Below, in pieces: positions 1 through 64,000 of a stretch of DNA of 64,000 bases. Source of the DNA: an uncultured Gemmataceae bacterium (lineage in GTDB: Bacteria; Planctomycetota; Planctomycetia; Gemmatales; Gemmataceae); contig CAVVPN010000011.1 in NCBI GenBank assembly GCA_963750165.1, positions 2,144,001-2,208,000 on the forward strand. The letters are read 5' to 3'. Each line of letters opens with the position of its first letter. Positions within the stretch are counted from its first letter, which is position 1. The notes beneath the pieces are model-generated. The model did no database searches, had not been told where the DNA came from, and saw only the letters and a list, made by a program, of their open reading frames with translations. Made by a program: the position numbers and the translations under genes.

Positions 1-703
1 GCGACTGGAAGTGCTTACGCAACCCCCCGAAGCCGAGCGCGGACACCTGACGGACAAGCTGCAAGGAGAACTCGTCCTGACCAACACCGCCTTCTGGGAA
101 AACTACCTGCACATGCTGCGTTGCATCGCTGAGGAAGACCCGCAGAACTGGGCCGCGCTGTGGGAAGGGGTTCCCGAGGCGCAGGGGGTGCCACTCGAAA
201 AAGTCATTGCCCACTACCGCAGCTGCTTCGACCCGAGCAAGTTGACGGCGGAAATTGAGAATCTGGAGGCCGAGCACACGGCTCTATACCGCCGCTACGC
301 CGACCTACCGACCCCACGGGCCAGGGAGAAGGCGAAGGCGGAGCTAACCACCCTGGAGGACCGAATCGCCGAACTGGAGCGCCGGCGTGAGGACATCGGC
401 GCGACTGCGACCGCCCAGTGGGCACAGGTTCTGGACTTGGCGAACGCGGTCAAGGAAGCCCGGAGGGCGATGGAGAGCGAGGACGGCGAGCGTGCTTCAC
501 GGCGGAAGGCGGAAGCCCTCCGGGCCATCATCCAGCGGATCGAGTGTACCTTTGAGCCGACGGACCAGAGAGGCGGCGGCCACGGCAAGAAGAACGCACG
601 GTTTGCCAAGGTGACGATCTATCCGATTGTGGGCGATGCCGCTCACTTTCGCATCGAAGCCGATAGCGTATTACGGGCAACCCGGGCCACGTCCCACATG
701 TAA
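1..703 (+). CDS. C-terminal part of a large serine recombinase (5' end outside window)
   Basis: Coiled coil followed by KAEALRAIIQRIECTF, paralleling QATVLREVVTKVEVRF in the recombinase at 13153-14923. The last ~20 codons overlap the TPR gene antisense. Catalytic domain not visible. Confidence 0.65.
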   Translation, partial: RLEVLTQPPEAERGHLTDKLQGELVLTNTAFWENYLHMLRCIAEEDPQNWAALWEGVPEAQGVPLEKVIAHYRSCFDPSKLTAEIENLEAEHTALYRRYADLPTPRAREKAKAELTTLEDRIAELERRREDIGATATAQWAQVLDLANAVKEARRAMESEDGERASRRKAEALRAIIQRIECTFEPTDQRGGGHGKKNARFAKVTIYPIVGDAAHFRIEADSVLRATRATSHM

Positions 704-1497
704 TGATTTATGCGGTGCTCCGCCGCCCGGCTCAGGTGCTCCAGCGCCTTCGCCGCGTCGCCGTTGGCCTCGTGGTACAGGCCGAGGTACAGCTGGGCGT
801 AGAACCGCTGGCTATTGCGCAGCGCCGCGTCCGCTTTGCCGGCCTCCGCCGCCTTGAGCACAGCCGCCGGCTGTGCCTTACCCTGGAACAGCGCGTATAC
901 CTCCATCATCGGCACACGCCGATCCTGGCCGATCTTCAGCAGGGCCGCCCGCGCCTTTTCGACGCCGACCGTCTTCGCCATGCACAGGTAGCGCCAGACG
1001 GCGTTCTCCACGTCGTTCGTGTCCACGCTCTCGTAGCCCTCGAACTGCTTGCGACCGTCCTCGAAGCGGCCCGCGTAGTAATAGGAGATGCCGCGCATCC
1101 AGTGGCCCTTCGCCTCGTCGGGCCGCAGGGCGACGAATTTGTCAAAGTCCTGGATGGATTCCGGGATGTGGCCGAGCTTGAAGTGGACGGCGCCGCGGCG
1201 GTTCCAGAACTGGGCCGCCTTCGGCTCCAGCGTCACCACCTGGGTGAAGTCCGCCAGCGCCCCCTTGAACTGGTCCTGCTCCTCACGGATGAGGCCGCGC
1301 AGGGCATAGGCGCCCGCCTCCTTCGGGTGCTCCTTGACGGCCAACTCGGCGAGACGCAGGGCCTCGTCTTTCTTGCCCGCGTCCTGGGCGGCGCGGGCGG
1401 CCTTGAACAGCTCCTCCAGACTCTTGCCCGACTCTTGCCGGGCGGAGGCGGCCACCATTCCGAGACTCACGGCGACAATCAGGAGCAACCGGCGCAT
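643..1497 (-). CDS. Secreted TPR-repeat protein (NlpI-like)
   Basis: Signal peptide MRRLLLIVAVSLG, several TPR units (AYALRG…, FWNRRG…, HWMRGISYYYAG), and NDVENAVW and YAQLYLGLY motifs. Confidence 0.85.
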   Translation of the reverse strand: MRRLLLIVAVSLGMVAASARQESGKSLEELFKAARAAQDAGKKDEALRLAELAVKEHPKEAGAYALRGLIREEQDQFKGALADFTQVVTLEPKAAQFWNRRGAVHFKLGHIPESIQDFDKFVALRPDEAKGHWMRGISYYYAGRFEDGRKQFEGYESVDTNDVENAVWRYLCMAKTVGVEKARAALLKIGQDRRVPMMEVYALFQGKAQPAAVLKAAEAGKADAALRNSQRFYAQLYLGLYHEANGDAAKALEHLSRAAEHRINHYMWDVARVARNTLSASMRK

Positions 1498-1616
1498 GAC
1501 GACCTCCCCGGGAAGGTGCCGGCGGCCGTTGCCCGTGCGCAGACAACGGCCGTCGGCCTTTTCGGATGAGGTTAGGGAAACGGACGCCAGCCGGACAGGC
1601 GGCGGCGCGCGAGCAG

Positions 1617-2036
1617 TTACCGGGGTGGGACGTAGTAGATGATACGCTTGGTGGTTGTGGTCGTGGTGGTCTTCGTCCCGGAGGAGCCGTTGAGGCCGTA
1701 AGACACGTTGGTGCCGCTGACCCCTTCGGGGGCGCCGCCGGCCCCGCGCGAGACGGTCTTGATGATGGCTTCGCCGGGCGGCGCCTGTTCGACCTTCCTG
1801 GCGACGGCCACCGGCGCGTGCCTGGGCTTGACCACGGGCTTCGGCTCAGGCCTTTGCTCGGGCTTCGGCTCGGGGGCCACGATCTTGGCCTCGTCGCGGT
1901 CCAGGCCCTGGTTGGTGTCAGGCGTCTTGCGGTTGGCCAGGCCGAGGAACGGCAGCGCCACCGCGGCGGACGCGACCGCCAGCACGAGAAAAATCACGAC
2001 CATGCGCTTGCTCGAATCCGGCTGCTTGTTTTCCAT
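1617..2036 (-). CDS. Hypothetical single-TM protein, paralog of 2217-2621
   Basis: GGAGG RBS, N-terminal hydrophobic helix, Pro-rich linker, C-terminal GEAIIKTVSR…GTNVSYG…YVPPR. Confidence 0.6.
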   Translation of the reverse strand: MENKQPDSSKRMVVIFLVLAVASAAVALPFLGLANRKTPDTNQGLDRDEAKIVAPEPKPEQRPEPKPVVKPRHAPVAVARKVEQAPPGEAIIKTVSRGAGGAPEGVSGTNVSYGLNGSSGTKTTTTTTTKRIIYYVPPR

Positions 2037-2216
2037 GTTGCCTCCTGGAGGACGGCGCCGCTCGCCCTGCCTCAACCCTGGTCCGCAAGAAGACGAGTCG
2101 TTCGCCGGTCAGATCGTCATTGACGCGCGTGAACTCTAGCTCGCGAGCGGCATGGAGGCAAACGAACCGGGCGGAACCGCCGCCGCCGGCACGCGGCCAG
2201 CGGCGGCGGGGCGGAG

Positions 2217-2621
2217 TTATCGGGGGGCGTAGACCGTCGCGTAATTGTTGCCCCATCCCCAGGTGCCCCAGGCCGGATTGGGCACGCCGTACGAAATCTT
2301 GGTGCCGCGCGGGAGTTCGGGCGCCGTCGCCGGCGGGCGGGACACGACTTTCACGATGGGCTCCCCGGGAGGCAGCGGGTCCGCGTGCCGGGTGGCGACG
2401 ACCGGATGATGTACATGCCGGGCCGCGGGTTTGGCTGCCGGCTGCGCTTCCGGGACGACGGCCTTGGCCTCGGTGGGGCCGGGTTGCGAGTTGGCCTGGG
2501 GCGTCGGGTTTTTGTGATGGACGAGGTAGAAGAGGCCTCCTCCGACCACCCCGGTCAACAGGACCGTGGCAAGGAGCAGACTGATGGTGTCCTTGCCGGT
2601 TGAAGATTGGAAGTTCCCCAT
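2217..2621 (-). CDS. Hypothetical single-TM protein, paralog of 1617-2036
   Basis: GGAGG RBS, TM helix, C-terminal GEPIVKVVSR…GTKISYG…VYAPR. Confidence 0.6.
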   Translation of the reverse strand: MGNFQSSTGKDTISLLLATVLLTGVVGGGLFYLVHHKNPTPQANSQPGPTEAKAVVPEAQPAAKPAARHVHHPVVATRHADPLPPGEPIVKVVSRPPATAPELPRGTKISYGVPNPAWGTWGWGNNYATVYAPR

Positions 2622-2901
2622 GTTCCCTCCTGTGCGAGTGTGCGAGCGCGCGGCGACATTGGTTGGTTACACCGTGGGCGTCGAGAAGACCTCGCGCCCG
2701 ATAGATAGAGTTTGTGGCACGTCAACTCTAGTTTACAAACGCGGCAGAAGCAAACCGTCGAGGTGCGATTGCGAAGAAGGGGGGTGATTGGTAGCCTTGG
2801 GAGGCGAAGTCCGCGCCCGATGGTTGCGGGTGTGCCGCTTGTCCGGCTCGGCAGTCGTGACGGTTGGTTGCATTGCCGCTCCCTCGGGCAGTCGAGATGG
2901 T

Positions 2902-3163
2902 TCACGAGCCGACGGCCCGCTCGAAGCAAAACGCGAGCAGCAGTTCATACTCGCGCCGCTGCACGCGCCGGCACAGGTCATGGCACGGCGCCGCCTCCTC
3001 ATAGGACGCCTCGCACAAATCCACAAACGCCAGTGCATCCCAGGCCGCCTGCCGCACCAGGAACGCGGCCGGCGGCGGCGCGTCCGCCGCGAGTTGTGCC
3101 GCCTCCGTCCGCAGCGGCTCGAACACTGGATGCTTGCCGACGCGCCGGAACCAGTATTTGCTG
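2902..3163 (-). pseudogene. 3' half of a conserved hypothetical gene interrupted by the integrated element
   Basis: Encodes (N)SKYWFRRVGKHPVF…WDALAFVDLCE…EYELLLAFC, which continues …HRREPDFW from 15146-14848 in frame (561 nt total). Confidence 0.9.
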
Positions 3164-3685
3164 TTCCCCGAATGAACAAGCGGGGTACGCCGTTCAAGTG
3201 CCCCTCGCCCTTGCCTAGAATAGTGATTGCCCCCTTGGCCGACGCTGCCGTTTCCATCGCCCACGTCGCGTTCTGCCGCGTCCGGGCGGGGGAACTCGGC
3301 CCCGGATACGGCGGGCGGCACGGGCGGTTCCTGGGGCAAAGCGGTAAGATAGAGGCAGCGGGACGCCGGGCCTCATGAACCCGGCCGGCCCTGCCTGGCG
3401 TCGTGGCCGTCTCCTGGACGCGGCAACTGGGCAGGGCACCTCCCGCATTCCAGGAGACAATGACATGTCCGACACACCCACCGCGGCCAGCGCCTGTGCC
3501 CGCGTTCCCTCGCTGAATGGCACGCCGAACTGACGTTCAAGCGCGAAACACTGGTTGCGAACATCAAGGCCGCGGATTCCGGTCTGCGCGGCGGGAGGGG
3601 CAACCAGGGGATACAACTCGACACCTTCCAGAAGTGCGTTGCCTGGCTCGCATGGCCGACGCAAGGGGGCATTGTTGATCGTTAT

Positions 3686-4213
3686 ATGCTCCCCCGGTTG
3701 CGGGATACGCTACTGCAATTGTGCATGGAACACAACCTCGACCTGCCCTCTTGGCACGGCGAACCGCAAGACGACATGACCGCCCTGCAAATGGTCAACG
3801 GTTGCCTGGCAGCAATCGAGCGCGCTATTGGACGCACGCAGCCCGACACGTCCGTTGCAGTGAAGGCGGTATCGACCGCCAGCGAGCAACCACGCAAGTT
3901 ACTCACTGGCTGGCTGGAGATCGCCGCCGCCCTGGATATGAAATACGCGGACTGCGACAAGATCAAGAGCCTGAACAAACGATTTGAGGGGCCTATTGGT
4001 AACAGCGGCAAGGGCACAAGCCCGATGGTCTACCGCGATGTCCTCATCCAGTGGTGGAATCGGCTGGCAATCCAGGAAGAGGAACTGGCCAACCAGCGCG
4101 AGGGTGCCAGGCTCACCGCGGAAGCCCAACACTCCTACGGCAAGAGCGGCACGGCGGCCCCGGAAATCAACGGCGAAGTGAAGAAACGGCGTAGCGACCG
4201 GAAACCTACCTAA
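3686..4213 (+). CDS. Putative DNA-binding regulator (C-terminal HTH-like)
   Basis: LTGWLEIAAAL…PMVYRDVLIQWW resembles excisionase/MerR-like HTH. The frame is open back to ~3464 and an RBS/ATG sits at 3465 in another frame, so the gene may be longer with a frameshift. Confidence 0.5.
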   Translation: MLPRLRDTLLQLCMEHNLDLPSWHGEPQDDMTALQMVNGCLAAIERAIGRTQPDTSVAVKAVSTASEQPRKLLTGWLEIAAALDMKYADCDKIKSLNKRFEGPIGNSGKGTSPMVYRDVLIQWWNRLAIQEEELANQREGARLTAEAQHSYGKSGTAAPEINGEVKKRRSDRKPT

Positions 4214-4237
4214 ACCTCCCGGAACCTGCTAAAACCT
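4203..4237 (+). promoter_or_regulatory. Four AACCT direct repeats at exact 10-bp period
   Basis: AACCT starts at 4203, 4213, 4223 and 4233, upstream of the 4284 operon. Confidence 0.6.
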
Positions 4238-4283
4238 CTCTGTGCCGCGATCCTCCCCATGAATTTGTGAGGAGGACGCGGCT

Positions 4284-4475
4284 ATGTTTCTTTCCCCCGA
4301 AGAACTCGACAGGCGCATGGGGTGGAGGCCCGGCCGGGCCGAGCAACTGGCCCGCCAGCGACGACTGCCCTATATGTTGCTCCCAGATGGATCAATTCGG
4401 TTCGACTGGACCGAGATTGAACCGCTCATTGTTCGCATACCGGCTGTCCTCAATTTAGAGAGGGGGACGCCGTGA
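4284..4475 (+). CDS. Small excisionase-like HTH protein
   Basis: 63 aa, GAGGAGG RBS, LSPEEL…LARQRRLPYMLLPDGSIRFD pattern of HTH_17/Xis proteins. Confidence 0.7.
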   Translation: MFLSPEELDRRMGWRPGRAEQLARQRRLPYMLLPDGSIRFDWTEIEPLIVRIPAVLNLERGTP

Positions 4476-4747
4476 ATGAACCCCTCGACTCGCTGCACGT
4501 CCCGCCGATCCCCCTGCTGCCCGTGGCGGTGGTGGAGGACACCACTGCCCGACCCGGCAACCTCACGACTGCGCTGGCGTCGCTGGTCCTGAGCCGAGCG
4601 CGCGAGCACTCTGCGCCACGGCGAGCGGGCCGAGCCGGTAGGCGAGGCCGACGACCGCTGAAGCAAATAACGGCCGCAGCGTCGGGGCGGGTACGCCACG
4701 GCCGTCCTAACACACTACCCGCATTCTACCCCAGAAAGGGGTGCCGT

Positions 4748-4978
4748 ATGAAGTTGCGTAGCAAAAACGGAGACAGATCGCGCCTGCCTTTTGGCCGCTA
4801 CAGAGGACTTCCACTTTCCAAGGTGCCGCGGGAATACCTGATGTGGGTGTTACGGGCGGTCAAGTTGTCCGAGGATCTGCGTGTCGCCGTGTCCGAGGCT
4901 TTGGCATGTCGGGATATGTTCCCGCCCCTGCCGCCCGATACCCGTGTCGTGAGGGAGGGCCGGCACCATGCCATCTAG
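4748..4978 (+). CDS. Small DUF3820-like protein
   Basis: LPFGRYRGLPLSKVPREYLMW motif. The frame is also open from 4472. Confidence 0.65.
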   Translation: MKLRSKNGDRSRLPFGRYRGLPLSKVPREYLMWVLRAVKLSEDLRVAVSEALACRDMFPPLPPDTRVVREGRHHAI

Positions 4979-7082
4979 CCCACACACCGCCACCGTCAAG
5001 GCGGCAGCGCGTCTCCGTAGTCTTGGATTCGGTATCTGCCGAATACTGGCCAAGGAGAAAACCCCGAACTACAAGGGCTGGACGCGGGCCAGTTTGGAGG
5101 ATGGCGACTTCGAGCAGTTCCGCTGCGCGAACATTGGCATCCTCGGCGGTGCCATCAGCGGCAACCTCGTCATCGTGGACCCCGACCGGCCCGATGTCCG
5201 AGCGGAGGCCGTCAAGCGTCTGCCACGTACCATGACGGACGGGCGACCGTCGAGTGGTCCGGGGCACCTCTACTACCGCGTTACTGACGTTCCGGCGTGG
5301 GCGACCGCCGGCACCCAGGTTGCGGGTGGCATCGGCGGGCCAAGGATTTTTCACTTCGCCGATGGCAATGGACTTCCGATAGGACTGGACTTCCTGGGGA
5401 CGGGCGCGAAGGCGGTTTGCCCGCCGTCTCTCCACCATTCCGGCGAGCGCCGTTGCTGGTTTGTCGAGCCAGAACACATCGTCACCCTTCCCTACCTCGA
5501 CCTGTGGGCCTTCGTCAAGCAGCTTGCAAAGGACTTCGGTGCCGCCAACGCCGACCGGGAATGTGCGCGTCCAACTGTTGCCGTGACAGGCGAGCGGCGG
5601 ATTTTTTGCGACGCAGTAGGGACGCACATCGTCAAGCGTGCCATCGCCTACCTGGCGGCATGTCCGCCGGCCATCAGTGGGCAAGGTGGGCACAATTGCA
5701 CGTTTGCGGTCGCGAGGGCCATCGTGTGGGGCTTCGACCTCGGTGCCGATGCCGGTTTCGATTTGTTGCAACAGTTCTACAACCCGCGCTGCGATCCACC
5801 GTGGTCTGATGCCGAATTGATGCACAAGTGCGAGGACGCCAACTGCACAAAGTTCGATAAGCCTCGGGGGTACTTGCTGGACGCGCCGTCTCAAGTGTTG
5901 AGTGTTGATTCAACAGGTCAACAGGACGGGGCGTTGCAAGGTCCGGGCGACGACACGTTGGACTGCCCAGAACTGGCCCGCGACCCGAGTCCGCTGCTGA
6001 CCATCGGCAACGACCTCGCTGCCATCGGCATCGTTGACGAATCGGACAGCGCGAAGCTCGTTTACCTAGCCTACACCTCTCGGGTGCTGGAAGACCCAGC
6101 AGCAATCGTAGCTCGCGGCGTCAGGGGGACCGGCAAGTCAGTCCTGCTGACAAAGACGGCGACGCTGTTTCCCCCCGAGGTCAAGATTGAGGCGATGCAG
6201 ATGACCAACGCGGCGTGGTTCAACACGCCGGATGATTTCTTCAAGCACAAGGTCTTCATCAGCGGCGAGCGCAAGCACTCAACGACCGAAGAAGCGAAGG
6301 ACGCCGGCGCTTGCCTCCGGCAACTCCTGAGCGAGAAGCGAGTCAACCGCGGCGTGTCCGTCTACGACAAGGAGTCGAAAGCCTGGTCAACGGTATGGGT
6401 CGAGAAGGCCGGCCCGGTTGCCTATGCGGAGAGTACCACTGCCCGGTCAATCTTCGAGGAAGACCTTGACCGGATGCTTCAGATCTACACTGACAACTCG
6501 GAGGAGCATAAGAGGAACGTCCTGGACGCTATTGGTAGCAAGTACGAACCCGACTGTGTGCGGCCAGACCTCGATGCCATCATCAAACGGCACCATACCT
6601 TCCAGCTTTGGTTGCAGAAGTTCGCGCCTATCCGTGTTGGGGTTCCCTACCACCGGGCGGTTACGTTGATGCTTCCCGTAGACGGGGCAAGCGTGTTTCG
6701 CACGACACAACTACTCTTCACGATCATTCAGACGGTTGCTCTGCTTCACCGTCAGCAGCGCGAAGAGAGGAATGGTTATCTCATCGCAACCCTGGATGAC
6801 TACGCCGTTGCTCGACAACTACTGATACCACCACTGAGCACGGCTATCGGTATTGGCGAGTGGCACGGAGGCGCGGAGAAACTGAGGAAGGTGACGAAGC
6901 CGGGCGAGGAGTTCACGACGCCGCAGGTGAAACAGGCTCTTGGATTCGGGCACGACATGGGGCCAAGCAGGCTCCTCAACGGTCTGGTCGAAGCCGGCAT
7001 GATCGTGCGAACGCGAGAGCAGAGCGGGCGGACACCAGCTACGTACAAATGGGTAGATGGCGCGCTGCGCGGTTGCTGGTGA
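4968..7082 (+). CDS. Bifunctional primase/polymerase fused to a P-loop ATPase/helicase-like domain
   Basis: NIGIL…IVDPD, GHLYYR and CPPSLH prim-pol motifs; AISGQGGHN…NPRCDPPWS primase C-terminal motif; Walker A GVRGTGKS. Confidence 0.88.
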   Translation: MPSSPHTATVKAAARLRSLGFGICRILAKEKTPNYKGWTRASLEDGDFEQFRCANIGILGGAISGNLVIVDPDRPDVRAEAVKRLPRTMTDGRPSSGPGHLYYRVTDVPAWATAGTQVAGGIGGPRIFHFADGNGLPIGLDFLGTGAKAVCPPSLHHSGERRCWFVEPEHIVTLPYLDLWAFVKQLAKDFGAANADRECARPTVAVTGERRIFCDAVGTHIVKRAIAYLAACPPAISGQGGHNCTFAVARAIVWGFDLGADAGFDLLQQFYNPRCDPPWSDAELMHKCEDANCTKFDKPRGYLLDAPSQVLSVDSTGQQDGALQGPGDDTLDCPELARDPSPLLTIGNDLAAIGIVDESDSAKLVYLAYTSRVLEDPAAIVARGVRGTGKSVLLTKTATLFPPEVKIEAMQMTNAAWFNTPDDFFKHKVFISGERKHSTTEEAKDAGACLRQLLSEKRVNRGVSVYDKESKAWSTVWVEKAGPVAYAESTTARSIFEEDLDRMLQIYTDNSEEHKRNVLDAIGSKYEPDCVRPDLDAIIKRHHTFQLWLQKFAPIRVGVPYHRAVTLMLPVDGASVFRTTQLLFTIIQTVALLHRQQREERNGYLIATLDDYAVARQLLIPPLSTAIGIGEWHGGAEKLRKVTKPGEEFTTPQVKQALGFGHDMGPSRLLNGLVEAGMIVRTREQSGRTPATYKWVDGALRGCW

Positions 7083-7130
7083 TACCGACGGTTGAGGAAG
7101 TGGAAATGGCCGAGGCTGAGCTGCGATCAA

Positions 7131-7311
7131 CCTAACAGCCTAACTTAGCTAACAAGGGGTGCCTTTGCCTAACTAACTAACAGGGGGTATATACCCCTGG
7201 CACATGAGGGATGAGTTACCTAACAACCTAACTTGTCAAACAACCTAACAAGATCACTGGTGACGTTCTCCCTGAAGGGGATGGGGTATGTCCCCCTTGT
7301 TAGTTAGTTAG
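7131..7311. repeat. AT-enriched CTAAC repeat region with a 29-bp inverted repeat, candidate replication origin
   Basis: About 9 CTAAC on + and 3 on -. 7169-7197 and 7283-7311 are near-perfect inverted copies. Lies directly after the prim-pol gene. Confidence 0.7.
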
Positions 7312-7820
7312 ACAATTCGCTCCGGAGGACTACCACCGGGCACCGCGACGGTTGCGCGAGTTGATGGGGCAATGCTCATGCAACCTTGCTGGCCTGTTGA
7401 GGAAGTAACCGTAACACCCTGACCTGGGCCGGGCGGTCAGAGACGAGTACCTTAAAGCAACAACGAAAAGGGGCGGACTGGCCCCCATGCCCCAACCGCT
7501 TTCCCGCCGGGAGCGGCGGTATGGTATCCTAACTGGTGCTGGAAACCGATTGACGTTGTGAGAATGACAGCAAGGTAGCTCGCCGGTCAGGTCATGCCAG
7601 CGTCCAGGACGACCAATCCCGGACGCCAAGAGTGCAAGACTTTCCAGCAATCTTGCGGATTGAAGGCGTGAAACCAACCGTGCGTAGGGAGCCGCGCGAA
7701 GGAACTAGCCCCCGGTGCGCCCGAGGGGGGTCACAATACGCGGGAACATGCCGGGGGGAGAGTGGAACGCCCCCTACCCTGCGGTCAGGGCACGAGGACG
7801 GCCAGCTCGTCGTCGCCAAG

Positions 7821-9649
7821 TTACTTGCTGGGCGAGAAAACCAACACCTCCACGGTATTCAGGAAGGGCACGGTGCCTCCTCCGCCGATGGCATAGATGC
7901 GACCATCGCGACCTGTAGTCGCCGCCAGTTGACCACGCACGGTAGGCATGTTTGCGACGGGAGTCCACTTGTTGGTGCTCGGGTCGTAGGCTTCCACAGG
8001 GTTGAGATTTTCGCCTTCGGGATGTCCTCGAATGGCGTAGATTCGGCCATCCGGACCCATTGCGGCTGCAAGCGCATTACGCGCTGTTGGCATGTTGGCA
8101 ACGGTAGTCCAAGTGTTAGTTTCGGTGTCATAGGCTTCCACAGTTTTGAGACGCTTGCTGTTGATCCCGCCGATAGCAAAGATGCGACCATCCGGCCCCG
8201 TTGCGGCTGCGAGGTAGACACGGACTGTGGGCATACTTGCGACAGTAGTCCAGGTGTTTGTGCTCGGGTCGTAGGCTTCCACGGTATTAAGAGGCACCCC
8301 GCGTTGACCAGTTCCGCCAATGGCGTAGATTCGACCATCGGGGCCGGTGACGGCTGCCAGCCCATGACGCGCGGTCGGCATGGGGGCGACCGCGATCCAC
8401 ATGTTGGTACTTGGGTTGTAGGCTTCTACGATATTCGCGCCGCCAACGCCACCGATGGCATAGATGAGATTATTCGGACCTAATGTGGCGGCCAGGTGAT
8501 TGCGAGCGGTGGGCATGGGGGCCGCTTTGGTCCACTTGTTGGTATTTGGGTAGTAAACCTCGACGGTGTCGAGGCGGCCGCTGGCGTCCTCTCCGCCGAA
8601 GGCGTAGATGCGACCATCCGCCCCCGTTACCGCAGCCAGCAAGATACGCGCGGTAGGCATGTTGGCCAGACTTTTCCAGGTGGCCGGCTGAATTCCTTCA
8701 GTTTTTTTATCAAGGATGTTTTTTATCGATTCCTTGCCCGGCGCAATCTTGTCCGTTCCCACAGCGGGCTTGTCCTTCTTCCTGTCCGGGTCAGTGTCCT
8801 TCGGCCTGTCGTCGCCGCGCGGACCCTTCGCGGCCACCGGGGGGCCGTCCGGCGTCTTCGGCTCCGACCTATTGCGGACGACGAGGACGACCACGACCAC
8901 CAGCGCGACGGCCGCGGCGCCCCCGCCAGCCAGACCCATCCCGGTACGCCCGGACGCGACGGCCGGCGCCTCTCCAGGATCGGCTCCTCTTCGGGGGGAA
9001 GGGGCACGGAGAGGATCGTGCCCCGGGGAGGCGGTGGAATCTGGATGCGCTGCCCGCACTTGGGGCAGTTTAGTTTCTGGCCTGCAATCCGAGCGGGCAC
9101 CGTCATCGCGGTCTTGCACACCGGACACGCGAAACGAATCGGAGTCGCCCCCGATGCTCGCGGCCCCGCCGGCATCGGCGACAGCGGTCTGTCGGCGACC
9201 GGCGGCGAGTTCAATTCGCCCGGCTAGAAGCGCGGCAGGTCGGGCGGCAAAAACGGCAGCAGATTCTCGGCGCTGCTCAAGCGCAGGTCGGGCGGCACGG
9301 TTCGGCCTTCGGGGTCGGTCGGCCGGTACAGGGTATGGCGAACCTGGACCTGCACCTGGATCAAGTAGGTAGTCAACTTCCGCTTGACCGCGGCAGGCTG
9401 TCCGGCGGCCTCATCCTGGATGGCGGCCTGCACCGCTGCCTCGACCCGCTCCGCCGTGGCATGGGCCAGCGCCTGGAGTTCTTCGCGCGGGTCCGCTTCA
9501 GCCGGATTCTGCTTCTTCCACCGCTCCCAGACATCGGCACCGAACTCAACAACCTCGATCAGCGCACCGCCACCGGGTACGAGAGCGACGAGGAATTTGC
9601 CGATGCGGTTGACGGCAGCCTCGACACAACAATTCAGCAGGGGGAACAT
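7821..9649 (-). pseudogene. Multi-domain membrane protein: helical N-domain, Zn ribbon, TM, six Kelch repeats; broken by an in-frame TAG (9224-9226) and a frameshift near 8925
   Basis: …LPRF*PGELNSPP continues in frame to CPVC…CPKC. A shift in a G run leads to TM AAAVALVVVVVLVV and repeated GPDGRIYAIGG…VEAYDP…W…MPT Kelch units. Confidence 0.75.
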
Positions 9650-9762
9650 GGGTCACTCCGCGCAGGCTCGAGGGCGCGTTCTCCGTGATCCGAGGAAGTA
9701 GGTGCCTCACGAGGTACACACCGATTGAAAGCTGCGGATGGCGCATAGGCCGCTAAGTTGCC

Positions 9763-10869
9763 TCAAGATGACGCTGCTGCTGGTTTGTGGCGATAGCGCC
9801 GACGCCATGCGTAGCCGATCATTCCCACCGCACCGATGCCGAGAAGGGTTAGTGAAGAGGGTTCAGGGGTGGCGGCTGCGAACTGGTATTCAAAGGCTTG
9901 TGTTTGACCGTTGGTGTCGATGTAGTATCCGACGGCTGTGCTGCCGTCTATCGCCGCCAACCCGGTGGTGCCTGTCGTGCCGGGGTAGTCGAGGGTGATG
10001 TAGGTTGAACCATCGTAGATAAAGCCATGCGTTCCGGTCGCATCCTGGAAAGAGCCAACCACATCGTTGCCGGATACAGCGGCCGGCTGGGTCGAAGCTG
10101 CGCCGGGAACGCTGATTGTGGAGTAAGTCGAGCCGTTGTACGAAAACCCTTGGAAGTTGCCGCTGCTGTCTTTGTAGTAGCCAACTACTGTGCTCCCTGA
10201 AATGCCATTGGCTTCGGTATAGTTCGATCCGGGGAAATTGAGAACGCTATAGGACGAGCCATCGTAAAGAAAGCCGTGAATGTCACCTAACGCGCCGCTG
10301 CCGGCGTCGCTCACGAATCCCACGACCTTGTTGCCAGAGATTGCGGTCGCAATCGTATCAAACTCCCCTGGGACGGCGAGCGTCGTGAATGCCCCTGAAT
10401 TGTAAATAAATCCGCTGTATTGGCCAGTGCCAGGTTGAGAATTGCCGATAATGTTGTTGCCGGAGATGCCGGTAGTTTCGGTGTAGGTCGCACCCGGTAC
10501 GTCGATGGCGGTATAGGTCGATCCGTTTATTGTGTAGAGAAATCCGTGGAAGTTAAGGCTGGCGTCCTCGTAAATACCGACGATGTTGTTACCGGAGACG
10601 CCCCGCAGGGTCGTACCTGGGATTTGCGTTTGGTTTGGGAGTGTCACTGAGCCAGGGTAATTGATCGTCGTGTAGGTCGAGCCGTTGTACAAGAATCCTT
10701 GCGTAGTGCTACCGTTGGAATAATAGCCGACCACGTTGTTGCCAGAGACGGATGTCGCTTGCGAACTGACCGATCCCGGTGGATTGATTTGGATGAAACC
10801 AGCAGATGCCTCGGTGGCTTGCAAAAGAAGCGCGAAGGCCATAGCAAAGGCGAAAGGTGTATCTTTCAT
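9763..10869 (-). CDS. PEP-CTERM surface protein with beta repeats
   Basis: Signal peptide, repeats of GISGxxVVG…HGFLYDGSTY…VPG, C-terminal TPEPSSLTLLGIGAVGMIGYAWRRR. Alternative TTG start at 10902. Confidence 0.9.
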   Translation of the reverse strand: MKDTPFAFAMAFALLLQATEASAGFIQINPPGSVSSQATSVSGNNVVGYYSNGSTTQGFLYNGSTYTTINYPGSVTLPNQTQIPGTTLRGVSGNNIVGIYEDASLNFHGFLYTINGSTYTAIDVPGATYTETTGISGNNIIGNSQPGTGQYSGFIYNSGAFTTLAVPGEFDTIATAISGNKVVGFVSDAGSGALGDIHGFLYDGSSYSVLNFPGSNYTEANGISGSTVVGYYKDSSGNFQGFSYNGSTYSTISVPGAASTQPAAVSGNDVVGSFQDATGTHGFIYDGSTYITLDYPGTTGTTGLAAIDGSTAVGYYIDTNGQTQAFEYQFAAATPEPSSLTLLGIGAVGMIGYAWRRRYRHKPAAASS

Positions 10870-11252
10870 GGTGCTACCAAAAAAGTAGGAGCGACGAACC
10901 AAAGCCGCTCCTCAAACCCGACCAAGGGTGCTACAGAACGGACCCTGGCCGCCGCCCCTTTCGGGGCGTGGCTTGGTCCGCTTCTGTAGCTTCAAGAGCG
11001 TTTCCGCTCAGGTTGGTCGTTTGAAGAAGCGAAGCCATGCTCAACGCATGGTTCAAATTGTCAACGGGCCTTGTCTGGCCCGGTCAATGCTCTGGCACTC
11101 TCCGTCGTCCGAGGATGCATGAACAGCAGTTGGCCCAGCGCCAACCGCACCACCTGGGAGTCTACACGAGGCGCGCGACCGACGCTAGATGCCTGAACGG
11201 GAATTTGCGAATCGACAAGCGGCCGGGGTGGGCAGCCCCGACCGATGCCGTC

Positions 11253-11567
11253 TTACGCGACCGATGCCCCCGCGACCTCCGCGAACGCCAGGACGCGGCG
11301 AATGCGGTTGGCGGGTACGTCGTTGACGCTGTACCACAGCCCTTTCCTCGACCGCCGCAACCAGCGCCGCGGCACGTTCAACTCCAGGACCACCACCTGC
11401 TCGACTCGACCGCCGTGGCGCTTGACCGTGTGCAGGGTTGCCCAGCTGGACTTGTTCAGCGAGTGCAGCCATACCACCTTGAGCCTACCCTTGCTCTTGC
11501 AACAGAGCAAGCCGCCCTTCAGGATGCTGGCCAGATTGCGGGCGAGCGTTGCGTGGCGAATCTTCAT
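11253..11567 (-). CDS. Minimal Tpt1/KptA-like ADP-ribosyltransferase-fold protein
   Basis: RHAT…NLASILKGGL…VWLH…RHG…VVLELNV…VPANRI follows the Tpt1 NAD-binding lobe pattern. Confidence 0.65.
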   Translation of the reverse strand: MKIRHATLARNLASILKGGLLCCKSKGRLKVVWLHSLNKSSWATLHTVKRHGGRVEQVVVLELNVPRRWLRRSRKGLWYSVNDVPANRIRRVLAFAEVAGASVA

Positions 11568-11630
11568 GGCCGGTGCCCTCCTGTAGCAAGCGGGGCGGGG
11601 TTGTGGTCCCCCGCCCCGTGGTTGCGTTGG

Positions 11631-11943
11631 TTAGAGATTTCCGGCCGCCTGCAACGCCGCGAGTCCCGAGGCGTGCTTGCAGTGTTTCCACTTCAAGAAC
11701 CCCTTGCACTCGCAACTGTGCCCGTCCGCAGTTCAGGTTGACGTGGTACTCGTCCTCGCTTCCCACCTTCGACACTCGGAAACCGCTGCCGAAGTCGCTG
11801 GCCACCTTCGCCACAAGGTAGCGGTCGAGTTTGCCGTTCTGGCGAATCTCAACCACCCCTGACGAACCCGGCTCGCTTCCGATGGGCAGGGCCAGCTTGA
11901 TCGTCCGTTGACGCGCCTTGCGGGTTTTCGTTACCGTAGCCAT
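11631..11943 (-). CDS. SWIM zinc-finger protein (one frameshift near 11730)
   Basis: After YHVNLN the shifted frame reads DGHSCECKGFLKWKHCKHASGLAALQAAGNL* (CxC…CxH). Confidence 0.75.
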
Positions 11944-12138
11944 TGCGATTCCTCTTCTTCAGGAATTGCCACGGGCCGGGGTGTTACAAGCACCGCCGGC
12001 CCACTTTCGTTTCGGACCCGTTTGCCTCCTCTCCGTTTGGCGTGGCGGGAACCAGTCCCCCGCGCCCGTGTCCCGCTCTCCCTCCCGGTTCCCCGGTTCC
12101 GAGCGGCATCTTGTCAAAGAACTGGGCTTGATTGCCTG

Positions 12139-12537
12139 TTACTGCTTCTTCTTGCCGCCCTTAGCCGCCGGCTTGCGCGTCAGGCCCAGCGCCTCCAACT
12201 CGTCGTCGCTGAACGCCGCCAACTTGGCGGCGACCGCCTCCTTGGTGACCGGTGCCGCCTTGGTGCCGGTGCTGGCGCTGTAGCCGTCGAGCTGGGCGGC
12301 TCTGCTGATGGCGGGGTCGTATCCGATGGCCAGGATCCACCCCTTCACCTCACCCTTAATCGCGATCTCGAACGCGCGAGTGTTCTTGGGCGGGTTGGCG
12401 GGTTTGGCTGCCAGCGCCTCGTCGCGCGTGGCAAACAGCTGCTTGGGCAGCTCATCCCGAGTGGTGGCGGTGGTCTCGGGGGCCGTGGCCTGGTCCGTTG
12501 CCGTTGTGTTCGTGGTCGTGTTCGTCGTGTCGGTCAT
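12139..12537 (-). CDS. Hypothetical protein, first gene of the leftward operon
   Basis: 132 aa, RBS, coding-like codon usage, Thr-rich N-terminus and basic C-terminus. Confidence 0.7.
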   Translation of the reverse strand: MTDTTNTTTNTTATDQATAPETTATTRDELPKQLFATRDEALAAKPANPPKNTRAFEIAIKGEVKGWILAIGYDPAISRAAQLDGYSASTGTKAAPVTKEAVAAKLAAFSDDELEALGLTRKPAAKGGKKKQ

Positions 12538-12617
12538 GGTCGTTCCCCTTTTCGTAAACCGTCGGGGCCGGGCCGGGCGGGAAACCCCCGCCCCGTTGCC
12601 CGCGCCCATCTACCCTA

Positions 12618-12722
12618 ATGATACCGAAACTTCGGTAGTGAGTCAAGTCCAGTAGTACCGAAAATTCGGTATTCCGCAACCCGAATACCGGACTTGAATT
12701 ACTACCGAAGTTTTGGTACAAT
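12618..12722. promoter_or_regulatory. Divergent sigma70 promoters with three palindromic operators
   Basis: TACCGAA-NN-TTYGGTA at 12622, 12656 and 12703. Left promoter TTGACT-17-TATCAT; right promoter TTGAAT-17-TACAAT. Confidence 0.85.
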
Positions 12723-12746
12723 GGGCGGCGAAAGGAGGGAAACCCC

Positions 12747-13001
12747 ATGACCACGTTCGGCGAGAAGTTGAGGGAACTACGGGACGCGGCCGGGATGACG
12801 CAGACGGCGCTGTCAGAGGCCGCGGGTGTACCCATCGGCACAGTGCGGGACTACGAGCAGGGGGTGCGCGACCCGCTGCTCTCTAACGCCCAGCGCCTGG
12901 CGAAGGCGCTGGGCGTCAGTCTCGACGTGTTCCCCCCGACGGTGCCGCGACCGAAGAAGGGGAGAGGTAAGGCGAGGGGCAAGAAGGGGGGTGGGAAATG
13001 A
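12747..13001 (+). CDS. XRE-family HTH repressor
   Basis: FGEKLRELRDAAGMTQTALSEAAGVPIGTVRDYEQGVRDP; GGAGG RBS. Confidence 0.92.
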   Translation: MTTFGEKLRELRDAAGMTQTALSEAAGVPIGTVRDYEQGVRDPLLSNAQRLAKALGVSLDVFPPTVPRPKKGRGKARGKKGGGK

Positions 13002-13156
13002 TTAGCGCGAAGGACGAGTTGCACCACCTGGCGGACTGCATGTCTGAGGAGGAGTGCGAGCGGGCATTTGAGCTACTGCGGCAGGCCGGGATGACCGGAC
13101 CCCAAGACGATGACGAGCCTGACGAGCCAACCACTGTGGATGAGGACAAGCAATGA
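12998..13156 (+). CDS. 52-aa acidic protein between repressor and recombinase (not in the ORF track)
   Basis: MISAKDELHHLADCMSEEECERAFELLRQAG…; ATGA start/stop overlaps with both neighbours. Confidence 0.6.
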   Translation: MISAKDELHHLADCMSEEECERAFELLRQAGMTGPQDDDEPDEPTTVDEDKQ

Positions 13157-14923
13157 GCACCACGAACGGCAACGGCAAGCTGGACCTCGACCGGGCTTGC
13201 CTCTACCTGCGCAGGTCCACCGATGACCAAGTGCAGTCCATCGACCGCCAGCGCGGCCAGACCACCGCCTACGCCGCCGCCAGGGGCTACCGCGTCATCC
13301 GGGAATACACCGATGAGGGGATCGCCGGCGACGTGTTCGACCGCCGCCCCGACTTCCAGGAGATGCTCGCCGCCGCCGGGCGGGGCGAGTTCGAGGTCAT
13401 CGTCGTCGATGAGCCATCTCGCCTGTCTCGGCAGAACCCCATTGATCTAATCGAGAAGGTCATCGCCCCCTTGCGGCGTTCGCGCGTCCGCATCGACACC
13501 GCCTCCAAGGGGGTGCTCGATTACGAGTCGCTGGCCGGCATTATCATGATGACGGTCCACGCCCACAAGTCGGAGGACGAGTCGCGCGACCTGTCCCGCC
13601 GCAGCCTGGGCGGCATCACACGGCGGGCGCAAGCCGGCCTCTGGTTCGGCTGGATACCGCCCTTCGGTCTGCGGATCGTCCGCGAGACGGACCCCGCCTC
13701 CGCCAAGGTGACGGCGCGAAAGTGCATCCACGGACCCGATGAGGAGGTGAACGCCGTCCGCTTCATCTTCGACGCCGTAGCCAACCGGGGCTGGTCGCTG
13801 CGGCAAGTGTGCCGTGAACTGGAGGCCCGCGGCGTCAAACCGCCCGCCGGCAACGGCCGCGGGGCGAACAAGGCCGGGGGCAGCTGGAACCCCGGCACCG
13901 TGCGGAAGATTCTCACCAACCGCAAGTACGTCGGCGACCTGACATACAACGTCACCCACCAGGGGAAGTATTCTTTCCTCTCCGGCGGTCGCGTCGAGGC
14001 GCACGGCGTCATCAACCGCCGTGTCAGCCGCAACCCCGATGAGGACATTGTTGTCGTGCCTGTCCCGGACCTCATCCTGCCGCTGATCGACCGCGACACC
14101 TTCACGCGCGCCGGCGTCGCCCTGTCCCTGGCGCAGAAGCGGACCACCCCCGGCACCGCCGCCCGCTACCTGTTCACTCACCTGCTTGTCTGCGGTGACT
14201 GCGGCTCGTTCATGCGCGGCCAGCCCGACCACGGCCACAAGGGGTACATCTGCTCCCGGTACAAGGAGTATGGCAAGTGCAGCCGCAACACCGTGGGTGA
14301 AGAACACCTCAAGCGGTCACTGCTGACGGCCCTGCTCGACGACATCCTCAACCCGAAGCGGCTCGACGAGGTAGAGGCGGAAGTGGAACGCCGTATCAAG
14401 TCGGAGCGCTGTTCCGGCGAGGCGGATCGTATCCGGCGCCAGGTCGCCGCCCTCGATAAGGACATCGCGCAGGGCAACATCAACCTCGCGCTTGCCCGAA
14501 GACCGTCACCCCGGCGTCATCAACCAGTTACGTCTGTGGGAGGGCGAGCGAGCCGGGCTGCTGTCCCGCCTGAACGACTTGGAGCACGGAGCCGAGCACG
14601 AAAAGGCGGTGCTGGCCGAAGCGCGCCGGCAGCTGTGGCGTCTGCGGGAGGCACTGGAGGGGGACGACGAGGAGGCGCAGGCGACCGTCTTGCGTGAGGT
14701 GGTCACGAAGGTTGAAGTCCGCTTCACCCACGAGCGGACCCACGGCAAGCGCAGCCCCACGGGCGAGGGCCGCGTCCTCAGCCGGGCGGCCGGGGCGGTG
14801 CTGTACGTTCGGCCCGGCCTTGGTTTATCCCACTTGTTTACTTCGGATTCCAGAAATCCGGCTCGCGGCGGTGCATCAGGCCGTGCCAGTAACTGCCGGT
14901 CGGCGTCGCGATGTCCTGGCTGA
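13153..14923 (+). CDS. Large serine recombinase/integrase (frameshift near 14490)
   Basis: YLRRST catalytic motif, DEPSRLSR, recombinase domain (ILTNRKYVG), Zn ribbon CGDCG…YIC, coiled coil. Adding GC at ~14490 gives NLARLPEDRHP and joins ORF 14492-14923. Confidence 0.95.
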
Positions 14924-15146
14924 GAGCGTGGCTTTCGTCCAGGAAATTGTGGTACAGCCACAGTCCCGCCAGGCAGCATCGGGCCATGTCGCGGTCGTGA
15001 ACGCGGTGCGGCGCCAGCAGCGCTTCTGGCGTCAGCGTCGCCAGGCGGCCGCGCATGGCTTCGTCCGGCTGTCCGGGGCCGAGCGGGCAGAGTTGTTCCG
15101 GCGTCAGCAGTTCGGTAAGCGCGGCGGGCAGTGGGATGTCGGGCAC
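14848..15146 (-). pseudogene. 5' half of the conserved hypothetical gene interrupted by the element
   Basis: CLAGLWLYHNFLDESHALSQ…SYWHGLMHRREPDFW, then an element-derived stop at 14838-14840. Confidence 0.9.
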
Positions 15147-15193
15147 GGCGGCATACCTTCGTCAGCGAGTCGTCAGGGGGGTCGGGGCCGGCG

Positions 15194-15451
15194 TCACACG
15201 AGCACTTCCTCGCGGTAGAACTCAAAGGCAGTGTTCCACGCCTCGTACTCCGACGGCAGCGGTTCCTGGGACACGAGCACATCGGGGCCGTCGGCCGTCT
15301 GGCGCAGGCCGCCTTTCCAGCCGCCGTCCGCCTTTTCGATGCGGATGAACGCCTCACGCAGATTGGGGCCGGTCAGCCGGTAGAGGTTGGGACCGACCTC
15401 CTCCGCCTTGCACTGCCGCTGCTTGAACCACGAGGGGAGCACCAGGGCCAT
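15194..15451 (-). CDS. Hypothetical protein
   Basis: 85-aa ORF with RBS and coding-like codon usage. Confidence 0.7.
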   Translation of the reverse strand: MALVLPSWFKQRQCKAEEVGPNLYRLTGPNLREAFIRIEKADGGWKGGLRQTADGPDVLVSQEPLPSEYEAWNTAFEFYREEVLV

Positions 15452-15541
15452 CGCTGTCGATTCTCCGCCGTTGTGCCTGGGAATGGTGACACCCAGACAG
15501 GGTATGAACCCCGAGCGCGATCACCAAGCGGCCCGGCCGGC

Positions 15542-15757
15542 TCAGCGCCTCCAGGTGTCCGGCACCGCGGTGTCGGTGTACGGCAACAAGTACCGCGACT
15601 GGTCGGGCAGTGACAGCCGATCGCGCTCGCGGCGCTGCTGCTCATAGGTCGGCACGGCGGGATCGTCGATTCGCTGCGGCTGCCGCGGGGCCAGCGGCCC
15701 CACGGTGTTCTGACAACCCGCCAACAGCACTATACCCAGCAACACCAGCTTGCGCAT
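15542..15757 (-). CDS. Small lipoprotein
   Basis: MRKLVLLGIVLLAGC lipobox. Confidence 0.75.
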   Translation of the reverse strand: MRKLVLLGIVLLAGCQNTVGPLAPRQPQRIDDPAVPTYEQQRRERDRLSLPDQSRYLLPYTDTAVPDTWRR

Positions 15758-16028
15758 GTCGCGCCTTCCTTTCGGGGTGGGGAGGATGGCCTGGTCCTGG
15801 CTCCCCAATAATATCGAGCGTTGCCGCGCCTGAATCGCCTCGCCACGGGAAAATGCGGCCCCAGCGTTGACGCCGCCCGCGTGTGGCCGGCATAACCGGC
15901 ACAACCTTCGCCGTCCGCCGCAACTTGTGGCCGGCCGTCGCAGTTTGTAGGATGGGGGTGAGCACTGCCGGGGGAACCCACCTGTAAATGGCTGCTCGCC
16001 ATCCGCAACCCATTCCACGAGCGACGCC

Positions 16029-17096
16029 ATGAGCATCGGGACCAAAAACGACTTCGACTCCGAGGACTATTTCAAAGACACGCGCATGTCGTTCGGCGAC
16101 CACCTCGAAGACCTGCGCGTCCACCTGTGGCGGGCGGTCATCGGCTTCCTGATCGGGGTGATCGCCGCGTTTTTCTTCGGCAACAAGATTGTGGAGTTCA
16201 TCGCCTGGCCAGTCGAGCAGCAACTCGGCAAGTTCTACGAGCGGCGCCTGGAACTCGTCGAGGAGAAACTGAAAAAGGAGGACCCGGACATCCTCCGCTT
16301 GAACGAGCCGAAGCCCCTCAAAATGTACATGGCCCGGAGCGACTTCGAGCGCCTGTTCAAGGTGAAGGTAGATAACGCCGACGTGGTGAAAACGGGCGGC
16401 GGCGAGCGCGTGCTGCTGCCGATGGAATTCCCGCCCGTGGAACTGGCCCTGCAGGGCAAGGGCGCCCAGGACATCGTCGGCCGCCGCCCGACCCTGTCCA
16501 CGCTGAGCGTGCAGGAAGCGTTCATGGTCTACTTCAAGGTGTGCCTGGTCGCCGGCCTGGTGCTGGCCAGTCCGTGGGTGTTCTACCAGATCTGGTCGTT
16601 CGTCGCCGCCGGCCTGTATCCGCATGAGAAGCGCTACGTCAACATCTTCCTGCCTGTCAGCCTCGGCCTGTTCCTGGCCGGCGTGCTGGTGTGTCAGTTC
16701 ATTGTCATCCCCAAGGCGATCGAGGCGCTGCTGTGGTTCAACGAGTGGATGGGCCTGGAGCCGGACATGCGGCTCAACGAATGGCTCGGCTTCGCCATCA
16801 TGATGCCGGTGGTCTTCGGCGTCTCCTTCCAGACGCCGCTGGTCATGCTCTTCCTGGAGCGCATCGGCGTCGTGGACGTGGCGCTGTTCCAGCGCGGCCG
16901 GCGCGTCGCCTACTTTGTCCTGGCGGTGTTCGCCGCGGTGGCGTCGCCGTCGGTGGACGCACTGAGCATGCTCTACCTGTGGGTGCCGCTGTGCTTCCTG
17001 TATGAGATGGGCATCGTCCTGATTCGGATGGCGCCGAAGCGGCCCGAGTGGACCGACGCCGATGAGGCCGAGGTCCGGGAGTTGATTGAGGTGTGA
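16029..17096 (+). CDS. tatC: Twin-arginine translocase subunit TatC
   Basis: MSFGDHLEDLR, YQIWSFVAAGLYPHEKRY, FGVSFQTP. Confidence 0.95.
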   Translation: MSIGTKNDFDSEDYFKDTRMSFGDHLEDLRVHLWRAVIGFLIGVIAAFFFGNKIVEFIAWPVEQQLGKFYERRLELVEEKLKKEDPDILRLNEPKPLKMYMARSDFERLFKVKVDNADVVKTGGGERVLLPMEFPPVELALQGKGAQDIVGRRPTLSTLSVQEAFMVYFKVCLVAGLVLASPWVFYQIWSFVAAGLYPHEKRYVNIFLPVSLGLFLAGVLVCQFIVIPKAIEALLWFNEWMGLEPDMRLNEWLGFAIMMPVVFGVSFQTPLVMLFLERIGVVDVALFQRGRRVAYFVLAVFAAVASPSVDALSMLYLWVPLCFLYEMGIVLIRMAPKRPEWTDADEAEVRELIEV

Positions 17097-17195
17097 AGAT
17101 GAGGGGGTGAGGGGGTGAGGGAGTGAGGGGTGAAAGAGCAATGCTTCCGTCTTTCACCCCCTCACCCCTCACCCCCCTCACCCCCCTCATCTTCA
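17094..17195. repeat. REP-like inverted repeat with (GGGGTGA)n arms
   Basis: tgaagatgagggggtgag… versus …ctcacccccctcatcttca. Confidence 0.7.
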
Positions 17196-17216
17196 TTCCG
17201 TCACGGGAATGAAGTC

Positions 17217-18761
17217 ATGACCACCCCTGAACCCCTGGTCACGCTCGTCGGCGCCGGCCCCGGTCACCCTGGGCTGCTGACGCTGCGCGGCGCCGAGTGC
17301 CTGGCACGCGCCGACCTGGTGGTTTACGACAAACTGGTGCCGCCGCGTTTGCTGGAGCATGCCCCGCCGGCCGCCGAGCGCGTCTGCGTCGCCGACCTGT
17401 GCCCGATCCACGGCGAGCGCATCCTGGTCGGCCACTACCTGGCGGAGGCGGCACGGCAGGGGCGGCGCGTGGTGCGACTCAAGGGCGGCGACCCGTTCCT
17501 GTTCGGCCGCGGCGGCGAGGAAATCGAAGTGCTGCGCCAGGCCGGCGTCGCCTTCGAGGTGGTGCCCGGCGTCACCGCGGGCCTCGGCGCAACCGCCTGC
17601 GCCGGCATTCCGGTGACACACCGCGCCTTCGCCAGCGCCGTCGCCTTCATCACCGGCCACGAGAACCCCGCCAAGCCCGAAACCGTTCTCGACTGGCAGG
17701 TGTTGGCCCGCTTCCCCGGCACGCTGGTCCTGTACATGGGCATGGCCCGGCTGACGCAGATCGTCCGCACGCTGGTGGACAACGGCAAGGCCGCGGACAC
17801 GCCCGCCGCGGCCATCCACTGGGGCTCCACGAACCTGCAACAAACCGTCGAGGCGACGCTCAGCACGCTGCCCGCCGCGGTGCAGGCCGCCGGGATGACC
17901 GCTCCGGCGCTGATCGTCATTGGCCCGGTGGTGCGGCTGCGGTCACAGCTGGCCTGGTTCGAGCGGCGGCCGCTGTTCGGCCATCGCGTGCTGGTGACCC
18001 GGCCACGACACCAGGCCGGCGATCTGGTGCAGCGCCTCGAAGAACTGGGCGCCGTCCCGTATGTGCTGCCGACCGTCGAAATCCGCGAACCGGCCGACTG
18101 GGTGCCCGTGGACCGGGCACTGGCGCAACTGACGCGCTACCGCTGGCTGGTGTTCACCAGTGTCAACGGCGTGGAGGCGTTCCTGCGACGGCTGCGGCAC
18201 ACCGGCCGTGACCTGCGGGCGCTGGGCCATCTGAAACTGGCGGCCATCGGCCCGAGCACCGCGGAGGCGCTGCGTCGCTACTTCCTGGAACCGGACCTGG
18301 TGCCGGCGGAGTATCGCTCCGAAGCGCTGGCTGCGGCGCTGCGCGAGCGCGTCGCCGGTCAAGCGGTGCTGCTGGCGCGGGCCGACCGCGGCCGCGATGT
18401 GTTGCGGCAGGAGCTGGCGCAGGTTGCCGAGGTGGAGCAGGTAGCAGTGTATGCGCAGGTGGACGCGGTGGAGGCGGATCCGGCGGTGCTGGACGCGCTG
18501 CGCCGCGGCGAGATTGACTGCGTGACGCTCACCAGCGCCAACGTGGCGCGCGGCTTCGTGCGTTTGCTGGACGAGCCGGGCCGGCGGCGGTTGGAGTCGG
18601 GGGAGGTGAAGCTGGTGAGCATCAGCCCGGTGACCAGCGCGGCGCTGGCGGAACTGGGCTTGCCGGTGGCGGCGGAGGCGGCGGAGTACACCACGGCCGG
18701 CGTGATCGCGGCGCTGCTCCGCCTGGCGGAACCGCAGCGGGCGGTCAGCGCAGGTCCTTGA
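17217..18761 (+). CDS. cobA: Uroporphyrinogen-III C-methyltransferase / synthase (CobA-HemD fusion)
   Basis: LVGAGPG, VVRLKGGDPFLFGRGGEE, then HemD VLVTRP…FTSVNGV. Confidence 0.95.
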   Translation: MTTPEPLVTLVGAGPGHPGLLTLRGAECLARADLVVYDKLVPPRLLEHAPPAAERVCVADLCPIHGERILVGHYLAEAARQGRRVVRLKGGDPFLFGRGGEEIEVLRQAGVAFEVVPGVTAGLGATACAGIPVTHRAFASAVAFITGHENPAKPETVLDWQVLARFPGTLVLYMGMARLTQIVRTLVDNGKAADTPAAAIHWGSTNLQQTVEATLSTLPAAVQAAGMTAPALIVIGPVVRLRSQLAWFERRPLFGHRVLVTRPRHQAGDLVQRLEELGAVPYVLPTVEIREPADWVPVDRALAQLTRYRWLVFTSVNGVEAFLRRLRHTGRDLRALGHLKLAAIGPSTAEALRRYFLEPDLVPAEYRSEALAAALRERVAGQAVLLARADRGRDVLRQELAQVAEVEQVAVYAQVDAVEADPAVLDALRRGEIDCVTLTSANVARGFVRLLDEPGRRRLESGEVKLVSISPVTSAALAELGLPVAAEAAEYTTAGVIAALLRLAEPQRAVSAGP

Positions 18762-18927
18762 AGGCGTCCCAGGACAGGTACAGGACGATGGCGCAGGAGA
18801 TGATACCCAGGATGTTGACGAGAATGCTGAGGCCGCCGAAGGGGAATTTCAGGGGGATGTCAATCAAGAACAGAAGCAGAAGCAGCCCGGAAACCCCCAT
18901 GGAGGCCCAGCACAACCACTTTTCCAT
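18745..18927 (-). CDS. Small two-TM membrane protein
   Basis: 60 aa with two hydrophobic helices and an RBS. Confidence 0.7.
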   Translation of the reverse strand: MEKWLCWASMGVSGLLLLLFLIDIPLKFPFGGLSILVNILGIISCAIVLYLSWDAFKDLR

Positions 18928-19147
18928 CGACAGCCCCTTCACGGCCCACATATGCTGTTCTCTCGACCCAAGGTGCCTGGGTCCATGGTTTTTCGCGCCG
19001 GAGCGCGTGGCTTCTCCTTTGACCGTCCCAACATTGTAGCGGTTCACCGGCCCGCTGCAACCCGCGCGCCGGCCGAAAATGGCACCCCCCACGTCTGCTG
19101 CCGGGTAGTCTTGTTACAGCCCGCACAACCGGCGTTCTTTTCCGCCG

Positions 19148-19205
19148 CTGGTCGGAGCCCGAGCGCCAGCGCGGGGCCCCGCGCTGGCGCTCGGGCTCCG
19201 ACCAG
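19148..19205. repeat. Perfect 58-bp palindrome, REP-like; sister copy at 54930-54982
   Basis: ctggtcggagcccgagcgccagcgcgggg followed directly by its exact reverse complement. Confidence 0.85.
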
Positions 19206-19333
19206 AAGCGAGCGCAGTCATTCTGGCTTTTTCCGCCAGATCGTGTTATATCGAACGGGCCGAGGTTGCCTTTCTTGATGGACGCCGGCGTTCGGCTGCG
19301 ATCTCCAATAGCTGTTTCAAGCCCGGGGTGTCG

Positions 19334-19720
19334 ATGGCGGCGCCGCCTCACGAACTCAACTGGCACTTCGGTTGGTGGCTGGTGCTCAGCGCCTTCGTCA
19401 CCGGGGCGCTGCTGGGCCTGTGCTTCCACCGCGACGACTTCCTGGGCGGCTACCACAGCTTTCGTCGCCGGCTGCTGCGGCTGGGCCACATCGCCCAGGC
19501 GGCCCTGGGCATGATGAACGTGCTGTACAGCCTGTCGCCCTGGCCGGCCACCGCCACGCGCGCGGCGGACGTGGCGGCCTGGGGCTTCCTGGTTGGCGGC
19601 GTGTCCATGCCGGCGGTCTGCTTTCTGACAGCCTGGAAGACGCCGTTTCGCCATCTGTTCTTCATCCCGGTGACGGCGCTGATTGTCGCCGTCACTACCA
19701 CGCTGCGGGGAGTGCCCTGA
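19334..19720 (+). CDS. Membrane protein of unknown function
   Basis: Four hydrophobic segments, LGGY.SFRRRLLRLGHIA motif, abuts the radical SAM gene. Confidence 0.7.
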   Translation: MAAPPHELNWHFGWWLVLSAFVTGALLGLCFHRDDFLGGYHSFRRRLLRLGHIAQAALGMMNVLYSLSPWPATATRAADVAAWGFLVGGVSMPAVCFLTAWKTPFRHLFFIPVTALIVAVTTTLRGVP

Positions 19721-21078
19721 ATGAAGATCGGCTTGCTGGCCATGAGTGGCATCCGGGCCCACGACCAGAAGTTGCTGGACCTGGGCCTGACGTTGCCCGG
19801 CGTGCTGGAGCGCAGCCAGGTGGTGGCGTCGCTGCCGAGCCTGGGCCTGCTCTACCTCGCCGCGGTGACGCCGCCCGGCCACGAACTGCACTACTTCGAG
19901 GCCGCCGCCGACGGCGCCGAGCCGGCCGCCCTGTATGACTGCGACCTCGTGGCCATTAGCACCTTTTCCGCACAGGTCTTCGAGGCGTACGCCATCGCCG
20001 ACCGACTGCGGCGCGCGGCGTGCGCGTGGCGATGGGCGGCCTGCACGTGACCGTGCGCCCCGACGAGGCCGCGCGACACGCTGACGACATCTGTCTCGGC
20101 GAGGGCGAGGTCATCTGGGCCGACCTGGTGCGTGCCGCCGCGCGCGACCCGGTGCCGCCGCGCGTCTGGGACGCCACCAAACTGCCGCCGCTCGACGTGC
20201 GCCGGCTGCCGACGCCGCGCTTCGATCTGCTGGCGGACCGGCCGTACAACCGCTTCACGGTGCAGACCTCGCGCGGCTGTCCGTGGCGCTGCGACTTCTG
20301 TGCCTCCAACGTGATGCTCGGCCGGCCCTACCGCAAGCGGCCCGTCGCCGACGTGCTCCGCGACCTGAAAGCGGTCGCCAAAGTCCGCAAACGGCCGTTC
20401 ATCGAGTTCGCGGACGACAATACCTTCGTGGACAAGGAATGGGGCAAGGAGTTGTGCCGCCAGCTGGTGCCGCTGCGGCTGAAGTGGTTCACCGAAACCG
20501 ACATCTCCGTGGCGGACGATGAGGAACTGCTGCGGCTGCTGCGACAGTCGCGCTGCCGGCAGTTGCTGATCGGTCTGGAGAGTCCGACGCGCAGCGCCCT
20601 GGAGGGCATCGAGCTGCACGCCAACTTCAAGGCCCGCCGCTGGCGTGACGCGAAGGAAGCACTGCGGCGCATCCAGGCGCACGGCGTCACGGTCAACGGC
20701 TGCTTCGTGCTCGGCCTGGACCGGCACACGCCGGAGGTGTTCGAGGAGGTGCTGGATTTCGCGCTGGACGTGCCGCTGTACGACGTGCAAATCACCGTGC
20801 TGACGCCGTTCCCCGGCACGCCGCTGTACGACCGGCTGCTGCGCGAGGGTCGCATCCTGCGTCCGGAGCGCTGGGACCTGTGTACGCTCTTTGACGTGAA
20901 CTACCGGCCGCTGAACATGACCGAAGACGAGCTGCGCGAGGGGCTGTACTGGCTGACGGAGCGGCTGTACAGCGCCGAGGGCAATGAGCGGCGCAAGCGG
21001 CCGTTCTTCGAGGCGCTATGGCAGCAACACGACGCCAGCGACCTGGCCTGGGACGTGGCCCAGTTGGCGGCGCGGTAG
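19721..21078 (+). CDS. B12-binding-domain radical SAM protein (frameshift near 20015)
   Basis: PSLGLLYLAA, GGLHVT, TSRGCPWRCDFC. Confidence 0.9.
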
Positions 21079-21171
21079 GCGTCGGAATGCTTCAAGGTGC
21101 TTTCGGCTTTCCGTGTGCCAGGGTAAAATCATCGTTGATTTTCCGCCATGCCCCAACCGCCGAGCGCCGTT

Positions 21172-21457
21172 ATGACCCACTCCCATCCGCACGCCTTCAC
21201 TTCCCTGCGCCCGCTGGAGCGCGAGGGCCTGTTGCTGCACAGCCGCCGTAATTTCCTCGGTGATGTCGCTGGCGCTGGCGGGCGGCGGCTTCCGGCACGG
21301 TCAGGTGATCGGCGCCACGGAAGCGGATGGCGGCCAGATCAAGGAGCGGCCAGTGACGCCCGGCGATCTGGCGGCGACGATTTACCATCATCTGGAAGTG
21401 CCGCTGAACACGACGTATCAGGATGCGACGGGCCGGCCGCGCTTCGTGTTTTCGTGA
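21172..21457 (+). pseudogene. Internally deleted DUF1501 gene remnant
   Basis: N-terminal …SRRNFL joined directly to C-terminal LAGGGFRHGQVIGAT…PVTPGDLAATIYHHL…GRP. Confidence 0.75.
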
Positions 21458-21463
21458 TTGGTC

Positions 21464-22756
21464 TTATTTCTTTCCGATGCACATAAGATGGCGGTCGGTG
21501 CGAAAGTACCAGCGGCCGTCCAGCAGCGCCGGGGACGCCAGCGTCTTCTCGCCCAGGTGGTTGACGTGCAACAGCTGGAACGCCTTGCCCGCCTTCAGCA
21601 CGAAGGTGTCGCCATCATCGTTGGTGACGAACACCTTGCCGTTGACGGCCACCGGCGTCGAGGAGATGCCCTCCTTCTTCGGCTCGCCGAGCCGGCCCTG
21701 CCACAGCAGCTTGCCCGACTTCGCGTCGAAGCACGACACCACGCTGATGATGTCGTTGATGGTGTACAGCTCGTCGCCGTAGACCAGTGGGCTCGGCACG
21801 AACGGCGAGCCCTTGAGCGTCTTCCACAGCAGATGCGTTTTCGTCACGTCGCCGGCGGCGCCCGCGGGGCGGATGGCCAGCGTCGGGCCGGCACGGCCGG
21901 AGCAGCAGAACAGCAGCCCGTGACCAACCGCCGGCGCCGGGATCACTTCCACGAGGTTGCCCGCACACGTCCACAGCACCTTGCCGTTGTCCGGGTCGTA
22001 GGCGTAAACGGTGAACTGACTGCTGACGATGAGCTGGTCCTTGCCGTTGACGCGGATGGCGACGGGCGAACCCCAGCCGACCGTTTCCTTGCGCGGCACC
22101 TTCCAAAGTTCCTTGCCGGTGCGCTTGTCGAAGGCGGCCACGAAGGAGCCGGACTTGCCGCGGTGCTCCTGGAAGAGGATGATGCGGTCCTTGTAGAGCA
22201 GCGGCGTGCAGGCGGTGCCGTGGTAGGCGTCGAACGGCCCGAGCGGCACATGCCAGACCTGTTTGCCGTCGAGATCGACACACAGCAAACCGTCGTTGCC
22301 GAAGTAGGCGTAGACCCGTTCGCCGTCGGTGCTCGCCGAGCCCGAGGCCCAACCGTTCTTGCCCTGCACCTTCTCCGGAGCGCCCGCCGGGGCGGCCGTC
22401 TCCCAGAGCAGTTTGCCGTCGGCCCGATTCAGGCAGACGATGGAGCGCTGCTTGCCCTTGTCGTGGGCGGTGGTCAGGAAAATGCGGTCCTTGAAGATGA
22501 TCGGCGACGAGTTGCCGCGGCCGGGCAGCGGCACCTTCCAGAGCACGTTGTCGGTGGCGGACCATTGATCGGGATAGGGGCCGTCGGGCACGACGTTCTG
22601 ACCGCCGGGGCCGCGCCAGCGCGGCCAGTATTTCGCGGCCTCACCCTCGGCGGGGACCATCTCGACGTTACCGACAGATTGCTGGGCGGCAACACGGGGA
22701 GCGGGCAGGCAGGCCAGCACGGCGGCGGCCAGGACAATGGTGGGAATGCGCGTCAT
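21464..22756 (-). CDS. PQQ-binding-like beta-propeller protein
   Basis: Signal peptide, WPRWRGP, WKVPLPGRGNSSP, repeated GKxLW. Confidence 0.9.
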   Translation of the reverse strand: MTRIPTIVLAAAVLACLPAPRVAAQQSVGNVEMVPAEGEAAKYWPRWRGPGGQNVVPDGPYPDQWSATDNVLWKVPLPGRGNSSPIIFKDRIFLTTAHDKGKQRSIVCLNRADGKLLWETAAPAGAPEKVQGKNGWASGSASTDGERVYAYFGNDGLLCVDLDGKQVWHVPLGPFDAYHGTACTPLLYKDRIILFQEHRGKSGSFVAAFDKRTGKELWKVPRKETVGWGSPVAIRVNGKDQLIVSSQFTVYAYDPDNGKVLWTCAGNLVEVIPAPAVGHGLLFCCSGRAGPTLAIRPAGAAGDVTKTHLLWKTLKGSPFVPSPLVYGDELYTINDIISVVSCFDAKSGKLLWQGRLGEPKKEGISSTPVAVNGKVFVTNDDGDTFVLKAGKAFQLLHVNHLGEKTLASPALLDGRWYFRTDRHLMCIGKK

Positions 22757-22876
22757 GACGGAACAGCCTCTCGGCGGGTGGTTGGCAGTTGTACCTCTGT
22801 TGTACCCCACTGGCGATCGCGCCAAAGACCCCGTTTCGCGCGAAACGCGAAACGGGGTCAAATGAGACAGGGCGCG

Positions 22877-23359
22877 TTACTCGTCAGCGGTCAGGTCCGC
22901 AACGAGGCGGGCCACCACTTCATGCGTCAGCGCGAAGGTTACCTGGCTGCGCGGCTCGGCGGTCGCCAGGGAGCCCTGGAAGCGCCGGACGCGCACCTCG
23001 GTGGTGTTCCGCAGCAGCACTTCGTAATACAGCCGCTTGTCGCCGCGGACACTGGGGGCGGCGCTGCGCAACAGGGCCTCGCGGCGTGCGTCGTCCACCT
23101 CGAGCACCTTGAGCGGCTCGACCAGCCCATTGACGCGACTGGCGACGCGCGCCGCCCAGCTGGCCAGGTTGGCACCTTCGGGGGACGGACGGGTGCGCTG
23201 CAGCGTCAGCTCCCAGAGCAAGCAGCCGAGTTCATCGCACCGGTCAGCGGTGAGCGTCACCGTCCAGCCGGCGTCCGGGTCAGGGATGTTCAGTTGCTGC
23301 CGGCTCGTTTTGGGCCGCCATTCAGTGAGCTTTTCCAGAACCGTGTTTTCTAGGGTCAT
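22877..23359 (-). CDS. Hypothetical protein downstream of spoVR
   Basis: 160-aa ORF overlapping the spoVR end. Confidence 0.7.
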   Translation of the reverse strand: MTLENTVLEKLTEWRPKTSRQQLNIPDPDAGWTVTLTADRCDELGCLLWELTLQRTRPSPEGANLASWAARVASRVNGLVEPLKVLEVDDARREALLRSAAPSVRGDKRLYYEVLLRNTTEVRVRRFQGSLATAEPRSQVTFALTHEVVARLVADLTADE

Positions 23360-24872
23360 CGGCTTCTCCCAAAGTTCGGATGGTGTGATCTGCGCCATCG
23401 AACGACAGCAGGCTGGGCTTGTCGTCGATGACGGTTTGCAGGTGGACCGGGCGACTCCAGATGTATTGTACGTTCGCCAGCGTGTCCGAGGCGGCGTCGA
23501 GTTTCAAATCGATGCCGTTGTGCTCGTGCCTGAGCAGCAGTTCACCGCGGTTGCGGTAGTTGCCGTCCACGACGTAAATCCACGGTTTGCCGAAGTTCGT
23601 CAGGCTGAAGAGCAAGCGCTGCTTGACCTTCTGGAACTCGCGCGACTCGATGACGTAATTGCCGGTCTGCTCCTGGTAGGCGAAGGAGAACATCTTGTGT
23701 TCCTGACAGAATTCGGGCGTCAGGAAGGTCTCGATGAAGGTAATATCGTTGTGGACGCGGCGGACCTCAAAGATTTTTTGTCGGCCGAGGCCGAGTTTTT
23801 TGTCCCACTGGCGGCGGGCCTCCACATCGTCGCAGTCGTCGTACTCCTTGCCGAACTTGCCGGTGTTCCAGCGGTGCTCGATGTCGCGGAGGAGTTCGAT
23901 GCCCAGCTTGTAGGGGTTGATCCGGCCGCGCTGCATGGCCACGGTGCCGGAGTGGTGGTCGGCGTAGTCGATCACCTCCGACGGGCTCAGGGCTTTCTGC
24001 GTCATGATGGTGGAATGCCAGAACGAGGCCCAGCCTTCATTGAGGACTTTTGTCATACCTTGAGGAGTAAAATAATACGCCTCATCGCGGATGATGGACA
24101 GCACGTCGCGCTGCCACGGTTTGAGCGGCGCGTGCTCGATCAGGAACAGCAGCACGTCCTTCTCGGGTCGCTCGGGGAAGCTCTTCGCCGCCTGCTCGCG
24201 CAACTTCTTCCGCTCCTCCTCCTCGGCCTTGAGCGCCGCGCGCGGGTTGATGTAATCATCCATGTAGTCCTTGCTCTTGAAGCGCGTCAGCTTGAGCGTC
24301 TCGTCCTCCGGTTCCTTGAAGTCGAAGCGCGACACGTCCTCACGGCGGCGGATGGCGGTCGAGTGGATATCGATCAGATCGTCAATCGACATGCAGCGGT
24401 CGATGAACGACTCCACCTCGTCCTCGCCGTACTTCTCCACGTAGCGCCGGAGGCGGACGCCGTGGTTCGCCATCTCGTCCATCATCTTGCGACTAGTGTG
24501 CGCGAAGTAGGCGTTGTTCTTGAAAAAATCGCAGTGCCCGTAGACGTGCGCCATCACCAACTTCTGGTCAATTGTATGATTGCTGCGCATCAGATACGCA
24601 TAGCACGGGTCATTGTTAATGACCATTTCATAGATCTTCGACAGGCCGTAGTCGTAGCCCTTCTTGAGTTCCTCAAAGGCCATGCCGAACGACCAGTGCG
24701 GATAGCGCGTGGGGAAGCCGCCGTAGGCCGCGACCTCGTTCAGGTCCTCGCCATCGAGCACCTCGAAGATCGTCTCATAAAAATCGAGGCCGTAGTCGCG
24801 CGCGTAGCCCTCAATCTCTTTCTTGAGGGCTCGCAGGTCCGGCGGCAGGTTCGTGCTATACGGGATGCCCAT
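23322..24872 (-). CDS. spoVR: SpoVR family protein
   Basis: GFPTRYPHWSFG, IYEMVIN, AHVYGHCDFFKNN, TKVLNEGWASFWH. Confidence 0.95.
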   Translation of the reverse strand: MGIPYSTNLPPDLRALKKEIEGYARDYGLDFYETIFEVLDGEDLNEVAAYGGFPTRYPHWSFGMAFEELKKGYDYGLSKIYEMVINNDPCYAYLMRSNHTIDQKLVMAHVYGHCDFFKNNAYFAHTSRKMMDEMANHGVRLRRYVEKYGEDEVESFIDRCMSIDDLIDIHSTAIRRREDVSRFDFKEPEDETLKLTRFKSKDYMDDYINPRAALKAEEEERKKLREQAAKSFPERPEKDVLLFLIEHAPLKPWQRDVLSIIRDEAYYFTPQGMTKVLNEGWASFWHSTIMTQKALSPSEVIDYADHHSGTVAMQRGRINPYKLGIELLRDIEHRWNTGKFGKEYDDCDDVEARRQWDKKLGLGRQKIFEVRRVHNDITFIETFLTPEFCQEHKMFSFAYQEQTGNYVIESREFQKVKQRLLFSLTNFGKPWIYVVDGNYRNRGELLLRHEHNGIDLKLDAASDTLANVQYIWSRPVHLQTVIDDKPSLLSFDGADHTIRTLGEADDPRKHGSGKAH

Positions 24873-24949
24873 GTTTCACGATTGGGTTGATGACTTCGTT
24901 AGCGTCTCACCAACGTCACAATTAAACCGGTTTTTCAGCAACTCCAGAG

Positions 24950-26050
24950 TTACCGCCCCGTGCCCAGAAACTCCTTGATCGACCCCAGGATCGCCTCGCG
25001 ATCCGGGATGCGGCTCGCCACCACATTGTTCTTCTCGCCCAGCATCTCGTGGATGTAGTCGAAGAACTCGCCGCTGCCGTACGGGCTCTCCACCTGGCCA
25101 TAGCCGAACAGGTTCAACTTCGGCAGTAACTTCTCCGTCAAGATCTCGATACAGTGCGGAATGTCGTCACCCCAGTTGTCGCCGTCGCTGAAGTGGAACG
25201 CATACAGGTTCCACTGGTCCGGCGGATACTTGGCGTTAATCACCTTGTCCGCCAGTGCGTACGCCGAGCTGATCTTGGTGCCGCCGCTCTCGCGCGTGTG
25301 ATAGAACGTGTGCTCGTCCACCAGGTGGGCCACCGCGTCGTGGATGATGTACACGTTTTCAATGCCCTTGTAGTGGGCCTTGAGCCATGTATCAATCCAG
25401 AACGCCTCAATGCGTACGATCTCCTTTTGCTCGTCGGTCATCGAGCCGGACACGTCCATCATGTAAATGATGCAGGCGACGCTCTCCGGCTTGTTGACCT
25501 CCTTCCACGACCGGTACTGCTTGTCGGCGCGGATGGGCACGACAATTGGATCGTGCGGGTCGTAGGTGCCGGAGGAGATTTGCCGCTTCAGCGCCTTCTT
25601 GAAGGTGCGCTTGAAGTGGCGCAGCGACTCGGGGCCAGCCTGGCGGATGCCCGTATATTTGTCACGTGTCGTGACGATGTTCTTCTTGCCGCGCGGCTCG
25701 ATGCGCGGCAGCGCCAGCTCCTCGCCGAGGATGTCGGCGAGTTCCTGCAGGGTCAGCTCGACCTCCAGGATGTGGCCGCCGGGCTGGTCGCCGGCCTGCG
25801 GGTCGCCGTCCTGCTGCGGCGCGGTCAGCGGCTGGCCGGGGTCGCCGTCGCCCTGGCCGACGCCGCCGGAGCCTTTCTGGCCGTAGCGGAATTGCGGCAG
25901 GTTGATCTGCGGCAGCGGAATGCTGACCAGGTCGCGGCCCTTCTTGCCGATCATCTCGCCGCGGCTGATGTATTTGCCCAGGTTGCTCTTTACTTTACCG
26001 CGCACCAGCTTGCGGAACCGCTGATGATCGCGCTCGATTTTCTGTCCCAT
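24950..26050 (-). CDS. YeaH/YhbH (DUF444) vWA-like protein
   Basis: MMDVSGSM, ESGGTKISSAY, HFSDGDNW. Confidence 0.93.
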   Translation of the reverse strand: MGQKIERDHQRFRKLVRGKVKSNLGKYISRGEMIGKKGRDLVSIPLPQINLPQFRYGQKGSGGVGQGDGDPGQPLTAPQQDGDPQAGDQPGGHILEVELTLQELADILGEELALPRIEPRGKKNIVTTRDKYTGIRQAGPESLRHFKRTFKKALKRQISSGTYDPHDPIVVPIRADKQYRSWKEVNKPESVACIIYMMDVSGSMTDEQKEIVRIEAFWIDTWLKAHYKGIENVYIIHDAVAHLVDEHTFYHTRESGGTKISSAYALADKVINAKYPPDQWNLYAFHFSDGDNWGDDIPHCIEILTEKLLPKLNLFGYGQVESPYGSGEFFDYIHEMLGEKNNVVASRIPDREAILGSIKEFLGTGR

Positions 26051-26075
26051 GGTTAGCTCTCGTATTCTGCGGCCG

Positions 26076-26357
26076 TCAAGCCGGCTCCTCGGCCGGCGCC
26101 CGGGCCGTTCGGTCGCGCTCCTCGGAGTAGTAAGGCGGCCGGCCCGCGTTCTGGGCGCGCATCTCGAAGCCGCACGCCGCGCAAAGGAACCACGTCCGAT
26201 ACAGGGCTTCAGTCGGGTGGGTAAACCACACCGACACACAGGGCCGGCCGCAGGACGGGCAGGGCAACTCATCCAGCTGCCCCGCCGTCGCCGCCTGCAA
26301 CAGGGCCACCCTGGGCGCCAGGTCGGTCGCCTGGGAGGGGAAACTTTCTTGCATCAT
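26076..26357 (-). CDS. Small Zn-ribbon protein
   Basis: CPSCG…CAACG; GGAGG RBS. Confidence 0.6.
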   Translation of the reverse strand: MMQESFPSQATDLAPRVALLQAATAGQLDELPCPSCGRPCVSVWFTHPTEALYRTWFLCAACGFEMRAQNAGRPPYYSEERDRTARAPAEEPA

Positions 26358-26619
26358 GGACCTCCTCCTCCAGCGCCCGTGCAGTGCCGGGCACGAATGC
26401 CCATTCGAGATCGTGGGCTTTCTGCCTGTGGTGCAATAACTCCTCCTCCAGAACGTGGGCCAACATCGCTTGGGAGGAAAAAGCTTCGTGGCCGAGGACG
26501 GCGCCGTCGGCCAGGCACATCGCCCGATACCCCGTCGGCATGTCAGCTCGAATCAGCACTTGCAAAGGACCAGTATCATAACCCGCCCCCAGCAGCGCCA
26601 CGACCGCGGCCCGGATCAT
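26269..26619 (-). CDS. Hypothetical protein with an HVLEEELLH motif
   Basis: Coding-like ORF between prkA and yeaH; the start may lie ~40 nt further upstream. Confidence 0.5.
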
Positions 26620-26682
26620 CGCCTCCTCGGCCGCGCTGAATCCGTTCAGCTGAATGGCCCACCTCCCGCCACCAGACCGCGA

Positions 26683-30048
<3,366 letters not shown>

Positions 30049-30524
30049 CTGTGTCATCTCCTGTGCGGCGCCGCGGCGCCGGACCAAAGCTCACTGGCAC
30101 CTCGCCAGTCGTCGTGGCCGGTGTTGGCACGGCCGCGCCGGGGCACTGCGCGGCCAACGACGGCAGGACAAGCAAGGTGCGAGACAACGCGTCAAAGGGA
30201 GAAACAAGGTCGGCAAACAGGTTGGTGATTGCACGGGCGTTGATCTGCCCTTCTCGTTCCTGAGCGCTGTACGTCCATTCCCAATTTTAACCGGCCTCCC
30301 CCGATTCCGTCAAACGTTGCCGGCACCGCCCCCGGGTGGAGAGGTTGCCGCAAAGATGCGGCCCGTCACTTTCATTCTACAGTAACGGGACGAGAAAATG
30401 GCGCCTCGCGAGTGGGTTTCTTCCCGTTTTGTTGAGAGGCGGCCCGGGGCGGTGTTCACGACAGCAGCATACGCTTTTTCACCAGGGTATTGTCAAGACC
30501 GGTTTGCCGACGAGGCCGCCGGCG

Positions 30525-30815
30525 CTACCGGGACACCTGGACTCCGCGACGGCCGGCCGGCGCCGGAGCGGACTCGCGCAGACGGTCCAGCAACCGCGTC
30601 AGGCTCAGGTCGGCGATGCCGGGGAACATCTCCATCTGCACCGCCAGGGCCGCCAGGATGTGCTCGTCGCGCAGCAGGCCCATTTCGCGGCCCACCTGGC
30701 CAAACTTGGCCCGGCCGCCGCGCCGCCGCAGGGCCTCGACCACCTGCTCCCGCTCCGCGGACGTCAGGACGCCGAGGTCCACCAAAATGTCGCCGAGCCG
30801 TTTGCGGTCGCGCAT
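30525..30815 (-). CDS. Stand-alone MshEN-like (c-di-GMP receptor-type) protein
   Basis: RLGDILVDLGVLT… and KFGQVGREMGLL…ILAALAVQ tandem motifs. Confidence 0.7.
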   Translation of the reverse strand: MRDRKRLGDILVDLGVLTSAEREQVVEALRRRGGRAKFGQVGREMGLLRDEHILAALAVQMEMFPGIADLSLTRLLDRLRESAPAPAGRRGVQVSR

Positions 30816-30947
30816 GTGCCGACTCCTGCCGGTGCCGTCCCACGCCGCCGCCCGGAAATGACGCGACGCCGGCGGGAACCCTGAACAACTATAGCTCATG
30901 CCCAGGGCGTTCCCCGAAGGGCAGCCGGCCGCCGCCAGGACGCCAAC

Positions 30948-30996
30948 TCTCGACGTATGAAAAAGTTGGCCCCCTTGGCCCCCTTGGCCCCCTTGC
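30948..30996 (+). repeat. Dispersed intergenic motif, copy 1
   Basis: TCTCGACGTATGAAAAAG(TTGGCCCCC)3TTGC; related copies at 40939 and 58671. Confidence 0.8.
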
Positions 30997-31194
30997 TGCG
31001 AAACACGAGGCCACCGGGAGGCAGCGGTTGCCAGCCGTTGGAGGCCGGTTCGGGTGCCTCGCCCGCTCGGAAATCGAGCAACGCACGTTGATTCTGCTTG
31101 CGTCCGGCCACCGTGCCCGGTAGCATGCCGGAATAATTTGCTCCGTTCGCCCCGAACCCCATCGTTGCCGCTCGCGCCGGCCGGAGTACGCCTG

Positions 31195-31551
31195 ATGCTC
31201 AACTTGAAAATCCTGAACGACCAGGGCGACCCGGTGCAGGTCCAGTGTGAGGGCAACCTCAGCCGCCTGGACCTGGCCGAGAATCTGTCGCCGTTTGAAC
31301 ATTTTTTGGGCCCTGGCGGCTTCGCACGGCAGGTCCAGCTGAATCTGGAGCAAGTCGAGTTCATCGACTCCAACGGTATTGGCTGGCTGGTCGAGTGCCA
31401 CAAGCGCTTTCGCGCCGCCGGCGGCGGCCTGAGCCTCTGCAAGCTGCCGCCGCGCATCCTGCAGGTGCTGCAATTCTGCAAACTGGATCGGTATTTCCAC
31501 ATCATCCGCGACAACGGCGGCAGCCCCGCCGCCGGAGGCACCCAGGCATGA
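31195..31551 (+). CDS. STAS domain protein (anti-sigma antagonist-like)
   Basis: LNLEQVEFIDSNGIGWLV. Confidence 0.88.
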   Translation: MLNLKILNDQGDPVQVQCEGNLSRLDLAENLSPFEHFLGPGGFARQVQLNLEQVEFIDSNGIGWLVECHKRFRAAGGGLSLCKLPPRILQVLQFCKLDRYFHIIRDNGGSPAAGGTQA

Positions 31552-32783
31552 AAGATGTGCCGCCCCAGACCACCTACCACCTCGACGTTGCCACCCTGCC
31601 GCCAGAGCAAGCCGTCCACCGCATCCTGGAGCGCGCCGCTGAGGTCCACGCCAGCGATGTGTTCTTCGCCACCAACGAGACGCACGTGGCGGTGGCGATG
31701 CGGCACCTCGGGCTGCTGCGGCCGTTGACGCTGTTGCCGGCCGATCTCGGCAAGCGCTGTCTGGCCCACGTCAAGGCCATCGCCAACATGGACGTGGCCG
31801 AGAAGCGCCGCCCTTCCGACGGCCGCCGGCTCTACAAGCGCGACAACGGTGGCATCCTCGACCTGCGCATCAACACGCTGCCAACGCTGTACGGCGAGGA
31901 CTTTTGCTTGCGGCTGCTGGAGCGCGACTCGCGGCTGTTGCGGACAGACCAGCTCGGATTGGTGCGGCACGACTACAACCGCCTGCTGGCGATGTTGCAG
32001 AGCCCCAGCGGCCTGATCCTGGTGACCGGCCCGACCGGCAGCGGCAAGACCACCACGCTGTACGCCTGCCTGTCGTTCCTGTGCAACGGCGAGCGCAAGA
32101 TCAACACCATTGAAGACCCGGTGGAGTACGCCCTGGCGGGCATCCGTCAGTCGCAGATCAACCTCAAAATTGGCGTGGACTTCCCGGAATTGCTGCGGAG
32201 CGTGCTGCGGCAAGCGCCGGACGTCATCATGATCGGCGAAATCCGCGACGCGCTGACGGCGGCGACGGCGGTGCGGGCGGCCAACAGCGGCCATCTGGTG
32301 CTGGCGACGCTGCACGCGCCGGTGGCGGCGGCGGCGGTCGAGAGCATGCTCGGCCTGGGTGTGCCGGCGCACTTCCTGGCCAGTTCGCTGCTGGGCTGCA
32401 TCGCCCAGCGGCTGCTGCGCACGCTCTGTCCACAATGCCGGGTGTCGTACTCCCCCGGCGAGGCGCTGCCGATGTTCGAGGAGGTGCGGCGCTGGTTGCA
32501 GCCGAACCAGGGGCAGGTGCTGTACACCGCCGGGGCGTGCGAGCACTGCCTGCACACCGGCTACGCCGACCGCACCGGCGTCTTCGAGGTGCTGACCGTC
32601 GGCAAGGAAATCCGAAAATTGATCCTGGCCGAGCAACCCACCCAGGCGCTGCGCCACAAGGCCATCGAGGAGGGCATGATCGAATTCCGCCATGCGGCGC
32701 TGCTCCGCGTGGCCCAGGGCGACACCACCGTTGAGGAAGTGTTCCGCGCCGTGCCGTCGGAGTACCTGGGCATGGAAGAATGA
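31548..32783 (+). CDS. GspE/PilB-family ATPase lacking the N-terminal extension
   Basis: GPTGSGKTTT, TIEDPVEY, LRQAPDVIMIGEIRD, GHLVLATLH, tetracysteine motif; 411 aa. Confidence 0.93.
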   Translation: MKDVPPQTTYHLDVATLPPEQAVHRILERAAEVHASDVFFATNETHVAVAMRHLGLLRPLTLLPADLGKRCLAHVKAIANMDVAEKRRPSDGRRLYKRDNGGILDLRINTLPTLYGEDFCLRLLERDSRLLRTDQLGLVRHDYNRLLAMLQSPSGLILVTGPTGSGKTTTLYACLSFLCNGERKINTIEDPVEYALAGIRQSQINLKIGVDFPELLRSVLRQAPDVIMIGEIRDALTAATAVRAANSGHLVLATLHAPVAAAAVESMLGLGVPAHFLASSLLGCIAQRLLRTLCPQCRVSYSPGEALPMFEEVRRWLQPNQGQVLYTAGACEHCLHTGYADRTGVFEVLTVGKEIRKLILAEQPTQALRHKAIEEGMIEFRHAALLRVAQGDTTVEEVFRAVPSEYLGMEE

Positions 32784-32919
32784 GGCACCGCGGCGAGCCG
32801 GCCCCCATCTTGTCCCGCTTGCCACGGCCGCACGCTCCCCTTGACACCGCGACAAAAGCCGGGGTATTTTCCGATCCGGCCGGCGGTCGGCCACGAGGGT
32901 TCCGGTGGAAGGGGCGACC

Positions 32920-33717
32920 ATGCAAGTAGTCATCCTCTGCGGCGGCCAGGGCACCCGCATTCGCGACGTGGCCGACGACCTCCCCAAGCCGATGATCCCC
33001 GTCGGCGGCCGGCCGATTCTCTGGCACATCATGAAGGGCTACGCCCAGCACGGCTTCAAACGCTTCATCCTCTGCCTGGGCTACAAGAGCTGGGCCATCA
33101 AGCAATACTTCCTCAACTACGCCCTGGCCGACTCCGACCTGACGGTGGACCTCGGCGGCGCCGTCGAGGTGCGGCCGCCGTATCGGCTGGAGGACTGGCA
33201 GGTGACGCTGGCGGAAACCGGCGAGCACACCATGACCGGCGGCCGCGTCAAGCGTATCGAGAAATACCTGGAGGGGGAGCACTTCCTGCTGACCTATGGC
33301 GACGGCGTGGCCGACGTGAACCTGCGGGCGCTGGTGAACTTCCACCTCCGCCAGGGCCGCACGGGCACGGTGACGGCGGTCCATCCGCCGGGCCGCTTCG
33401 GCGAGATCGAGGTCGCGGACGGCCGGGCCGTCGAGTTCAATGAGAAGCCACTGTTGACGCAGGGTCTGGTCAGCGGCGGCTTCTTCGTCTTCCACCGCCG
33501 CTTCGTTGAGCAGTTGCCGGCGCGCGACGACCTGGTACTGGAGCGCGACCCACTGTGCGGCCTGGCCCGCGCCGGTCAGCTGGCGGCTTACGTCCATGAC
33601 GGATTCTGGCATTGCATGGACAACAGCCGGGATTATCATTTCCTGAATGATTTATGGGCGCGCGGCGTGGCTCCCTGGGATACCTGGTCCGCGGAGGCGC
33701 AGCGGCGGGCGGCATAA
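32920..33717 (+). CDS. rfbF: Glucose-1-phosphate cytidylyltransferase
   Basis: LCGGQGTR, PKPM, TMTGGR, LTYGDG, GFWHCMD. Confidence 0.9.
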   Translation: MQVVILCGGQGTRIRDVADDLPKPMIPVGGRPILWHIMKGYAQHGFKRFILCLGYKSWAIKQYFLNYALADSDLTVDLGGAVEVRPPYRLEDWQVTLAETGEHTMTGGRVKRIEKYLEGEHFLLTYGDGVADVNLRALVNFHLRQGRTGTVTAVHPPGRFGEIEVADGRAVEFNEKPLLTQGLVSGGFFVFHRRFVEQLPARDDLVLERDPLCGLARAGQLAAYVHDGFWHCMDNSRDYHFLNDLWARGVAPWDTWSAEAQRRAA

Positions 33718-33750
33718 TCTCGGTGAGATAGGCTCAGGCAAGGAGTCGCC

Positions 33751-34758
33751 ATGAGCGAGCGGAACGGATTCTGGCGCGACCGCCGCGTCCTGGTCACAGG
33801 CTGCACCGGCCTGGTTGGCGCCTGGACGACGCGCGCCTTGCTGGAACGCGGTGCCCACGTTGTCGGCCTGGTGCGCGATCAGGTGGCCGGCTCCGAACTG
33901 GTCCGCGGAGGCCTCGACCGCCAGATCGACGTGGTCCGCGGCTGCGTCGAGGACGAACCCCTTCTCGGCCGGGTGCTGGCCGAATACGAAATTCAAACCG
34001 TCTTTCACCTCGCCGCCCAGACCATCGTCGGCATCGCCAACGCCAGTCCGCTGTCCACCTTCGAGACGAACATCAAGGGAACGTGGTGTTTGCTGGAGGC
34101 AGCGCGGCGCCGCGGTCAGCCGCCACACATCATCGTCGCCTCGTCGGACAAGGCGTATGGCGATCAGGCAGTGCTGCCGTACACCGAGGACACGCCACTG
34201 ACCGCCCGCCATCCCTACGACGTGAGCAAGGCCTGCGCCGATCAGCTGGCGCTGATGTACCACCACAGCTATCGCCTGCCGGTGTGCGTGACGCGCTGCG
34301 GCAACTTCTACGGCGGCGGCGATCTGAACTGGAACCGTCTCATCCCCGGCACCATCCGCGCTGCGCTGCGCAACGAGCGGCCGCTCATCCGCTCCGACGG
34401 TACCTTCACGCGCGACTACTTCTACGTCAAGGACGGAGCCGCGGCGTACCTGCACCTGGCGGAGCGCATGGCCCATGATGCGGACGTGTGCGGCCAGGCG
34501 TTCAACTTCTCGACCGAGACACCGCTGAGTGTGCTGGCGGTCGTCAACCGCGTGCTGCGGCTGCTGGCATCGCCGCTGACGCCGCAGGTGCTCAACGAGG
34601 CGTCGAACGAGATTCGCGACCAGTTTCTCTCGGCGGAAAAAGCGCGGCGGCTGCTCGGCTGGTCGCCGGCCTACGCCCTGGACGACGCGCTGCGCGAGAC
34701 CATCGCGTGGTATCGCGATTACTTCGCGACGGCAGCGCCCCGGCCGCTGGCGGCGTAG
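33751..34758 (+). CDS. rfbG: CDP-glucose 4,6-dehydratase-like
   Basis: [38 protein letters not shown]. Confidence 0.85.
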
Positions 34759-34797
34759 CGGAAGCGCGCTAAGCCGCCAGCGGCAGAAAGAAGAGAG

Positions 34798-35731
34798 ATG
34801 CGCGAACGAGTGCTGGTAACCGGCGGCGGCGGCTTCCTCGCCGCGACCCTGGCGCGAACTGATCGACGCCGGGCAGGACGTTCATCTGCTGCTACGGCCG
34901 CAGACGGATCGCTGGCGCCTCGCCGGACTGGAGGGGCGCTGCACCGCGCACGCCGCCGACCTGCTCGACGCCACGGCGGTGCGGGCGGCGCTGGCCGCGG
35001 CGCGGCCCGAGGTCGTTTATCACCTGGGCTCACCGGCCACGCGCCCCGGTCAGAAACCACGGGCGGCGCTGGCCGACGACCTGCTGGCCACAGCGAACGT
35101 GCTCGCCGCCACCCACGCCGAGGGCTGTCGCATACTCGTCCACGCCGGCAGCGGTGGGGAATGTGGCCCGCACACGGGGCCGGTCCCGGAAGGTGCCCCG
35201 GTCGATCCACGCACGGAATACACGCTGGCCAAGGCAATGGCGACGCTGCTGTGCCTGGTGGACAGCCATCAGGGCCGGCCGGTGGTGGTCGTGCGCGTCT
35301 TCGCCGCTTACGGCCCCTGGGAGGGGGCGCACCGGTTGGTGCCGTACCTGATGGACTGCTGCCTGCGCGGCGCGGCGCCGCGCGTGTCAGCGGGCTGGCA
35401 ACGCCGCGACTTCATCCACGCCGCGGACGTGACCGCGCTGCTCCGCCGGGCCGCCGCGCTGCCGCCGACGCCGGGCCTGGTGCTGCACGCCGGCTGCGGC
35501 CGCGAACACACTGTCCGCGACATGGTGGACACGGTGCTCGCCGTCTGCGGCAGTCGGGCCGCGCCCGTCTACGGCGCCGAGGCACTGCGCCCCGGCGAAC
35601 CGGAGCGTTACCTCGCCGCGGTGGAGCAGACGCAGGCCCGAACGGGCTGGGCACCACGCTTCGACCTGCGGGCCGGGGTGGAGCACACGTGGGACTGGTT
35701 TCGGCAACACGCCGGCCGCCGGGCGGCCTGA
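34798..35731 (+). CDS. NAD-dependent epimerase/reductase (frameshifted in the 5' part)
   Basis: VLVTGGGGFL in one frame; YTLAK and RDFIH in ORF 34979-35731. Confidence 0.8.
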
Positions 35732-35753
35732 GCTTGCCGCGAAGGAGACGGGC

Positions 35754-37008
35754 ATGCGCGTCGATCACTGCCGCGTCTGCCGCGGGACCGCCCTGCGGCC
35801 GTTCCTCGACCTGGGCAGCACCGCCCTGGCCAACCGCTTTCTGCCGCCCGGCCGCGTCGGCGAACCGGAACCGTTCTACCCTCTGCGCGTGGTCTTTTGC
35901 GAGGATTGCGGTCTGGTGCAGCTCGACGAGGAGGTCGCGCCGGAAGAACTGTTCAAGCAGTACATCTACTTCTCCGGCACCTCGGACCTGGTCCACACGC
36001 ACGCCGACTTCCTGGCGCGACACTTCCGAGATGTTTGCCCCCTGCGCCGGGCGACCTGGTGCTGGAGGCGGCCAGCAACGACGGCACCGTGCTGCGCGCG
36101 TTCCTGCAAACGGGGGTTCGCACCCTGGGCGTCGAGCCGGCCGAGAACATCGCCGCGGAGGCCGTGCGCCGCGGCGTCGAAACGCATTGCGCCTTCTTCA
36201 ACGCGGCCACGGCGGCGGAGGTCCGCGAGCGCTGGGGGCCGGCCAGGCTGGTGCTGGCCCGCCACGTCCTGGCCCACGTTGCCGACCTGCACGGCTTCGT
36301 CCACGGTCTGCATACCGTGCTCGCGCCGGATGGCCTCGTCGCCGTCGAGTGTCCGCACCTGCTGCCTTTCCGCGCCCGGCTGGAGTTCGACACCGTTTAC
36401 CACGAACACCTCTGCTACTTCTCCGTGCGCGTGCTGCAGACGTTGTTCCACCGCTTCAGCCTGGAGGTGGTGGACGTGCTGGAGGTGGGCATTCACGGCG
36501 GCTCGGTGGTGGTGTCGGCGCAGTGCGCCGGCGGCCCACGTCGGCCGACGCCGGCCGTGGCGGACGTGCTTCGACGCGAAGAGCAAGCCGGGTTGCACCT
36601 ACCGGAGACCTGGGCACGCTTCTCGGGCCGGGTGGCCCGGAGCCGGGCGAGTCTGCTGGAGGAACTGGACCGCCTGGCCGCCGCGGGCCACACCGTCGCC
36701 GGTTACGGCGCCCCGGCCAAGGGCATGACGCTGCTGGCCTACTGCGGTCTGGGCCCGCGGCAGATTCCGTACCTGGTGGACCGCAGCCCGCACAAGCAGG
36801 GGCTGTTGACGCCCGGCCACCACATTCCCGTGTGCGCCCCGAGCGCCTGCTGCGCGATCGTCCTGACGTGTTGCTGGTGCTCGCCTGGAATTTCGCCGAC
36901 GAGATCGTCCGCCAGCAGGCCGAGTATGCGCGGCGCGGCGGCTGTTTCTTGCTGCCGGTCCCGGTGGCCCACTACCGCCGTCCGGAGCTGGGCGGCGCGG
37001 CGGCGTAG
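35754..37008 (+). CDS. NDP-sugar C-methyltransferase (two frameshifts)
   Basis: CRVC…CEDCGLVQL, ASNDG, FDTVYHEH, GYGAPAKG, LAWNFADEI. Confidence 0.88.
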
Positions 37009-37034
37009 GAGTTCTGCGGCTTGCCGATTAAAGC

Positions 37035-37122
37035 GTTCGGAACGAAGGAACCACGGATAACACCAATAAAACCCAATTCTTTTGTGTTAATTCGTGTTTT
37101 CCGTGGTTCCTTCGTTCCGAAC
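37035..37122. repeat. REP-like hairpin
   Basis: gttcggaacgaaggaaccacgga… versus …tccgtggttccttcgttccgaac. Confidence 0.75.
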
Positions 37123-37203
37123 TTTCTTGGAGGAGGAGCGCCAGGTGGCTTGCCGCAGAAGAGAAGAGGTCCGGTGCCGGGCCAATCATCAAGAGGTCGT
37201 GAC

Positions 37204-39460
37204 ATGGCTGTCGCCGACACACTACCCACCCCTTCCCCGCGGGTCGCATCACCCGACGACATCTCTGGCCGCACCGAACTTTGGAAGAACACCGCCGGCT
37301 ACCTAGGTGTCGTGGTCGTGAGCCTGGCCGCGCTGACTGTCCTGTTTGACCTCTGGCGCACCGACCTGTCTGTGCCGTTTTACTACAGCACCGATAACCT
37401 GTTCCACCTGATGCTCGTGCAGACCGTCCTCGAAGAAGGCTGGTATCTGAACAACACGCGCCTGGGTATGCCCACCGGTCTCAACGTCAGCGATTTCCCG
37501 ATGCCGGACGTGCTGCATTACGCCGTCATCAAACTGCTGGGCTACGTCTGCCCCGGAGCGGGACTGGTACAAAACCTGTATTACATCCTGCAATTCCCGC
37601 TGATCGCGCTGGCCGCCTATTTCGCCCTCCGCCGCCTCCGCGTCGGCCGCCTCACCGGCCTGGTGGCCGCCGTGCTCTATGCGTTTTTGCCCTACCACCT
37701 CGTCCGCCTGCAGGGGCACCTGTGCCTCACCGGTTACTACCTGGTGCCGCTGCTGGTCCTGATCGTCATCCGCGTCGGCCTGGGCCGCTACCCGTTCCTG
37801 CACACCGGCGACGACGGCCGCGCCCGCTGGCGCTTCGTCAGCTGGGGGGCCGCGGGTGCGGCGCTGGTGTGCGTGCTGACCGGCGTGGCCGGCGCCTACT
37901 ACGCCTTTTTTTCCTGCTTTTTCCTGCTGGCGGTGGGCGTGCGCTCTGCGTTCCGCGAACGGCGCGCGGCGCCGCTCTGGGTCGCGGCCGTCCTGATCCT
38001 GTTGACCGCCGGGAGCCTCGGCGTCGCCATGCTGCCGACGTTCCTGCACACGGCCCGCTGGGGTAAGAACCCGGCGGCGCTGGGCCGCGCCCCGGCCGAG
38101 GCTGACCTGTATGGCCTGAGCGTTAGTGAGATGCTGCTGCCGGTCGAGGGCCACCGGCTGGCGAGGTTGCACTGGCTGCGGCAAAAATTTCTGGCGCCGC
38201 CGCGTACTCCGACCGGGGAGCACTTTGCGACACCGCTGGGAGTGGTGGCGTCGCTGGGCTTGCTGTGGCTGGTCGGCCGGTTTCTGTGGCGCCGCCCTGG
38301 CCCGACGGAGTCGGTCGAGGACACGCTGGCTTACCTGACCGTCGCGGCGGTGCTCCTCGGCACCGTCGGCGGCTTCGGCGCCGCGTTCAACTTCTACGTG
38401 ACGCCGCAGATCCGCTGCTACAACCGCATCAGCATCTTCATCGGCTTTTTCGCCCTGGCCGCCCTGGCGCTGCTCGTCCGGCGCTGGGCCGCGCGCCGCG
38501 CCGTCACCCCGCGGGCGCGGGCCGCGGGCGTTGCCGGGTTGGTGCTGGTTCTGGTGCTCGGTCTGCTCGATCAGACGCCGCTGAACATTATTCTGGCCAG
38601 TGCGGAAGCGCGGCAGCAGTACGAATCGGACGCCGACTTCGGCCGGCGCCTGGAGGCCGAATTACCCGCGGGGGCGATGGTCTATCAGCTGCCCCATGTG
38701 TTCTTCCCGGAGGGACAGCCCGTCCAGCGCCTTCAGGGGGGATACGAACTGTTCCGACCCTACTTCCACACGCGCACGCCTGCGCTGGAGCTTTGGGGCC
38801 ATGAAGGGCCGCCCCGACAGCCTGTGGCAGGCCGCACTCACGGAGTTGCCGCCAGCGGAGGCGCTGCCGGTGTTGACCGAGGCCGGCTTTCGCGGCCTTT
38901 ACCTGGACCGTGCCGGCTACGCCGATGATGGCGTCGCGCTGGAGGCGGAGTTGACGCGGCTGCTGGGCGTGCGGCCGCTGGTGAGCCGCACCGGCCGCCA
39001 ACTCTTCTTCAACCTGACGGCTTACGCCGCGGCGCTGCGCGGCGGCGCCGGCGAGGCCGAGTGGGAGGGACGGCGGCAGGCGGCCCTGCACCGCGTCGGC
39101 CTGCGCTGGGGCACGACGTTCAGCCCCCTGGAACAGGACAGTGCGGGGACGTATCGCTGGTGCGTGGCGAAAGGGCAGCTGCGGCTGCACAACCCGCTGG
39201 ATCGGCCGCGGACGGTGGTGCTCGAAATGCAGTGCTCCCTGGCGCAGGGGCAGCCGGCTTGCCTGATCGTTGACGGGAAACGGTGGCGGCAAGAAATGAC
39301 GCTGACGACTGTGCCGCAACCGCTCCGGCTCGAGGTGGTCCTGCCGCCGGGCAATCACCTGGTGCATTTTTCCTGCAACGGCGCCGCGGTGCCGCTGCCC
39401 GGCGGCGCCCGCTTGGCCGTGTTCCGAGTGGGCCAGTTCCGGTGCCGCGCCGCGGACTGA
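37204..39460 (+). CDS. Polytopic membrane protein, GT-C-like glycan transferase candidate (frameshift near 38780)
   Basis: About 12 TM segments, LYAFLPYH, PQIRCYNRISIFI, YQLP..FPE, WSFGAMKGR in the second frame. Confidence 0.7.
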
Positions 39461-39489
39461 GCTGCCGCGGCGCGGCACCGAACCCGGCG

Positions 39490-40194
39490 TTATTGCGTGG
39501 CCCTGGCCATCAGGTCTGCCTCCTTGCTGTGCAGTGCCTGCAGGATCAGGTCGGCGCACTCGGACACCGACCACTGCGAGGTGTTCAACACCAGATCATA
39601 ATTCGCGGCCCGCGTCGGGTCCGCCAGGAAGTGGCGGCGCAGGAACCGGTCACGGTCGCGGCTCAGGGCATCGATCCGCCGCGCTGCCTCCTGCCGGTCC
39701 ACGTGCAACTGCCGGCTCACAGCCGTGATGCGGTCCTCCAGGTCGCCGACCAGGCGCAGGCGCAGGGTGGTGGGCGCCGGCAGCAACTGCGCTGCTCCGC
39801 GGCCGACGAGCACGCAATGGCCCTCGGCTGCCAGGGTGCGGATCAATCGGATCAGCTGGTGGACGAATGTGTTCTCCGTCAGCCGGGTGGACGTGCCGAG
39901 GCCCTCCAGGAACTCCAGCATCCAGTGCCGCGGCCGCTCGTCGATGTGCTCCAGTTCGCGAACCGGCAGGCCGAGTTCCGTGGCGACCTGTTCCAGCAGT
40001 TCGTGGTCGTGGACGGGCCAACCGAGGCGGCCGCCGACAGCCTCGGCGACCTGGTGCGCCGGCGTCCCGACCTCGCGCGCGATGGCGACGGTCAGACCGG
40101 TCGCGGTGGCGCGCTCGGCGGGCCGGCCGCCGCGGTAGCCTTGTTCCAGTTCCAGGGCGTGAGCCTGCCGAGGCAGGAAAAACACTTCCTTCAT
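39490..40194 (-). CDS. Cytidylate kinase-like family protein
   Basis: VAIAREVG, VLVGRGA, YDLVLNT. Confidence 0.85.
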   Translation of the reverse strand: MKEVFFLPRQAHALELEQGYRGGRPAERATATGLTVAIAREVGTPAHQVAEAVGGRLGWPVHDHELLEQVATELGLPVRELEHIDERPRHWMLEFLEGLGTSTRLTENTFVHQLIRLIRTLAAEGHCVLVGRGAAQLLPAPTTLRLRLVGDLEDRITAVSRQLHVDRQEAARRIDALSRDRDRFLRRHFLADPTRAANYDLVLNTSQWSVSECADLILQALHSKEADLMARATQ

Positions 40195-40299
40195 GCCAAA
40201 CCTCCAATGAAAAAAGGTGATGCAACTCGTAGGGCTGCGGCCCCCAGCGCGGAGGACCGCCCGTGGTTGACGGCGGGCGTGTAGCCGAACGAGGTTATC

Positions 40300-40674
40300 T
40301 CAAAGGAGGAGTGTGAGGAGCGTCAGGTAGAGTGGCGCGAGGATGGAGACGTGGCGCGGCAGCAGTTCGGCGCCGTGGCAGTCAAACGCTGGCAGTGGAA
40401 CGGGCGGGACAGCGGTCCAGGCTGTCCTGTCGTGCGCATGCGACCGCTCCGGATTTTCCTGGTCGTCTTCCTGTGGGAGCACGGCAAGTTTGCCGGGGCG
40501 GCGTGGGTGACGGTTCGGGGCGTGCCCCACCGGCTTGGCGGACCAGTGCCCGGTTCGCTGCCCACCGCGTGGCGCCCGACGGGGCGTGACCGCTGAGGTC
40601 TCCGGACGGCAGTCCGCCCACAGCCCCATCAGGCACGCCATCAACATCAGGGTGACTGGTCGGAAGGAGGTCAT
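40300..40674 (-). CDS. Hypothetical protein
   Basis: Signal-like N-terminus and LYLTLLTLLL C-terminus. Confidence 0.4.
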   Translation of the reverse strand: MTSFRPVTLMLMACLMGLWADCRPETSAVTPRRAPRGGQRTGHWSAKPVGHAPNRHPRRPGKLAVLPQEDDQENPERSHAHDRTAWTAVPPVPLPAFDCHGAELLPRHVSILAPLYLTLLTLLL

Positions 40675-40938
40675 AACACGAGATTCCGCGGGACGACCTT
40701 CTTTCCTGCATAACGCGCCACGCTGTCGATGTCAACAGTGCAGGCGGCCGTTTTTTCTGACCGTCACGGATTGTGAGGCGGGCAATCTCCACTGGGCCGA
40801 TTTTTACGCCGGAGGCTTTGTATCCCAAAGCCCAGGGTCGCGCAGCGCACCCTGGGAACCAGACTTGACCTGTTTGCGGAAACAGCCGCGCCGGCGTTAC
40901 CCCAGTGCCGAGGCCCTGGCGCCTCCTGGGGTGCCGAA

Positions 40939-40978
40939 TCTCGACGTGTGAAAAAGTTGGCGTCCTTGGCGTCCTTGC
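40939..40978 (+). repeat. Dispersed intergenic motif, copy 2
   Basis: TCTCGACGTGTGAAAAAG(TTGGCGTCC)2TTGC. Confidence 0.75.
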
Positions 40979-41101
40979 ACGGCGTGGCGCAGCCTGGCAG
41001 GCAGCGGGCGTGCTCCGTCCGGAACTGACGGGGTGGGCAAGCGGCGCCGCGCTGTGATACAATTCGCGGGTGTGGAAGCGATTTCCCAAACGAACCTGCG
41101 G

Positions 41102-41722
41102 ATGAATGACGGCGTGCTGAATGTGGCGCAGATCATCCCCTGCACCGAGGCGGAGGGGCCGGGGCAGCGTTTCGCGCTGTGGTTCCAGGGCTGTCCGCTG
41201 CGCTGCCCCGGCTGCTGCAACCCAGAAATGCTGCCGTTCCAGGGCGGTCAATCGCTGACGCTGGCGGAGGTGCTGGCGCAGCTTGACGCGGCCCGGGAAC
41301 TGGGCGTCGAGGGTATCACGCTGCTGGGCGGTGAGCCGCTGGCACACGCGGTCCCGGCGGCGGCGCTGGCGCGGGCGGCACGGCAGCGCGGGCTGTCGGT
41401 GATGGTCTTCAGCGGCTACACATTGGAAGAAGCCCAAAATCTTCCCGAGCCGGCGGTCGCGGACCTGCTCGGCCTGACCGACATTCTCGTGGACGGCCCA
41501 TACCTGCGCGACCAGGCCGAGACGCGGCGGCGCTGGATCGGCTCGCGCAACCAGCGCATCCACTTTTTGACCGACCGCTATCGTGCGGCCGATCCGTGCT
41601 GGCAGCGCGGCAACACGCTGGAAATCCGCCTGGCCGGCGGCGCGGTGACGGTCAACGGCTTCCCGGCGCCGGCAGCGGTCGGTCTGTGGAAGCGCCTCGC
41701 GACCCACAAGGAGGCGACGTGA
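41102..41722 (+). CDS. NrdG-like radical SAM (4Fe-4S single cluster) protein
   Basis: EGPG, WFQGCPLRCPGCCNP, GGEP, DILVDGPY, GSRNQ. Confidence 0.9.
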   Translation: MNDGVLNVAQIIPCTEAEGPGQRFALWFQGCPLRCPGCCNPEMLPFQGGQSLTLAEVLAQLDAARELGVEGITLLGGEPLAHAVPAAALARAARQRGLSVMVFSGYTLEEAQNLPEPAVADLLGLTDILVDGPYLRDQAETRRRWIGSRNQRIHFLTDRYRAADPCWQRGNTLEIRLAGGAVTVNGFPAPAAVGLWKRLATHKEAT

Positions 41723-42786
41723 ACGTCACGGAGGAACAGGCGCAGCCGAGCGTGTCGCGCTTCGAGGCGAATCTGCTGCGGATTTTGCGCTACTTCCTCC
41801 GTCGCTTCCCGGCGGAGCGGGCGACGCCACTGATCTACCAGGCGATCCCGCGACCGCCGTGTCTGAGCCGCGCGGCGGTGCGGCTGGTGGAGGACACGCT
41901 GGCCAAGGGCGTGCCGCTGCTGCTGGCGCGCGGCGGCGGTTGGCGGCGCGAGCGCCACCTGCGCAACGGCCAGCGCGTCGAGGGCCGGCTGTGGGAGCGG
42001 ACGCAGCCGCGCGAACTGGGCCTGACGTTCTCGAAGCAGGCGCTGGAGCTGCTGCTGTGGCTCACCGCGGAGAACCCGACGGATCGCAAGACGCAGTGGT
42101 GGCAGCCGGACGTGGCGGCGCTGACGGCGGGCGATCAACTGCTGTTCCTGTTCGCGCTCGGCGGCCTGGTGCCGCCAGTGCCGCCGACCCTGCTCAGCGG
42201 CGTCGGCTTCGCGAACCTCGGCCTGTGTCGGCTGTCCTACCCGGAGCATTTCGCCGCCCTGACGCAGGCGGTGCCGTTCTCGTTCGCAGGTTGGACCGAC
42301 GGCCCCGGGGCGGCGCTGCTGGAGGCACTGCAACCGGAACTGCTGCGGCGCTGGCTGGACGTGGAGCACACCAAGCCGAAGCAGGCCAACTGGCAGTCGC
42401 TGCAGGCGCTCGGCCGCGAGCAGGAGCGCGTGCTGACGGCGTTTCTGGACGCGGTGGAGCGTGCGAGCCGGCTGGACCTGGCCCGGTTCTTGCTACGGGT
42501 GCTGGCGGAACTGCTGCACGAAGGCGCGACGGCGCAGCGCTGGCTCGGCGGTTTGAAGAACGCCGGGCCGCGGCTGGCCGACCGCAACGTGACGCACCGG
42601 GCGGCGCTGGCGCTGCTACATCAGTTGGAGCGGCTGCGGCGCTGGTCGCTGCAGGCGCGGAACGTCAGTTATTTCGATGCTCATTACGCGGCCAGTCAGC
42701 TGTGGAAGGCCGACTGGGAGCAGGCCCAGGGCGACGTGCTCTGGGCGCGGGCGCAGCGGATTCTGCGCGAGGTGGAGCCGTTGTAA
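41719..42786 (+). CDS. Helical protein of an FtsH-like operon (probable ternary-system X domain)
   Basis: GTGA overlap with the upstream gene, AGGAGG RBS, VSRFEANLLRIL…SQLWKADWE. Confidence 0.7.
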   Translation: MNVTEEQAQPSVSRFEANLLRILRYFLRRFPAERATPLIYQAIPRPPCLSRAAVRLVEDTLAKGVPLLLARGGGWRRERHLRNGQRVEGRLWERTQPRELGLTFSKQALELLLWLTAENPTDRKTQWWQPDVAALTAGDQLLFLFALGGLVPPVPPTLLSGVGFANLGLCRLSYPEHFAALTQAVPFSFAGWTDGPGAALLEALQPELLRRWLDVEHTKPKQANWQSLQALGREQERVLTAFLDAVERASRLDLARFLLRVLAELLHEGATAQRWLGGLKNAGPRLADRNVTHRAALALLHQLERLRRWSLQARNVSYFDAHYAASQLWKADWEQAQGDVLWARAQRILREVEPL

Positions 42787-42787
42787 A

Positions 42788-42888
42788 CCCCGGCGAGCGG
42801 GGTCGCGTCAGCGCCCCGTGGTCACGCACGGGCGCTGACGCGGTCCCGTGCAAGTGCACGAGGCGCTGACGCGGCCCCGCTCGCCGGA
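42788..42888. repeat. REP-like inverted repeat
   Basis: ccggcgagcggggtcgcgtcagcgcc… versus …ggcgctgacgcggccccgctcgccgg. Confidence 0.75.
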
Positions 42889-42907
42889 TCGAATCGGGAG
42901 ATGAACC

Positions 42908-43476
42908 ATGAGCCGAGCCTATCGCATCAAGGTCCGCGAGAGCCAGAACCGCACGGTCAAGGCCCGCGACCACGTCAGCACCCAGCTCGAAATCCTGAGC
43001 ATCCTGCCGCCCGAGCAGATGGCCGATCTGCTGGCGAAGGCACTGGAGGAGCAGGGCTTCGAGCGCTGCGGCGACCAGCTGTCGCGCGAGCAGAACGGCG
43101 TCGTCATCGTCGTGGACGCGACGACCGGCATCGTCAGCGTCCATAGTGAGGACGAGCGGGCCGTCACCGTCGAGGGCGAACTCGACGGCTACGCGCCAAC
43201 CCCGGACGGCGCAGTGCAAAGCAGGCGCGCGAGCAGTTGCAGAAGGACCTGCAGCGCAAGCTCGACCAGAAGACCAGGGGCCACGAGGACGAGTTGCAGA
43301 CTAAGGTCACCGACCGGCTCGAACAGCAGCTCGCCGGTCTGCGCCAGGAGTTGAACCAGGTCGTCAACCGCGTCACCGCCGAGGCGCTCGAGCGCAAGGC
43401 CGCCCAGCTCGGCCAGATCAAGGAACTGACGGAAGACCCGCAGACCGGCTCTCTCACCATTGTTCTGGAAGTGTAG
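42908..43476 (+). CDS. Coiled-coil protein of the FtsH-like operon (frameshift near 43220)
   Basis: MSRAYRIKVRES… joined to …ALERKAAQLGQIKELTEDPQTGSLTIVLEV. Confidence 0.75.
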
Positions 43477-43482
43477 CGCCTC

Positions 43483-45639
43483 ATGAGTGTACTGATCGCT
43501 GAAAAAGAGCTGCCGCAGGAGCTGACCGTGGAGCAGGCCGTCGAGGCCGCCTACGCCGCGGAGTTGACCGAGGTGGCGTCCAAGCTGCAGCGCGGCCTGC
43601 CCACGCTGGTCGAGTGCGACAAGGACCTGGCGCCGTACCTGTATCTGAACCTGCGCGGCCGTCTTCGCCCCGCCGGCCTGCGCTGCCTGTACCTCGACGG
43701 CCGCATCCCGCCCGAACAGGCAGGCCCAATGGACCCCGGCCTGATCGGCGCCATGATCCAGCAGCTGCGCGACGCCGTGCGCGGCAACGCCGTCGAGCGC
43801 CGCGTCGTCGTGCTGCCGCACCTCGATTTGTTGACCACCAGTCAAGGCGGCCTGACCGCCGAGGCCCGCGAGGTGATTCCGCTGCTGTACGAGAATCCCG
43901 AACTGGTCTGGCTCGGCTTCAAGGACCCGTCGTTCCCGGTGCCGCGCGTCATCGAGCAGCTGTTCCCGCACCGCCTCAGCCTGCTCGGCCTGGCGCGGAC
44001 GCGGTTGCGGCAGCTGGTTACGCAGAAGGAAAGCCGCAAGTTCGGCAAGCAGTTCAACCCGTGGGCGCTGTACAAGCACGTCAGCGGCGTCAACGCGGTG
44101 CGGCTGCGCAAGCTGCTGAGCACGCTGGAGGGTGAGGATTTTCCGGCGAATCCGCGGCACGTCTACCGCCAGCTGCGGCAGGCGACGCTCGGCGGCACGC
44201 TGGAGGTGCCCGAGATCGACCTGGAAAAGGACATCGGCGGCTACGCCAAGGTCAAGCAACGGCTGCGCTCGGAAATCCTTGACCTGATGGCCCACAAGGA
44301 CCGGCTCACCGAGGCTGCGGACATCACCGCCATTGAGGAGTTGGTGCCGAAGGGCTTGATCTTCTGGGGGCCTCCCGGCACCGGCAAGACGCTGTTCGCC
44401 AAGGCGATGGCCGCGGCGCTCGGGGCCGCCATCACCATCGTCTCCGGCCCGGAATTGAAGAGCCGCTGGGTTGGCGAATCCGAGGAAAATATCAGGCAAA
44501 TCTTCCACCAGGCGCGGCAGTCGGCGCCGTCGATCATCGTGTTCGACGAGCTGGATTCGTTCGCGTCGGCGCGCGGCACCTACACCGGTTCGGGTGTCGA
44601 GCATTCGATGGTCAACCAGCTGCTGACCGAAATGGACGGCTTTCACCGCGAGGAGATGGTGTTCGTCGTCGGCACCACGAACTTCGTGGAAATCCTGGAC
44701 CCGGCATTGCTGCGGCCCGGTCGCTTCGAGTTTCACCTGCACATCCCCTACCCCGAGGACGATTCGCGGCGGGAAATCCTGAACATCTACGACCGCAAGA
44801 TGGGGCTCAAGATGAGCGCGGAGACGGTCGAGCACACGGTCAAGCGGACGGACTTCGTGGTGCCGGGGGCTGCGGCGGGCACGCTGTTCAGCGGCGACCA
44901 TTTGAACGCGCTGTGCCGGGCCATCGCCCGCCGTCGTCTGCGCGAGGGCCGCACCGACGCCACGACACCCGCCGACGTGGAGCGGGCGCTGACCGAGTGG
45001 GTCGAGAAACAGACGCTGACGCCGGCCCAGGAAAAGGTGGTCGCCACGCACGAGGCCGGCCATGCGGTGCTGGCGCTGCTGTTCAACCGGCCCATTGCTC
45101 GCATCGCCCTGACCGACGACGTGATCGGGGCGCTGGGCTACGTCCGCCACAGCGAGGACGCCGACCAGCGCAAGGTGCAGACGCGCGGCCAGATTCTTGA
45201 AGATATTTGCATCTGTTTCGGCGGCCGCGAGGCGGAGCGGTTGGTTCTGGGAGATTTGTACGACGGGGCCACGCAGGACGTGCAGACGGCGACGCACCTG
45301 GCCCGCGTGCTGGTGGAGGTGCTGGGCCTGAGCGAGGACGACGAGGTCGGCGTGGTGCGCTACTGGGGCCGCGAGAATAACGGCGAACGGCGGTCGGATT
45401 TGTCGCCGGTGCAGGTCGAGGCGCTGGACCGCCGGGTGCGCACCATCCTGGAGGAGCAACGGCAGCGTGCCGCCCAGCTGCTGCGCGAGAACTATGAGAT
45501 GGTCGAGACGCTGCGGGATTTGTTGATTGAGAAGAAGGCGATTGAGGCGAAGACGCTGAGTGAGATGCTGCCGAAGAAAGGCACCGCGAAGCGGCCGCCG
45601 GCGGAACGGGCCGGGCGGCAGAAGGCGGCGGAGGGGTAA
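43483..45639 (+). CDS. Soluble FtsH-like AAA+ ATPase with M41 peptidase
   Basis: GPPGTGKT, VFDELD, LDPALLRPGRFE, HEAGH, GGREAE; no TM segments. Confidence 0.92.
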   Translation: MSVLIAEKELPQELTVEQAVEAAYAAELTEVASKLQRGLPTLVECDKDLAPYLYLNLRGRLRPAGLRCLYLDGRIPPEQAGPMDPGLIGAMIQQLRDAVRGNAVERRVVVLPHLDLLTTSQGGLTAEAREVIPLLYENPELVWLGFKDPSFPVPRVIEQLFPHRLSLLGLARTRLRQLVTQKESRKFGKQFNPWALYKHVSGVNAVRLRKLLSTLEGEDFPANPRHVYRQLRQATLGGTLEVPEIDLEKDIGGYAKVKQRLRSEILDLMAHKDRLTEAADITAIEELVPKGLIFWGPPGTGKTLFAKAMAAALGAAITIVSGPELKSRWVGESEENIRQIFHQARQSAPSIIVFDELDSFASARGTYTGSGVEHSMVNQLLTEMDGFHREEMVFVVGTTNFVEILDPALLRPGRFEFHLHIPYPEDDSRREILNIYDRKMGLKMSAETVEHTVKRTDFVVPGAAAGTLFSGDHLNALCRAIARRRLREGRTDATTPADVERALTEWVEKQTLTPAQEKVVATHEAGHAVLALLFNRPIARIALTDDVIGALGYVRHSEDADQRKVQTRGQILEDICICFGGREAERLVLGDLYDGATQDVQTATHLARVLVEVLGLSEDDEVGVVRYWGRENNGERRSDLSPVQVEALDRRVRTILEEQRQRAAQLLRENYEMVETLRDLLIEKKAIEAKTLSEMLPKKGTAKRPPAERAGRQKAAEG

Positions 45640-45739
45640 ACTCTCGTCAGGTTGTGACCTCTCGTTGTGGCTTGGTCGGGAGACCAAGCCACTGACTTTG
45701 ACCGCAGGTCTCCCACGCTGCAACCCGGGGAGACCTCGA

Positions 45740-45898
45740 TCACAACCGAATAATGACGCCGTGACGCTTCGTCGGGCGTGGCAACTCGATCACCTCCCCC
45801 CGGACCAGTTCAACACAGCGGTTGTGGTTTTCCGGCAGGTGGACCCAGTCGAAGAACTCCTCGGCCGTCATCTTTTTGGAAGTGGCGGCGGCTCTCAT
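45740..45898 (-). pseudogene. Truncated Uma2 endonuclease fragment
   Basis: MTAEEF…ELVRGEVIELPRPTKRHG then a stop next to a palindromic stretch. Confidence 0.75.
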
Positions 45899-45942
45899 AG
45901 CGACCCCTTTCCCGGAATGGTTCTCCATCACCCGCGCACAAT

Positions 45943-46902
45943 CTACCCACCGAAGCGCCGCTGGGCCAGGGCCAGGGCGCCGTGCAGCACCACTTCCTCA
46001 CCAAGCGCCGCTGGCACGATGTCGTAGCAGTCCGCAAACGGCTTGAAGACGCGCTCAGCGACCGCCTGCCGTAGCGGCTTGAACAGTACGTCCTCGCCCA
46101 TCAGCGCGACGCCGCCGCCGATGACGACACGCCGCGGACAAAGAAGGGTGATGACGTGACAGATGCCGAGTGATAAATAATGAATGGCTTCCGCAATGAC
46201 GCCCAAAGCAAGTTCATCACCGTGGCGGGCGGCTTCGCTCACATGATGGGTGTTCAGTTTTTCCAGGCGCCCGCCCACGAACTGGCGCAACAACCCACCG
46301 CCCTCGGTAAATTCAAGCCGTCTCCGCGCCAGTTGTTGAATCGCCCAGCCGGAAGCCTGCTCCTCAAGCGGCTCATAAGCAAGCGAATCAAAATACCAGA
46401 CCTCCATTAACAAATGCCCAATCTCCGCCGCCCCGCGCCCGCAGCCGCGGTAGATTTCGCCGTCGATAATCAGCCCGCCGCCGATGCCCGAACCGATGGT
46501 GATGTAGAAGAGCGGCGACAACCCCTTGCCCGCCCCGAGCAGCGCCTCGCCGAGCCCGGCCACGTCGGCGTCGTTGCCCAGCGCCGCCGGCAGCCCGAGG
46601 CGGTCGCGCACCCAGTCCGCCAGCGGGAAGTTGTCCCAGCCCTCGATCTGATGCGACTTGATGACCGTCCGCGTCGCGTCATCCACCGGGCCGCCGAAGC
46701 CAATGCCGACGCCGCGCAGCGCTTCGCGCCGCACACCAACCTGCAATAGCAACTCCGGCACCACAGCTTCGATCTGGTTCCGAATGCCCGCCGCGCCCGC
46801 GAAGGCATCCACGACGCCGCGCCAGCGGCCGATCAGTGTCCCAGCGCCGGCACCCAGCGCCAGCTGCAATTTCGTGCCGCCGATCTCGATGCCGAGGAAC
46901 AC
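45943..46902 (-). CDS. ROK-family sugar kinase
   Basis: GIEIGGTK, NDADVAGLGE, GSGIGGG, EIGH. Confidence 0.92.
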   Translation of the reverse strand: MFLGIEIGGTKLQLALGAGAGTLIGRWRGVVDAFAGAAGIRNQIEAVVPELLLQVGVRREALRGVGIGFGGPVDDATRTVIKSHQIEGWDNFPLADWVRDRLGLPAALGNDADVAGLGEALLGAGKGLSPLFYITIGSGIGGGLIIDGEIYRGCGRGAAEIGHLLMEVWYFDSLAYEPLEEQASGWAIQQLARRRLEFTEGGGLLRQFVGGRLEKLNTHHVSEAARHGDELALGVIAEAIHYLSLGICHVITLLCPRRVVIGGGVALMGEDVLFKPLRQAVAERVFKPFADCYDIVPAALGEEVVLHGALALAQRRFGG

Positions 46903-46915
46903 GACCCAACCCCCC

Positions 46916-48337
46916 TCAGGCCAGAATCTCGCGGATCACGTGCCCATGCACATCGGTCAACCGCCGGTCAATGCCGTTGTGCCGGAACGTCAGCCGCTCG
47001 TGATCGATGCCCAGCAGGTGCAGCACCGTGGCATGGACATCGTAGCAGTAGGTCGGATGCTCCGCGGCGCGGAACGACCATTCATCGCTGGCCCCGTGGG
47101 TGACGCCGCCGCGAACGCCGCCGCCGGCCAGCCAGCTGGTGAACGTGAACGGGTTGTGATCGCGACCGCGGCCGCCCTGGCTGCACGGCATCCGGCCGAA
47201 CTCCGTCGTCCAGAGCACAATGGTGTCGTCCAGCAGGCCACGATGCTTGAGATCCTTGAGTAGCGCCGCGGCCGGCCGGTCCATGCCCGTGCCCATGTCG
47301 CCGTGGTCGCGGGCCAGGTCCTCGTGCGAGTCCCAGTTGCGGCGCGGGAAGCCGTTGTCGGCACCGCTCCACAACTGCACGAAGCGCACGCCGCGCTCCA
47401 GCAGTCGCCGGGCGATCAAACAATTGCGACCGAAGTCCTCCGTGACGCGCTGGTCCAGACCGTACAATCGCCGCGTCGCCGCCGACTCGCGCGAAATGTC
47501 CAGCACCTCCGGGGCGCTGAGCTGCAGACGAGCCGCCAACTCATACGACTGGATGCGGCCGTCGAGCCGTGAGTCGCCGGACCGCGCCGCCGCGTGGGCC
47601 TGGTTCATCTGCCGCAGCAGGGCCTGACCGTCGGCCTCGCTTCGCGGCGTGATGTAGCCATTCTTGGCGGGGAACAGGTCCGCGATGGGGTTGCGGTCGC
47701 CGGGCCGGACCATCGTGCCCTGGAACGCCGCGGGCAGGAAGCCGGCGCCCCAGTTGGCCGGGCCGTTCGGTGCGAAGCCGCGCACATCCGGCAGCACGAC
47801 AAACGCCGGCAGGTCGTCCGTCAGCCGGCCGAGGCCATAGCCCACCCAGGCGCCCACGCTGGGAAAGCCCGGCAGCACGAAGCCGGTCGCCTGCATGAAC
47901 GTCGCCGGGCCGTGGACGTTCGAGCGCGACACCATTGCCGGCAGAAAGGCGATGTCATCGACGCAACCGGCCAGGTGCGGCAGCAGAGCGCTGACCCATT
48001 TGCCGCACTGGCCGTGCTGCCGCCAGCGCCAGGGGCTCTGCATGACGGCGCCGGGCGAACTCTGGAACAGCTCGACGCGACCGCCGGGGTTGAACGCCTG
48101 GCCATGCCGCTGTGTCAGCAGCGGTTTGTAGTCGAAGGTGTCGCACTGGCTGGCGGCGCCAGACATGAACAGCTGCACGACACGCTTCGCGCGGGCGCGG
48201 TGGTGCAGGCCGCTGTTGAGGTCGGCGCGCGTCTGCGGGGCCTGGCCGGCCAGCAGCTGATCCTGGCCAAGCAGGTGCGCCAGGGCGATGCCGCCCAGGC
48301 CGCCGCCGCAGTGCCACAGGAAAGAACGTCGGTCCAT
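46916..48337 (-). CDS. DUF1501 protein
   Basis: RRSFL, AKRVVQLFMSGA.SQ.DTFDYKP, ARRLLERGVRFVQ, EFGRMP, GRDHNP. Confidence 0.93.
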   Translation of the reverse strand: MDRRSFLWHCGGGLGGIALAHLLGQDQLLAGQAPQTRADLNSGLHHRARAKRVVQLFMSGAASQCDTFDYKPLLTQRHGQAFNPGGRVELFQSSPGAVMQSPWRWRQHGQCGKWVSALLPHLAGCVDDIAFLPAMVSRSNVHGPATFMQATGFVLPGFPSVGAWVGYGLGRLTDDLPAFVVLPDVRGFAPNGPANWGAGFLPAAFQGTMVRPGDRNPIADLFPAKNGYITPRSEADGQALLRQMNQAHAAARSGDSRLDGRIQSYELAARLQLSAPEVLDISRESAATRRLYGLDQRVTEDFGRNCLIARRLLERGVRFVQLWSGADNGFPRRNWDSHEDLARDHGDMGTGMDRPAAALLKDLKHRGLLDDTIVLWTTEFGRMPCSQGGRGRDHNPFTFTSWLAGGGVRGGVTHGASDEWSFRAAEHPTYCYDVHATVLHLLGIDHERLTFRHNGIDRRLTDVHGHVIREILA

Positions 48338-48355
48338 GATACAGTGCTCCGGGGG

Positions 48356-49383
48356 TCAAAGCGTGTCGGGGTCGATGCCGAGGGAGCGCAGTTTGTCCGC
48401 GAGTTTTTCCCGCTGCTGTTTCTCCGCCTCGGCGCGCTGTTTCTCGGCCTCGGCCTGTTGTGCCGCCGCCTCGGCGCGCTGCTTTTCCGCCTCGGCCTGT
48501 TGCGCCGCCGCCTCGGCGCCTGTTTCTCGGCTTCGGCCTGTTGCGCCGCCGCCTCGGCGCGCTGTTTCTCGGCTTCGGCCTGTTGCGCCGCCGCCTCGGC
48601 GCGCTGCTTCTCGGCTTCCGCTTGCTTGTGCGCCGTCTCGGCCTTCAGTTTCTCAATCTCAGCGCGTTCGGAATACGTGGGTAGCAAAATGCCGTTCACG
48701 TCCGACCAGCGAATCCAGTCGCCGAAGATGCCCAGATAAGTTCCCTGCCAAAGCCCCAGCTCCGCCCGCATCGGGTCGATGAGGTAATGGCCGCGTTCGT
48801 TCGGCTGCAACAGGCGGTAAGTGTAGCCTTGTTGCCCGGGGCCTTCCAGGACGTAAACCTCCAACGTGTTCCGATCCGGGTCAAAGATGCCGTAATACGG
48901 CGCACAGATTTGTTTCTCGTAGGCCCAGAATTTCCCGACCCCCGTCGTGCGGTCCCGTTCGCCGCCTTCCGTGTCAGAAATGAACTCCAGCACAATGGTG
49001 GGCCGGACCGTTTCCGCCCACAACAAATAGGAGCGGCGCAACCGCCCGTCCACGGTCTGCCGGACGTTCTGCACACAGAACCAGTCCGGCGCCTTGCGGC
49101 CATCTTGCTCGGCGCTGGGAACGTCGTAGTAAATGAACACGTCCTGGCCGATCCAGAACCGATTGTCCGGGTGGAGTTGTTGCAGGTGCGGCGTAATGGC
49201 GTCGGTTAATAACATGCTGAGCGGGTGTTCCAGTCCGTTGCTGACCATGTTTTCTTCCGTGCAGGGCAAATCGTACTGGGTCGGCATGTTGAATTTCCTG
49301 AACCTATTGGGGTCGTCTTCCGAACAGGGCAAATCCAAATGCGTGGGCAACCTGCCCCACTTCGGGTCCACTTTGCGGCTCAT
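48356..49383 (-). CDS. Uma2-family endonuclease with coiled-coil tail (frameshift near 48520)
   Basis: APDWF, VLEFIS, YYGIFDP; tail ends LRSLGIDPDTL*. Confidence 0.88.
48415..48620 (-). repeat. 42-bp tandem repeat (~4.5 copies) encoding AEAEKQRAEAAAQQ
   Basis: Directly visible; one copy lacks a base. Confidence 0.9.
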
Positions 49384-49405
49384 GATCTTCTCCCATGCTG
49401 ACTGA

Positions 49406-51586
<2,181 letters not shown>

Positions 51587-51689
51587 GGTTGTTTCCATTG
51601 CAGGCGATCCGTCAGCCGCGGCGGTATCCCTGGATTGTCACCGCCCGTGGTGGACGGTGCAAGCACAACTGCATCAGCGCGAGGCCGAC

Positions 51690-52175
51690 TCAGTCCCAGC
51701 GCCCTTGCGGCTTCTGTTTCCACAGCCAGATAATCCAGTCCACGTTCTTCGGCTCGCCGCCGAAATCCTTCAACCGGGTCATGCACTGGCCGCGGTGGTG
51801 TTGCGTGTGCATGGCCACCTGCACCAGCGCCGCGCTGACCGGGATGACGCACGGCGGGTCCGGGAACCACGGGATGCGCACCGTGCGCACCATCCCTGCC
51901 TCGTCCAGCGCCGCCGTGAAGTCGCGCAGCCCGGCGTGACAGACGGGCGCCCACTCCTTCAAGCGCTCAAACGTCGAGGGTGGGCCGTCGGGCGGAAACC
52001 CCGGTACTTCGCCGCGCAGGATGGACAGGAACCCCTGCTGCACGCCGAGGATGTGATCCATGCGGCGACGCAGCTCTTCGTGGTCCCGGGCGGGTGACTT
52101 GCCCCAGGTGTGGAAGAAGATGGCGTTGGCCCATTCCGCGTGGGCCATGAGGTCGCGCAGGTGTGCAAGCATCAT
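51690..52175 (-). CDS. DinB-family protein
   Basis: HAEWAN…H…HTQHHRGQ. Confidence 0.88.
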   Translation of the reverse strand: MMLAHLRDLMAHAEWANAIFFHTWGKSPARDHEELRRRMDHILGVQQGFLSILRGEVPGFPPDGPPSTFERLKEWAPVCHAGLRDFTAALDEAGMVRTVRIPWFPDPPCVIPVSAALVQVAMHTQHHRGQCMTRLKDFGGEPKNVDWIIWLWKQKPQGRWD

Positions 52176-52207
52176 AGGATCCTCCTTGAGATAAATTCCG
52201 TGCCGGG

Positions 52208-52308
52208 GTTCTGCCGCTTGTGGCTTAGCGCACAACAACCCTCCCGGCCCCAGAAAGGAATTCTAGCGACGGAAGGGTTGAAGCGCGCTAAGCCGCAAGC
52301 GGCAGAAC
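52208..52308. repeat. REP-like inverted repeat; one arm also near 34766
   Basis: gttctgccgcttgtggcttagcgc / gcgctaagccgcaagcggcagaac. Confidence 0.75.
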
Positions 52309-52370
52309 GAAAAATCTTTCGCCGCCGGCGCCCCGGCGTGCGTTTCACTGGTGGGCCCCGTGAGAACGGC

Positions 52371-52928
52371 ATGGACTGCGACGACGCCAACCTGATGCGC
52401 CGCTGGCAAGCCGGCGACGCGGCCGCCTTCGAGGCGCTGGTCCGCCGCTGGGAACAGCCCGTCGCGCGTTTCCTGACGCGCCTGGCGGAGCGTCCCGATC
52501 GCGTTGCCGACCTGTGCCAGGAGGTTTTTATGCGCCTCTATCTCGCCGGGCCGCGTTACCGGGAAACCGGCGCGTTCTCGACCTGGCTGTATCAGATCGC
52601 GCTGAACGCCGCCCGCGACGCGGGCCGCCGCCGCCGTCATGAGCCGGCGTCCCTGGCCGAACAGGACGAGCCGGCCGCGCCAGCGCTGGCCGAGGCCATC
52701 TGCGAGCGCCGCGAACTGGCCGAGCAGGTGACGCAGCTCGTCGCGGAACTGCCGCCGCCGCTGCGCGAGGTGCTGGTGCTGCGGCACTACGAGGGCTTGA
52801 CGTTCGAGGAGATCGGCCGCGTGCTGGCGACGCCGCCCAGCACGCTCAAGTCGCGCTTCGCCCTGGCGCTGGCCCGGCTGCGCGTGCGGCTGCGGCAGCG
52901 CGGCTGGAGCCCGGAGGAAACCCCATGA
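52371..52928 (+). CDS. ECF sigma factor
   Basis: DLCQEVF, FSTWLYQIALN, LRHYEGLTFEEI…TLKSR. Confidence 0.93.
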   Translation: MDCDDANLMRRWQAGDAAAFEALVRRWEQPVARFLTRLAERPDRVADLCQEVFMRLYLAGPRYRETGAFSTWLYQIALNAARDAGRRRRHEPASLAEQDEPAAPALAEAICERRELAEQVTQLVAELPPPLREVLVLRHYEGLTFEEIGRVLATPPSTLKSRFALALARLRVRLRQRGWSPEETP

Positions 52929-53562
52929 GTGATTGCACCGCCGTCCGTCCGCTGCTGCCCGAGGCCGTCTACGGCGATCTGGCCGCCGGTCCCGCCGCCG
53001 CCGTCCGCCGCCATCTGGACGCCTGCGCCGCTTGCCAGGCCGAGTTCGCCGCGCTCCAGGAGGTGCGCGACGCCCTGAACGCCGTGCCGCCCGCCGCGCC
53101 GGCCCGGGTCGATGTCGGCCGCCTCTACCGCGACGCCGCCCGGCGGCAGGCGCAGAAGCTGCGCCGCTGGCGCCGCGCCGCCGTGGTGCTCGGCGCCGCC
53201 GCGGCACTGCTGCTGATCGTGTTCGCGCTGCGGCTGGAGTTGCGCGTTGACGGCCGGCAGCTGGTGCTGCGCTGGGCGCTCCCGAGGCACCTGCCCCGGT
53301 CACGCCCACGCCGCCGCGCCTGGAGCCGCCGGCCGTCGTGCAGGCGCCGCCGGCGGTGACCGCTGAGGATGTGTACTTGCTCAAGCAGATCGTCCACGCC
53401 CTGGCCGCCGACGTGGCGGCACGCGACCGGCAAAAACAGCAAGAATTGCTGGCACTGGAACAGCGCCTCGACTGGCTGCAGACCCGCACGGAGCAGCGCT
53501 GGGTGCTGACGCAGAGTTACGTTTCCGCCCTGAACACGACCTTACTCGCACGAAAGGAGTGA
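52925..53562 (+). CDS. zf-HC2 anti-sigma factor (frameshift near 53280)
   Basis: HLDACAAC and a TM helix; ATGA coupling to the sigma gene. Confidence 0.8.
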
Positions 53563-54923
53563 CCATGTGCTGTCACCGTTGGCTGCCGGCCCTGACGCTC
53601 GCCCTGGCGACCGCCATCCCGCTGCACGCCCAGGTTCCGGTTGACCAGGGCGGCCCCCCTCGCCCCAGCCCCGGCGGCAGCAAGGCCGCGATGCTGTCCG
53701 GCGAGAAATTGCGCGAGATGTACGAGGACATCGAGATCATGCGCCGCCTGTTGCCGCGCGCCCTGCACGCCTGGCAGTCCGCCAGCTGCACCGCCTGCCA
53801 CACCGACCCGTTCGCCGGCATGGCAAGCTCCAGCGGCAGCCTCGGCGTCGCCTTTTCGCCGGACGGCAACCGCCTGGTCGGGGCAGAGTCGCTCGGCTGG
53901 ACCTCGCCTGGGCACACAGGCACCACCAAATCGGTACGCTTTGATGCGTTCCACCACGGCGGAGTGCTGGCGCCGCTCGCCGTGGAGGGCGTGTACCTGC
54001 GCGGCCAGGGAGTGGTGTTCACGCTGACGCTGCCGCCGCTGCCGCCGCGGGCGTCCAGCCCGAAGGTAACCGCGACCAAGCCGCTGAGCGACTGGGAGCG
54101 CGCCCGCAAGGAACTGCGCGGCGAGGAGGTCAAGTCGGCGCCCGCGGCGAAACGGTTGCCGGACCTGGAGGAGGAAATGTTGCGGCTGCTCGCGGAGAAC
54201 GGACACCACTTCAGCCAGCTGGGGCCGAAGGAGTCGATCACGATCGTCGTCACGTTTCGCAGCAAGGCCTCAACGGGTAAGATGGGTCCCGGAATGTCTG
54301 GGATGCCAGGCGGCATGGGCGGCGGCGGGAAGGGTGGGTTCGGCGGGATGGGCAGCCCGGGGGGCGGGTTCGGCGGCACGACGGGTGGCGGTGGATCAGG
54401 CTCGGGTAGCAGTAGCGGCAGTGGGTCGAGTACCACCGGCGGCGATCAGTCCACGAAATCCGTGTCCAAAAGTCCGGACAAGGTCGCGGACCTGGAACTG
54501 TTTGCCGACCTGCAGCTGAAGCAGGGCAAGGTGTCCGACGCCATCAAGCTGTACCAGGCGGCGGTCGAGCTGAAGCCGTCGGCGGCGCGGGTGCAGGGGC
54601 TGTACCGCAAACTGGCTCGGGCGTACCTGGCGCTGGAGGATCATGTCAGGGACGATGCTGGCCGCCGGCTGGTGATTGAAAAGGCGCTGCAATACTTGCA
54701 GCGGGTGCAGGACGCGAACAATTCCCCGCACCCCAAGGTGAAGGCCGCCCCGAAGGCGGCGCCGCTGCCGGCGCGGCTGATCGTGTCGGCGCCGAAGGCG
54801 CTGCTGCACGCCTACGCCAGTGGCGCGGTCAACTACGACCAGTTCCGCGAGGCCGCCACGGTGGAGTGGCTGCACTTCCCCGCCGCCGAGGGCAAGGCGG
54901 GGGGCGGGGGGGTGCCCAAGTAA
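53559..54923 (+). CDS. Secreted protein with CxxCH motif, Gly-rich linker and TPR
   Basis: Signal peptide, CTACH, GVYLRGQGVVF, TPR-like LKQGKVSDAIKLYQAAVELKP. Confidence 0.7.
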   Translation: MTMCCHRWLPALTLALATAIPLHAQVPVDQGGPPRPSPGGSKAAMLSGEKLREMYEDIEIMRRLLPRALHAWQSASCTACHTDPFAGMASSSGSLGVAFSPDGNRLVGAESLGWTSPGHTGTTKSVRFDAFHHGGVLAPLAVEGVYLRGQGVVFTLTLPPLPPRASSPKVTATKPLSDWERARKELRGEEVKSAPAAKRLPDLEEEMLRLLAENGHHFSQLGPKESITIVVTFRSKASTGKMGPGMSGMPGGMGGGGKGGFGGMGSPGGGFGGTTGGGGSGSGSSSGSGSSTTGGDQSTKSVSKSPDKVADLELFADLQLKQGKVSDAIKLYQAAVELKPSAARVQGLYRKLARAYLALEDHVRDDAGRRLVIEKALQYLQRVQDANNSPHPKVKAAPKAAPLPARLIVSAPKALLHAYASGAVNYDQFREAATVEWLHFPAAEGKAGGGGVPK

Positions 54924-54929
54924 GCGACA

Positions 54930-54982
54930 ATCCGAGCCCGAGCGCCAGCGAGGTGGCCCCTCGCTGGCGCTCGGGCTCGGAT
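54930..54982. repeat. REP-like palindrome between convergent genes
   Basis: 24-bp arms of the same family as 19148-19205. Confidence 0.8.
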
Positions 54983-55013
54983 CGTAAACGGGGTTCTTCC
55001 TGTCCGACAGCGC

Positions 55014-55355
55014 TCACGCCTTGTGGACCGGGCCGTGGTCGTCGCAGTGGTCGCCGTGCGGGTGGTGCAGGTGACCGTCCACCAGGTAATCGGTGTGGTC
55101 GCCGTGCGGCACCGCCTCGTGGCCGCAGCCGGGGCCGTGCTGGTGCTTCGCCGCGTGGCCGCCGCAGGCGTGCTGCGGCGTGCAGGCGGCAGGGTTGGCG
55201 CCGCCGACCGCCAGCTGGTGCTCCTCGACGCCGCCCGGCCCCTGGTGGTGCAGGTGACCGTCGTGCAGGTAGTCGGTGTGCCCCTCGTGCTGCACCGGCG
55301 TGTGGCCGCAGTTCGGCCCGTGCTGGTGCGTGTGGCCCTGGTGATGAGTCGCCAT
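55014..55355 (-). CDS. His/Cys-rich small metal-binding protein
   Basis: 27 His in 113 aa; duplicated HQHGPxCGH…HxxHTDYLxDGHLHH. Confidence 0.88.
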   Translation of the reverse strand: MATHHQGHTHQHGPNCGHTPVQHEGHTDYLHDGHLHHQGPGGVEEHQLAVGGANPAACTPQHACGGHAAKHQHGPGCGHEAVPHGDHTDYLVDGHLHHPHGDHCDDHGPVHKA

Positions 55356-55356
55356 G

Positions 55357-55734
55357 TCACTCTCCTTGCTGGGGGATTGCGCCGGGGCCCGCGTCCAGTT
55401 CGATGGCGTGGGCCAGCGCATTGCTGATAAGATCGGCAACGTGCCGATCCGCCAGTGCGTAAAAAAGATGGTTGCCGTCGCGCCGCCGCACAATCAGCCC
55501 TTCCCCGCGCAGGATGCGCAACCGCTGCGAGACGGTCGAGAATTTCTCCCCAACCACCGCCACAATCTCGGTCACGCACAATTCCCCGCGCTCCAGCAGG
55601 TTCAAAATCCGCAAGCGTGGGCCGTCGCCCATCGCCCGGAACATCTGCGCCGCCCGCTCCAACGAGGCCGGCGGCAGGATATTCCCGGTGTGCTTGTGGT
55701 CGCCGGGTTGGCAGGATGGCGTCGTGCGGCTCAT
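55357..55734 (-). CDS. ArsR/SmtB metalloregulator
   Basis: FRAMGDGPRLRIL, ELCVTEI, VSQRLRILR, YALADRH. Confidence 0.92.
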   Translation of the reverse strand: MSRTTPSCQPGDHKHTGNILPPASLERAAQMFRAMGDGPRLRILNLLERGELCVTEIVAVVGEKFSTVSQRLRILRGEGLIVRRRDGNHLFYALADRHVADLISNALAHAIELDAGPGAIPQQGE

Positions 55735-55753
55735 GGTCAACCTCCTATTCAAT

Positions 55754-55780
55754 TATTTCATCATTCCATGAAATAGTCAA
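55754..55780 (-). promoter_or_regulatory. Palindromic operator next to the -35 of the arsR promoter
   Basis: TATTTCAT-6-ATGAAATA; TTGACT on the minus strand at 55780-55775. Confidence 0.75.
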
Positions 55781-55817
55781 TAGCCTTCCCCGTTTTTCCA
55801 GGCCGCCCAGTTCCACC

Positions 55818-55973
55818 CGGAGGATTCACCGCGGAGAACGCGGAGAGCGCAGAGAAAAGACAAAAGAGGAGCCACAGATAAAAACATTTAAATCGGTCTT
55901 TATCTGTGTTATCTGTGGATCGATTCTTGGTCTTTTCTCTGCGCTCTCCGCGTTCTCCGCGGTGAATCCTCCG
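55818..55973. repeat. Long REP-like inverted repeat
   Basis: ~44-bp perfect arms cggaggattcaccgcggagaacgcggagagcgcagagaaaagac. Confidence 0.85.
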
Positions 55974-55976
55974 CGT

Positions 55977-57564
55977 TCAATCGCCGTCGATGAGCCGCAC
56001 CTTGTACTCCCCCGCCCCGCGCCGCGACGAGATCCACACGGTATAGCGCCCCGTGCGCGGCAGTTTGAGGGCGAAGAGGCTGCCGGTGGCGGTGCTGCCG
56101 CGGTTGTCAGTCGCCAGCAGCACGCCATCGGGGCTGCGGAGGCTGACCACGGGTTCAAAGGCGTCGGAGCGAACGTTCAGGAACACGGTCTGCCCGGACT
56201 TGCCCGGGAAGGCCCAGTAATCCGTGGCGCCCGGCTGCACCGTGCCGGTGCCGCGGCCGCCGATCGGCAACTCCTTGAGCTTGGTTTCCGTCAGCGCCAG
56301 GCGGTAGTCGCCGCCGCCGCCGTCGCCGAGCGAGGACACCTGCAAGCGGTACAACCCCTTGGCCACGACCATGTGCGTCAGGCGGCCCTCCAACCCGTCG
56401 GCGTCGTCGCCGCTGCTGCCCACCAAGCCGCCGTGCTGGTCGTAGAGGCGCAGCACCGGCACGAACTTCTGCGAGCCGAGGTTGGCCTGGAAGAGCTGGC
56501 CGGGCGCGGCCTGGAAGCTGTAGAAGGCCGCCCCGCCCACGGGCAGGTTGTCGGCGACGTCCTTGCCCAGGGTGATCGGCACACTGGGGTCGCGCATGGT
56601 CAGCTTGTACGAGGTGGGCGTCGCCGCCAGCAGTTGCAGCTGGTAGCGGCCTTCCCGGCCCAGGACCGCGGCGTACCGCAGACGACCACCCCGGCTGGCC
56701 ACCGGCAGGAACTGAATCTCCGGCCGGTCCCCCTCGCGCTCGATGCGCTGCCCGTTGTCCGTGTCGAGCGGCGGCGTACTGCAACCGCGACAGCAGGTCA
56801 CCCTTTTTCTCCACCTCCACGAGTCGGAACTCCCCGGGCTTGCCCTGGAAGCTCAGCACGTCCGCCTCGCCCTGTTGCAGGCTGGCCGCCTGGGGCTTGC
56901 CCACGGCCAGGGCCAGTTGCCGGGCCGTACGCACCAGGAGGTCATAGCGGTAGCCCGGCTGGCCGCTCAGGACCAGGTAATCTTCCTTGCTGTCCGGGAG
57001 CAGCACGGTGCCCTCCCAACCGGTGAGCTCGCGGCCCTGGTAGTCGAGGAATTGCCAGGCCCGGGAGGAGGCCCCCTTCAACTCGGGAATGATGACCTGA
57101 CCCTTGACGCCCTGGAAGTAGTGATAACTTTTGCCCGTGCGGTCGAAGGTGCCGACCAACGGCTTGCCCACGGTGAGCGGCGTGGCCCGGAAGCGCTGCA
57201 CGCGCAGCGTGTAGTTGCCGCCGCCCTGGAACTTGTAAGCGTGGACGCGGATTTTGAACTGCCCCTTGGCGGGCAGCCGGACGGCGAAGCGGCTCTCAAG
57301 GCCCGGGTCGTCCACTTCGAGAAGCACCTTGTCGTCCTTCTTCTCCGTCTGGGCCAGTTGCAGGATCGGGTCGAACTCACGGCTGGCCACGTGGGCGATG
57401 ATGGTTTCGTCCTTCTCGCCCTCGAAGACCCAGCGGTCGATCTGGCCCGGCGTCAGGAAGGCGCCGTGCTGTCCGGGCCGCTTCAGGTCGCGGAGCGACT
57501 CCTGGGCGGCGACGGGGGCTGCCGACAACAGCACGAGGAACAGCGGCCACAATCTCGCATTCAT
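55977..57564 (-). CDS. Secreted PPC-repeat protein (frameshift near 56770)
   Basis: Signal peptide and repeated FxGxxGQ…SxxFxPxL…G.Y.L modules. Confidence 0.8.
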
Positions 57565-57846
57565 GCGTGTCTCCTGTCGTGAGGTGAAAAGGGTTGTCGT
57601 GTGGGCGGCCCGCCCGCACGACGAATACCCCAGCCTGCCCAGTAGTTCACAGTAAAACCAGCCGACTGACAAGGGCCTGCGCCCCGCGTTTTGCTCTTGA
57701 GGCGCCGGCGGTCATTGACTATAGGCCGCGTCTCAGTTGCTCCAGTCGGCAGCGGGCGGTGCGCCGTGGCCCGAGCCGCGCGTGCGCGACACCGGGCCGT
57801 CCGGGACGACAGCAGGATTCAGGACGGATGGAGAAGGAGGTCACCC

Positions 57847-58629
57847 GTGCGACACGGACTCAAACGGATCAGCCGTCCCCCTCGGAGTCTGTGGCTCGGG
57901 CTGCTGGCGCCGCTGGCGCTGATCTGCGGTTGTGGCAACCTCCTGGAGAAGGTCACCAGCAAAGATTTTCAAATGAAGGATCTGTACACGAACCCCAACC
58001 CCGTGGAGGTGCTGCGCGACCCCGCCAGCGACAACGCCAGACGCGCCGACGCCCTGCGCGAACTCCGCGAGCCCTCGGAAGCCAACCTCCAGGTGCTGAC
58101 GAGCGTCGCTGCTTCGCCGCGCGAGGAATATTATTGCCGGCTGTCCGCCATCAAGACCCTGTCCCGCTACAAGGATGTGCGTGCCGCCCAGACGCTCCGC
58201 GACGTGTATCTGCAAGACCTGCCCTACACGCCGGACATGGTGAGCATTATGCGGCAGCAAACGCTGACCGCCCTGGCCGAGACGGGCCAGGACAGCGCCC
58301 GCGAGCTGCTGATCCGCGTGGCCAAGGAGCCGCCCTCGGCCGGCAGTTTCAAGGAGCAGCAGGAAACCGTTGACCGCCGTCTGGCCGCCATCCGCGGTCT
58401 GGGCAAGTTCAACCATCCCGACGCCGTGGCCACGCTGTTCCAGGTGCTGCAGACCGATCAGGACGTGGCCGTCGGCCACAAGGCCGGCGAGGCGCTGCAG
58501 ACCGCGACCGGCAAGAACCTGCCGCCCGTGGCGGAAGTGTGGGAGCGCGAACTGTACGCCGGTCGCGCTCCTGTCGGCCCCGCTGCGCCGACGCCGATCC
58601 AGCAGGCCACGCAGCGCAGGTCGCCGTGA
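57847..58629 (+). CDS. HEAT-repeat lipoprotein
   Basis: LICGC lipobox; RLSAIKTL and RLAAIRGLG repeats. Start uncertain. Confidence 0.75.
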   Translation: MRHGLKRISRPPRSLWLGLLAPLALICGCGNLLEKVTSKDFQMKDLYTNPNPVEVLRDPASDNARRADALRELREPSEANLQVLTSVAASPREEYYCRLSAIKTLSRYKDVRAAQTLRDVYLQDLPYTPDMVSIMRQQTLTALAETGQDSARELLIRVAKEPPSAGSFKEQQETVDRRLAAIRGLGKFNHPDAVATLFQVLQTDQDVAVGHKAGEALQTATGKNLPPVAEVWERELYAGRAPVGPAAPTPIQQATQRRSP

Positions 58630-58670
58630 GTTCGCGCGGTTGGTCGGAGCCCGATCAATCGCAAGTTCAA

Positions 58671-58719
58671 TCTCGACATGCAAAAAAGTTGGCCCCCTTG
58701 GCCTCCTTGGCCCCCTTGC
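58671..58719 (+). repeat. Dispersed intergenic motif, copy 3
   Basis: TCTCGACATGCAAAAAAG(TTGGCCYCC)3TTGC. Confidence 0.8.
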
Positions 58720-58785
58720 TTTGCTACACTGGGTCACAGCACGACAGGCCGTGCCACGTCGCCCGATCCTCGTTCCGGTTCCCGC

Positions 58786-59286
58786 ATGACCGAATCCACC
58801 GCAGCGCCGCGCCCGCTGGTCGGCGTCATCATGGGCAGCAAGTCCGACTGGGAGACGCTGCGCCACGCCGCCGAGACGCTCGCCCAGCTCCAAATCCCCC
58901 ACGAGACCCGCGTCGTCTCGGCACACCGCACGCCGGACCTGCTCTTCGAGTACGCCGGCAGTGCGGAGGGCCGTGGCCTGGCGGTCATCATCGCCGGCGC
59001 GGGTGGGGCGGCGCACCTGCCGGGCATGGTCGCGGCCAAGACGCTGCTGCCGGTGCTTGGCGTGCCGGTGGAGTCGCGGGTGCTGCACGGCGTCGATTCG
59101 CTGCTGTCCATTGTGCAGATGCCCGCGGGCATCCCGGTCGGCACGCTGGCCATCGGCCCGGCCGGAGCCACCAACGCCGCGCTGTTCGCCGCGGCGCTGC
59201 TCGCCACCACCGACCCGGCGCTGCGCGAACGACTGCGGGCCTTCCGCGAACAGCAGACGCGCACCGTGATGGAGGCTCAGCTATGA
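58786..59286 (+). CDS. purE: N5-CAIR mutase
   Basis: [31 protein letters not shown]. Confidence 0.97.
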
Positions 59287-60428
59287 CGGACGCCAGCGGT
59301 GTGGTGCTGCCGGGGCGACCGGTGGGCATTCTGGGCGGCGGTCAGCTGGGTCGCATGTTCGCCATTGCGGCGCGGCGGCTGGGCTATCGCGTTCACGCCT
59401 TCGACACCACACAGGACTGTCCCGCCGGCCAGGTCGCGGACGTGGAGGTCATCGCCGCCTACGACGACCAGGACGCGGCCCGCCGTTTCGCCGCCGACGT
59501 GGACGTGGTGACCTTCGAGTTCGAGAACATTCCCGCCGAGACGCTCACCGCCATCGCCGAGGTGCGGCCGGTCCACCCCGCGCCGGCGGTGCTGCACGTC
59601 TGTCGTCATCGGCTGCGCGAGAAGGAGTTTTTGCAGAGCCACGGCTTTCCGCTGGCGCGCTGGCGGCCGGTTCACGGCGTCGCGGAGTTGACGGCGGCGC
59701 TGGCGGAGCTGGGCACGCCGGCGATCCTGAAGACGGCGGACTTCGGCTACGACGGCAAGGGCCAGATGCGCATCGACGAGCCGGGGCAGGCCGCGGATGC
59801 CTGGCAAAAAATGGGACGGCCGGTTGGCGTGCTGGAGGAGCGGGTGCCGTTTCTCAAGGAAGTGTCGGTGATCTGCGCCCGCACGCGCCGCGGCCAGATG
59901 GTGTGTTACCCGGTGGGCGAGAACGAGCACCGCCGGCACATTTTGGACGTGACCACGGTGCCGGCCGCCGTGCCACCGCGAACGGCCGCCCGCGCTGTCG
60001 AGCTGGCGTCGGCCATCGCCGAGGTGCTGGACGTGGTGGGCGTGCTGGCGGTGGAACTTTTCGTGTTGCCGGACGACAAACTACTGGTGAACGAGCTGGC
60101 GCCGCGGCCGCACAACAGCGGGCACTACAGCGTTGATGCGTGCGTGACGAGTCAGTTCGAGCAACAGCTGCGGGCGGTATGCGGTTTGCCGCTGGGTGAG
60201 GTGCGGTTGCTGCGGCCGGCGGCGCTGGCGAATCTGCTGGGCGATCTGTGGACGGCGGGCGAGCCGAACTGGCCGGCGGCGCTGGCGTTCCCGGAGGTGA
60301 AATTGCACCTGTACGGCAAACGGGAGGCCCGACCGGGGCGGAAGATGGGGCACCTGACCGCGACCGCGGAGACGGCGGCGGCGGCGCGGGCGCTGGTGCT
60401 GGCGGCGCGGGCGGCGTTGATCGCGTAA
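59283..60428 (+). CDS. purK: N5-CAIR synthase
   Basis: [38 protein letters not shown]. Confidence 0.97.
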
Positions 60429-60542
60429 ACCCTGCCGCGGATTTTGGCAAACGGGAAAATGCGGGTTATACTCAGTTGGGAAGTCCTGCGCGGTAACACC
60501 CGCTTGATAATACACGGTTCGCCGTGCATCGAGGATGTGGTC

Positions 60543-60908
60543 ATGAACAACGACGAATCACGAATCCCCGACGTATTGATTACGGATCGCCGCGCCGGCG
60601 ACCGCCGGCAGGTAGATCGCCGCAAGAAAAGTATTCCGGTGGCGGTGGAGCGCCGCAGCGGCAAGGACCGCCGCCAGCAGGGCGAGCGCCGTCGCCAGAT
60701 TGATCCCACCACCTGCGAGCGCGACTACAACGACGAGGAAATCACCTTTATGAAGGCGATGGACCAGTACAAGCGCGACAACCGTCGGCCGTTCCCAACC
60801 TGGAGCGAGGTACTGGAAGTGCTCCGCGCCCTGGGCTACCGCAAGGTCGCGGAGCCGACCGTCATGCCCGGCCTTCCATCGCAGGCCGCCGCCCGCAAGG
60901 CAGAATGA
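60543..60908 (+). CDS. Conserved hypothetical protein with DRR/ERR repeats
   Basis: [13 protein letters not shown]…[13 protein letters not shown]. Confidence 0.8.
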
Positions 60909-60912
60909 TCTT

Positions 60913-61030
60913 GTCCTTTTAGTCCTTAGTCATTAGTCCTTAGTCATTAGTCCACTGGGTTCGAGCGCCGGGCAAAGTTCCAGCGACCCCAACCCAGCGG
61001 ACTAATGACTGAGGACTAATGACCAAGGAC
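60913..61030. repeat. REP-like element with 7-nt tandem arms
   Basis: (TAGTCMT)n versus ggactaatgact…. Confidence 0.7.
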
Positions 61031-61134
61031 TCGAGCGCGTTGCGTTCGGGTGTGGCGGGTTCTTCGCCCCTTCGGGGCGAAAGACACGACCGCGACAGTC
61101 GTCTGCGAACCGCGCTAATTAGGTAAGGATGCCT

Positions 61135-62282
61135 ATGCGTCTGTTCTTCTGCGCCGGCGAACCGAGCGGCGATCTGCACGGCGCCAGCTTGATCCGCAGT
61201 CTGCGGCGGTTGCGGCCCGACCTGGAGTTCGTCGGCTTCGGTGGCGACCGCATGGTCGCGGCAGGTTGTCACGTGTTGTACCCGCTATGCCGTCTGGCGG
61301 TGATGTGGTTCGCGCGTGTGCTGGCCAACGCCCCTACCTTCTTGCGTCTCGTCTCCGAGGCCGACCGCTTCTTCCGTCATCACCGGCCCGACGCGGTGGT
61401 GCTCATCGACTACCCCGGTTTCAACTGGTGGATGGCCCGCCGGGCGCACTTCCACGGCATTCCCGTGTTTTACTTCGTGCCGCCGCAGTTGTGGGCCTGG
61501 GCCGGCTGGCGCGTCGAGAAGATGCGCCGCTTCGTCGATCACGTCCTGTGTACGCTGCCGTTCGAGCCGCCGTGGTACCGAGGCGCGGCGTCCACGCCCA
61601 TTATGTCGGCCATCCCTATTTCGATGAGTTGGCGCACCAGCAGTTGGACCCCGGCTTCCTCGCGGAGCACACAGGGGGCGGCCCAGTCGTCGGCCTGCTG
61701 CCTGGCTCGCGCACGCAGGAGGTGCAGCGCAACCTGAGTACGCTGGTCCGCGCCGCCCAGCGCGTCCACGCAGCGCGGCCGGACGCGCGCTTCCTCTTCG
61801 CCTGTTACAAGGAGGCACAGCGGAGCTACATCGATGCCTACCTGACCAGGCATCCGGTGCCGGCGCAGACGTTCGTCGGCCGCACGCCGGAGATTATCGC
61901 CATGTCCCAGGCGACCATCGCCGTGTCAGGCTCAGTCGGCCTGGAACTGCTGTACCGCGGTGCGCCGTCGGCGGTGGTCTACCGCATCAGCCCGCTCGAC
62001 CTGTGGGTGGCGAAAAAGTTCATCAAGAGCCGTTACATCAGCCTGGTTAACTTGCTGGCGGGCAGGGAACTGTTTCCAGAGTTCTTGACGGATCGCTGCG
62101 AGGCAGCGGCGATCGCGGAGCGTGTGCTGACGTGGCTGAACGACCCGGCGGCGTATCAGGCGGTGTGCAGCGAACTGAAGGCGCTGCGGCGGCAAGTGGC
62201 GGAACCGGGGGCGTGTGAGCGGACGGCGGCGTATGTGCTGGAGGTGCTGGGTCGCGGGAAAGGTCAATTGCGGGTGGCGTGA
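61135..62282 (+). CDS. lpxB: Lipid-A-disaccharide synthase (frameshift near 61585)
   Basis: AGEPSGDLHG, IDYPGFN, PPQLWAW, LPFE; then YVGHP and LLPGSR in the second frame. Confidence 0.93.
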
Positions 62283-62348
62283 GGTTGGAATAACATGACC
62301 GCGGCTGATTCAGGGCGTCCGCTGATCTGAGAGGCAACGATGACTGCT

Positions 62349-62425
62349 TTACTCCCAGCAACCCGCGCAATGCGCTGCGCCGCGCTCAAGCGGTTGATGC
62401 CGAGTGTTTCCAGGTTGGGGGTCAT
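62349..62425 (-). pseudogene. Possible remnant of an addiction-module antitoxin
   Basis: MTPNLETLGINRLSAAQRI resembles the N-terminus of such proteins; the frame then degenerates. Confidence 0.4.
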
Positions 62426-62495
62426 GAGCGGTCGCCGTTGATTCTTGAACCACCAGCAGGACACTAGATGAAGTGACCCGCGGAAAAGTGCGGAG

Positions 62496-62530
62496 TAGAA
62501 AAGAAACGGGGGCGCGATCGCGCCCCCGTT
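62496..62530 (-). terminator. Rho-independent terminator candidate for the AAA gene
   Basis: aacgggggcgcgatcgcgcccccgtt followed by TCTTTTCT on the minus strand. Confidence 0.65.
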
Positions 62531-62546
62531 GTCGTCCACACATTCG

Positions 62547-63437
62547 TTACGCCGCCCCGGCGGTCACGCCGTCGGCCTCGTGTTCCTCGCTCGTCGGCTG
62601 CTCGCTGTCGATCCGGTGCAGCAGCGCCGCCGTCTGTTCCAGGTCGTTGCCCAGGCACTCCACGCTGATGACCATTTCCGCCAGGGCCGCGAACGGCAGC
62701 CCTTCGCTCAGGTCCACCCAGCGGCGCCGCTCCTCCGCCGAGTGCTCCGGCAGCTTGCGCGCGAAGTACGCCGCGCGGATGTGCGCGCTGGGCGGCGGCA
62801 CCAGCAGGATGCGGTCGAAGCGGCGCGGCCGTGAGATGATGCGCTTGTCCAGCCGCTCGGGGTAGTTGGTGCTCGCCAGGTTCACCGCCCGGTCCACTTG
62901 CAGGTTGCCGTCGAGCCACTGCAGCAGTTCGCTGTCGCCATACCGGGCGATGATCGCGTCAATGTCCTCGAAGACACACACAATCGGCCGATCCGGTTCG
63001 ACACGGCGGAAGCGTTCAAGACAACGGTTGAAGACGAAGGGGTTGTCACAGAAAAAGGCGAGGTGGCCGGATTTGACGATCCGGGCCACGATCTGATGAA
63101 TCAGCGACGATTTGCCGCCGCCCTGTTTGCCGTGGAACAGGTAGCCGCGACGGTGCAGAAAGCCGAACTTGCGGAAGCGCTCGTGCAACGTCCAGAAGCG
63201 GCCCACCTCTTCCAGCACCTGCGACGAGAGGCTGTCCTGGAACTCCAGGAGGTCATCGACCTTGAGGTCCTTGTCTTGCAGGATGGGGTTGCCGCACTGG
63301 TCCACGATGCAGTTGTAGGCCCCGGCCGGCAGCTGCCGCACCGTCGTGCCGCACACGCGGTACTGGCCGTCTCCCAGCACCAGCCACTGCGAGACCACCA
63401 TTTTGTCCAGGTTGTTGCTGCACTCGTCGTAGTACAT
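62547..63437 (-). CDS. AAA-family ATPase
   Basis: RRGYLFHGKQGGGKS, VFEDID, STNYPERLD…RPRRFD. Confidence 0.9.
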   Translation of the reverse strand: MYYDECSNNLDKMVVSQWLVLGDGQYRVCGTTVRQLPAGAYNCIVDQCGNPILQDKDLKVDDLLEFQDSLSSQVLEEVGRFWTLHERFRKFGFLHRRGYLFHGKQGGGKSSLIHQIVARIVKSGHLAFFCDNPFVFNRCLERFRRVEPDRPIVCVFEDIDAIIARYGDSELLQWLDGNLQVDRAVNLASTNYPERLDKRIISRPRRFDRILLVPPPSAHIRAAYFARKLPEHSAEERRRWVDLSEGLPFAALAEMVISVECLGNDLEQTAALLHRIDSEQPTSEEHEADGVTAGAA

Positions 63438-63566
63438 CCGCCGTCCTTTCCTTGTGAGGGGAGGAGGTAGTTACCTCCATTCAATTAAGATAGAGGGGAA
63501 AGTAACCCAGGCGGTTCGCGCTTTCCATGTCGGTAGGCGACGGTAAGAAGGGGATGAGACGCCGGC

Positions 63567-64000
63567 TCAGTTCGCCAGTTCCTTGAGCAGCCCCGCCGCA
63601 GTCTTCGCCCAAACGTGGCCGGTCTCCGGTTCGTAGCGGGCGCTGCGGTAGCCGGCCTCGTAGCCGCCCTCCACGAAGCCACGCCGCGTCGGGATGTAGC
63701 CCATCGCGCCGTTGGTCAGGCCGATGGTGCGCACCTGCTTGAGCGGCGCCGTGTCTTGCACCTCCTGGCCCAGCTCGACGAAGATTTCGCCCGGCAGCCA
63801 CGTCAGGCCGAAGTGCCCCAGCCGCAGCGCCGCGACCTCCGCCCGGTGTTCGCGGTCCTTGGTACGTGCCAGCACCAGCGCCGCCGGCGCGAACAACTCG
63901 TTGAAGCCGAAGGCGTTCTTCGCCGGGTTTTTCGGATCCTTGAGCATGCGCTCCGCCTCCTTGATGTCCTCGGGCCGCGGCCGTCGCAGCCGGCACGGCA
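63567..64000 (-). CDS. C-terminal part of a neutral ceramidase-like protein
   Basis: LPGEIFVELG, GLTNGAMGYIPT…GGYE. Confidence 0.75.
   Translation of the reverse strand, partial: PCRLRRPRPEDIKEAERMLKDPKNPAKNAFGFNELFAPAALVLARTKDREHRAEVAALRLGHFGLTWLPGEIFVELGQEVQDTAPLKQVRTIGLTNGAMGYIPTRRGFVEGGYEAGYRSARYEPETGHVWAKTAAGLLKELAN

Follow-up and report, generated by a model that had tools for sequence, protein, structure and literature searches.

A conserved minus-strand gene (gene X) of an uncultured Gemmataceae bacterium is cut in two by an inserted element (element A) that carries its own large serine recombinase (LSR). Gene X lies in the window, by which we mean the whole 64,000-nucleotide stretch of DNA that was analyzed. 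In the reading we prefer, with a probability of roughly 70%, element A is an ordinary LSR-integrated mobile element that is most likely stranded at this site, and gene X is permanently off in the lineage. Judged from its sequence, the element is most likely small, plasmid-like, integrative, and mobile.

A conserved gene cut in two

The two gene fragments and the borders of the insert are as follows.

14847..15146, minus strand: gene X 5' half, 100 codons, ending ...EPDFWN
2902..3162, minus strand: gene X 3' half, 86 codons from SKYWFRRVG, plus stop
3164..14851: the integrative insert, element A (11,684 bp with the core counted once)
3164..3167: TTCC core copy at the end away from the recombinase; likely crossover dinucleotide TT at 3164-3165
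14848..14851: TTCC core copy at the end next to the recombinase; likely crossover dinucleotide TT at 14848-14849

As it stands, the 5' half runs on into the insert, and the minus-strand open reading frame (15146..14838) terminates in GAT TTC TGG AAT CCG AAG TAA, i.e., two element-encoded codons and then TAA at 14838-14840. The 3' part opens with GGG AAC AGC AAA TAC TGG (3167..3150), has no start codon where it meets the insert, and reaches its stop at 2902. Rejoined, the 100 and 86 codons give a protein of 186 aa (561 nt including the stop). Each half has clear relatives in protein searches (best E values of 1e-37 for the 5' half and 3e-29 for the 3' half), and in all 15 relatives' loci examined both halves lie end to end in one open frame of ~175-200 aa. 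In 12 of these loci the codon that closes the 5' half is followed directly by the one that opens the 3' half, while exactly 3 unaligned codons separate the halves in the other three (L007, L019, and L020). An earlier note on this DNA had described a minus-strand gene cut by an insert, with a frame restored exactly by joining at the core. The sequence reads as described, searches with the two halves placed both in a single frame at all 15 loci, and no residue is gained or lost relative to the 15 intact homologs. At the sequence level, the split of gene X is far beyond chance.

Gene X belongs to a large, unnamed family (3861 matches) for which we found no Pfam or NCBIfam model, and its protein is predicted, by a very confident structural model, to be all-helical. 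The insertion point falls in the most conserved motif of the family. The genome has no second copy of gene X. The gene occurs in 208 of 267 genomes of the order and in 82 of 401 genomes of a phylum sample, the source genome included in both. It was found in distant halves in the source genome only, and in none of the other carriers (0/207 in the order and 0/81 in the phylum sample), all of which come from outside the host's own genus; the 15 genomes with multiple gene X matches were checked individually for a split.

The insert is bounded by the 4-bp repeat TTCC (plus strand), and its att sites are of the LSR type, with imperfect dyad symmetry and a central dinucleotide, TT, that is identical in attP and attB. 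In the rebuilt attP, symmetry peaks at this TT, with 8 of 13 pairs matching (10/15 and 13/20 with longer arms), including CTTGTT/AACAAG. The dyad claimed by the earlier note is thus real, with a corrected count of 16 of 26 positions instead of 17. Against the genome background at a fixed center (mean 5.5, sd 2.1), a score of at least 13/20 has P ~0.001. For the rebuilt attB the maximum is again at this TT, with 12/20 pairs (P ~0.004). The symmetry is moderate, at P ~0.045 for 16-bp arms when nine neighboring centers are allowed, and the half-sites match at 15/24 (P/P') and 13/24 (B/B') positions. Taken together, the TTCC core and the attP and attB symmetry fit the geometry of LSR sites, as had been proposed. 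No contig of the assembly carries a circular or empty-site form of element A.

Recombinase and gene content of element A

Within these borders we recognize the following features, the last two being parts of one recombinase gene.

3686..4213, plus strand: 175-aa hypothetical protein, coding-like G+C signature, no family in profile searches
4472..4978, plus strand: 168-aa protein with a short QSregVF_b-like stretch, counterpart in element B
4968..7082, plus strand: 704-aa replication protein with N-terminal primase-polymerase (PrimPol) domain (PF09250, 1.3e-9; phrog_1156 DNA primase, 4e-10)
7821..9128, minus strand: cargo, 435-aa Kelch-repeat beta-propeller protein (PF01344, 2e-69)
9763..10902, minus strand: cargo, 379-aa protein with PEP-CTERM sorting motif, counterpart in element B
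11099..12120: 1-kb block, 93% identical to element B, with two small minus-strand ORFs (11253..11567 and 11631..11943)
12747..13001, plus strand: Xre/cI-type HTH regulator just upstream of the recombinase (PF01381, 1.6e-16; PHROG transcriptional regulators)
13153..14493, plus strand: large serine recombinase LSR-A, in-frame part, ~447 aa, with Resolvase, Recombinase, and zinc-ribbon domains
14492..14923, plus strand: LSR-A continuation in the +1 frame, second half of the coiled coil and C-terminus

The G+C content of element A drops to 54-58% over the cargo (~10000-11000). More distant copies of the 1-kb block (~70-74% identity) lie elsewhere in the genome. Among the 16 element A ORFs searched against PHROG there were no capsid, portal, terminase, or tail genes, and the sole "virion structural" match was to the Kelch repeats; with no phage structural genes among these ORFs, we rejected a temperate phage or prophage. 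Pfam scans of 20 element ORFs and the two gene X halves found no relaxase, coupling protein, or type IV secretion genes, nor did four element ORFs within a further 20-protein set match these families, so an integrative conjugative element was also rejected. Pfam and PHROG recognized no recombination directionality factor or excisionase among the element ORFs, a class too diverse to be excluded by profiles.

Judged by its domain set and att geometry, LSR-A is a large serine recombinase whose coiled coil and C-terminus are not in one frame. The in-frame part matches PF00239 (6e-23, residues 16-163), PF07508 (3e-16), PF13408 (6e-12), and phrog_95 integrase (3e-83), and it carries the catalytic-serine motif RRSTDDQ at residues 20-26. 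We also considered whether LSR-A is an equivalog of XisF, the fdxN element recombinase of Anabaena, and rejected this assignment because its match to NCBIfam NF041201 is weak (59.7 bits, far below the family cut-off of 375 bits). No relative of LSR-A with over 41% identity was found in any search, so the mobility and target preference of element A rest on a single copy. The earlier note had suggested surveying homologous recombinases for the same target gene, and this turned up none: gene X lies beside 0 of 29 LSR-A relatives' loci.

The recombinase frameshift mentioned in the same note is present, near 14492 in the coiled-coil region. Eight of the 29 LSR-A homologs align in frame 1 to ~14493 and then contiguously in frame 2. 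Past the shift, frame 1 encodes ~67 non-homologous residues before a stop, giving 514 aa as encoded versus 577-648 aa in the homologs, and in frame 1 the third-position G+C drops from 0.88 to 0.41, compared with 0.84 in frame 2. The function of an LSR probably needs an intact coiled coil. Because the frameshift lies in this region, we consider it most likely that element A is stranded and that gene X is off for good.

The shifted C-terminal part is as similar to the same homologs (31-39% identity) as the N-terminal part (31-36%), and frame 2 has no further stop; the lesion may therefore be very recent, an assembly error, or bypassed in translation. If it is an error or is bypassed, element A could be an active ordinary mobile element, one that excises with a directionality factor not recognized here, replicates by way of its PrimPol protein, and reintegrates, with no host-programmed role. 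The open and conserved frame 2 favors such activity, as do a replicase, a regulator, and att arms that all look intact, and the intact LSR of the sister element B (below). However, the assembly contains 49 open frames of at least 2500 aa, the longest of 11,412 aa, and an indel error at LSR-A is therefore unlikely. The shift does not fall within a long homopolymer, and no slippery motif is evident at ~14480-14500. Contig C2 carries another LSR that has a frameshift too, in a different position, which fits element decay, not a programmed shift. With this evidence on both sides, we regard an active element as possible but unlikely.

For the preferred reading, an ordinary mobile element now stranded, we propose that the LSR recombined attP with an attB lying within the most conserved codons of a dispensable gene X. 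The strand-exchange steps are inferred from what is generally established for LSRs and from PMC12286644. Recombinase dimers on the imperfectly symmetric attP and attB would come together in synapsis, cut at the central TT/AA, rotate, and religate, leaving hybrid sites at 3164 and 14848. Replication of the excised circle would fall to the PrimPol protein and its regulation to the Xre protein, with the Kelch and PEP-CTERM proteins as cargo. Gene X would be inactivated, with a 5' piece that ends after two foreign codons, a startless 3' piece, and no second copy. Precise excision would rebuild the gene, and nothing points to host use of the element as a switch.

Element B and the question of a switch

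Element A has a relative 2.5 kb away, at the edge of the window.

1..696, plus strand: right end of element B; the whole element spans window positions -7670..696
Within the 1..696 region, plus strand: C-terminal part of LSR-B, an intact 706-aa protein, with its stop at 701-703
684-696: element B 13-bp core GGGCCACGTCCCA
643..1497, minus strand: host TPR-repeat gene, two genes downstream of gene X

Element B has replaced the last 11 codons of the TPR gene. With its intact LSR-B and clear 13-bp core, this sister element shows that mobile elements of this sort form a family within the genome. In both elements the reading frame of the recombinase crosses its own crossover core. The +1-frame part of LSR-A runs through TTCC and stops 23 codons later in host DNA, and in the predicted circular form its stop would be at 3216-3218.

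Another reading, in line with the earlier note, makes element A an on/off switch for gene X that the host has domesticated and regulates, in the manner of skin in sigK or SPbeta in spsM, with excision under some condition rebuilding the gene. Excision is exact in silico, the insertion hits the functional core of a conserved gene, and a second related element sits in a neighboring gene. However, the recombinase is frameshifted, none of the other searched genomes carrying gene X shares the insertion, none of the 29 LSR-A relatives' loci adjoins the gene, and element A keeps its own replication gene and cargo; that no directionality factor was recognized also weighs against a switch. We know of no terminal differentiation in the host group like that of the mother cell or the heterocyst, which counts against it as well. 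The earlier note itself named an inactivating recombinase frameshift as evidence against a switch, and as far as the sequence goes such a lesion is there. Thus, of what the earlier note proposed, the LSR element splitting a conserved gene stands, and the excisable switch used by the host is improbable.

A bolder version supposes that the frameshift is bypassed or stems from misassembly, and treats elements A and B as two orthogonal, reversible LSR gates in one small gene cluster, acting on gene X and on the TPR gene. Because the recombinase frame crosses the core, the C-terminal tail would differ between the integrated and excised states, and this state-dependent tail might serve as built-in directionality control; the extreme C-terminus of SprA is reportedly part of a directionality "toggle" (Abe et al. 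2021, cited in PMC12286644). If true, this would be the first description of a reversible gene switch in Planctomycetota, though we consider it very improbable. Finally, a chimeric join that placed unrelated DNA inside gene X has a negligible chance of being correct: the only point in its favor is that the assembly appears to be 12 contigs, and a misjoin would not place the borders exactly at a shared 4-bp core with symmetric att arms, end a recombinase gene there, or let the flanks rejoin without losing a codon.

Significance and comparison with known systems

Our literature searches turned up no descriptions of integrative elements driven by an LSR in planctomycetes of the Gemmataceae type, and elements A and B document such elements there. 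They provide two candidate recombinase/att pairs whose sites are defined to the base: element A has its TT crossover within TTCC, and element B combines a 13-bp core with an intact LSR. Both pairs are possible integration tools in the phylum, for which, to our knowledge, few exist. The insertion shows that gene X is dispensable, and the disrupted gene is in effect a natural knockout of a member of a large unnamed family. Element A adds no new principle: LSR elements that split genes are a familiar class, and the switch idea is not supported. The host phylum is unusual among described cases.

The closest described parallels are elements of the skin, SPbeta, and gin type, which, like element A in silico, split a coding sequence that precise excision restores. 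In Bacillus subtilis, the SPbeta prophage lies in spsM and is governed by the LSR SprA and the directionality factor SprB (PMC4191935 and PMC5499854). As in element A, an LSR element sits inside a protein-coding gene, precise attL x attR recombination rebuilds the frame, and the recombinase gene is at one end. In contrast, SPbeta is a complete inducible phage of a spore-former with developmentally triggered excision, whereas element A has no phage structural genes, no recognized directionality factor, a frameshifted LSR, an insertion that is not conserved, and a planctomycete host. The skin element in sigK, with its recombinase SpoIVCA, and its Clostridium difficile counterpart (PMC5025042) are likewise defective elements that split a gene, skin being removed by an LSR. 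However, skin is a fixed feature of its species, and its excision takes place in the mother cell under the control of a directionality factor, whereas element A occurs in one genome among those searched. The gin element in gerE of Bacillus cereus ATCC 10987, which is reported to give a sporulation-specific rearrangement (PMC5595907), is also a non-prophage intervening element that has an LSR and lies within a short coding region. Element A, at 11.7 kb, exceeds it in size, carries a replicase as well as cargo, and gives no sign of rearrangement. An insertion kept at the same site across related strains or species would be expected of an element of this type, but element A is not so kept across the order and phylum-sample genomes that carry its target. 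XisF of the Anabaena fdxN element shares the LSR architecture with LSR-A.

Ordinary LSR-type integrative (mobilizable) elements use conserved coding sequence as attB. A family-wide target preference cannot be demonstrated for element A because LSR-A has no close relatives. Like these elements, it is inserted in a conserved motif, combines a replication or maintenance module with cargo, and carries its LSR at the end beside the att site.

The split gene and its predicted rejoining

Gene X, a host gene, is cut in two by the 11.7-kb element A:

15146..14847, minus strand: 5' half of gene X
3162..2902, minus strand: 3' half of gene X

The 5' open reading frame begins with GTG at 15146, reads ...HRREPDFWN, and then takes up proline and lysine codons before a TAA at 14838. 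The 3' part, ∼11.7 kb away on the same strand, reads ...GGG AAC AGC AAA TAC TGG... (N-SKYWFRRVGKHP...) and stops at 2902. We used the two pieces as separate, unjoined queries against 41 genomes (the genome under study, G000, and 40 relatives). Both the 100-amino-acid 5' piece and the 86-amino-acid 3' piece found matches in 24 of the 41, with best nonself E values of 1e-37 and 3e-29, respectively. The junction was compared in 15 distinct loci (L002 to L012 and L018 to L021), leaving out the window's own halves (L001 and L013) and repeats of sampled places (L014 to L017 and L022 to L024). In all 15, the pieces lie in one place on one strand, and a single frame with a plausible start stays open across them for ∼175 to 200 codons. 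In 12 loci, the codon for residue 100, the last of the 5' piece, is immediately followed by that for residue 1 of the 3' piece; three unaligned codons separate the two pieces in L007, L019, and L020. Because the pieces are contiguous in one frame in relatives, the split of gene X is real and the frame is restorable by recombination. This bears out the earlier note, which had claimed that the element splits one conserved gene and that excision would restore it exactly: in silico, set against the 15 loci, joining at the common bases adds or removes no codons.

The cut falls inside the most conserved stretch of the family, between YWHG-hMHRREPD-x-x-N and [SA]KYWFRRVG, where the invariant columns include H88, H92, R93, R94, E95, D97, N100, Y103, W104, F105, and G109 (family residues refer to L003 1492-2052, P0005, and alignment A1). 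An invariant His/Arg/Glu/Asp block (H66, H73, H88, H92, R93, R94, E95, and D97) is a feature of the family. There are 3,861 family matches at E ≤ 1e-5; the best 120 of these are 175 to 206 amino acids long, several are from Gemmataceae, and all the named ones are called "hypothetical protein." We found no Pfam or NCBIfam model for gene X, and a new family could be proposed for it. AlphaFold, run on the G009 homolog with 32 sequences, gave an all-helical model (pLDDT 96.4, pTM 0.92), for which a Foldseek search of the PDB returned no matches at E ≤ 0.001. In the Atlas, gene X has as neighbors only clusters without names, drawn from Planctomycetota, Verrucomicrobiota, and Acidobacteriota. A TPR domain was considered and set aside, as its best Z score (8.3, VIA-align wide) is within chance for helical proteins. 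Our guess, from the predicted fold and a neighboring TPR gene and nothing else, is that the product may be a helical-repeat scaffold.

At both junctions of element A, the plus strand reads TTCC (3164-3167 and 14848-14851). We rebuilt attP by script by joining the ends of element A, and attB by joining the host sequences on either side of it. Dyad symmetry is best when centered on TT, the first two core bases, with 13/20 pairs for attP and 12/20 for attB, compared to a fixed-center background at random places on the contig with a mean of 5.5 and a standard deviation of 2.1 (P = 0.001 for at least 13 pairs and 0.0036 for at least 12). With 16-bp arms and nine neighboring centers allowed, attP pairs at 10/16 (P ∼ 0.045). 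The attP symmetry about TT described in the earlier note is present, with its CTTGTT/AACAAG arms, while its count of 17 of 26 positions is corrected to 16 of 26. The half-sites align with their partners (P with P' at 15/24 positions, B with B' at 13/24), and P matches B at 6 to 8 of 24, the background level. Dyad geometry of this type serves to locate the central dinucleotide of serine integrases, according to one account (PMC12286644).

Element A and its recombinase

The recognized features of element A are as follows:

4968..7082, plus strand: 704-amino-acid protein with a primase-polymerase domain
9128..7821, minus strand: Kelch-repeat protein
10902..9763, minus strand: PEP-CTERM protein
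12747..13001, plus strand: Xre-type HTH protein, immediately upstream of the recombinase
13153.., plus strand: protein with Resolvase (6e-23), Recombinase (3e-16), and zinc-ribbon (6e-12) domains; PHROG "integrase," phrog_95, 3e-83

Several small open reading frames (ORFs) have no recognized family. Because capsid, portal, terminase, and tail families had no matches among the 16 ORFs scanned, and no relaxase or secretion domains were found among the proteins scanned, element A is, judged by its gene content, best described as a cargo-carrying integrative element of plasmid-like type and not as a prophage or a conjugative element. A PADLOC search for defense genes gave only generic HTH matches to the Xre protein, and family searches recognized no directionality factor in element A or in its neighbor, element B. 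A block of two small minus-strand ORFs (∼104 amino acids each, no family) at 11263-12123 is 93% identical between the two elements and recurs at 70 to 74% identity at six or more further genome sites (G000:C11:223891, 780177, and 1576033; C12:90325 and 1316515; C9:127332). This block may be a mobile two-gene module.

The large serine recombinase of element A, LSR-A, has an ORF at 13153..14697 (514 amino acids), of which the final ∼67 residues are low-complexity and nonhomologous. Relatives at E ≤ 1e-20 occur in 27 of 267 order genomes, G000 included; the best are 37 to 38% identical, with open frames mostly of 577 to 648 amino acids. When the long ORFs of 29 relatives' recombinase loci were compared by tblastn to window 13000-15400, there were no frame-1 alignments past 14523. 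Eight homologs (L035, L036, L037, L038, L040, L041, L045, and L059) resume in the +1 frame, from ∼14492 to 14726-14884, and several of them pick up in the query at the very next residue after the frame change (e.g., 457/458, 448/449, and 522/523). The sequence of frame 2, ...LPEDRHPGVINQLRLWEGERAGLL..., is that of a typical coiled coil. Third-position G+C follows the same change: frame 1 has 0.88 as far as 14490 but 0.41 beyond it, where frame 2 has 0.84. The lesion amounts to a gain of one base or a loss of two near 14492-14494, with no long homopolymer around.

The G000 assembly has 918 open frames of at least 800 amino acids and 49 of at least 2,500, the longest being 11,412, which is incompatible with a high indel error rate, so the frameshift is probably real. 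The shifted part is as conserved as the rest (31 to 39% versus 31 to 36% identity to the same homologs) and has no stop, so the lesion is recent, or an error after all. A serine integrase whose coiled coil is cut short and whose C-terminal part is lost should be unable to carry out or control synapsis; works cited in PMC12286644 agree with this by their titles. The genome has a third large serine recombinase (G000:C2:16378-17732, on a 34.9-kb contig). It too has a frameshift, located near residue 108 rather than at the position of the LSR-A lesion. Very long open frames in G000 are typical of giant planctomycete genes.

A related element next door

A blastn search of element A against its own genome found colinear blocks of 81 to 93% identity just left of the window, which belong to a second element:

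-7670..696 (G000:C11:2136331-2144696; L064 4331-12696): element B, ∼8.4 kb

Element B has copies of a 13-bp direct repeat, GGGCCACGTCCCA, at its two ends (-7670 and 684) and occupies the same gene cluster as element A, 2.5 kb away. It shares with element A a QSregVF_b-like protein, a PEP-CTERM protein, and the pair of small ORFs, and it encodes an AAA_25/T5orf172 replication-type protein and an HTH_17 protein whose match is below cut-off (E = 0.008); the positional counterpart of the latter in element A, a 63-amino-acid ORF, had no match. Its recombinase, LSR-B, is intact (706 amino acids) and 34 to 38% identical to LSR-A.

The insertion site of element B is at the end of a TPR gene (1497..643, minus strand) that lies two genes downstream of gene X; the element interrupts the final codons and swaps the last 11 residues of the protein. 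The 13-bp core provides the codons for a conserved W-D-V-A, and the protein end read without element B matches that of the homolog in G011. Among seven neighboring host proteins searched by tblastn, the TPR gene alone adjoins gene X, at 1 of the 15 loci (G011, where it follows immediately); a tblastx comparison of synteny gave uninformative noise. In both elements, the recombinase frame crosses its own crossover core (14846-14923 and 3168-3218 for element A; 684-703 for element B), so the extreme C-terminal tail is encoded by host DNA in the integrated state and by the opposite end of the element in the circular state. LSR-A would stop 23 codons into host DNA if integrated; in the circle, it would run 16 codons into the opposite element end (ORF end at 3218). 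Integrated LSR-B stops 2 codons beyond the core.

Switch or one-off insertion

The earlier note inferred that element A is an on/off switch for its host gene. Do other genomes carry the same split? With a profile built from alignment A1 (32 sequences), we found gene X in 208 of 267 order genomes (121 of 145 of good quality) and in 82 of 401 genomes from a phylum-wide sample, both counts including G000. Only in G000 are the matches two distant halves (model positions 11-105 and 92-189). We inspected all 15 other order genomes with two or more matches: G051 and G162 have two full paralogs each; G021, G048, and G169 have one gene with a divergent middle; G152 and G230 have local frameshifts that give two overlapping matches in different frames (G152:C14:23940-24370; G230:C485:10948-11470); G072 has weak partial matches; G149 has a full copy and a second, on a short contig, ending ∼50 residues before the C terminus; and G142, G229, G050, G153, G208, and G016 have additional truncated or decayed copies. 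The extra copies in the first five of these last six were considered as cuts at the element A site and are instead 5'-truncated or decayed. In G142:C22 and G229:C23, the DNA shows homology continuing upstream of the site, and thus these copies were not cut there. G016:C705 holds a decayed orphan 3' fragment (L105 488-709) with one in-frame TAG, in which the homology to intact gene X gives out no more than about three codons from the site; this 4.2-kb contig has no recombinase and no informative family.

The proposed survey of homologous recombinases for the same target gene came out negative: none of the loci of 29 recombinase relatives in the order has a gene X half in its ±1.5-kb flanks (best E values, 0.28 and 0.83). 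No closer relatives of LSR-A were found in the genome contig collection (5 loci, ≤27% identity) or in metagenome contigs (18 loci, ≤41% over short stretches), and viral contigs gave neither relatives nor a match to the exact 23-nt element-end pattern. We found no other, intact gene X in G000. With LSR-A probably frameshifted and the split seen only in G000, element A lacks two features of a switch, a working recombinase and a conserved insertion, and the switch reading is not supported. Nothing points to domestication of element A. Altogether, on the sequence evidence, element A is best read as a one-off insertion that knocked out a dispensable gene.

The value of the finding is chiefly practical: the insertion offers a naturally occurring knockout in a conserved family that has no name. 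The two elements also offer two candidate recombinase/att pairs (A and B) for planctomycetes, a phylum for which, to our knowledge, few genetic tools exist. We found no planctomycete case of a gene-splitting large serine recombinase element in the literature searched. Known elements of this kind include SPbeta in spsM, skin in sigK, and gin in gerE, and element A works alike in splitting a gene. SPbeta, skin, and gin are switches with a working recombinase and a conserved insertion, and element A differs from them in both.

Follow-up and report, generated by a model that had tools for sequence, protein, structure and literature searches.

Does a mobile element rewrite the C terminus of its own integrase each time it enters or leaves the chromosome, and if so, what would the exchange do to the enzyme? 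The question is raised by a locus in the window, the 64,000-nucleotide stretch of Gemmataceae DNA analyzed here, in which the attachment site of a serine integrase lies inside the integrase gene. Serine integrases are widely used genome-engineering tools, and the coiled coil, together with an RDF, is generally taken to determine the direction of their reaction. We therefore asked how the element and its attachment sites are laid out, whether the exchange of tails extends to homologous integrases, and which consequence of the exchange the sequences and predicted structures argue for.

An integrated element whose attP overlaps the end of its integrase gene

An 11,684-bp mobile element (approximately 3166-14849, with the core counted once) interrupts a conserved host gene of unknown function (Table 1). 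The host gene is taken to be split by insertion because its homologues elsewhere read without a break across the two pieces found in the window; 11 intact homologues in other genomes span the junction exactly, with HG(L/I)MHRREPD(F/Y/A)xN(A/S)KYW(F/V/W)R(R/H)VG uninterrupted. A match to this gene was found in 156 of the 201 genomes of the same order, its open frames being mostly about 160-260 aa long elsewhere and 107 aa in the window, and searches of Pfam and NCBIfam gave no family for the intact homologues. The GC content of the element's cargo goes down to 0.545-0.59, that of the window being 64-66%. No virion genes were found in the element with Pfam and PHROG, and most of its ORFs had no match in either collection. 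With a Prim-Pol-type protein, an Xre regulator, and a large serine recombinase (LSR), it is a small integrative, plasmid-like element resident in a conserved host gene. The short acidic ORF between the regulator and the integrase is a possible cofactor candidate.

Table 1. Features of the element, its borders, and its integrase in the window (positions are those of the window)
Feature	Position	Strand	Basis or remark
Integrated mobile element	3166-14849	.	Flanked by two halves of a host gene that is unbroken elsewhere
Host gene, C-terminal piece	2902-3165	-	Translation NSKYWFRRVGKHPVFEPL... up to the stop, carrying on the reading of the intact homologues
Host gene, N-terminal piece	14852-15146	-	Translation ends ...HGLMHRREPDFWN
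attL core TTCC, probable crossover dinucleotide TT at 3164-3165	3164-3167	+	Same bases at attR; host to the left, element to the right
attR core TTCC, TT at 14848-14849	14848-14851	+	L110 relative: same arm and TT, abutting the same host gene
attP P arm, coding for integrase GLGLSHLFTSD	14822-14847	+	Inverted repeat with 3166-3194
attP P' arm, coding for the first ~9 codons of the circle-form tail (PNEQAGYAV)	3166-3194	+	Inverted-repeat alignment
Circle-form integrase tail, 16 codons and TAG, stored at the left end of the element	3168-3218	+	PNEQAGYAVQVPLALA; homologous to P0017, P0043, P0046, P0052, and distant relatives
Integrated-form tail RNPARGGASGRASNCRSASRCPG and stop, 23 codons	14852-14923	+	Antisense of the host gene N-terminal piece
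Integrase, N-terminal part, 446 codons in the ATG frame (resolvase, recombinase, zinc ribbon, start of coiled coil)	13153-14490	+	PF00239 4.7e-23, PF07508 2.3e-16, PF13408 4.8e-12
Integrase, C-terminal part, in the shifted frame	14489-14923 (ORF list 14492-14923)	+	Remaining coiled coil, last zinc-ribbon hairpin, 23 host-antisense codons, TGA
Frameshift site, short CG run with two bases fewer than the homologues imply	14488-14491	+	Frame comparison with homologues
Xre-type HTH regulator, directly upstream of the integrase	12747-13001	+	PF01381 1.6e-16; PHROG transcriptional regulators and repressors
Acidic ORF of 52 codons, overlapping the HTH stop and the integrase start	12998-13156	+	ORF list; no family (Pfam/PHROG)
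Prim-Pol-type replication protein, 704 aa	4968-7082	+	PF09250 1.3e-09; phrog_1156 DNA primase 4e-10
Kelch-repeat cargo protein	7821-9128	-	PF01344 2.4e-69
PEP-CTERM cargo protein	9763-10902	-	PF07589 5.5e-07

From the core shared by the two borders, we infer that crossover takes place at the dinucleotide TT. On the element side, the two arms can be aligned as an imperfect inverted repeat about 25 nt long, in which roughly 19 of 25 positions agree when counted on the alignment, and the site as a whole is a short attP with an imperfect dyad around a 2-bp crossover shared with attB, as in LSR systems. This attP overlaps the last ~20 codons of the element's own LSR gene, with the crossover TT falling within the D-S codons; the P arm encodes the most conserved C-terminal motif of the integrase family, GLGLS(C/H)L, the P' arm and seven further codons encode the end of the protein, and the crossover is placed 16 codons ahead of the circular-form stop. 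Because attP lies over the 3' end of int, the circular element encodes the full enzyme with its 16-residue tail, and since the site falls inside the int coding sequence, int acquires a different 3' end upon integration. In the integrated state, HLFTSDS is encoded at 14831-14851 and the frame runs on as RNPARGGASGRASNCRSASRCPG until the stop at 14921-14923. When the frames were re-read, both tails, the circle form at the left end of the element and the integrated form past attR, were exactly as the initial annotation had claimed, and its placing of the integrated tail on antisense host DNA is likewise correct, 14852-14923 being antisense to the N-terminal piece of the host gene. Open tails of this kind are expected by chance and are therefore uninformative alone: a frame started at a random position in the window remains open for 16 codons or more in 77% of cases, and 6.5% of random read-throughs end in [AVLI]A. 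It is the homologues, and not the single tail of the window, that carry the signal.

An LSR read in two frames

The domains of the window integrase and the predicted fold of a homologue both identify it as an LSR. The PF00239 resolvase domain covers residues 16-163, with S22, R20, and other columns showing little or no variation among 32 sequences, and the zinc-ribbon cysteines 347, 350, 367, and 376 are invariant in the same alignment. An AlphaFold2 model of P0017, a homologue 65% identical to the window integrase, has long helices at 382-516, corresponding to the coiled coil that is broken by a frameshift in the window, and matches the fold of solved LSRs with Z scores of 13.8-17.6. These matches include 9dxh_A (Z 17.6, 482 residues aligned, rmsd 10.4) and 9y66_A (Z 16.8), both of which we take to be an SPbeta-type integrase, the PDB titles giving no enzyme name, as well as 4kis_A, a Listeria LI-type LSR (Z 16.1), 9iu2_A, which is Bxb1 (Z 14.8), and phiC31 (Z 13.8); Foldseek comparison of the same model with solved LSRs gave E-values from 2e-22 to 1.8e-18. 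The three-domain architecture with a coiled coil and the short, imperfect-repeat att sites are shared with the SPbeta-type, Bxb1, phiC31, and LI/A118 systems, whereas identity between the solved LSRs and the P0017 model is about 17-20%.

The gene is not continuous in the sequence as assembled. The ATG frame from 13153 departs from the homologous reading at 14488-14491 and ends at a stop at 14695-14697, within the element; the statement of the initial annotation that the recombinase has no stop inside the element thus fails for the assembled sequence, in which attR is reached in another frame. At the shift, frame A reads DIAQGNINLA and then junk, frame B reads RLPEDRHPGVINQLRLWEGERAGLL, and the homologues read DIAQGNANLARLPEDRLPGVIAQVR and DIAQGNANLARLPEDRLPGV in one frame. 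With the frameshift lying upstream of both tails, the tail toggle is moot in this copy, which is probably a fixed relic, barring an assembly error at 14488-14491. Such an error, or a programmed frameshift, would instead mean that the gene is functional and the toggle live. The position of the shift in a short CG run would fit this, as would the behavior of a relative on another contig (C2) that likewise changes frame and could indicate assembly indel errors, and of the metagenomic homologues P0062, P0080, and P0093, which go off frame nearby; however, the zero frame stays open for 68 codons past the shift, no nearby stop or slippery heptamer was seen, about 80 integrase homologues are single-frame, and other long genes of the window are intact (e.g. 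ORFs of 1134 and 835 aa). We regard a functional two-frame gene as fairly unlikely, and we give programmed frameshifting of the integrase low weight. Since its integrase is frameshifted, the window copy adds little beyond a clean, well-bounded example at a protein-coding target. Apart from the frameshift, sequence comparison indicates that the observation is real and that the architecture is family-wide.

Tail exchange and the conserved circle-form tail

A word-indexed search yielded 108 integrase homologues, about 100 of them at 35-80% identity, and tail classes were counted in the 100 closest, of which 79 keep the RPGLG anchor and 21 were missed by the regex. A host-antisense tail, reading ...(S/N/R)PARGG(A/G)..., is present in 26 of these 100 (22 found by regex; P0033, P0056, and P0091 by eye; and P0003, from the group lacking the anchor, also by eye), and it ends in ...GGA or ...PG according to where the host sequence supplies the stop. 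In two others, P0013 and P0029, the tail reads ...SGSRRC..CQ, which is the same host gene in a different frame; the DNA of locus L110 has this host gene at the junction, read in that other frame. Eleven of the 100 terminate no more than 12 residues past the anchor, four carry circle-type tails (P0017, recognized by eye, and P0043, P0046, and P0052, found by regex), and the remaining tails presumably come from other targets. Circle-type and integrated tails part at the predicted crossover in three sublineages, in which P0017 (circle) stands against P0019 and P0028 (integrated), P0046 (circle) against P0038 and P0011 (integrated), and P0052 (circle) against P0051, P0063, and P0006 (integrated). 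The integrated tail is 23 residues long in the window and 11 in some relatives. As shown by comparison, the integrated tail is unconstrained junk and the circle-form tail the conserved native C terminus. The proposal, first made from the window alone, that att sits within the 3' end of int and that the C-terminal tail is swapped by recombination is therefore supported, and the arrangement is found throughout the family of homologues.

The circle-type tails of the relatives are known from protein records alone, and scans of viral, genome, and metagenome contigs yielded no close-relative DNA with both ends or the circular form. The viral contigs gave one relative at 37% identity (L026), the genome contigs gave relatives at 25-32% identity only, and the metagenome contigs gave close relatives on three short contigs (L107, L108, and L110, of which only the last was informative) and otherwise distant ones. 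A tblastn search of the tails against host-gene loci, which included the window's own locus (L014), serves as a cross-check only.

More distant LSRs came from a profile search of 1.84 billion representatives. Many relatives at 28-38% identity end alike, with (C)LF-T/S, variable residues, often (N/S)EQxG, then hydrophobic-x-hydrophobic-P-(F/L/I), and an Ala-rich end; for example, IAIPFTLTAA, VVVPFELA, LRLPFTVQAA, LALPLVVA, and LKIRFKVA, or, in longer tails, ...TIPFSxxDLxx...A. A tail regex (hydrophobic-x-hydrophobic-P-[FLIV], within the last 22 residues and before the last 3) matches 16 of 222 full-length proteins, about four of these hits being doubtful (P0058, P0109, P0133, and P0204) and two, P0180 and P0252, being close kin; a C-terminal word search with residues 460-606 of P0180 matched P0252 only. 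The motif tails end in A in 9 of 16 cases versus 27 of 206 other proteins (Fisher p = 1.5e-4, a value that overstates independence because all of the sequences are related) and in [AVLI]A in 8 of 16 versus 9 of 206. An A end is found in 10% of the long ORFs of the host, and an [AVLI]A end in 4.2%. Long tails extending past the PF block end in KTA, QAA, RAA, ACA, LAA, and QVA, that is, in A in six of the seven read by eye. As to the expectation that circle-form tails would recurrently end in LALA or LAA, an [AVLI]A end recurs in half of the motif tails, but among the five close circle-type tails, the window included, two known from protein records end otherwise, P0043 in PNE and P0046 in LAG. 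Because some integrated tails also end in ...GGA, as in eight homologues, a terminal A is no clean separator of the two states.

Conservation of the tail may have more than one cause. The first ~9 tail codons lie within the P' half-site, where they mirror the P arm, so NEQxG may be held by DNA recognition and its conservation may partly reflect a DNA constraint. Conservation of the distal block, which falls outside the inverted repeat, argues that this part is held at the protein level. In the AlphaFold2 model of P0017, a linker at 559-570 (pLDDT <50) is followed by a strand at 574-578 in a block with pLDDT of about 70, and in that of P0180, a linker at 575-593 (pLDDT <50) is followed by a strand at 597-602 (pLDDT 65-78); in both models the linker is the part encoded by the attP core. 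The circle-form tail is thus predicted to consist of a disordered linker, a short terminal beta-strand, modeled with moderate confidence, and an Ala-rich end. Alignment of the solved LSRs to the P0017 model breaks off at about residue 553-569, and the terminal strand is covered by none of the alignments obtained.

Possible consequences of rewriting the integrase

Mx8 Int and the BPs-type integrases are tyrosine recombinases, and integration divides the SSV-type integrase gene in two. Since the window enzyme has serine recombinase domains only and the Mx8 enzyme is a tyrosine recombinase, the present system is an analogue of Mx8 and not a member of the same group. In Mx8, attP lies inside int, and integration yields a recombinant gene with a new 3' end (PMC6070905; also PMC4383910), the prophage-form integrase being not inactivated but altered in its properties (Tojo et al. 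1996 and Magrini et al. 1999, as given in PMC6070905). The likeness to Mx8 IntP/IntX lies in the position of attP within int and in the replacement of the 3' end upon integration; on the other hand, the Mx8 attB is tRNA-linked, whereas the window element has a protein-coding target and uses an LSR. In BPs, attP is located within the repressor gene, a precedent that the initial annotation had quoted correctly, and both Rep and Int carry C-terminal degradation tags (Broussard and Hatfull, PMC3694055) that make the system responsive to host proteases (PMC3694055). Here too attP is inside an ORF, so that integration alters the C terminus of an element-encoded protein, but in BPs att crosses the repressor and the Int tag is kept in both states, whereas in the window element only int is rewritten. 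The Xre gene at 12747-13001 sits 1.8 kb into the element, clear of att, and because this repressor-like gene is left untouched, the arrangement is not an integration-dependent immunity of the BPs type. Fusellovirus integrases of the SSV1 type also have attP within the integrase gene (PMC4383910), but SSV1 encodes an archaeal tyrosine recombinase, whereas the window element has an LSR that exchanges its last 16 codons only. Insertion of LSR elements into protein-coding genes is common according to a large survey, which filters on the distance between LSR and att and, in the parts of it drawn on here, does not discuss a layout with attP in the LSR's own 3' end (PMC10083194). In our literature search, no paper was found that describes an LSR having attP within the 3' coding end of its gene; PMC6511857, considered as a precedent for attP inside an LSR, concerns transcription inside the gene instead and was set aside.

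In its circular state the element encodes the native enzyme with its conserved 16-residue tail, and integration swaps this tail for whatever the antisense strand of the host gene happens to spell. By analogy with Mx8 IntP/IntX, the enzyme of the integrated state would be an altered integrase without a functional C-terminal module, and excision would restore the native enzyme, so that the state of integration would govern the activity of the integrase and possibly also its lifetime. The tail cannot be essential for catalysis, because the LSR must still excise with a junk tail. That the conserved terminal module makes the integrase state-dependent in this Mx8-like manner is, in our assessment, a serious possibility, if a little short of probable. 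The exchange may also be a neutral by-product, in which attP overlaps the dispensable end of a gene in a compact element, both tails are tolerated, and nothing is regulated. This would accommodate the free variation of the integrated tails in length, frame, and sequence, the 11 homologues that end soon after the crossover, the open read-throughs of 16-23 codons, which match the chance expectation in GC-rich DNA, and the lack of a counterpart of the tail strand in alignments to solved LSRs, but it accounts poorly for a distal tail that lies outside the inverted repeat and is nevertheless conserved in its pattern, predicted strand, and Ala-rich end down to 28-38% identity. Conservation of the distal tail outside the inverted repeat makes selection at the protein level hard to avoid, and we consider a purely neutral exchange rather unlikely.

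The initial annotation had read the circle-form tail as an ssrA-like degron, through which the integrase of the excised state would be degraded by ClpXP or Tsp while that of the integrated state would be stable, giving a proteolytic control of directionality. The window tail does end in ...PLALA, next to a host tmRNA tag, AEPQFSMAA, that ends in MAA, and clpX occurs twice in the host above the family cut-off; yet 6.5% of single random read-throughs in the window have an [AVLI]A end, in the predicted structures the distal tail is a docked strand and not a free tag, and LSR direction is normally derived from the RDF and the coiled coil (PMC3783163, PMC5499577), so that stability of Int alone would be insufficient. 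The family data are similarly divided, with an A end in 9 of 16 motif tails versus 13% of the others, set against the PNE and LAG ends of two of the five close circle-type tails and the eight integrated tails ending in ...GGA. Terminal Ala is also kept in the longer tails (6 of 7), and its persistence across tails of differing length suggests that the free end itself matters. A further parallel comes from BPs Int, which is C-terminally tagged and is stabilized by one C-terminal substitution (PMC3694055). Proteolysis of the excised-state enzyme therefore stands as a reasonable minority reading, compatible with the sequence data but unlikely; the direction it assumes (stability in the integrated state, degradation in the excised one) and the control of directionality attached to it are purely conjectural. 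A degron is no more likely than a structural or activity switch like that of Mx8 IntP/IntX. Both effects might even be combined in a C-terminal module acting as a built-in sensor of the integration state, with a native enzyme, made only by the excised element, that is fully integration-competent and, through its Ala-rich end, short-lived, and an integrated enzyme that is stable but altered, which would add a layer of directionality or timing on top of an RDF, or in its place; we consider this combination distinctly unlikely.

Returning to the state-dependent integrase outlined above, the tail exchange bears on how such enzymes are annotated and used as well as on how they may be controlled. 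Integrase genes called in integrated copies have a junk tail in place of the native end, and cloning these LSRs from prophage sequence would lead to expression of the wrong protein. The principle of an activity or lifetime that depends on the integration state is documented only in tyrosine systems (Mx8 and BPs). If this clade of LSRs rewrites its own C terminus, and if the piece lost upon integration is a conserved module, the activity or lifetime of the integrase could track the integration state of the element.

Genes in and around the insertion, and a possible second element

A second large serine recombinase, from another subfamily, lies at the left edge of the window; its open frame begins beyond that edge and terminates about 60 nt within the 3' end of a TPR gene on the opposite strand. 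This recombinase may mark another element with an integrase reading across its own att site. The host also carries a second clpX paralogue, which sits about 9 kb to the left of the window, the other clpX being on contig C3. Within the 11,684-bp insertion, the GC content of the cargo region (window 6000-8000 and 10001-11000) is 0.545-0.59, compared with about 0.65-0.70 in the surroundings, and this low-GC region encodes a Kelch-repeat protein and a PEP-CTERM protein. A 149-codon ORF of the element, a candidate gene, is convergent with the circle-form tail of the integrase, and the two stops overlap in one CTAG. No family match was found for a 52-codon ORF, whose product is a candidate for a cofactor or an RDF.

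Coordinates of the neighbouring genes and small ORFs (G000 is the genome of the window, C11 its contig)
Feature	Position	Strand	Remarks
Second clpX paralogue	G000:C11:2134469-2135719		over family cut-off
Second large serine recombinase	window 2-703; G000:C11:2142568-2144703	+	711-codon open frame
TPR gene	window 643-1497	-	3' end overlapped by the second recombinase frame
149-codon ORF	window 3215-3664	-	no family match
52-codon ORF, very acidic	window 12998-13156	+	overlaps Xre gene stop and integrase start

Frame changes among integrase relatives

A relative of the integrase in the same genome (G000:C2:16378-18146, loci L002 and L003), which is 34-51% identical, has a frame change near its N-terminus; either both this copy and that of the window are decaying, or the assembly contains indel errors. 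Among the metagenomic homologues, Arg/Pro-rich junk begins inside the coiled-coil region in P0007, P0059, P0060, P0062, P0066, P0080, and P0093, and in three of these (P0062, P0080, and P0093) the switch lies no more than about 15 codons from the frameshift seen in the window. Sequencing error could account for such off-frame runs, as could repeated inactivation or a hotspot of slippage.

Coding sequence across the att site

The metagenomic contig L110 carries a 54%-identical relative inserted at the identical place in the same host gene as the window element (L110:820-900). There the antisense strand of the host gene is read in a frame other than that used in the window, which gives the integrase of L110 the tail ...KSGSRRCTRPCQ, and the tails of the homologous integrases P0013 and P0029 are, like that of L110, host antisense in a different frame. 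The P arm of attP (window 14822-14847) codes for GLGLS(C/H)LF, the most conserved C-terminal motif of the family, and the P' arm (window 3166-3194), an imperfect mirror image of the P arm, codes for the NEQxG part of the tail. Both arms encode protein motifs, and the same bases are therefore under protein and DNA-site constraint.
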